Positions 1-32,000 of a DNA stretch of 32,000 nt are shown here, piece after piece. Position 1 is the stretch's first letter. The number at the start of each line of letters is the position of its first letter. The notes under the pieces were generated by a model. The model did no database searches and had not been told where the DNA came from. It saw only the letters and a program-made list of their open reading frames with translations. A program made the position numbers and the translations under genes. Source of the DNA: Hyperthermus butylicus DSM 5456 (GTDB taxonomy: Archaea; Thermoproteota; Thermoprotei_A; Sulfolobales; Pyrodictiaceae); NCBI RefSeq assembly GCF_000015145.1, contig NC_008818.1:1020001-1052000 (forward strand). The letters run 5' to 3'.

Positions 1-213
1 GCATATACCGCCCTGTGCGGCGATTATAGCGTACATTTACTCGGCAAGCTCGAGCAGATGAGTAGTGGTGAGAAGCTCAAAGTATATGTCGCTAAGAGCA
101 GTGCTGGCCTTCTAAAGGAGTCTGTGAAAGCCATAACCTCTGCTGGCCTAGCTGAACTCGCTGGAGAGGGGGAGGAGGGAGACGCCTACTACGTCATCCT
201 AGTGAAGAGGTAG
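1..213 (+). CDS. 3' end of a CDS entering from upstream; small TusA/SirA-like domain (partial)
   Basis: Frame 1 is open from base 1 to TAG 211-213 (..ALCGDYSVHLLGKLEQMSSGEKLKVYVAKSSAGLLKESVKAITSAGLAELAGEGEEGDAYYVILVKR*). The order of elements (Cys before a helix, GE.L.V strand, C-terminal YY.I.VKR) resembles the TusA fold, but the CPxP motif reads CGDY here. Confidence 0.35.
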   Translation, partial: AYTALCGDYSVHLLGKLEQMSSGEKLKVYVAKSSAGLLKESVKAITSAGLAELAGEGEEGDAYYVILVKR

Positions 214-229
214 CGGGGGGTGGGGCCGC

Positions 230-820
230 TTGGCCCTCCTCCTACCCCTAAGTGCAGGGTTTTACGTATTTGCCGGAACGCTTGTTCTGGTGCTGGCGGC
301 GGGCATAGCTGCCACAGTGAGGAGCAGAACGGTTCTCGGCATTACTCCTCAGGCTAGGGTTCTCCGTTCCGCCTATGCCTCGCTGCTCCTGGGGAGCACT
401 AGGTCCTTTGTAGCCGCTATTGCTAGCTTCGTGTTCCACCTGGGCCTAGTGGTTATCGCTGTTCTCCACCTAACAATGCTTGGATACCTTGGCGCTAGAC
501 TCTACGTACTAGACGCGGGGGCTTTCCAGGCGATCATATACTGGCTCCGCGCGGTAGCAAAGACTGTAGCATTGTCGGGGACCATACTCCTACTCCTACA
601 TGTAGAACAGATGCTGCGGGGCTTCAGGCCAGCACTGGGCAGCATTACTGGCACTCTAATCCTCACAACGGCAGCCCTAGCCATAGCCACGGGGTATGCA
701 TCGCTAAATACTCACATAGCCCTGGGGCTCCTAGGAGCAGCATATGCCGCCTACACGGTGCTCAGCAGCCACATAACCAGAGGCTCGAAGCTCCTCGCCC
801 AGAGGATCCTCCGCACATAA
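230..820 (+). CDS. polytopic membrane protein, function unknown
   Basis: 196-aa ORF with a TTG start 16 nt after the previous stop and a G-rich SD-like run upstream. It has about 6 hydrophobic segments, no Cys, and several His residues inside hydrophobic helices. The antisense ORFs have implausible composition. Confidence 0.6.
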   Translation: MALLLPLSAGFYVFAGTLVLVLAAGIAATVRSRTVLGITPQARVLRSAYASLLLGSTRSFVAAIASFVFHLGLVVIAVLHLTMLGYLGARLYVLDAGAFQAIIYWLRAVAKTVALSGTILLLLHVEQMLRGFRPALGSITGTLILTTAALAIATGYASLNTHIALGLLGAAYAAYTVLSSHITRGSKLLAQRILRT

Positions 821-1257
821 AAGCCTCAAGCCATAAGCCAGCTCTCCAGCACGATAGACAGTATAGACGCGCCTTTCCACAGACTATAGGACCACTAGGT
901 ACGATGCTAAGCCGTGCTGTGGGGCACAGAGGCACGTAAGCATAGCGCAGCGGGTTGATCATCGCTGCTGCCGGGAGGATATGGATACTGGTGCCATAGC
1001 GACAAATATGGCGGCGCGGCAGAGAGGAGCCTAACCTGGAACGAGTATAGAGGTCCACATGCCGCGTATATCCCTCGTGTACGATACTGCTTGCGCTACC
1101 TCACCACCACGATCTCTGAGCGTGTGCTAATGGGAACCAGGGCTATGGCGATGCCTGGGCCCGGCGAGACCCCTGGAAGCGGTGGTTGTAGGGCTCGGGA
1201 AGCGTGAAACCATGGTTCCTGCATGCCTCGACAATGGATGGCCTGGTAAGGCATAAA

Positions 1258-1275
1258 TGTGTCTCCGGAGACACA
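1258..1275. repeat. 18-bp perfect palindrome TGTGTCTCCGGAGACACA
   Basis: Read directly: the sequence equals its own reverse complement. It lies in an ORF-free gap about 130 nt upstream of the ATG at 1408. Confidence 0.9.
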
Positions 1276-1407
1276 CTCATGCTCAGCTCTAACGTGCAGC
1301 ACTCGTCAGGCTCCAACGAGCCCTAGGCCTACTCATAGACGATATTGCCGGGCTGTTCTACCCCCTCTACCAGGCTGCCCGAGAGGCTACTCTACCCCAA
1401 GGACAGA

Positions 1408-2184
1408 ATGGAGGAGATCTACGCCTGGCACATTAGGCTCCCAGAGCTGAGCCAGCTCGCCAGCTTCCTCATCCTCGGCTACCTCTTCGGCTACGTGCTC
1501 AACACCCCGAGCCACTACCGGCTAGGCTTCATAGCGTTCGGGCTAGCGTCGCTGCTAACGACTCTCTACCTGGTAAAGTTCCTGCCAAGGCTCGACGCCG
1601 AGGAAAGGATCAGCGTTGAGGGCTTCAAGTTCAGGGTTGACAGGGAGTTCAAGCTCATACTGCTAGTCGAGGCCCTAATAACCCTCGCATGGTCGCTAGC
1701 ACCGGAGATAGTACTCCTCAACTACATAGTAAACGTGTTGGGGCTAACACTGTTTGAGGCAATGCTCGTCGAGGCATTCATATCGCTAGGTGCAATCCTA
1801 GCAACATACATATCGAAGATGCTGGATCGCCACCACCGCTTCAAAGCCATGGCCATAGGCTATAGCCTCGTATCGCTATGGGCGCTAATAATGTCCCAGG
1901 GAGCACCGTTCCCCCTTGTACTCGCTGCACACTTCTGCAAGGCTTGGCGAGGTACTCGCCTTCCCATCTACCGTTCATGGATCCTATCAAAGATCCCAAG
2001 AGAGAAGGCTAGCAGCCTACTCTCAGCACTCTCCAGCTACAGGAAGCTAATCGCACTCGCCTCACCAGCTATAGCGGGCAGCCTCGCAGAGCTAAACCCA
2101 ACACTACCATACTACGCCAGCCTAGCATTATTCATAGCCGCAACACTAGCACTACTAGCCCACGCCTACAGAGAACACACGTAG
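1408..2184 (+). CDS. integral membrane protein resembling the C-terminal half of an MFS permease (possibly 5'-truncated)
   Basis: The ORF opens at 1345; ATG 1408 (MEEIYAW..) is the more plausible start. It has a charged central-loop-like segment (FLPRLDAEERISVEGFKFRVDREFK) followed by about 6 TM helices. An MFS motif-A-like loop (ISKMLDRHHRFKAMAIGY) is present. At about 258 aa it is only half the usual MFS length. Confidence 0.55.
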   Translation: MEEIYAWHIRLPELSQLASFLILGYLFGYVLNTPSHYRLGFIAFGLASLLTTLYLVKFLPRLDAEERISVEGFKFRVDREFKLILLVEALITLAWSLAPEIVLLNYIVNVLGLTLFEAMLVEAFISLGAILATYISKMLDRHHRFKAMAIGYSLVSLWALIMSQGAPFPLVLAAHFCKAWRGTRLPIYRSWILSKIPREKASSLLSALSSYRKLIALASPAIAGSLAELNPTLPYYASLALFIAATLALLAHAYREHT

Positions 2185-2559
2185 GTAGCTTTGTACGGCG
2201 AAAAGAACTCCATTGCAACGCTAGTCAGCTAGAGGAACGGTAAACGGGAAAGAGAGTTAGCCCTTGGAAAATAGAGAGATGCGGGGGAGAAAAACTGGGT
2301 GGGAAAAACTCCCTCCACCGAGGCCGGTATCTCAGCCTATCTCTTCACCGTGGTGTGGTATCACTTCGTTTAGCTCTAAGTCAAGCTGGCTGGCTATTGC
2401 ATGTGTTACTAGCATCTTTGCTACTAGTAGGGCTGCTAGGGCTAGTGGTGCAAGCTCACGAAGCCTTAACACCAGACTGGTTAGCCTCCTCATCCCTTAC
2501 ACCCCTCCGCCTGGTCCGTGAAAAGTGGTGCAGGCGGTCCCTCATGTAAGGTGGTCAGG

Positions 2560-3624
2560 ATGGGCTCCTTGAAGCGTAAAGGACTACCGGTGATATCACG
2601 CATCCTAGTTCTCCTTTCATGCTACGACTACAGGCTTGAGGCCGAAAAGTTCGGCGTAGTAAAACAAACTATACACCCCATGGTTGCCTCAGCCCGAAAG
2701 AAGTACAAGCCCGTCTATCACATCAAGGACCTGAGGCCCCTGGGCTTCGCCACAATACTAGCCACTATGAGAGACAGGGAGCTGTGGCGCAAACTAGCAA
2801 ATACTAATAGTGTAGAGTACATAGAGAACCATGTTGTGTTGGGGAGGTATGTTTCATCGATAGTGTTAACAGTTGATGGACACATAATAGTGACCTACAA
2901 TGTGCCAAAAATACTACTTGATGATGCTGTCTCGGTCGTAGAGAAGTGGTATACTGATAGACAGGGGGAGGTCGTTGTTGGAGAGACTATGCCGGTTAGG
3001 AACTGTGCTGGGGTCGTTGGGCAGCTAGCTCTACCGAGTCTTGAGCAGCACTACCACGTAGCTAGGATGTTTGAGGAGTATCGTAGCCGTATGCCCTTCA
3101 TGGACTATATACTCTTATCGATACTCGATCATGATCCACTTCTCCCGCTTAGCGATGTGAGAAACCTTGTGCATGCTATAGAGGCTAGGATAGAGAAGGA
3201 GATTGGGGAGGGCCTACTACGCTACAGGTACGTGCTACGTCATTATCGTTCACTCTCAGAGAAAGGGGTGCTAGGTCGTGCCCGCATACCCAAGATAATA
3301 GAAGAACCTAAAACGGCGATAAGCATTATTGCTGAGGAAAAGTGTGCTCCCAAACTATACGCCTATGCGGCAGCGTATCTTGCATCAAGCAGGATGTTCA
3401 TATCCAAGAGTACTCTAGTGGTGGGGCTGTATGTTCCGCAAACCGTGGTAAATCGGCTAGCCGAGGAAGCCTATGATTGTATTATTGAGGCCTACGTGCC
3501 TGTGAAGGGGTTCCTGGCGCCGTTTCCGTTTGAGATGTATGATCCGATTAGGGATGAGTGGAGCCTGGAGCCGGTGTCGCAAGACATAGTCAACTTGCTA
3601 AGAAAGTTCCGGCTACTAGCGTAA
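2560..3624 (+). CDS. hypothetical protein with HTH-like segments
   Basis: The ORF opens at 2518; ATG 2560 has GGTGG 8 nt upstream. Segments such as RLEAEKFGVVKQTIHPMVASARKK and MDYILLSILDHDPLLPLSDV..VLRHYRSLSEKGVLGRARIP look like Lrp/AsnC-style HTH modules. No enzyme motif is seen, and the gene is markedly AT-rich. Confidence 0.6.
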   Translation: MGSLKRKGLPVISRILVLLSCYDYRLEAEKFGVVKQTIHPMVASARKKYKPVYHIKDLRPLGFATILATMRDRELWRKLANTNSVEYIENHVVLGRYVSSIVLTVDGHIIVTYNVPKILLDDAVSVVEKWYTDRQGEVVVGETMPVRNCAGVVGQLALPSLEQHYHVARMFEEYRSRMPFMDYILLSILDHDPLLPLSDVRNLVHAIEARIEKEIGEGLLRYRYVLRHYRSLSEKGVLGRARIPKIIEEPKTAISIIAEEKCAPKLYAYAAAYLASSRMFISKSTLVVGLYVPQTVVNRLAEEAYDCIIEAYVPVKGFLAPFPFEMYDPIRDEWSLEPVSQDIVNLLRKFRLLA

Positions 3625-3925
3625 GTGTGGAGGATGCAAGAGATGACACGTGATCGCCATCGATGACATTCTCGATTAAGCGTGATACGATCTTAGCGAT
3701 AGACGGGGAGATCTCCTCTACGAGGCGCATAGCCTTTTCTAGATTCTTTACGGCTAGGACAGCGAAGGGGACACCGTAGCGTGTTTTAGAGCTAGCGTTC
3801 AGCACTGCATAGAGCCCTGGCATTGCTCGGCGCAGGTATGCGTCAATCCTTTGCCAGCTCATCCCTGGCACCGATCCTGTATTAACTCGTGGTAATAGTT
3901 TTGACAGTATCCCGGGGACAGGCAT
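3590..3925 (-). CDS. small hypothetical protein (111 aa)
   Basis: ATG-initiated ORF with a TTATATAA box 19-26 nt upstream. Amino-acid composition is balanced. It overlaps the 3' end of the convergent 2560-3624 gene by 35 nt. I recognise no family. Confidence 0.4.
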   Translation of the reverse strand: MPVPGILSKLLPRVNTGSVPGMSWQRIDAYLRRAMPGLYAVLNASSKTRYGVPFAVLAVKNLEKAMRLVEEISPSIAKIVSRLIENVIDGDHVSSLASSTLTLVAGTFLAS

Positions 3926-3943
3926 GAAGCCTGCCTGACCAAA

Positions 3944-3951
3944 TTATATAA
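3944..3951 (-). promoter_or_regulatory. TATA-box-like element for the 3925 ORF (leaderless-type spacing)
   Basis: TTATATAA (palindromic) lies 19-26 nt upstream of ATG 3925 on the minus strand. This matches archaeal TATA-to-start spacing for leaderless mRNAs. Confidence 0.35.
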
Positions 3952-3974
3952 GGAGGGCCCGTGTCATATGATTA

Positions 3975-4004
3975 TTTATACAATTATGTTTTATACAATT
4001 ATGT
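3975..4004. repeat. perfect 15-bp tandem duplication (TTTATACAATTATGT x2)
   Basis: Read directly: 3975-3989 equals 3990-4004. It is AT-rich, and each unit carries a TTTATA/TATAAA TATA-like core. It lies 14 nt beyond the 3' end of tRNA-Arg. Confidence 0.95.
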
Positions 4005-4017
4005 AGTGTCGAGTTGT

Positions 4018-4095
<78 letters not shown>

Positions 4096-4229
4096 AGCCA
4101 GGCTCCATGTAGACTGCTATTCTCTGACGGGGGCTGCGTTATATTCGTTGCTGGCTGGGGTTTGTCTCTGGGTTTTTGAGGGGCTCCCGGTGGGTTTACT
4201 GGCTGGAGTAGTGGGGGTATAGGATTCCC

Positions 4230-5063
4230 TTGGCTGGTATTGTTGTGTCTGCTCAGCAGCCGGGTGGACTTGAGCAGATTGGTGACTTGTTGGCGCTGGC
4301 TATTGGGCTGCTAATAGTCATAATAATACTGGCGTACAGTATCCGTGTTGTACGGGAGTATGAGAGGGTTGTGGTGTTCCGTCTCGGCAGGATTATCGGT
4401 GCTAAGGGACCCGGCATAGTCATAGTTATACCCATCATTGACCGTGTGGTCATGGTTGACCTGCGTATCCATACGGTTGACGTGCCGAGGCAGAGGATCA
4501 TAACTAGGGATAATGTTGAGGTTTCTGTGGATGCCGTTGTCTACTATCGTGTGCAGGACCCGATTAAGGCTGTTACGACTGTGCGCAACTACCATCTCGC
4601 CGTCACAATGCTGGCGCAGACCGTGTTGAGGGATATCATTGGCAAGAGCGAGCTGGACGACCTGCTGACCCGGAGGGATGAGATCAACAAGGAGCTGCAG
4701 AAAATCCTCGACGAGTTGACAGATCCATGGGGTATCAAGGTTACAGCTGTAACGTTGAAGGAGGTTGTACTGCCCGAGGGTCTCGTAAGGGCTATGGCTA
4801 GGCAGGCTGAGGCTGAGAGGTGGAGGAGGGCTAAGATAATCGAGGCTGAGGGCGAGAGGCAGGCAGCCAAGATACTCGCTGAAGCAGCTGAGATCTATGA
4901 GCAGCACCCGGCCGCGCTGAGGCTGCGTGAGCTATCCACGCTCCTCGAGGTGGCTAAGGAGAAGAACCTCATAGTCTTCTACCCGCTAACCGCTGGCTTC
5001 GAGGGTGTTGCAAGCCTTACAGCGCTTGCCGAGGCTCGGAAGAGGAGTGGGGAGAGCCGGTAG
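4230..5063 (+). CDS. stomatin/prohibitin-family (SPFH, band 7) membrane protein
   Basis: N-terminal TM helix followed by VREYERVVVFRLGR..GPG..IPIIDR..VDLR..RDNVEV.VDAVVYYRV.DP. A coiled-coil tail (ARQAEAERWRRAKIIEAEGERQAAK) follows. This is the classic stomatin signature; the start codon is TTG. Confidence 0.93.
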   Translation: MAGIVVSAQQPGGLEQIGDLLALAIGLLIVIIILAYSIRVVREYERVVVFRLGRIIGAKGPGIVIVIPIIDRVVMVDLRIHTVDVPRQRIITRDNVEVSVDAVVYYRVQDPIKAVTTVRNYHLAVTMLAQTVLRDIIGKSELDDLLTRRDEINKELQKILDELTDPWGIKVTAVTLKEVVLPEGLVRAMARQAEAERWRRAKIIEAEGERQAAKILAEAAEIYEQHPAALRLRELSTLLEVAKEKNLIVFYPLTAGFEGVASLTALAEARKRSGESR

Positions 5064-5487
5064 CCTGTAACACTACCCTGGGAGCACTACACTCCGTTCC
5101 AATGTTTTTCCTCGCAGCCCATGCGTCGAGGGGATGCCCCTGCTCGCAATACATGTTATCTACCCGTGTGGTGCCTGGATTGCTTAGCAGTAAAAACAAT
5201 GTATTGGGAACAGAATGGGTCGGACCATGAATCCTTGGCATATCTTGGTTTGGGGCATGGTTGTTCTAGTGTTTGTGGTGCTTAATAGCGTGTGTGTATG
5301 GCTTAGAGTAGTGGATGTGGAGCTTTTCGGGGAGCGAGACCCGCAGCCCCGGGGTTGTCAAGCTGCGGGGATGACTGGGCGGTTACCCAGCCGAATGCCT
5401 AATTTTTTCTAGGCTCCTGGATTCCCCGGTGTAGGCTCAAAGGATTTTTACGAATGGTGTACGTGTTGTTGTGCTGGTGGCTCGGCT

Positions 5488-5907
5488 GTGGCTAGGCTTG
5501 AGCCTGGGCTCCGGTGTGTTGAGGAGTTTCGTGTTGAGGAGGAGCATACAGCAAGCCATGTGGGTAGTGGGACTGTGAGGGTTCTCTCGACGCCTGCAAT
5601 GATAGCGTTTATGGAGATAACTGCTCTACATTGTGCTCAGAGGTACCTGGGGGAGGGGGAGACCACGGTAGGCACAATGGTCTGTGTGCGACACCTTGCG
5701 CCAGCTCCGGTTGGCGTGGTTGTGCGTGTTGAGGCTGTGCTCGAGAAAGTTGAGGGTAGGCGGCTCCTGTTCCGTGTCCGGGCCTGGTGGGGTGATACAC
5801 TGCTGGGTGAGGGTGAGCACGAGCGCTACATCGTGAACACGGAGAGGTTTCTGGCGAAAGTGGAGAAGATGCTGAGGGAGAAGCAGGAGAAAGAGACAAA
5901 AAGCTAG
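5488..5907 (+). CDS. hotdog-fold thioesterase family protein
   Basis: 139 aa. Segments VEEEHTASHVGSGTVRVLSTPAMIAFMEITA and GTMVCVRHLAPAPVG..V.VEA match the small thioesterase (FlK-like/4HBT-like) pattern. GTG start. Confidence 0.8.
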   Translation: MARLEPGLRCVEEFRVEEEHTASHVGSGTVRVLSTPAMIAFMEITALHCAQRYLGEGETTVGTMVCVRHLAPAPVGVVVRVEAVLEKVEGRRLLFRVRAWWGDTLLGEGEHERYIVNTERFLAKVEKMLREKQEKETKS

Positions 5908-6569
5908 GCTTCACCGAAGCTGCGGTCTCCGGCATCGCCCAGGCCGGGGACTATGAAGCCCTTCTCGTTCAGCTCTGGGTCCACGGCTCCGACCACAACA
6001 GCTATTTCCCCCTTCACGGCTTCGCGGAGTGTCTCTAGCCCCTCCCGAGTAGCTATCAGGGAAACCACCACGATTCTCTTGGCGCCTTCCCGCTCTAGGC
6101 GGGCCACGATCCTCGACAATGTGCTTCCCGTAGCTAGCATGGGGTCCACGGCGATGACGGTCTTATCCTTCACTGGGGGCACCCTCCAGTAGGGTACCTC
6201 CACGTCGAACACTAGCCTACCTTCCTGCTGCCTCCCCGTATCCTCGAGCCTCGTCGCGGCGGCGAAGCCTAGCACGGCGCGGGGGTAAAGTTCGAGGAGC
6301 CCCATAGCCATGGGTGCTGCCGCGCGGAGAACAGCAACCACCACAAGCTCTTCATCAGCTACCCGTACAGCGGAAGCTGTGGCGCCAAGGGGGGTTCTCA
6401 CAGTATCCCGTCTAGATGGGAGGAACCTGGCAGCCTCGTAGCCGAGGAGTATCCCGGCGAGCCTCAGCAGCTCCCGGAATCTCCACGGCTCGGTATGCTC
6501 GTCACGCAGTTCTAGGAGGATGCGTTGGAGGGCAGGATTCTCAGCGACGTGTAGCTCTAGACGGCTCAC
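5904..6569 (-). CDS. upp: uracil phosphoribosyltransferase
   Basis: 221 aa. The PRPP-binding loop VIAVDPMLATGST and the C-terminal IVPGLGDAGDR are characteristic of Upp. Confidence 0.92.
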   Translation of the reverse strand: MSRLELHVAENPALQRILLELRDEHTEPWRFRELLRLAGILLGYEAARFLPSRRDTVRTPLGATASAVRVADEELVVVAVLRAAAPMAMGLLELYPRAVLGFAAATRLEDTGRQQEGRLVFDVEVPYWRVPPVKDKTVIAVDPMLATGSTLSRIVARLEREGAKRIVVVSLIATREGLETLREAVKGEIAVVVGAVDPELNEKGFIVPGLGDAGDRSFGEA

Positions 6570-6622
6570 CGGCCACCCAGATGGGGCCGCTACCGGGGCG
6601 TCCAGGGTTTATCAAGTCTGTG

Positions 6623-7012
6623 CTAGCCTAGCTGCATCCCGGACCGGCAGAGGGCCTCCACGAGACCGTAAACAGTGTCCACGAGAGCCTCGGCTAGCGC
6701 AACCTCGACCTCAGACTCTAGCCGCGGGAGCTTCTCAACCCTCAGCGCTACACCCTGCAGCACAGCCTGCAGCCTATCAGCCAGCTCCCCCACGGTACAG
6801 CGGGGCTCCACGCTACCCCAACACCCCGCGATGCAGGGCTCTACAGCCCCGGAGAGCGTCTCAGCCGCGCGCCGCAGCAGTCTGGCAAGCCCACTACCCC
6901 TCCCCCGCCCCTTACCCAGCGCCTCCGAGGCATCAGAGAGAATCGATAGTGCAACATCGCAGGCCTCGCGGAGAGCCCTGCTACAATCCCTATCCTGCAC
7001 CACCACAGCCAC
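6623..7012 (-). CDS. hypothetical helical protein (129 aa)
   Basis: It sits in series with 6990-7568 and upp on the minus strand and overlaps its upstream neighbour by 23 nt. Composition is plausible, whereas the plus-strand ORFs covering it are P/R/A/S-rich antisense artefacts. No family recognised. Confidence 0.4.
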   Translation of the reverse strand: MAVVVQDRDCSRALREACDVALSILSDASEALGKGRGRGSGLARLLRRAAETLSGAVEPCIAGCWGSVEPRCTVGELADRLQAVLQGVALRVEKLPRLESEVEVALAEALVDTVYGLVEALCRSGMQLG

Positions 7013-7568
7013 CCAGGACTTCTCTGGCGTGCAGAGTGTAAAATGCTAGGAGTAGTATGATGCTTGTAAGCTCTGGTGGTGCTGCTCCAGGCGGTGTATC
7101 CCTCACTAGGTGCATGTACCAGAGCAAGCTGGTTGATGCGGTGCCCAGTGCTGCTGTTGCCAGCAGCTTGGGGCTGCGCTTCGCGCTGTAGGCTATGACG
7201 TAGGGTATCATTGCGAGGAAGAACGCGGCAGAGGCCACGAAGTGTGCATGACCATATGTCTCGTCGAACACTGCTACTAGCCCGAGCGTGAAGCCGACCA
7301 GGGCTAGGAGGACTGCCTCGAGCCCTCCAGCCCTAGGGATGCAGAGAACCGCGTAGACCGTGATTAGCACAGCGCCGGTGTAAAGCGCCGAGTTAAACAC
7401 TATGGCTGTTACGGGGTCGTAGCGCGGATTGCCAAGGTCGCTAAACGCGTTGTCCCAGAAGCTCCACCAGCCCGAAGCAAGCGTGGCCGCAACGGCTATA
7501 CCGGCGAGTGGTATGAGGGGCCCAGCTACAGCGAGAAGCATGCAGAGCTTGCACCGAGCCTTTGGCAA
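6990..7568 (-). CDS. membrane protein, DUF998-like
   Basis: 192 aa with about 6 TM helices. The N-terminal W..NAFSDLG motif after TM1 matches my recollection of the DUF998 family; that family assignment is tentative. Confidence 0.65.
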   Translation of the reverse strand: MPKARCKLCMLLAVAGPLIPLAGIAVAATLASGWWSFWDNAFSDLGNPRYDPVTAIVFNSALYTGAVLITVYAVLCIPRAGGLEAVLLALVGFTLGLVAVFDETYGHAHFVASAAFFLAMIPYVIAYSAKRSPKLLATAALGTASTSLLWYMHLVRDTPPGAAPPELTSIILLLAFYTLHAREVLGGCGGAG

Positions 7569-7676
7569 GGACGACTAGTCCCCAGAGTACCACTCCCCGG
7601 GCTTGCAGCTGAAAACCGCTTTCCCAGAGCGGGCCCTGAGCGTGTTCGGGGAGAGTAGCCGGCGGCGGTTATCGGT

Positions 7677-7964
7677 CTAGACCACGAAGAGAGCGCGTGG
7701 CGAGAACAGTACTCTATCGCCATCCTTTAGCCTCGTCTCTAGGCCGTCTAGGAAGTCTATCCTCCGCCCATTAACAGCTATCTCCACGGGGTAGCGTGGC
7801 TCACCCTTCTCATCCAGAATCCAGCTCTTAAAACCCGGCTTAACCTGGCTATCGATGTATTCTATGAGGTCCCTAACGGTGGCCCCCTCAGCCAGCTCTA
7901 TCTCGAGCTCAAAGCGACCCATTAGCTCGTAGAACTCCTGGATAAACACAGCCTTTACCTTCAA
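7677..7964 (-). CDS. MoaD/ThiS-like beta-grasp protein lacking a C-terminal Gly-Gly
   Basis: 95 aa, TTG start with GGAGG upstream. The pattern ..TVRDLIEYI.....VAVNGRRIDFLDGLETRLKDGDRVLFSP.. follows archaeal MoaD-type proteins. The protein ends ..SPRALFVV* where ..PPVSGG* is expected. Confidence 0.7.
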   Translation of the reverse strand: MKVKAVFIQEFYELMGRFELEIELAEGATVRDLIEYIDSQVKPGFKSWILDEKGEPRYPVEIAVNGRRIDFLDGLETRLKDGDRVLFSPRALFVV

Positions 7965-8091
7965 GCCTTGCAGCCCCTCCTTCCAGGCCGTAGTACCGGG
8001 GCTCCGGGGAGATGGTGAGGGTTGTGGTGTCGGGCTCTACTCTTATCCCTAGCTCCGAGCCTATGCTTTCGATGGTCACCTCTGGCTACTA

Positions 8092-8799
8092 TTATATTCT
8101 GAAGCCCCTCCTCCTAGCGCACTCCAGCAGCCTCCTGGTAACCTGTTCGTAGTAACCGCCCTTGCTTAGGACGTAGCTGTAGATCCTTTGTGTCTTCTCG
8201 CCGAACACGTATGCGACCTTCCTGGCGGCCTCCTCGTCTAGGGCTATGTAGCGGTTCTCTGCCGCGAATACCTCCCTGGGCTGCCTCGGCTTGGGTGATG
8301 GCTTCTCAGCAGGCCTCCCAACACATAGTCCTACAACGGGTAGCACTTGCTCTGGCAGGTTGAGGATTTCCGCTATGCGGCAGGGGTTCGAGTAGAGCGC
8401 TATGAAGACTATGCCGTAGCCCAGACTCTCCGCTGCGAGTGCCGCCCAGCCAGCTGCAATACCGGCATCCACCACCCCTATGAGGAGGTGGCCCAGCCCG
8501 GGCTCGGCAAACTCCACGCCGTGAATCCTTGCGGCTTCGGCGAGCTTGCGGTAGTCGACGCTAAACACGAGGAACACCGGGGCCTTAGCTACGTGCTCCT
8601 GGCCGCCTACAGCTTCTGCAAGCTTAGCCTTCAGCTCTCCATCAGTTACAATGGTTACAGTGAAAGGCTGTATACCCCAGGACGTGGGTGCCCTCCGTGC
8701 AGCCTCAACAATGGCTTCGAGATCCTCAGGCTTGACGGGCTCATCTGTGTATTTGCGGATGCTGACGTGACGCGAAATTGTTTCTATGCAGCAGGACAT
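8092..8799 (-). CDS. NfsA/FRP-like NAD(P)H nitroreductase family protein
   Basis: 235 aa. The N-terminal RHVSIRKYTDEPV..E.L..I.EAARRAPTS.G.QP and the later VDAGIAA....AAESLGYG are nitroreductase-fold signatures. Confidence 0.9.
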   Translation of the reverse strand: MSCCIETISRHVSIRKYTDEPVKPEDLEAIVEAARRAPTSWGIQPFTVTIVTDGELKAKLAEAVGGQEHVAKAPVFLVFSVDYRKLAEAARIHGVEFAEPGLGHLLIGVVDAGIAAGWAALAAESLGYGIVFIALYSNPCRIAEILNLPEQVLPVVGLCVGRPAEKPSPKPRQPREVFAAENRYIALDEEAARKVAYVFGEKTQRIYSYVLSKGGYYEQVTRRLLECARRRGFRI

Positions 8800-9140
8800 G
8801 CTGGCACACCGGTCTAGGGTACTGTAGCTAGCAGACTAGAATACATAACCCGCCCCAAACATCGAAGCGTAGTAAGCGAACAAATGGTGCTAGTGCTTGG
8901 AGGCGCTAAAGGGAATCCCGGAACCCACTATGTCCATATGATGTCCCTATAGCCTCCACGTGTAATCCGGGGCTATGTTCTGCAGCGTTCTGCGGCTAGC
9001 GTTCTAAGCCGCGCCCTTGGCTAGCGGGCAACACCACGCTATTTTGCATTCAACACAAGTGCTTAGCTATAACAATCAGCTAAAGCCAAGTGTACTTGCA
9101 ACTGACAAGAAGCGTAGTACCTGCATAGCCATAGGAAGGG

Positions 9141-9253
<113 letters not shown>

Positions 9254-9315
9254 AACCGCGTGGCTCCACGTTACGAGGTAGCCTTTCTGGAGGGGGGTAT
9301 ATTAAGGTTATTCTC

Positions 9316-9681
9316 CTATTGGTGGGTTTCTTCGCGCACCCAGCGGCAGTACTCGGCATAGCATGCTACTACGGGTACAGCAACTATCTCGGGTACTTGG
9401 TATGGATGTATCTCCTTAACTTTTTCAATCAGCTTGGGTAGCTTGTCCATAGAGGTTTTCACAATCAGCAAGTCCTCCTGATCATTCTCTATCTTGCCTT
9501 GCCACCAGTATCCGCTCTCAACAGGAGTGATGTTAATGCATGCAGCTAGTCTTTCCTCGAGCAGTTTCTGGGCTATTTCCTTGCCCTTACCTCTGGGCGT
9601 GGTGATGTAGACTACTACTACTCCACCCTCTATGGGAGCTGTACTTGTCAAGGCTTCAAACCCCGTTAGTACAATGCTCAA
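9316..9681 (-). CDS. cutA: divalent-cation tolerance protein CutA
   Basis: VVVYITTP....A..IA..LLEERLAACINI.P.ES.YWW.GKIE.D.E.LLIVKT......L...V.E.HPY.VPEI is the CutA1 signature. The true start may be internal to the 121-aa ORF. Confidence 0.9.
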   Translation of the reverse strand: MSIVLTGFEALTSTAPIEGGVVVVYITTPRGKGKEIAQKLLEERLAACINITPVESGYWWQGKIENDQEDLLIVKTSMDKLPKLIEKVKEIHPYQVPEIVAVPVVACYAEYCRWVREETHQ

Positions 9682-9818
9682 GTTGATGGGCTATAACAGT
9701 ATCACTCGTGCATTCAAAGGGCTCTGGACATAGGTGGAGTGTATATTTAAAATCTCCCAGCTGCACAGCTGTATTGTCCACAAACCTAGTTTGACGTATG
9801 TAGTGGAGGTGTGCTGCT

Positions 9819-10253
9819 TTGGCTCGGGTTGAGCGTAGGTTCGGAGGCATTGCAAGCCCCCTTGTGCGGCTAGCCTACTTCATATTCGAAATTATTGCAT
9901 TCATTATGTTAGCTGTCGCAGCTCTAATAGCATTCTATGATTTCATTGTGTTTATATTCGAGCGCGTATTCGACTATACCGAGGTACTGCCAAGGATTCT
10001 ACTAATCTTCGTGTTCATAGACCTCATGAGGGTTATCGTGCACAGTGTTACTGAGAGAAGGTTCCGAATGGACATACTCTTCGAAGCAATAACGATCGCT
10101 GTGGCACGTGACCTCATAAGCGCTCTAGCACTCGTTGAAAAGGAGTTCGTGCCTATAAGGATAATAGTGTTGTCGGGACTTCTGGTGCTCGTAGTAACCC
10201 TATGGTACTTCGCTCGTCGAGCCGAGTTTTCCGCCAGCTGTACGGGCAAGTAG
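9819..10253 (+). CDS. PsiE-like small membrane protein
   Basis: 144 aa with 4 TM helices. The segments ..EAITIAVARDLI.. and ..LLVLVVTLWYFARR resemble the PsiE (phosphate-starvation-inducible E) family layout. Confidence 0.65.
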   Translation: MARVERRFGGIASPLVRLAYFIFEIIAFIMLAVAALIAFYDFIVFIFERVFDYTEVLPRILLIFVFIDLMRVIVHSVTERRFRMDILFEAITIAVARDLISALALVEKEFVPIRIIVLSGLLVLVVTLWYFARRAEFSASCTGK

Positions 10254-10940
10254 CGCCAATGTCCTTCTAGCCTCGACGGAGAGCCTTGACACTGTAAGCA
10301 TCTTCCTTGCAAGCCGTGCAGCGGCCCTCACTAGGCGGTGGAGGGTCTCGACCTCGGGGCCCTCGTAGCCCAGCTCCTCAGCCTTCCGGAGAAGCTTCAC
10401 TGCCAGCTCCAGCTCGTTAAACGCTATGCCACGTAGGAACGCCAGGTCCGACTGAGTGAGCCGGGGCTTGGAGGCGAGCGCCTCGAGCTTCTCAGCTAGC
10501 TGGTCCGGAGATATGCTCGCTATCTGAAGCTGTAGGAGCGCAACCTCTGGCTCAACCTCGTCACCGGCTTCTTCAAGTTCAGTATCCTCCGAAACATTCA
10601 CGCCCTGCTCATAGGCCTCTAGGGCCTCGATGACGGCGTCGAGGTCTATGAAGCGCCACCAGTGCTGGTTGCTGCTACGATAGCTTGTCTCGACGATTCC
10701 GTAGTCTCTTTCGAGGACACGAAGGAGCATTGACGGGTTATACTCTATTCCCCATGCCCGGAGCCGGGCTACAACCTCCCGGTAGCTAAAATCGCCGAGC
10801 CTAATCCCTCTCCTCCCCCGCGAGCCTACAGCAGCGTCGACGGCTGCGCGGAGAACAGCATAGCCCCTCTCACCGTATTCGGCAAGGAATTCCAGGACTC
10901 GCTCCCGCACACCAGGAGCCTGGGCCAAGGCGCCCACCAC
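10200..10940 (-). CDS. hypothetical protein (246 aa), probable N-terminal winged-helix plus acidic linker and helical C-terminus
   Basis: GTG-initiated ORF with balanced composition. It overlaps the convergent 9819-10253 gene by 54 nt. No family recognised. Confidence 0.6.
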   Translation of the reverse strand: MVGALAQAPGVRERVLEFLAEYGERGYAVLRAAVDAAVGSRGRRGIRLGDFSYREVVARLRAWGIEYNPSMLLRVLERDYGIVETSYRSSNQHWWRFIDLDAVIEALEAYEQGVNVSEDTELEEAGDEVEPEVALLQLQIASISPDQLAEKLEALASKPRLTQSDLAFLRGIAFNELELAVKLLRKAEELGYEGPEVETLHRLVRAAARLARKMLTVSRLSVEARRTLALLARTAGGKLGSTSEVP

Positions 10941-11314
10941 ACTGTCGCGGGGGAGGAGAGGGTCCTGGCCCCCTCCGCTACCTTATTCGCGGGTATTCCT
11001 CTAGAAGATATACCTCTTGGCCCACCGTGGCATTACTCGAGGCAGCGTAGCACCGGGGTATGACAGGAGTAGCACTGCGGCATGTGGTTCGGATGTACCT
11101 CGCCTACTTCACAGCCCCCAGAGCCGCTGGGGGCTCTGCGGCCCATCAGGTGGATGGCTGCGGCCCTCCACATCCCTCCAGGGATGGGTTAGTTGTGTGG
11201 CACGCTTTTCTAGTTATAGCTGCCGTTGTGTAGTTGTTTGGGACTGGGGCTTCAGGAGCGGCAGCGGAGATATTAACGGGTGTAAAAGTACATATTGTCC
11301 CAGGGGGATACGCC

Positions 11315-12046
11315 TTGCCGCTCAACGTAGTGGATGCCTATGTCTCTACGAGGGATGGCAGGGAGATAGTGCGGGGTGTCTCGCTGGAGATCCGCGAGGG
11401 CCGCATACACGTCCTCATGGGGCCTAACGGTGCCGGTAAGAGCAGCCTAGCACAAGCCGTCATGGGGCACCGCAATTATGTGTACAAGGGCAAGCTCCTC
11501 TTCGACGGCGAGGACATAACTGGGCTTAGCACTGCTGAGAGGGTTAAGCGCGGACTTACTCTTGCAGTGCAGATCCCTGTTGAGGTTGAGGGGGTTAGGG
11601 TCTCTGAGATCCTGGTACGTGTTGCACAGAAATTCCGGGGAACTAAAACAATGAAGGAGGCGATGCAGGTTATAAGGGAGGCACTGGAGGCCGTGGGTCT
11701 CTCTGAGTCCCTCCTCGCAAGGGAATACATGGTCGGCATGAGTGGTGGTGAGAGGAAGAGGCTAGAGCTTGCAAGGATAATCATCCAGAAGCCAAAGATA
11801 GCAATACTCGACGAGCCCGATAGCGGGGTTGACGTGGAGAGCATACCGAAGATAGCAGCTGCCATAGAGAAGCTTGCCGAGAGCGGTACCGGCATACTCC
11901 TAATCACCCACCAGCCCCGCCTCCTCACCCGCCTCATCCCCGACAAGGTCTACGTAATGCTCAGCGGCAGAATAGTCGCCGAAGGCGGTATCGAGCTGGT
12001 AAGGCGTATCGAGGAGAAAGGATACACACCCTTCAGGGGTGAGTAG
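11315..12046 (+). CDS. sufC: Fe-S cluster assembly ATPase SufC
   Basis: Walker A GPNGAGKSSL, signature MSGGERKR, Walker B ILDEPDSGVDV, H-loop ITHQ. The ORF opens at 11234, but TTG 11315 (GGGGGAT upstream) gives the usual ~243-aa length. Confidence 0.93.
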   Translation: MPLNVVDAYVSTRDGREIVRGVSLEIREGRIHVLMGPNGAGKSSLAQAVMGHRNYVYKGKLLFDGEDITGLSTAERVKRGLTLAVQIPVEVEGVRVSEILVRVAQKFRGTKTMKEAMQVIREALEAVGLSESLLAREYMVGMSGGERKRLELARIIIQKPKIAILDEPDSGVDVESIPKIAAAIEKLAESGTGILLITHQPRLLTRLIPDKVYVMLSGRIVAEGGIELVRRIEEKGYTPFRGE

Positions 12047-13370
12047 TGTCGTGTCGGTCATGGATAAACCCCTAGCTGAGCTGAGCAGGGAGGACATTAT
12101 AGAGTTCAGCCGTAAGCGCGGCGAGCCAGAGTGGGTTCTAAGACTCCGCCTCAAAGCCTACGAGTACATACGCTCTACGAGCTACGACCCGTCAATAGAT
12201 CCATACATGGAGAAGGTTACCTACCGCCAGTTCCTTGAGGGCCTCGAGAAGCCACTAATTGTCGACGAGCAGCTGGCAAAGGCTGCTAGGAGGCTGGGCA
12301 TACGGCCCGACGAGTTAGAAATCATATACAGCGGATTCAGCGTAAACATAGACAACGTCGTTATCAAGACTGTTCTTAAAATGCTTGAGAAACGCGGGGT
12401 CATACTGACATCGATGGACGAAGCTGTAAAGAGGTACCCCGTTGTGAAGGACTACGCGTTCCGCGGTCTACACCCAACACTAAGCAAGAAGGTAGCCTAC
12501 CACGTCATGCTATGGGCTGGCGGCATATTCGTGTACGTGCCGGAGGGTGTTAGGCTACCCCAGCCCATTCAAGGCTTATTCATCATAGGGAAGGAGGGGC
12601 TTAGCCAGACAGAGCACACGCTAATAGTCCTCGAGGAGGGCGCAGAGCTACACTGGATTGAGGGCTGCACGGCACCGCTAAGACTTAGCTATGGCGTACA
12701 CCTCGGAGGCCTGGAGGCCTTCGTAAAGGATAGGGCTAGGCTGTTCGTGGTTAGTATTAACAACTGGCCAGGCGACGTACACCATACCCCCGCCAAGAGG
12801 GTGATTGTAGAGGGGTATAAGGCCTACGCCGAGCTTACAAGCGTATCTTTGGCAGCCAAGACGGTGAACGTGGCGCCACGGATAGATCTCCGCGGCCAGG
12901 ACAGCACCGCAGTCATACAGAACATAGGCCTCTACCGGGGCAACCAGGTTGTACGCAGCTCTCCGCTCATAGTCTATGAGGCTCCGGGCACGAGGGGCCA
13001 GCTGCTAAACCGCACAGTCGTAAAGGATAGCGCGGACGAGGAGTTCCGTGGAAGACTCGAAGTGCGTAGAGGCGCTAAGGGCGCCACAGGCTTCATGAGT
13101 TGCAACACCTTGATAATAGGTGATAAGGCTAGGAGTGCAGCGATACCGGCTATAGCGAGTGAGGAAAGGGACTCAGAGCTATCCCACGAGGCTAGCGTCG
13201 GAAGGATAAGCTATGAGAAGCTCTACTACCTACAGCTAATGGGATTTGACGAGGAGGAAGCAACCTGGCTGATAGTGAGCGGGTTCTTCGACCCAGTGAT
13301 AAAGAAGCTGCCCTTCGACATACAGATAGAGGTCAGAAAGATACTCGAGCTAGCAGTAAAAGGCCACTAG
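12039..13370 (+). CDS. sufB: Fe-S cluster assembly scaffold SufB (SufB/D family)
   Basis: It overlaps the sufC stop by 8 nt. Contains IEGCTAP and the C-terminal HEASVGRIS.EKLYYL...G..EEEA..LIV.GF motifs typical of SufB rather than SufD. No separate sufD follows. Confidence 0.9.
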   Translation: MSSVVSVMDKPLAELSREDIIEFSRKRGEPEWVLRLRLKAYEYIRSTSYDPSIDPYMEKVTYRQFLEGLEKPLIVDEQLAKAARRLGIRPDELEIIYSGFSVNIDNVVIKTVLKMLEKRGVILTSMDEAVKRYPVVKDYAFRGLHPTLSKKVAYHVMLWAGGIFVYVPEGVRLPQPIQGLFIIGKEGLSQTEHTLIVLEEGAELHWIEGCTAPLRLSYGVHLGGLEAFVKDRARLFVVSINNWPGDVHHTPAKRVIVEGYKAYAELTSVSLAAKTVNVAPRIDLRGQDSTAVIQNIGLYRGNQVVRSSPLIVYEAPGTRGQLLNRTVVKDSADEEFRGRLEVRRGAKGATGFMSCNTLIIGDKARSAAIPAIASEERDSELSHEASVGRISYEKLYYLQLMGFDEEEATWLIVSGFFDPVIKKLPFDIQIEVRKILELAVKGH

Positions 13371-13529
13371 CATCAACCTCCCCCTTTTCCAAGCACAATA
13401 CCGCGATACGATCCTCCCACCTCCTCTCACGTCGATAAGGAGCAGTAGTTGAGGTAGCTGGAGATCATAGTGTTGAGTCTCGTGGCTTGCAATGCTAGAA
13501 GAGCAAGTAATGACAAGTAATGGTGAAAA

Positions 13530-13553
13530 CTCCAAGCTCCATGGAGCTTGGAG
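13530..13553. repeat. 24-bp perfect palindrome CTCCAAGCTCCATGGAGCTTGGAG
   Basis: Read directly: the sequence is its own reverse complement. It lies between the sufB stop (13370) and tRNA-Ile (13612). Confidence 0.95.
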
Positions 13554-13611
13554 GCGTTAACCCAATAAAGCCCCCCAACACTGTTTGGGGAGAAACCGGA
13601 GCCAATAACCT

Positions 13612-13688
13612 GGGCCCGTAGCTCAGCCCGGCGGAGCGCCCGGCTGATAACCGGGAGGTCGGGGGTTCAAATCCCCCCGGGCCCACCA
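13612..13688 (+). tRNA. tRNA-Ile (anticodon GAT), CCA encoded
   Basis: GGGCCCG TA GCTC AGCCCGGCG GAGC G CCCGG CTGATAA CCGGG AGGTC GGGGG TTCAAAT CCCCC CGGGCCC A CCA. Full cloverleaf, 77 nt. Confidence 0.95.
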
Positions 13689-13928
13689 CCCTCCTCCTCA
13701 TCAATGCATGTTCCATAGTATTGCAGCATGCCCCTAAGTTCTCCGGGAAGTAAGAGGAGGATGCTTTGCATCAACCCCTTGTAGCTGGTCGGTGTTGTGT
13801 TTTAGAAACTAGCTTGGCTAGACTTGTCCAGCCCAGTTGGTTAGATCCCAAGTGACGAGTATGAGGTCCAATCCCCGGCATGTAGCTAGCTCCTGCTTCC
13901 GGGTCTCCGCGGGGGCCCTGATGCCATG

Positions 13929-14861
13929 TTATGGTGTTCGGCGTAGTGGACGGTGTAGTCTACCCGAAATTGTGGGGTAGAAGGCTGCCCGTGGCGGCTC
14001 GCCGAGGGCCTCTGCTAGGGCCCTGTATGCCTCCTCTATGCTTTCCTCGTCGTTGGGGTCTGCGTAGACTGCTAGCCTGGCGACCCTGCTGGGCTGTAGT
14101 CGAACCCCCGCAAGCCTTCCACCTGGTGCCCTCCATGCCCTGCTGGTTGCTCTCTCAGCAAGCCAGCGGAGGACCTTGCCGGCGGTCTGCTGGTCGAGGT
14201 ACAGTATCCAAGCTCCGGCCCTACCGTTACCTTCCTCGTCCCTGGTGGCGACTGCTAGCTCGCCCTGCTCGTATGTGTAGGGGCCGCCCACGAGGAGCGA
14301 CGCCAGCTCCTCCAGCTCCCCTAGGCAGGGGAGGCCCTCGCGCTCCAGCGCCAAGAGTACTATCCTCACGGGCTTCCTCTCGGCGGTTGCTAGGCCCCAG
14401 GCTAGCCCCCTCGCGACAGCGTCGAGGAAGCCTGGGGTGTATGCGGGCCTGTCGGTAGCCACGTGTATCGGCGCGGTGAAGGCGTAGGGGCGAAGTAGCA
14501 GGAAGCACGTGGCACAAGCGGGTAGGACATCCTCTAGTACGGCAGTGTTGTTGTCGAGCATCCATAGGCCAACAACATACTCTGCATCACCGCCGCATAC
14601 ACTGCAGCCACGGCCCAGGAAGCGGGCTACGACTCTGCGGAGCCCCGCGAGAGCCTCTTCCAGGCAGCTGCAGCCGCCGAGAAGGCCGCATGCAAGCCCG
14701 GAGTTCAGCTTGGCGAGAAACCAGGGCTCGGCAAGATAGAGCCAGGGTGGCATACCCGAAGCGAACACAACCCAGCCAGCATGGAGCAAGCCCTGGCCTC
14801 TATATGCTATGGCACTGGACATAGCGGGGCCCCCCGGGGGAGACATACTACCCATCCGCAA
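13929..14861 (-). CDS. hypothetical Cys-motif protein (310 aa), no recognisable family
   Basis: It is the longest ORF in a very GC-rich stretch and the only frame with protein-like composition; the other frames are R/P-rich. It contains GCSVCGG and PACATCF (two CxxC about 30 residues apart) plus CGLLGGCSC. Confidence 0.5.
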   Translation of the reverse strand: MRMGSMSPPGGPAMSSAIAYRGQGLLHAGWVVFASGMPPWLYLAEPWFLAKLNSGLACGLLGGCSCLEEALAGLRRVVARFLGRGCSVCGGDAEYVVGLWMLDNNTAVLEDVLPACATCFLLLRPYAFTAPIHVATDRPAYTPGFLDAVARGLAWGLATAERKPVRIVLLALEREGLPCLGELEELASLLVGGPYTYEQGELAVATRDEEGNGRAGAWILYLDQQTAGKVLRWLAERATSRAWRAPGGRLAGVRLQPSRVARLAVYADPNDEESIEEAYRALAEALGEPPRAAFYPTISGRLHRPLRRTP

Positions 14862-15017
14862 TGGGGGCTAAGCCCTCTAACCCACAACACTCAGTATAGG
14901 CCGATAACCCCGGGCCAGCCAGGCTGAGGAGAGTAAGGGTGTGTGGAGCTAGACGGGGGCCGAGCCTCTGGGGCTGTGATGTGAACCCTTGTCTCCGAAC
15001 CCCGCTATAATGGTTCT

Positions 15018-15682
15018 TCATGGTAGGTCTGGGATTGCTGGCTGGTCCCGCAGCATCTTGGGTACCGTGAACGCGTTGCGCAGGGCTAGTTCCAGCTTAT
15101 CCCTCGTATCTATGAGGTATGTATAGTGAATGTTGAGTAGCCTAACGAGGCCCTTACCGGTCTCAGCTTGTATGCTTACTAGGAGCCTCTCAAACGGTCG
15201 CTGCCCACAGCCTCCATTATAGCCCTTATATCCTCGAAGGTGCCTAGCATCCTCCGCGTATACATGGTCTCCAGCGTCACCACGATGTCTGGAGCGGCTT
15301 CCAGCAGCTTCTTAATAACCTCCGCAGCTTGCTCTATATCCCGGTGATCCATCCACACCCTCCAGCCAATATGGAGGTTGAAGATCTCCGCGCCAGCCTC
15401 CCTAGCCTTCCTTACCGCGGCTACAAGCGCCTTAACCGTGCGCTCCTGTACCTCCGGCACTGTTGAAGCCACGTTATAGTATGGGGTGTGCGCGGTAACA
15501 GTGGTAAACGCCTTAGAAGCCAGCTCACGGTACTGCTAGAAGTACTCCATGCCGCGACTACGCCGGGAGAAGTCGTATGGTGGAATCTCAGTCAGCTTCA
15601 TAGCCAGCGTTGCAGCTTTAACTAGGGTCGAGAGAGCATTATACGTATCCCAGTCGAAGAGTATCACGGCAACCAGCCCCAC
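15018..15682 (-). pseudogene. disrupted AP-endonuclease-2 / xylose-isomerase-like TIM-barrel gene
   Basis: The minus frame from GTG 15682 reads VGLVAVILFDWDTYNALSTLVKAATLAMKLTEIPPYDFSRRSRGMEYF, then an in-frame TAG at 15538-15536. The same frame continues QYRELASKAFTTVTAHTPYYNVASTVPEVQERTVKALVAAVRKAREAGAEIFNLHIG..VVTLETMY..LGTFEDIRAIMEAVGSDR to the stop at 15179. A further ~60 codons are open only in a shifted frame, down to TGA 15020-15018. The H.PY.N.....E......L......A...GA....H.G....LE motif series fits this TIM-barrel family. Confidence 0.45.
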
Positions 15683-16488
15683 ACAGCCTGGAACAGTAAT
15701 AAAGGTAGTACCCTAGAGAACTAACCCTCCCGCCTTGACGTGTAGAACAGCACCAGAGCCGTAGCTCGCAGCACCCAAGACAGCGAGAAGGCCTACTCAT
15801 ACAGTCTACAACACTTGATACATGCTGCATTACAAACAAAAATAGGAGCCGGTACCCGCAACAATTACGAAGCCTTGTGCGACAACAGCAACCAGGCAGA
15901 TAAGATAACCATGGAGAAGCTCATACTCACAATCAACACTATACACTGAATATTTGTAGCCAGCAAAAATAGGGAGAGTATGGTGCATGTCGAGCCGTGT
16001 AAACAAGCTCTCTATCCTACGCAACTGGTTTTCACACGAGTCTAGGAGCAGTGCTTCACGCTGAACCTCTCGAAGGCTGTGGCATCAGGAGCCCGTATAG
16101 CTTAGCAAGTCGTGCATAGCGTCCTTGATTGTAGTTTTCTGCTGCGAGACTCTTCCCTTCAGCGTTGCGAGGTTAACAGCTAGAACTACTCCAACGTGTC
16201 TGTTCCACATAGTTTCTTGGCGTTGTTTGAAGCTGGTTTATCTTTAACGGTTACAGTGATAACGTGCATTCGCTGATAAGTGCATGTGTTGTATCACTTG
16301 TTAATATCATGCTTGGAGGGTTTGTGCAAGCAACTCTTGGACTTTTTGATCTTGTGGAGTACTGCTTTTATGTCTCTGCGGCTGCGCAATGAGCCTAGCC
16401 TGGTACCGTGTCTCCCGGGCTGCAGCGTGTCCTGGATGTGATGGGTATGTCGGGGCTGGTTGCACTCAATATCCCCGAGGAGCCAGTT

Positions 16489-17583
16489 ATGAGCGTTGTG
16501 GCAGTGCTCGGCGCTATACTCGGCATGGTGCTAGTACTCCCAATGGTGTCTAGGAAAGTGGAGGAGAACCTTGAACCATTCTTTCTCGTAATGGGCATAG
16601 TGGGCAGCATAGCCATATATCTAGCGGGTATTCTTCCTTCCGGCGAGGTTGGCGAGCTGGTTAAGCGTGCACTACTCACTCCAGTCATGCTGCACGGCAT
16701 ACCAATTGGTATAACTCAGGTCGTGCTATTGGCAGGTCTTGCATTCTACAAGTATCACGGCCCCATATATCGTGGTATTGGTAGGCTGCTAGAGAAGCTG
16801 GGTGTACGCGGCTTTCTATTAGTGATGGTAACCATTCTCGGGCTGGCAAGCAGCATAATATCGGTTATCGTGGCTGCTGTAATCTTCGCAGAAATCATGG
16901 CTGCACTTCCCCTCTCAAGGCAGAAAAGGGTAGAGGCCACGGTGCTGGCAGCGTTCGCTCTGGGGATGGGTGCAGCCCTAACACCGGTAGGCGAGCCTCT
17001 CGCCACTATAGCAGTGAGCAAGCTTTCCGGACCACCACACTATGCCGGCTTTGACTTCCTCTTGAAGCTCCTAGGTCCCTACATAATACCCGGCGTCGTG
17101 GCAGTCGCAGCCTATACTGCTGCACGCGTTACCCGAGGAGTAACCGAGCCAGTACATGGTATGGTGAAGAGCGTAGAGTACGCTGAGACCCTGCATGGCG
17201 TGATTCTGCGCGCGCTCCGAGTATACATATTCGTTGCAGCGCTAGAGCTACTGGGCACGAGCTTCATGCCACTCGTGGAATGGTACTTCACGAAGATACC
17301 ATCCTACATACTGTACTGGATGAACATGATCTCAGCAGTGGTAGACAACGCTACATTGACAGCGGCAGAGATAGGACCATACCTGCACATAGACCAGATA
17401 CAAGCAGCCCTCATGAGCCTAATAGTGTCTGGTGGCATGTTGATACCAGGCAACATACCCAACATAGTAGCCGCGAATAGGCTCAAGATAACCTCTAAGG
17501 AATGGGCGCGCATAGGGGTACCCTTCGGAGCAGTACTGCTAGTAATCTACTTCATACTACTATTTGGCTCGTCCATGCTGTAA
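16489..17583 (+). CDS. DUF1646-like predicted cation transporter (ion-transporter superfamily membrane protein)
   Basis: The ORF opens at 16408. ATG 16489 gives MSVVAVLGAILGMVLVLPMVSRKVEENLEPFFLVMG, which matches my recollection of the DUF1646 N-terminus. It has about 10 or more TM helices. Confidence 0.75.
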   Translation: MSVVAVLGAILGMVLVLPMVSRKVEENLEPFFLVMGIVGSIAIYLAGILPSGEVGELVKRALLTPVMLHGIPIGITQVVLLAGLAFYKYHGPIYRGIGRLLEKLGVRGFLLVMVTILGLASSIISVIVAAVIFAEIMAALPLSRQKRVEATVLAAFALGMGAALTPVGEPLATIAVSKLSGPPHYAGFDFLLKLLGPYIIPGVVAVAAYTAARVTRGVTEPVHGMVKSVEYAETLHGVILRALRVYIFVAALELLGTSFMPLVEWYFTKIPSYILYWMNMISAVVDNATLTAAEIGPYLHIDQIQAALMSLIVSGGMLIPGNIPNIVAANRLKITSKEWARIGVPFGAVLLVIYFILLFGSSML

Positions 17584-17720
17584 ACATAGGATCACTACAT
17601 GTTGTCGTCCAACAGTAAAGTAGTAACAATTGGGAACGCTATGGTGGGAGGAGAGATAGGTTTGGCGTGCTTGAAAAACGGTGTAGAGCACTAAAAAGCT
17701 GCACGATGGTTTTTCACGAA

Positions 17721-18596
17721 CTACTTGCAGACCAGCACATGGGTCTCAGTACGCCGTATAACGGTCTCGGCTGTTGTCCCTATTATCTCGTGGAGGCCGT
17801 TATTCCCGTTATGGGGGCCGATGAGCACTAGTGATGCGTTAAGCTTTTTCGCCTCCTCGACTATAGTCTTGCCCGGCTTCCCCTTGGCTAGTACATAGCT
17901 CGCCTTCACACCGTCAACCGCCAGGCTCTCTACAATCTCGGTCAGGCGTCGCGATACCTCGGATTCATCTTCGCCCTCCTCTAGCACGTGGAGAAGCACT
18001 ACCTGCGCATTCGTCCTCCGAGCTATTTCTCTCGCCCTGCACACTATGGGTTCAACATATGAGCCAAAGTCTATGGCGGCCAGTATGGGGCCCCTAAATG
18101 GGTCATCAGGGGGCTGAAGCTTAACCTCTCCACCCTCCAGGCGGCTGTACGGTTTAGAAATGAATATAGGCCTATCAGCGACATGAACAAGCTCTTCAGC
18201 CGTACCCCCCAGCAGTATACGACGGATCCACCCCCGCCCTCTCGACGCAACCACGATATAATCTGCATTCATTCTCTGCGCAACCTCAGCAATCTTCTGG
18301 GCAGGCACACCCGCTTCAGGATCTACGACTTCAACATTGAACCCTTTGCTGCGCAGCTCAGCCGCGTAAGCCTCGAGCTTGCTTAGAGCCTCTCGTTCCA
18401 TTTCCTCTCTGAGCCGGCCCACCAGATACCCGCTCGCAACGTGCTCCAGCACGTCTATGGGTATGATGTGCACCAGTGTTAGACGCTCAGTCCCAATCCG
18501 CCGAAGATGCGATAGCCATGGCACAAACAGGTCAGACACGCTTGAGAGGTCGAGGCCAACAACGGCATGCGCAAAACTACAGCTCTCCACTGCCAA
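17721..18596 (-). CDS. tandem universal stress protein (two UspA domains)
   Basis: Two repeats of the USP pattern. The first runs LTLVHII...ADYIVVASRGRG.IRRILLGGTAEELVHVADRPIFI. The second runs VVLLHVLE...ASLVLIGPHN...LHEIIGTTAETVIRRTETHVLVC. Confidence 0.9.
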   Translation of the reverse strand: MAVESCSFAHAVVGLDLSSVSDLFVPWLSHLRRIGTERLTLVHIIPIDVLEHVASGYLVGRLREEMEREALSKLEAYAAELRSKGFNVEVVDPEAGVPAQKIAEVAQRMNADYIVVASRGRGWIRRILLGGTAEELVHVADRPIFISKPYSRLEGGEVKLQPPDDPFRGPILAAIDFGSYVEPIVCRAREIARRTNAQVVLLHVLEEGEDESEVSRRLTEIVESLAVDGVKASYVLAKGKPGKTIVEEAKKLNASLVLIGPHNGNNGLHEIIGTTAETVIRRTETHVLVCK

Positions 18597-18779
18597 CCAG
18601 GATCCCTAAAACTTACCATTTAGCCGCTGGGAGGATAATAAGGGAACCCATACAATACCAACGTCTCAACAAGTTAGATGTTTTACTTTTGTGTTACGGT
18701 CTGCCGCTAGCCGCCCGTGATAGGGGAGGGTTTTCCAGCCCATAGTGTATAGTGTAGGGCGTGGAGGTATGGGGAAGAT

Positions 18780-20417
18780 TTGGCGTTTCGGCAGTGTGGT
18801 CTCGAGAGGCTGCTGCGCAGGCTTGACGGTAGGGGGTATAGGGCTTACCGGGAGCTCAAGGGCTGCATTACGCGTGTAGATGGGTTCGAGATACGGGTTG
18901 TGCGTGTGCAACCGGACCCCTATGCTCCGCCAAGCGTAGTCCACGTAATGGGTAGGCTTGAGGCGCCAGACTGGGCCCTGGAGCACCCCGTAGCGCTGGC
19001 GGACTATCTCTACCGCCGGCTCTACCGTGCCCTACGCTCAGCAGCTGAGAGGATGGGAGAGGGCCGTAGCGGGTTCCTGAGCGTGCCTAGGCCGTCGCCG
19101 GTTATGCTGAGGCGCAGCGGGCTAGAAGTTAGCAGTGACGGGCGCTTCATTGCCCGTATCTGGGTTGGACTGCCGTCGAGGCGCCGCCGGGTACTCGGCA
19201 ATGCCGCTATGGAGCTTCTCCTGGAGAAGATTCCAAGAGCGATTAGGCGTGTGGTGGAGGGGCTCGGGGGCCGAGATCTCGAGGAGCATATCCGGGTTTG
19301 GCGGTTGCAGGAGGAGCTGCGGTCGAGTCTTCCTCGCTACAGGCTCGTAGCATTTGTTGGCGACGGCAGCATATTGCCCAGGCGCTGCGGCACTTGCGAG
19401 GACCCTCTGCCCGGTGCTGTGCCCTTCGAGTCCCCTCCCAGCCTCCGAGTAGAGATAGAGACGAGTGTTGGCGCCGTTACGGGTATGGGTGTGCCCCGCG
19501 GCGTAACCGTTATCGCCGGCACAGCGTTCCACGGGAAGACAACACTACTAGAAGCGATACAGTACGGTATCTACAACCACGTGCCAGGCGATGGCAGGGA
19601 GAGGGTGGTCTCGCTACGCTCCACGGTTAAGGTTAGAGCTGAGGACGGTAGGTACGTGAGCTGCGTAGACATCTCAACCTTCATACACTCCCTCCCCGCG
19701 AGAATCGACACATCATGCTTTACAACCTGGGACGCGAGCGGCGCCACGAGCATGGCTGCAGCCGTCCAGGAGGCAGTGGAGGCTGGCGCTGAAGCGATAC
19801 TGATTGACGAGGATACGTCGGCTACGAATCTCCTATTCTACGATGAGCGCTCAGCATCACTCATAAGGAGGAAGACAGTGACGACAATAGCTGAGCAGGC
19901 AAAGTCAATGTCTGAGAAGGGAGTCTCCCTAGTCATAGTTTCGAGCGGCTCAGCACCACTACTAGCGGCAGCCGACACCGTGGTCGTCATGGAGGACTAC
20001 CGGCCCCGGGACGCAACCAGGGAGGCAAAACAGCTCGCCACGCAGCCCGGCGGGGCCGATTACAAGCCACCAAGCCCGCGGAGGCTCGTGGAGGCGCCGC
20101 GCCTCGAGAAGCCCAGGATACGGGAGACATGGCTCGTAGCCCGGAACCTGCCAAGCCCCCTCAACCTAGAGTCAAACGAGCAGCTGGTAGAGGAGGGTCA
20201 GCTCCGTCTACTGGCAGCCCTAGCTGCCAGGCTGCAAACTCTGAGAGGTATGACGTTGCGCGGGATAGCCGAGTGGCTGGACAAGACGCTGGAGGAGGAG
20301 GGGTTCGCTGGTCTCCTAGGCAGAGATATAGGCCCAGACTACGCCGAGGTAAGAGGACTAGACCTGGTCCACATGCTGAACCGGATACCAGGGGTAAGGA
20401 TGGGAAAAACAATGTAG
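18780..20417 (+). CDS. ABC-class ATPase of the COG3044 / PF09818 (MRB1590-like) family, function unknown
   Basis: N-terminal L..LDGRGYRAYRELKG.....F...V.RVQPDPYAPPS. Walker A is GTAFHGKTTLLEAIQYGIYNHVPGDGRE. Further motifs are VKVRAEDGR.V..VDIS.FI..LP, ASGATSMAA..QEA.EAGAE..LIDEDTSATN and VSLVIV.SGS. TTG start. Confidence 0.88.
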   Translation: MAFRQCGLERLLRRLDGRGYRAYRELKGCITRVDGFEIRVVRVQPDPYAPPSVVHVMGRLEAPDWALEHPVALADYLYRRLYRALRSAAERMGEGRSGFLSVPRPSPVMLRRSGLEVSSDGRFIARIWVGLPSRRRRVLGNAAMELLLEKIPRAIRRVVEGLGGRDLEEHIRVWRLQEELRSSLPRYRLVAFVGDGSILPRRCGTCEDPLPGAVPFESPPSLRVEIETSVGAVTGMGVPRGVTVIAGTAFHGKTTLLEAIQYGIYNHVPGDGRERVVSLRSTVKVRAEDGRYVSCVDISTFIHSLPARIDTSCFTTWDASGATSMAAAVQEAVEAGAEAILIDEDTSATNLLFYDERSASLIRRKTVTTIAEQAKSMSEKGVSLVIVSSGSAPLLAAADTVVVMEDYRPRDATREAKQLATQPGGADYKPPSPRRLVEAPRLEKPRIRETWLVARNLPSPLNLESNEQLVEEGQLRLLAALAARLQTLRGMTLRGIAEWLDKTLEEEGFAGLLGRDIGPDYAEVRGLDLVHMLNRIPGVRMGKTM

Positions 20418-20830
20418 AGGGCGAGCACGCAGGGGATGGGACCCCTTCCGGCCCCCTCAGCCCTATCGGGTGGTGGCTAGGAGCCCCGCAAATACGGCAA
20501 AACCGGCAGAGACCGCAGGACTGCAACAGATCGCCAGCCGGCCCCGAGTTGCCGGAACCGGCACGGATCAAGGTGCCCACGGCATCTCGCAGCCGGTTCA
20601 TGAGATGCTGGGGGAACCTAGCCGCCTCGCCCCACATAACCGCCCGCTGGAGGTGAAGGAGGGACAGCGGTCCCCCACTTGTTTATTCGGAGCTTGTTCC
20701 CGGTCCATCCTTATTACTATGTAGAAGTTCGTCCTCGGCTAGGACGCGCTTGGATGTCTGCACAGCCATAATGGCTAAAAGAGGTTTGCTGTGGCGACTG
20801 GAAGGAGTTCGTCGTTCTTCCTGGTAGAGT

Positions 20831-22063
20831 TTACTGATGGGATTCCGGGGGTCCCACCCGGGTAGCAGAGGGTTGAGAACCTATACTTATGCTTGTCGGT
20901 GGTTGAACTGTGGGCTCTCCTTCCCGGAGTGTTTCTTTGGGCTGTTCGGGCTCTAGTGGCGGGTAGGGTGTGAAGGCATAGCCAATCACTACCTTGTTAT
21001 CGCCGGCTGGTTCTACTGAAGCAAGTCCATGGAGGGCGAGTAGCTGTAGTGCGTTGAAAACATTGTCCAGCGGGTGCTCCGAGCCACCAAATACTAGCTT
21101 TCCGTCACGGGCCTCTGCTTCAAGCACTAGGTAGCGGTAACCCTGCGGCATGCATGGCGGGTCGATGCTGCATGTGCCGGGCGTCTCCATGCATTGTTGT
21201 ATCCTAGCACCCATCGATAACGCCTCCAGAACCCTGTAACCGTTACGGCCGAGTATTCTGTAGGCCCTCTCTACCGCTTCAGCAGCGGGGTCGGGTACGG
21301 CGTAGAATGCCTGGATTTCGCGTAGCTGCATTAGCCTCCACACAGCATGGTAGAGGCATGTGTAGGTCTCCAGGGGCGACCCCTTGCGCACCCGGTAGAA
21401 GCCATCCCCTACAAGCTCTAGGCCTAGCTCCACAAGCTCCCCGAGGACACCGTAGGATTCGAGATATTCCCCCAATGCAGCCCGGGAGCCTGCCAACAAC
21501 ATGGCCTCGCGGGAGTAGGGCGGCACAAGCCCAGCCAGGGCCTTGAGAGCTTCACCCAGAAGCTTGAGCCCCCACAAGGGGTCGTCGGTATCGACCTCGC
21601 CGGGCTCCCCAAGCGCAATGCCAAGCTGTCCAGCAAGCCTGGAGAGGAGTCCACGGATAGCCCCAAGCAGCACCAGGGGCCTGGTACTGCTAGCCCTTAC
21701 CCTCACACCACGACCAGCAAGAGACAAGGGCACCCCGTCGGAGAGCCGTGCAGCCACTCTACGCGGCATAGATAGACCAAGCCCGAGCACATCGCGGTAG
21801 AACCTGGCAAGACTACCCCCAGGGTATGCATCGCCACGATAACTAGGCCGCAGCCCAGCCAGAAGCATGACCGTGACAGACTCGTCACTCAAAACCTCGC
21901 CGAGCTCGCGTCCTTCAAGACGTGAGGCGAGAAGCTCCCGGGTCTCAAGAAGCACGGCAATAGGCCGATAAGCCTCAACAACACCTCTCACAAGGAACTC
22001 GCGAAGCACAACCTGGCACCCCCGGGCATCAGCCACACTAGGGCTCCCCACAGCCCCCTGCAC
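20831..22063 (-). CDS. hypothetical protein (410 aa), no recognisable family
   Basis: Long GTG-initiated ORF with protein-like composition (L/A/G/E/R-rich helical body and a Pro/Ser/Thr-rich tail). Overlapping ORFs on both strands are short and compositionally implausible. Confidence 0.6.
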   Translation of the reverse strand: MQGAVGSPSVADARGCQVVLREFLVRGVVEAYRPIAVLLETRELLASRLEGRELGEVLSDESVTVMLLAGLRPSYRGDAYPGGSLARFYRDVLGLGLSMPRRVAARLSDGVPLSLAGRGVRVRASSTRPLVLLGAIRGLLSRLAGQLGIALGEPGEVDTDDPLWGLKLLGEALKALAGLVPPYSREAMLLAGSRAALGEYLESYGVLGELVELGLELVGDGFYRVRKGSPLETYTCLYHAVWRLMQLREIQAFYAVPDPAAEAVERAYRILGRNGYRVLEALSMGARIQQCMETPGTCSIDPPCMPQGYRYLVLEAEARDGKLVFGGSEHPLDNVFNALQLLALHGLASVEPAGDNKVVIGYAFTPYPPLEPEQPKETLREGEPTVQPPTSISIGSQPSATRVGPPESHQ

Positions 22064-22369
22064 GGCTCGGCATTGCTACCCCTCATCACCGCGACAGTGG
22101 GGCCTCGGAGGCGGCAGGCCCGCTCACGGCCCCGCCCTGGGTGGCGGGGCTTAGGCACACTACCCCGACGATGTAGGCCACGTTGATCCCAGCACCTCAC
22201 CGGCCCAGTCAGATAACAGACAAGCCAAGCCCTATATACCCGCAACACCAAGAGCTATCAACTATACTGAAATAAGACTCTACGAACACAGAACTAGGTG
22301 CTCTACATGCACTAAAATAGCAGAGATGGATGGGAACAACTTCGTTTAGGACAACAACTATAGAGTGGC

Positions 22370-22888
<519 letters not shown>

Positions 22889-22989
22889 GCACTGCACATT
22901 TTACTTGGCATTCGCATCGCCGGGAACAACGGCTTTTTCAGGCCTCTAAGCTGTTGGCTTTACATACTCTCGCCACGGCTAGTGGGCTG

Positions 22990-23811
22990 CTATTTGTCCT
23001 TGCTGCAAAGGACTTCAAAGTCTTGGCGTGCTTGGCGCGCGAGCTGCTCTATACCGTGCAACGTGTAGGTTTCCAGTTCGCGGCACAGCAGCCAGCACAT
23101 ACTAGGGTTGTCTGGGGCTACACCAGCCTCTACAATTATGACTGTGCTGTTGGAGAGGGGGTTCTTTGGCTGCCTAGTCCTAATAACCTCCCTCGTGTTT
23201 ATGTGAGCATAAGCTGTAGCTGTGTATGCTGTTAGCCCAGAGCCTATGAGGGCTATCGTTGGCTGGGCTCGTAGCGGGTCGGTAGCCCTCGCGTAGCCCC
23301 TTACCTTACACCATCCAGTAATTGCTCTTGCAGCTCTCGCTGCTGCGTCAGGGTTGTAGGCTTGCACTAGGGATTCAAGATATCCGTCCCCATGTATTAT
23401 CGTGGCGGCGTCTGCTACGCCGAGCCCGTATGCCTGGAGGCTCCACACCTGAAGCCATGTTAGCCAGGGCGCATCACCGGGGAGTATGACTGCTCTCGCA
23501 CCAGCTTCTGCCGCGTGGCGTAGCGCGGTGTAGATGGCTACTGCTGGCCCCTCGCAGCCAGGTAGTGGGGGCTCGTCGTAGAGGCAGCTCGTCAGTTTCG
23601 CCAGGCTCATATACGTCCTGCAGCGTTCAACGCTCCTCGTCACCGCGTAGACCGCCGCTGCACCAGCCCGCCATGCCGCATCCGCCAAGCGTGCTATGGA
23701 GGCTACGCTGTCCACGAGCGCTGCAAGCTTATCCCCGCCGAAGCGGCGTCCCTCACCACCAGCGAGTATGTAGGCGTTGAAAAGAACCACGCTTGTTCCC
23801 CTAACTAGCAT
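22990..23811 (-). CDS. MobA-like NTP-transferase domain protein with ~80-aa C-terminal extension
   Basis: AYILAGGEGRRFGGDKL (the ILAGG.S.RFG.DK motif), then ..D....GCEGPAVAIYTAL.. and VILPGDAPWL, as in MobA/MocA-type nucleotidyltransferases. Its ATG lies inside the hypE stop region (ATGCTAG). Confidence 0.7.
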   Translation of the reverse strand: MLVRGTSVVLFNAYILAGGEGRRFGGDKLAALVDSVASIARLADAAWRAGAAAVYAVTRSVERCRTYMSLAKLTSCLYDEPPLPGCEGPAVAIYTALRHAAEAGARAVILPGDAPWLTWLQVWSLQAYGLGVADAATIIHGDGYLESLVQAYNPDAAARAARAITGWCKVRGYARATDPLRAQPTIALIGSGLTAYTATAYAHINTREVIRTRQPKNPLSNSTVIIVEAGVAPDNPSMCWLLCRELETYTLHGIEQLARQARQDFEVLCSKDK

Positions 23812-24878
23812 ATCCTTGGCACTAGCTCGCCGCTCGGCGGCTCGACAATCCTAAACCCGCCAGCCATAGTCTTCGCTATCACTAGGCCCCGGTGGCGCTC
23901 CTGCCTTGGCACCCTGACCTCGCCTATGATTGTTGCCTCCTCGTACCCGAGACTCCTCATAAATTCGACAACCTCTTCTGCCATTAATGGGTCCACAGCT
24001 AGCACGGCAGCACCCTCACTCGCCAAAGCCAACGGATCGACGCCAAGCAGCTCTGCGTAAGCTCTAACCTGTTCCCTGACAGGTATCTTGGCCTCATCGA
24101 TTGCTATTACCAGACCGTTCTTCTTAGCCCAGTCGTTGAGTAGCATCGCGAGACCACCCCGTGTGGGGTCGCCAGCAGCGTGTATGTAGTCGGCATACCG
24201 TTCTATGAGTGGTATCATTAGGTCTGTGAGGGGTTTAACATCGCTCTCAACCTCTAGCTTAAGCCCGATACCCTCACGGACCGAGAGTATTGCAGCACCA
24301 TGGTCGCCAAGGTAGCCAGATACCACTATCTTATCGCCATCCCGTATCCTGGTATCCACTATGGGCTTCTCCGCCACCCCGACACCGGCCATTGTTATTA
24401 TGACTCCGTCCAGGTCACCCTTTGGAACCACCTTGAAATCGCCACCTATTAGTGCAACCTTGTTAGCTGCAAGCGTTGAGGCTAGGCTCTCAAGTATCCT
24501 CGCCAGATCCTCTACCGGGAACCCCTCCTCAACGACAACAGCGTCAACCGCAGCGAGGGGCTTTGCCCCAGCCATGAGTAGGTCGTTGATAACACCGCTA
24601 GCAGCAAGTTTGCCCAGGTCGCCGCCAGGGAAGAATAGCGGTTTGACAGTGTAGGAGTCAACTGTGAATGCCAAGTATCGACCGTCGGGCAACGGTATCA
24701 ACGCCGAGTCATCCAGGACATCGAGGCCCCAGCCACCCTCAACCCTCCACAGCTCCTCGGGCACCATCGGCCTGATAAGCTTCTCAACGATCTCTCCAGT
24801 CTCCCGTCCACCACTACCATGGGCCAGTGTTATGAATTTCCAGAGAACACGCCAGCTCTTACCCCTAGCCAAGTACAT
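23805..24878 (-). CDS. hypE: hydrogenase maturation protein HypE (AIR-synthase-related fold)
   Basis: N-terminal ITLAHGSGG, PurM/AIR-synthase-like repeats, and the diagnostic C-terminal ..LVPRIC* (PRIC motif carrying the cyanated Cys). Confidence 0.92.
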   Translation of the reverse strand: MYLARGKSWRVLWKFITLAHGSGGRETGEIVEKLIRPMVPEELWRVEGGWGLDVLDDSALIPLPDGRYLAFTVDSYTVKPLFFPGGDLGKLAASGVINDLLMAGAKPLAAVDAVVVEEGFPVEDLARILESLASTLAANKVALIGGDFKVVPKGDLDGVIITMAGVGVAEKPIVDTRIRDGDKIVVSGYLGDHGAAILSVREGIGLKLEVESDVKPLTDLMIPLIERYADYIHAAGDPTRGGLAMLLNDWAKKNGLVIAIDEAKIPVREQVRAYAELLGVDPLALASEGAAVLAVDPLMAEEVVEFMRSLGYEEATIIGEVRVPRQERHRGLVIAKTMAGGFRIVEPPSGELVPRIC

Positions 24879-24975
24879 TCACCATAATAGATCTCCAGAC
24901 AGCGGGGGCGGAAAACTTTTACCACGGCTAGAAAAATTAGAAGCATAGCAGTATATGCGATGATGCTGTGTCTGT

Positions 24976-24985
24976 TGAACGTTCA
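24976..24985. promoter_or_regulatory. 10-bp palindrome TGAACGTTCA in the hypE/pdxS divergent intergenic region
   Basis: Read directly. It lies about 65-75 nt upstream of the pdxS GTG (25050) and about 100 nt upstream of the hypE ATG (24878). Any regulatory role is inferred. Confidence 0.3.
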
Positions 24986-25049
24986 GCTAGGCTCTAAGCC
25001 CTTCAGCGACATCTAGCCCCTTATCTGGGCTGAAAACCTTCCGGGGTGT

Positions 25050-26066
25050 GTGCAGGTTTTGAAGCTGATCGACTCGTATGCCGTGCTTGAGAAGATTCGA
25101 GACTTGATATACAGCCTTCTAGAGGCCCGTGATAGGGCTATGGAGAATGGGTTGGAAGTTATACCTGTTCGCACTGCTACACCACTAGTACGCTATGGCT
25201 TTATCTCCATGCTTAAAGGGGGCGTAGTAATGGATGTAACCAATGAACAGCAAGCCGAGATAGCCGAAGATGCTGGTGCGGTTGGAGTCATGGTTCTAGA
25301 CAAGCTTCCATATGATGTGAGGAAGGCGGGAGGCGTGGCTAGGACGGCTGACCTCAACGTTATACGAGCCGTTATGGAGACTATTACGATACCTGTTTCC
25401 GCCAAGTGTAGGATAGGCCACTACTGGGAGGCAAAGCTGCTTGAGGAGATAGGTGTCGACCTTATAGATGAGAGTGAAGTCCTCACACCTACTGATGAGA
25501 AGGCCCATATATGGAAGTGGGAATTCCGTGTCCCATTTGTCAACGGTGCAAGGTCTCTTCCGGAGGCTCTGAGAAGGATATGGGAAGGTGCCTCCATGAT
25601 AAGGACTAAGGGTGAAGCTGGAACCGGTAATGTGGCCGAGGCAGTTAGGCACATGAAAGCTGTAAATCGCGACATAGCAGTGCTTAGAGGCTACTATAAA
25701 GCTGGGGATATCGAAGCCATAAGGCTCTACGCGAAGAGTAATAACGTTCCATTTGAGCTAGCCTTGCTAACAGCTAGGCTTGGCAGGCTTCCAGTGGTAA
25801 ACTTTGCTGCCGGAGGGATAGCCACCCCTGCCGATGCTGCTCTAATGATGTGGCTTGGTGCAGACGGCGTCTTCGTGGGCTCAGGGATATTCAAGAGCCG
25901 TGATCCTGAACAGAGGGCACAAGCGATAGTCCTAGCGACGACATACTGGGACGACCCCGAGACTGTTGCGGAAGCCCAGTCGATGGTTTCAGAGAGGAAC
26001 GCGATGCCGGGTATAGACATTACTAGGCTCAAGCCCGAAGAGCTGTTGCAGATTAGAGGTGAGTAG
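25050..26066 (+). CDS. pdxS: pyridoxal 5'-phosphate synthase, lyase subunit PdxS
   Basis: [10 protein letters not shown]...QA.IAE.AGA..VMVL...[78 protein letters not shown]. The long crenarchaeal-type N-terminus is present. GTG start. Confidence 0.95.
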
Positions 26067-26068
26067 CC

Positions 26069-26677
26069 ATGGTTGTAGTAGGTGTTCTCGCGCTGCAGGG
26101 GGACTGGATTGAGCATATAGAGCTTCTAAGAGAAATTGAAGGCGTTGAAGCCGTACCTGTTAAGACGGAGAAGCAGCTTGAAAGCATAGATGCGCTGATT
26201 ATACCTGGCGGAGAGTCAACAACCATAGGAAGGCTCATAGAGCGTAGGGGACTCCTAGAGCCTCTACGGGACAGGATTAGGGCAGGCCTACCCGTACTTG
26301 GAACTTGTGCTGGAAGCATACTGCTAGCTAAAAAGGTTCGTGATAGGGTTGTAGGCCCCGTCGAGCAGCCCCTACTAGCTGTTATGGATATAGCTGTTCT
26401 ACGTAACGCGTTTGGCAGACAGATGAACTCCTTCGAGGCAGAAGTGCACATTGAAGGTGTAGGTACTGTTCACGCAGCCTTCATAAGAGCACCAATAATT
26501 GAGGAGACATGGGGAGAGGCTAGACCCATAGCAAAGCTGAACCATCCCCTGCTGGGGGAAGTTACAGTAGCCGCTAGGCAAAAGGCAATAATCGCTACTG
26601 TATTCCACCCAGAGATAACAGGCGACAGTAAGCTCCACAAGCTTCTAGTAGCTGCAGCCAAGGGGAGGGCCTTCTAG
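26069..26677 (+). CDS. pdxT: pyridoxal 5'-phosphate synthase, glutaminase subunit PdxT
   Basis: It starts 2 nt after the pdxS stop. Motifs: GVLALQGD..EH, LIIPGGESTT, GTCAG (catalytic Cys), FHPE. Confidence 0.95.
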   Translation: MVVVGVLALQGDWIEHIELLREIEGVEAVPVKTEKQLESIDALIIPGGESTTIGRLIERRGLLEPLRDRIRAGLPVLGTCAGSILLAKKVRDRVVGPVEQPLLAVMDIAVLRNAFGRQMNSFEAEVHIEGVGTVHAAFIRAPIIEETWGEARPIAKLNHPLLGEVTVAARQKAIIATVFHPEITGDSKLHKLLVAAAKGRAF

Positions 26678-26680
26678 ACC

Positions 26681-27841
26681 TTGACATTTAGGTTGGAGGG
26701 TATCGCAAGCAAGTGTCTACGGTGCGGCTACGAGCTTCACAATGTTGTTTTGCCCCGCTGCCCACGCTGCGGATACAACATGATAGTGGCTCTCAAGGAG
26801 TTCGAATGGAGAGTAGATCACGACACACCTAGTATGTGGCGTTACCGGCACATGCTTCCACCAGTAGAACGTGTTGTAAGCTTTAGTGAAGGCTATACCC
26901 CACTTAGGAGAGTTAAAGATAGAGTCCTCCTTAAGTTGGAGAATAGGAATCCTACAGGAAGCTATGCTGATAGAGCTTCGTCTCTTGTAGCTAGCTTCAT
27001 AGCTAGTACCCGTAATCATCCTAGCATGGTGACGATACCCTACACGGAAGACTACACTGTATCACTTTCACTCTACCTGCGTGGCATTACTGGGGTGCGT
27101 GTGGTAGCTGATCCGAGAACTGTTAATCCAAGTGACGTAATAATCCTTGACAGGCTTGGTGTCGACATAGTATTTAGCAGCGATGCAACAAACTTGAACA
27201 ACACTAGCCTACTGGACTATCTGAGCCCGCTGACGATAGAGGGACTAAAAACAATAGCGTACGAGATTGTGGAAGCTAGACCCAATTCGTCAAGAGTAAT
27301 AGTTCCTTCCGAGACGGGTCTTCTAGCATTAGCTATAGCTAAAGGCTTCTATGAGGCTAACATGGCAGGTATCGATGCAAGCTACGAGGTTGTTGCAGCT
27401 GCTGTGGAGGGTTCTGGCGAGCCCGAGCTAGCTAGATATGCGCCCATCAAGGTTAAGGTTGAGTATGTATCTTCCGAAGAGGTCGTAAAGGCGCTTGTAG
27501 AGCTCTCGCGGCGGGGACTACGAGTAAAACCCCTCTCGGCTGCAGCTTATGCTGCTGCACTCAATCTGGGTGAGGGCGTAGCTGTTATAACAAGCTCTCT
27601 AAACCCTCGACACCTGGGAATTGCTAGGAGGCCTGGCTCCCAGCTCAACAACGAGATTCGGAGAGCCCTCCAGCTACACGGCGAGGTAACAGCATATCAG
27701 CTATGGCTTGCCCTCGGGCGAACCTATAGTCTACGGGGAATATACAAAGCCCTTGAAACACTGGAAGCTGAAGGCATAGTTTGTAGCAGGTATGTAATGA
27801 AGGGTAGACGCAGAATAAAGCTGTACAAGCTGTGCACATAG
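26681..27841 (+). CDS. threonine-synthase-like (fold-type II PLP) pseudoenzyme with N-terminal zinc ribbon and C-terminal PadR-like winged helix
   Basis: TTG start 3 nt after the pdxT stop. It has CLRCG..(11)..CPRCG, MWRYRHMLP, FSEGYTPL and LKLENRNPTGSYADR, where ThrC has ..NPTGSFKDR (Lys replaced by Ala, codon GCT 26966-26968). TIPYT stands where ASTGN is expected, and PSETGLLALAIAKGF where the GNAGN phosphate loop is expected. The C-terminus VTAYQLWLALGRTYSLRGIYKALETLEAEGIVCSRYVMKGRRRIKLYKL fits the PadR-type wHTH pattern. Confidence 0.85.
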   Translation: MTFRLEGIASKCLRCGYELHNVVLPRCPRCGYNMIVALKEFEWRVDHDTPSMWRYRHMLPPVERVVSFSEGYTPLRRVKDRVLLKLENRNPTGSYADRASSLVASFIASTRNHPSMVTIPYTEDYTVSLSLYLRGITGVRVVADPRTVNPSDVIILDRLGVDIVFSSDATNLNNTSLLDYLSPLTIEGLKTIAYEIVEARPNSSRVIVPSETGLLALAIAKGFYEANMAGIDASYEVVAAAVEGSGEPELARYAPIKVKVEYVSSEEVVKALVELSRRGLRVKPLSAAAYAAALNLGEGVAVITSSLNPRHLGIARRPGSQLNNEIRRALQLHGEVTAYQLWLALGRTYSLRGIYKALETLEAEGIVCSRYVMKGRRRIKLYKLCT

Positions 27842-28445
27842 CGTCTACCTGAGTAGGATACGCTTAGCCATGAATTCGGAGGATCGCTAGCACTATAGCA
27901 TCCATTGAACGCCAACAATGCACGAGGGAATAATGCGAAAGAATGCACAGCTGTGGTGAACTCCAGGCCTTTCTAGGACAAGCTGTGACCGGGTAAGACT
28001 AGTGTGGGCTCTGACATGGAGGCCGTGGTAGTCAATGTGTTTCTTAGCCTGTGGACTAGGTGTTTGTTACGTTGAAGCCCTAAATATCGGCGGGATAGGA
28101 GGAAGTAGGGGGATCGATTACAATACTACTATGACTATAGTGGTTGGAGGCATGGAGCTGTGAGGAGTGAGCCCCGCATACAGTTGATGAGCCCTCCCTC
28201 TGGGCTATGATGGCCGCTAGGGGTGGGCCGAGCCCCAAGCAACTATGAGAAGTCCACGCATCTCTCGGGCAGGGGGTGCCTGATCCGTTGTACTATCTTC
28301 TACTTCCTCGCTGTGTATTCTTCAAAAATTGCTGGTGGGGTTTGCCTAGCTCTTCGTGAGGATGTACGGTATGTGGCCGGGGTATAGTCCACTTTCTTAA
28401 CCCTGGAGCTACCCGTGTAGTGTCTCCGGGGCGGGTGGCTGGGTC

Positions 28446-29750
28446 TTGCCTTTACCTCCTTCCCGCGACGTTCTAGGATATGTTGTTAGGCGAATGTCCA
28501 AAACTATGACGCCTGGTCTCAGCCTCGCCGTGAATGCCAACAATGATATCTATGCGCGTGGCTTCGGCTACCGTAGCCTTGAGAAGGGGTTGCCTGCCAC
28601 GCCCGACACGATATACTGTATCGCTTCCATAACAAAGCCCATTACAGCTGTTGCCGTCATGCAGCTCGTCGAGGCCGGAAAGCTCAGCCTTGACGACCCG
28701 GCCGATAAGTATCTCCCTGTAGAGTTGCGTGTGCGCGGTGAGCCGGTTCGGATATGGCACCTGCTCAGCCATACTAGCGGCATACCCGCGCTTGGCTATG
28801 CCGAGGCCCTTCTGACCGGGTACCTGGGGCTTGACAGACGCTGGCTTCCATTCTCTGAGCCCATGGCTGTGCTTGAATGGCTTGAGCGTGGAGCACGGCG
28901 CTGGGCTGTTGCGACTCCTGGTGAGAGGTTCTTCTACCTCAACGAGGGCTATGTAGCGCTTGGCGTTATCATCGAAAGAGTTTCCGGCGTCAAATTCGAG
29001 GAGTATGTGGAGAGGAACATCTTCAAGCCACTGGGCATGTCCTCGTCAACCCTTGACGCCTCTAGGGCCCAGTCCTCCCCTCTATATGCAACCCCCTACG
29101 ATGCATCCACGACACCGCCACAGCCAGCAATGATTCCCACTGGGATAACAGCTGATGGTGGAGCCTATAGCACCGTGCTAGACCTCGTAAAGTTCATGTC
29201 AATGCTCGCTAACAGGGGGAGGCTAGGTGACACCGAGATATTGTCGCCTAGCAGTGTGGAGGAGATGGAGAAACCGAGGGTCCAGCTACCGAGCCAGATA
29301 TGGGGCAACGACAGCTACGGCCTAGGCCTCATAATATACGATGGGTTCCCCGGTGGACGCCTCGTAGGCCATAGTGGTAGCGTCTACGTGCACACGGGCT
29401 TTGCCGGCTACATCCGCGGCAAGAGTGTTATTGTGAGCGTGCTGGCCAACGCTGACCCGGGCGCGACAACTATAGGCATGGCATTGGCCGCTGACGCTGC
29501 CGGGATTGACTACCATGTGCTGCCAATGGTGAGGGCTGAGGAGGCTGCTGAGAAGCTCGAGGGTATCTACCATGGCTACGAGGGCACGGTGAGGTTCCGG
29601 GTCAAAGCCCTGGGTGACGCCCTGGTCATAGAGAGTCTGAGCCGGCCGGGACTCCAGGAGGTCATGGTGCCAGAGCGCATAGAGCCGCCGGTCTACGAGT
29701 ACACCGTATACCGTGGCGGCCGGAGAATGAAGGCAGTGTTCACCCGTTGA
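28446..29750 (+). CDS. beta-lactamase/PBP-fold serine hydrolase (Pab87 / CubicO-type peptidase-like); 3' end apparently frameshifted
   Basis: SxxK nucleophile motif (CIASITKPITAVAVMQLVEAGKLSLDDP), YxN motif (FYLNEGY), HSG (GHSGS). The C-terminal ~90-aa beta-rich domain is as in Pyrococcus Pab87. After the TGA at 29748-29750, the +1 frame continues VDPETGKVELIYERYRLVKV.. to 29835. Confidence 0.88.
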   Translation: MPLPPSRDVLGYVVRRMSKTMTPGLSLAVNANNDIYARGFGYRSLEKGLPATPDTIYCIASITKPITAVAVMQLVEAGKLSLDDPADKYLPVELRVRGEPVRIWHLLSHTSGIPALGYAEALLTGYLGLDRRWLPFSEPMAVLEWLERGARRWAVATPGERFFYLNEGYVALGVIIERVSGVKFEEYVERNIFKPLGMSSSTLDASRAQSSPLYATPYDASTTPPQPAMIPTGITADGGAYSTVLDLVKFMSMLANRGRLGDTEILSPSSVEEMEKPRVQLPSQIWGNDSYGLGLIIYDGFPGGRLVGHSGSVYVHTGFAGYIRGKSVIVSVLANADPGATTIGMALAADAAGIDYHVLPMVRAEEAAEKLEGIYHGYEGTVRFRVKALGDALVIESLSRPGLQEVMVPERIEPPVYEYTVYRGGRRMKAVFTR

Positions 29751-29836
29751 CCCGGAAACAGGCAAGGTTGAGCTGATCTACGAGAGGTACCGCCTCGTAA
29801 AAGTGGCCGAGGCCAGTGCCGCCGGCGGTGTCTAAC

Positions 29837-31165
29837 ATGTCCCGTTACGCCATAGTATTGGCCGCCGGGCGTGGGGAGAGGCTCTGGCCTCTAACCTCCA
29901 CGAGGCCCAAACCACTGCTACCCCTACCGGGCGGCGAGACACTACTATCGAGAATCATGGGACAGCTTAGACGGCTAGTCGACGGCTTCGTGGTCGTCGT
30001 AGGGCCGGGCTGGGCTGGCGACACGGTTAAGAGGCACCTAGAGGAGAAAGGCTACAGCGTCATCTACGCTGTGCAGGAGAGTCCCCGGGGTACCGGTGAT
30101 GCTGTCCGCGCAGCAGTGGAGAAACTGCCCCGTAGCGTCGACGAGGTCCTCATCGTTTATGGCGACCTCCTAGTGTCGGGCAAGCTTCTCGAGGACGTGG
30201 CTGCTGCTGGTGCACCTGCGTTAGCCGCCAAGAGGCACGAGAGACCATGGGACTATGGCGTGGTAAGGGTTAACGGTAGGGGCTGCCTCTCGGGGCTCGT
30301 GGAGAAGCCAGCCGACGCCAAGCCGGGAGAGCTGGTGAACACTGGAGTCTACCTGCTGCCCAGGGAGATTCTCGAGGAGTCCCTCGAAGTCCTGAAGCCG
30401 AGTCCCCGGGGCGAGCTAGAGTTCACCGATGCCGTGGCACGGATTGCCGGGAAGGCCTGCCTCAGGGTGGTATCTGGAGACTGGCTATGGATGGACGTGG
30501 GGAGGCCATGGGACTTATTTGACGCCTATCGTGCTGTCTGGGAGGAGCGCTTCCCGGGGCTCCGGGAGCCCCTGGTTGAGGGCGAGGTTGAGCCCGGGGC
30601 AACTCTGAAAGGTCCCGTCTACGTCGCCAGGGGCGCTGTTGTGAGGAGCTACAGCTACGTGGAGGGGCCCGCGTGGATAGAGGGCGAGGTGGGCCCCTTT
30701 GCCAGGATTAGGCCGTGGAGCTTCCTCCACCCGGGCAGCAGGGCTGCAACACACACCGAGGTTAAGGCATCAATACTCATGAGGGGTGCCCGGGCTCCAC
30801 ACCTAAACTATGTGGGCGACAGCATCCTCGGCGAAGGCGTAAACCTCGGCGCTGGCACGGTGACTGCGAACCTCCGCTTCGACCATGCAACAGTCAGGAT
30901 GAGGCTTAAGGGGAAACTGGTGGATACTGGGAGAAACAAGCTCGGCGCAATAATCGGCGATTATGCACAGACAGGCATCAATGTCTCGACACTTCCGGGC
31001 TTAAGGATAGGAGCCTACAGCTGGGTCTACCCCGGCATGACTGTGGCAAAGGATGTGCCGGACTGTGTGCTAGCAAGGCCTAAGCCTGGCGGCGGAGTAG
31101 AGTATGTTGATATAGCAGAGCGTGTTGGCTGTCCAGAACACCTGCGGCGTAGCCGTAGGTACTAG
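29837..31165 (+). CDS. bifunctional sugar-1-phosphate nucleotidylyltransferase / acetyltransferase (GlmU-like, archaeal ST0452 type)
   Basis: N-terminal AIVLAAGRGERLWPLT..RPKPLLPL (NTP-transferase G-loop). The C-terminus has left-handed beta-helix hexapeptide repeats (NYVGDSILGEGVNLGAGTVTANL..). The ORF opens at GTG 29816; ATG 29837 is more likely the start. Confidence 0.88.
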   Translation: MSRYAIVLAAGRGERLWPLTSTRPKPLLPLPGGETLLSRIMGQLRRLVDGFVVVVGPGWAGDTVKRHLEEKGYSVIYAVQESPRGTGDAVRAAVEKLPRSVDEVLIVYGDLLVSGKLLEDVAAAGAPALAAKRHERPWDYGVVRVNGRGCLSGLVEKPADAKPGELVNTGVYLLPREILEESLEVLKPSPRGELEFTDAVARIAGKACLRVVSGDWLWMDVGRPWDLFDAYRAVWEERFPGLREPLVEGEVEPGATLKGPVYVARGAVVRSYSYVEGPAWIEGEVGPFARIRPWSFLHPGSRAATHTEVKASILMRGARAPHLNYVGDSILGEGVNLGAGTVTANLRFDHATVRMRLKGKLVDTGRNKLGAIIGDYAQTGINVSTLPGLRIGAYSWVYPGMTVAKDVPDCVLARPKPGGGVEYVDIAERVGCPEHLRRSRRY

Positions 31166-31842
31166 CCTGTTATTAGGCTGCCAAGCTCTTCTCCAAGCAC
31201 TACCCTTTTCACGTTCTCCGGATCCGAACCATTAACTACTCTTACCGGTATATTGCTCCTCTCAACAATCGATATTGCTACCGGGTCTAGTAGCTCGTAG
31301 CGGCCGGGGCTCATGCTCTGCCTTACAACCCTGCGAAACTCTTCATAGCTTAGCCTCGGTATCAGCTGTGCAGACTTATCCACGGCGGGGTCCGCCGTGT
31401 ATACGCCGTCAACCGTGGTTGCAAGTACGAGAAGCTCTGCCCCGATGGCTTCAGCAACGAGGGCTGCTACGCCGGAGGTGCTCTGGCCAGGTTGGAACCC
31501 GCCAGCCACCACTATGAGCCCGGTGGAGTATGCTTCGAGCAGCTCCCAGATGCTCCTCGGGGGCTCCGGGTAGGCGTTGGGGTGCAGCGCGTAGATTAGG
31601 AGCCGAGCGTTGAGCCTGGAGGCCTCTATGCCGAGGATGTCCTGGAAGCTCTTCCCCAGCCCCAGCTCCCGGGCAGCTTCAATGTAGCGTCTAGCCTCGG
31701 GACCACCGCCGACGACTACTACGAGCCGGTAGCCCACGCTATGTAGCTCATGGAGGACCTGGGCGTAGCGTTTAACGAGCCCGGGCTTCTCCGGGTTGAC
31801 ATACTTTCCGCTAACCTTGATGACTACGGGGCCCTTCGGCAC
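31162..31842 (-). CDS. pyrH: UMP kinase, archaeal type
   Basis: VIKVSGK.....(amino-acid kinase N-motif), VVVVGGG..AR.YI, GGF.PG.ST...AAL.AE..GA..L....VDGVY..DP. 226 aa, typical of archaeal PyrH. Confidence 0.93.
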   Translation of the reverse strand: MPKGPVVIKVSGKYVNPEKPGLVKRYAQVLHELHSVGYRLVVVVGGGPEARRYIEAARELGLGKSFQDILGIEASRLNARLLIYALHPNAYPEPPRSIWELLEAYSTGLIVVAGGFQPGQSTSGVAALVAEAIGAELLVLATTVDGVYTADPAVDKSAQLIPRLSYEEFRRVVRQSMSPGRYELLDPVAISIVERSNIPVRVVNGSDPENVKRVVLGEELGSLITG

Positions 31843-32000
31843 CGGCCACCCAGACGTGTTGGCTCTACCTGGATAGGGCCCTAAAACCCTTACAGCAAAC
31901 AGCGGGCGTAAAGTGACCAGCCCCGTCCGGTAGTATAGGCGGAGCTAGAGGAGCTACGGTGACGCTGTTGCGGCTGGTACTCTACATCGAAGCCAGGGAT

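Follow-up and report, generated by a model that had tools for sequence, protein, structure and literature searches.

What is the third gene of the pdxS-pdxT operon of Hyperthermus butylicus for, if its product looks like threonine synthase but lies beside the genes for the synthesis of pyridoxal 5'-phosphate (PLP)? The question touches on how archaea control their vitamin B6. To our knowledge, no B6 riboswitch acts in archaea. The PdxR/MocR regulators were stated to be absent from this domain (PMC5320631), which leaves archaeal B6 control as a gap. A window of 32 kb, i.e. the whole stretch of DNA analysed here, was examined around this gene, and the gene was compared with its relatives in other genomes. 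The gene is read as encoding a one-component transcription factor in charge of the vitamin B6 supply (probability about 0.75), its DNA binding, its ligand and the regulation itself being inferred.

A threonine-synthase-like protein without the Schiff-base lysine

The product of the open reading frame was identical to WP_011822196.1 of H. butylicus (UniProt A2BLL7), which NCBI names "pyridoxal-phosphate dependent enzyme". The features of the locus were listed in Table 1. As stated in the preliminary description of this DNA, which had been made from the sequence alone, the gene starts with TTG 3 nt after the pdxT stop codon (26675-26677) and on the same strand. The two genes before it were clearly assigned by their enzyme models (NCBIfam NF003215 for pdxS, cutoff 395, score 455.9 bits; TIGR03800 for pdxT, cutoff 105.6, score 197 bits). 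The pdxS start, previously placed at GTG 25050, was moved to TTG 25059 based on the conserved MKL[VI]DSY beginning and the NCBI protein P0121. The candidate regulator gene had also been described as AT-rich relative to pdxS and pdxT. Its GC content was 49.3%, compared with 51.4% for pdxS and 50.9% for pdxT, a negligible difference of 1.6-2 points. AT-richness was rejected as a sign of foreign origin, and the pdxS-pdxT-regulator operon as a whole lies below the window mean of 55.8%. The search of the whole window with Rfam returned three tRNAs only, and neither the pdxS leader nor the 604 nt past the candidate regulator gene yielded any RNA match. A scan of 24700-28500 for sigma-70 promoters and terminators gave nothing above shuffled sequences, a method which is not applicable to archaea.

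Table 1 Positions of the genes, protein domains and predicted promoter elements in the window
Feature	Position	Strand	Description
Predicted operator (no binding data)	24975..24986	.	TTGAACGTTCAG; core GAACGTTC at 24977-24984; 72 nt before pdxS start
Tentative TATA-like element	24992..24999	+	CTCTAAGC; about 6 nt past the palindrome; by positional analogy only, no transcription start data
pdxS, PLP synthase lyase subunit	25059..26066	+	335 aa, TTG start; Pfam SOR_SNZ, E = 1.4e-91
pdxT, PLP synthase glutaminase subunit	26069..26677	+	202 aa; Pfam SNO, E = 3.4e-52
Candidate regulator gene	26681..27841	+	386 aa, TTG start; zinc ribbon, threonine-synthase-like pseudoenzyme and predicted winged helix (wHTH)
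N-terminal four-Cys zinc ribbon	26714..26770	+	C12, C15, C27, C30; in alignments A1 and A2 the Cys columns are (nearly) invariant
Fold-type II (PALP) domain lacking the catalytic Lys	26813..27610	+	residues ~45-310
Ala96 codon GCT at the Schiff-base lysine position	26966..26968	+	NPTGSYADR against NPTGSFKDR of 1uim, 6cgq and 2zsj
PadR-like wHTH (predicted)	27641..27832	+	residues 321-384; recognition helix 351-363, SLRGIYKALETLE; wing 367-384

The resemblance to threonine synthase (EC 4.2.3.1) was borne out. All four claimed motifs (CxxC..CxxC, MWRYRHMLP, FSEGYTPL and LKLENRNPTGS) were present, the Pfam PALP domain (PF00291) covered residues 67-299 with E = 3.6e-25, and the archaeal outgroups P0091 and P0099, both genuine ThrC proteins, were found to have the same zinc ribbon. 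The full-length protein was modelled by AF2 with a pLDDT of 93.7, and the best Foldseek matches of this model in the PDB were the threonine synthases 2c2g, 2zsj, 1uim and 6nmx.

The replacement of SFKDR by SYADR, which leaves Ala96 where the Schiff-base lysine would stand, was confirmed by alignment to solved threonine synthases, and it is kept across the family. Among 66 aligned members the column holds Ala in 54, Ser in 4, Met in 3, Val and Ile in 2 each and Thr in 1, and lysine in none. K85, which had been named as a possible substitute, and likewise K190 were rejected as replacement lysines because they are equally invariant in the true ThrC outgroups. ETGLL was found to take the place of the phosphate loop as claimed, aligning to GN(A/G)GN. 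The counterpart of ASTGN had been given as TIPYT; the aligned residues are PYTED (family consensus Y-x-x-D-F), an offset of 2.

It had been concluded that every PLP-contacting motif was lost. This holds for the lysine, the STGN substrate/O3' loop and GNAGN, but the NPTGS loop, D97-R98, [ST]-G and Thr304 were kept. Across the family, the conserved part of the cofactor pocket includes the NPTGS loop, Asp124, the [ST]-G phosphate loop and Thr304, the last lying in a TG.GLK motif and retained in 64 of the 66 sequences; this threonine presumably contacts the pyridine N1. The first position of the replaced Gly-rich phosphate loop is often Glu, and since this loop is replaced, PLP binding is not assured. 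The Arg of NPxR[LI]EGQKT in threonine synthase, which we take to bind the substrate phosphate, is replaced by Thr or Ser across the family. Compared with ThrC, two large deletions were also present, and the threonine synthase HMMs scored far under their cutoffs (NF004170, 112.8 against 421 bits, covering residues 11-231 only; TIGR00260, 30.5 against 167.1). Taken at the level of sequence, these alignments establish the protein as a threonine-synthase paralogue, predicted to be no longer able to form the PLP internal aldimine.

Winged helix, gene neighbourhood and palindrome

The last ~65 residues had been proposed to match the PadR wHTH. The fold was confirmed in the AF2 model, where this part is arranged as H-H-H-beta-beta (pLDDT 94.5). 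Its best Foldseek match in the PDB was the PadR-DNA complex of Bacillus subtilis (5x11; TM 0.76, rmsd 2.2 Å, 28% identity over 70 residues), followed by LmrR, Rv3488 and Rv1176c. Sequence profiles were much weaker: Pfam PadR (PF03551) reached 15.9 bits against a gathering score of 27, weak PadR matches were found in 17 of 32 family members (best E-value 1.4e-4) and TrmB matches in 16 of 32, and a C-terminal profile searched against PDB sequences gave marginal matches only (Fur, E = 0.036). In the sister family described below, the PadR domain of protein P0092 passed the Pfam threshold (43.8 bits), and hhalign joined the two domains with 95.7% probability (E = 9.8e-9). The wHTH is thus predicted from the modelled structure and from its homologue in the sister family, not from the Pfam score. 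Conservation is highest in its recognition helix and wing, with the near-invariant motifs TAYEIW, [ST]LRG[VI]YKAL (in the recognition helix) and GxRKVKxY in 66 sequences.

Clustering at 50% identity divides the family into about 30-40 groups, and every one of them comes from thermophilic Thermoproteota. A representative search separated it by a sharp gap (E <= 1e-72) from a group of 420-500 aa proteins (E >= 1e-58). Of 80 species-level loci, 43 have the gene directly adjoining pdxS-pdxT with the strand shared; when only loci with at least 1.8 kb on both sides were counted, the figure was 35 of 55. Any other neighbour cluster occurs in 12 of the 80 loci at most. Sampling from the PdxS side, where the relatives found were close Thermoproteota only, gave linkage in 5 of 6. 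The adjacency is conserved across several orders, and most lineages with the gene carry it within or beside the pdxS-pdxT operon. In 20 of the 55 assessable loci, e.g. those of Acidilobus, Caldisphaera and one Pyrodictiaceae MAG, there was neither pdxST nor the palindrome described next within 8 kb.

A near-invariant palindrome of 12-16 bp was found ahead of pdxS and is predicted to be the operator. Its consensus in the family is tATTGAACGTTCAAtA, also written TTGAACGTTCAA, with the core GAACGTTC, and this core occurs only once in the 32 kb window. It could be recognised only by comparison across loci: an inverted-repeat search of 24850-25160 with a seed of 6 missed it and gave only a weak palindrome within pdxS. 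All 30 of 30 loci have the core ahead of pdxS, at a distance of 36-72 nt; from the palindrome end to the start codon the median is 45 nt, and 6 to 8 nt past the palindrome there begins a TTA[AT]-rich box. The H. butylicus copy departs from this pattern, with one mismatch, a distance of 72 rather than about 45 nt and a weak TATA-like box; the nearest relative (L003) has GTTAAG at the place of that box.

Scanning 1.016 Mb of loci returned 25 exact palindromes and 42 with one mismatch at most, against 0 and 2.5 in shuffled sequences. Of these 42, all but one (41) precede pdxS, the candidate regulator gene or a transporter gene. Before pdxS lie 34, and the 7 others precede MFS, CitMHS or ECF transporter genes or the candidate regulator gene. 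The palindrome follows the candidate regulator gene even in loci without pdxST: it stands ahead of MFS-regulator operons (L004, L006 and L007), before an ECF operon directly 3' of the candidate regulator gene (L048 and L056) and before that gene itself (L022). Where the gene order is regulator-pdxS-pdxT, it stays with pdxS and overlaps the stop codon of the candidate regulator gene. The ECF S-component beside the palindrome was assigned to PF07155, to which the B6 transporters PdxU and HmpT belong (PMC9997740). These loci were selected through the candidate regulator gene, so that the palindrome might still be read by another factor.

Interpretation and alternative readings

Three independent lines, i.e. 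the lysine loss together with the wHTH, the conserved synteny and the promoter palindrome, agree and support the regulator hypothesis of the preliminary description; all three were derived from sequence, without binding data. The protein is probably autoregulated and B6-responsive, its ligand and the sign of regulation being untested. It would dimerise through the enzyme-derived domain, as threonine synthases do, and the two wHTH domains would read the two half-sites (tATTGAAC and GTTCAAtA). A symmetric variant of the palindrome in Vulcanisaeta, TTAAACGTTTAA, fits such a dimeric reader. A B6 vitamer, most likely PLP, may be held non-covalently in the remodelled cofactor pocket and alter the affinity for DNA, so that pdxS-pdxT, the regulator gene and the transporters would be expressed when B6 is scarce.

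Whether the protein would activate or repress was judged by the positional rule for archaeal regulators such as RbkR. The palindrome is centred roughly at -43, about 16 bp ahead of the middle of the TATA element, and abuts the BRE. By this analogy, an apo-activator released by the ligand may fit slightly better than a ligand-dependent repressor blocking TFB, but the geometry of the palindrome is compatible with either sign of control.

Among the alternatives, the one that survives best keeps a transcription factor at the pdxS palindrome and gives it an effector other than a B6 vitamer, so that B6 synthesis would be tuned to demand and not to the B6 level. An amino acid, a PLP-amino-acid adduct, the PdxS substrates ribose 5-phosphate and glyceraldehyde 3-phosphate, or a metabolite of the threonine pathway could serve. 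The loss of the lysine and of the Gly-rich phosphate loop in a heavily remodelled pocket would suit such an effector, and true threonine synthase paralogues lie 1-2 genes from the candidate regulator gene in three loci. Bacterial GabR, in which a PLP-fold sensor reportedly responds to an amino acid, offers a precedent. On the other hand, the regulon seen, pdxST and transporters including an ECF S-component of the PdxU/HmpT family, has the classic content of a vitamin regulon, and Thr304 is retained. The threonine-pathway phospho-metabolite proposed as a ligand in the preliminary description is less likely because the NPxR[LI]EGQKT Arg is Thr or Ser. An effector outside the B6 vitamers thus stays possible, though we consider it unlikely.

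It is more doubtful still that the palindrome is read by another factor while the protein works with PLP synthase outside transcription, e.g. as PLP acceptor, as chaperone or for storage, with a winged helix for protein contacts. Linkage to pdxST alone would suit a partner protein, and Vulcanisaeta has its motif variant at the same position without an adjacent copy of the gene. This is countered by the palindrome following the gene where pdxST is missing, by a wHTH that is nearest to DNA-bound PadR and best conserved in recognition helix and wing, and by the neighbourhood of the gene, in which no other conserved DNA-binding gene was found; PLP, moreover, cannot be held covalently because the lysine is absent. 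A divergent PLP enzyme that is still active, threonine synthase or similar, as the PALP fold and the database names ("pyridoxal-phosphate dependent enzyme", "threonine synthase", "PLP-dependent protein subunit beta") would have it, is hardly tenable for a family without the Schiff-base lysine in 66 of 66 members, without replacements in K85 or K190, without the STGN and GNAGN loops, with two large deletions relative to ThrC and with every NCBIfam enzyme model far under its cutoff.

A B6-responsive transcription factor is thus preferred. In its full form, to which we give only a little better than even odds, the proposal is that this protein is the missing archaeal B6 regulator and the first transcription factor with a fold-type II PLP pseudoenzyme as its sensor; that it detects free PLP or another vitamer in a pocket without the lysine and acts through tATTGAACGTTCAAtA on pdxST, on its own gene and on unrecognised archaeal B6 importers (MFS, CitMHS-type and PdxU-like ECF); and that the sister family NF004170 is a second set of regulators with other targets. 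No paper describing the protein family or the palindrome was found, and the AmzR preprint proved unrelated to the family.

The family is likely responsible for the B6 genes of many heat-loving archaea and has so far gone undescribed. For archaeal B6 the finding names a protein, gives the predicted operator to the letter and predicts a regulon. The palindrome flags candidate archaeal B6 transporters, in a part of B6 metabolism that a recent survey called poorly studied (PMC9997740). Dozens of archaeal genomes misname the family as enzymes, sometimes as "threonine synthase", by which metabolic reconstructions are distorted. If the proposal is true, two domains of life have convergently turned different PLP-enzyme folds into B6 sensors.

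Comparison with known systems

The nearest relative in sequence searches is the archaeal "threonine synthase" family NF004170 / PRK05638 (435-470 aa), which has the same zinc ribbon, PALP domain and C-terminal PadR wHTH. The preliminary description knew of no regulator with this architecture; that stands as far as publications go, but not for the architecture itself, as the sister family shares all three domains. It also lacks the lysine, reading NPTGSFRDR (Lys to Arg) in 5 of 5 sampled members, but unlike the family studied here it has retained both SDGN and GSG loops, and its PALP domain is of full length. Neither pdxST nor GAACGTTC was found in the NF004170 loci examined, where the neighbours were ThiS, GatDE and others, and this family probably has a different regulon and ligand.

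With ThrC (TIGR00260; the zinc-ribbon type, e.g. P0091 of Vulcanisaeta) the protein shares the zinc ribbon, the PALP fold and the motifs EG.TP, K.E..NPTGS, DR and EG.KT, and it differs in the missing lysine and STGN/GNAGN loops, the two deletions and the added wHTH. With the PadR family (B. subtilis PadR, LmrR) it shares the predicted wHTH fold. In PadR, however, this domain stands at the N-terminus and a dimerisation helix comes after it, whereas here it forms the last 65 residues, C-terminal to the enzyme-like domain and with no dimerisation helix or domain after it.

Among regulators of vitamin B6, the analogy with PdxR that was drawn in the preliminary description is apt. MocR proteins generally keep the Schiff-base lysine, which is absent here. 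The two systems are not homologous: the sensor is of fold-type II here and resembles fold-type I aminotransferases there, and the wHTH is C-terminal and PadR-like here, with an extra zinc ribbon, but N-terminal and of the GntR type there. They are alike in fusing a sensor domain derived from a PLP enzyme to a winged helix, and PdxR, whose gene adjoins its target, controls pdxST and B6 transporters such as pdxU (PMC5320631), the kind of targets that the palindrome predicts here.

Vitamin regulators built from an enzyme-related domain and a DNA-binding domain have precedents within the archaea. ThiR, in which a ThiN domain is joined to a DNA-binding domain, is of this kind. RbkR, a riboflavin kinase with a wHTH, governs a vitamin pathway through a site immediately ahead of the promoter; as is proposed here, a pathway-related enzyme domain is combined with a wHTH, the palindromic operators lie a few nt ahead of BRE/TATA, and the regulons comprise biosynthesis and transport (PMC5397151). 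The enzyme family and the vitamin are different. No homology to the CTP-dependent riboflavin kinase was found, PALP is the sole enzyme-like domain, and the likeness is one of logic alone. RbkR retains its catalytic activity, whereas the present protein has lost the catalytic residue, and its sensor goes back to an enzyme with the vitamin as cofactor rather than to a producer of the vitamin.

The putative regulator gene and its protein

The ORF behind pdxT, here called the regulator gene, was confirmed as genuine, with a TTG start 3 bases past the pdxT stop. Its product is identical to H. butylicus WP_011822196.1 / A2BLL7, named 'pyridoxal-phosphate dependent enzyme' by NCBI and 'Conserved archaeal protein' in UniProt; enzyme names are given to members of this family in public databases. 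Both pdxS and pdxT lie 5' of it on the same strand and exceed curated HMM cutoffs. The pdxS start was set at TTG 25059 instead of GTG 25050, because a start codon precedes the conserved KL[VI]DSY of PdxS in 16/18 listed loci and the NCBI protein has the same start; the mechanical ORF start was 9 nt too early.

Several other features of the window were recorded (see table). PdxS carries an N-terminal extension of ~27 residues, (M)KL[VI]DSYxFLEKLRDLIYxLLExRDR, ahead of its SOR_SNZ core, conserved in H. butylicus and nearly all related Thermoproteota loci (L002-L068, L083-L093). A hypE-like gene (AIRS/AIRS_C domains, C-terminal PRIC) runs divergently from pdxS, and its 3' end overlaps the neighbouring ORF by 7 nt. 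The 604 nt past the regulator gene, a long stretch for the compact H. butylicus genome, contain no ORF of at least 60 aa wholly inside; Rfam matched nothing there, and repeats of note were absent.

Features of the window and of the compared loci (L-numbers)
Feature	Locus	Coordinates	Strand	Remark
Regulator ORF	window	26681-27841	+	386 aa, TTG start
PdxS N-terminal extension	window	25059-25139
Palindrome TTGAACGTTCAG	window	24975-24986		sole GAACGTTC within 32 kb
hypE-like gene	window	23805-24878	-
ORF overlapping hypE-like gene	window	22990-23811	-
Stretch past regulator gene	window	27842-28445
74-aa ORF	window	27724-27948	-	overlaps 5' end of 604-nt stretch
Beta-lactamase-fold protein	window	28446-29750	+	Pab87 octamerisation domain (PF00144 + PF13969); unrelated to the regulator finding
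Rfam tRNA match	window	9148-9253	-	106 nt, 61 bits; absent from ARAGORN output; probably an intron-containing archaeal tRNA
Palindrome variant TTAAACGTTTAA	L083	4947-4958		Vulcanisaeta sp. JCM 14467
MFS transporter, operon with regulator	L004			palindrome before
MFS transporter, operon with regulator	L006	2595-3779		palindrome before
MFS transporter, operon with regulator	L007	6743-8008		palindrome before
CitMHS-type transporter	L002	4664-6211		palindrome before
Regulator gene itself	L022			palindrome before
ECF operon (S, fused A-A', T) directly after regulator	L048	5485-8286		palindrome before
ECF operon (S, fused A-A', T) directly after regulator	L056	1582-4308		palindrome before
Threonine synthase paralogue	L011	10397-11476
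Threonine synthase paralogue	L021	7478-8776
Threonine synthase paralogue	L054	9220-10326

Three domains were recognised, as the preliminary description had proposed. Residues 12-30 form a 4-Cys zinc ribbon, also present in bona fide archaeal threonine synthases, and residues ~45-310 a fold-type II PLP-enzyme fold (Pfam PALP, E = 3.6e-25). In an AlphaFold model built with 66 homologues as input (pLDDT 93.7, pTM 0.91), to which threonine synthases are the closest solved structures, residues 321-384 fold as helix-helix-helix-beta-hairpin. The top structural match of this C-terminal domain alone was operator-bound B. subtilis PadR, with LmrR and further PadR proteins next. The Pfam PadR score is under threshold across the family, and the protein is not a PadR-family member in the strict sense. 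Profile comparison nevertheless showed its winged helix (wHTH) to be homologous (hhalign 95.7%, E = 9.8e-9) to a PadR domain that Pfam does recognise, in the sister family formed by the zinc ribbon-PALP-PadR wHTH proteins of NCBIfam NF004170 / PRK05638 named 'threonine synthase'.

HMMER alignments to solved threonine synthases placed NPTGSYADR on NPTGSFKDR, PYTED on ASTGN and SETGLL on the GNAGN phosphate loop. The Schiff-base column of 66 full-length relatives contains A54 S4 M3 V2 I2 T1 and Lys in 0/66, and on these alignments the protein is a pseudoenzyme, conserved as such across the family. K85 and K190 cannot be considered as substitute lysines: both are invariant, but equally so in true threonine synthases. 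Every NCBIfam threonine synthase model scores far under cutoff. Judged by sequence, the protein is not a threonine synthase. The claim that every cofactor motif is lost was too strong. The Lys, ASTGN and GNAGN are indeed gone, but the NPTGS loop, D97-R98, a [ST]-G within the phosphate loop, Asp124 (in place of the Asn contacting O3') and Thr304 (the Thr contacting the pyridine nitrogen) are conserved, which suggests that selection still acts on a pocket. In the regulator family, Thr or Ser takes the place of the Arg of NPxRLEGQKT, which binds the phosphate of O-phosphohomoserine, and a threonine-pathway ligand is therefore disfavoured.

Family extent and linkage to pdxS-pdxT

A word-indexed search recovered about 85 clusters of full-length relatives (34-54% identity) from Desulfurococcales, Fervidicoccales, Acidilobales, Ignisphaera, Thermofilum, Thermoproteus, Conexivisphaera-like lineages and Methanomethylicia. 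When 1.84 billion representatives were searched exhaustively with a profile, the family proved small and sharply delimited: it comprised about 30-40 clusters at 50% identity, and its full-length members reached E <= 1e-72. Beyond a gap, the next matches were the 420-500 aa proteins of the sister family. These have the same three domains and read NPTGSFRDR, with Arg for the catalytic Lys, in 5/5 examined (P0086, P0088, P0090, P0092, P0094), and P0088, P0090 and P0094 exceed the cutoff of NF004170, an 'equivalog' model for 'threonine synthase'. No pdxST was found near the sister-family loci (L081, L082, L089, L090), whose neighbours are not conserved (ThiS, GatDE, others). The sister-family proteins are probably regulators or other non-enzymes misnamed threonine synthase. 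In three loci (see table), a true threonine synthase paralogue (NP[TS]GSFKDR, without wHTH) lies 1-2 genes from the pseudoenzyme, which may be left over from the duplication behind the regulator family.

A scan with one genome per species gave 80 loci, selected through the regulator. Using tblastn with the window PdxS and PdxT, pdxS/pdxT were located immediately beside the regulator gene and in its orientation in 43/80 loci, and in 35 of the 55 loci whose flanks each measure at least 1.8 kb. The commonest order is pdxS-pdxT-regulator, with regulator-pdxS-pdxT in seven loci. When all 1092 neighbouring ORFs were clustered, no other neighbour family occurred in more than 12/80 loci. Sampling from the PdxS side found the regulator gene adjacent in 5/6 loci (D. 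mucosus, Fervidicoccaceae, Thermofilum, an Acidilobaceae MAG and a 1.35 Mb JGI contig); the Vulcanisaeta pdxS locus of this sample had none. In 20 assessable loci neither pdxST nor the motif was found nearby. The Desulfurococcus sp. DRTY-7 MAG has two regulator-pdxST loci (L018, L051) with opposite gene order: either the bin is mixed or there are two PLP synthase operons.

A predicted operator and candidate importers

Alignment of upstream regions revealed the palindrome TTGAACGTTCAA before pdxS in 30/30 loci (extended consensus tATTGAACGTTCAAtA, invariant core GAACGTTC), ending a median of 45 nt (range 36-72) from the pdxS start codon. Since a TTA[AT]-rich TATA-like box starts about 6 nt past it, the site would abut the expected BRE, and a TATA centre at -27 would put its own centre near -43. 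Among these sites, that of H. butylicus departs most from the canonical form, with one mismatch, a longer spacing and a weak TATA-like box. It is situated 97 nt before the start of the hypE-like gene; elsewhere the motif goes with pdxS, not with that gene.

Across 1.016 Mb of loci, 25 exact and 42 one-mismatch occurrences were counted, versus 0 and 2.5 in shuffles. Among 42 motif sites, 34 precede pdxS, 7 precede genes beside the regulator, either where pdxST is not adjacent or in addition to it, and 1 is inside an unrelated gene. In regulator-pdxS-pdxT loci the palindrome keeps with pdxS, overlapping the regulator stop codon. The Vulcanisaeta variant, at the usual pdxS promoter position in a locus where the regulator gene is not a neighbour, is changed symmetrically on both arms, as a dimeric reader predicts. 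Site conservation across orders parallels the near-invariance of the regulator recognition helix and wing.

The transporters that have the palindrome in front of their genes are candidates for vitamin B6 import in archaea. Of these, the ECF S-component alone falls in a family for which B6 substrates are known (PF07155, E = 4.9e-18), that of PdxU and HmpT, which PMC9997740 lists, alongside P5PA, as the sole characterised prokaryotic B6 transporters.

Proposed mechanism and comparison with known regulators

The three-domain architecture, loss of the catalytic residues, linkage to pdxST and a conserved palindrome in the promoter are established, and they support and extend the earlier proposal of a B6/PLP-responsive regulator. 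The protein probably represents a new family of one-component regulators, with DNA and ligand binding inferred from sequence. A regulator dimer, held by the enzyme-like domain, would read the palindrome, and a B6 vitamer in the vestigial cofactor pocket would change DNA binding, so that low B6 would lead to expression of pdxST, of the regulator itself and of the uptake systems. Autoregulation is inferred from the usual place of the regulator as third gene in the operon under its control. For archaeal RbkR, a site just upstream of BRE/TATA has been read as a sign of activation (PMC5397151). BRE overlap is equally compatible with repression through TFB exclusion, and in our analysis activation at pdxS is only slightly ahead. 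A concrete operator and regulon prediction is now available for this family.

Full-text literature searches turned up no description of the family, of its architecture as a regulator or of the motif. Bacterial PdxR is alike in its PLP-enzyme-derived sensor with a winged helix and in its control of pdxST and pdxU, which for the archaeal regulator is predicted. The regulator lacks both structural hallmarks of the MocR family, an N-terminal GntR-type wHTH and a fold-type I effector domain with a PLP-binding Lys; that family is reported to be absent from Archaea (PMC5320631). With archaeal RbkR it shares the pattern of an enzyme domain plus wHTH over a vitamin pathway, but its fold is different and its catalytic centre is dead.
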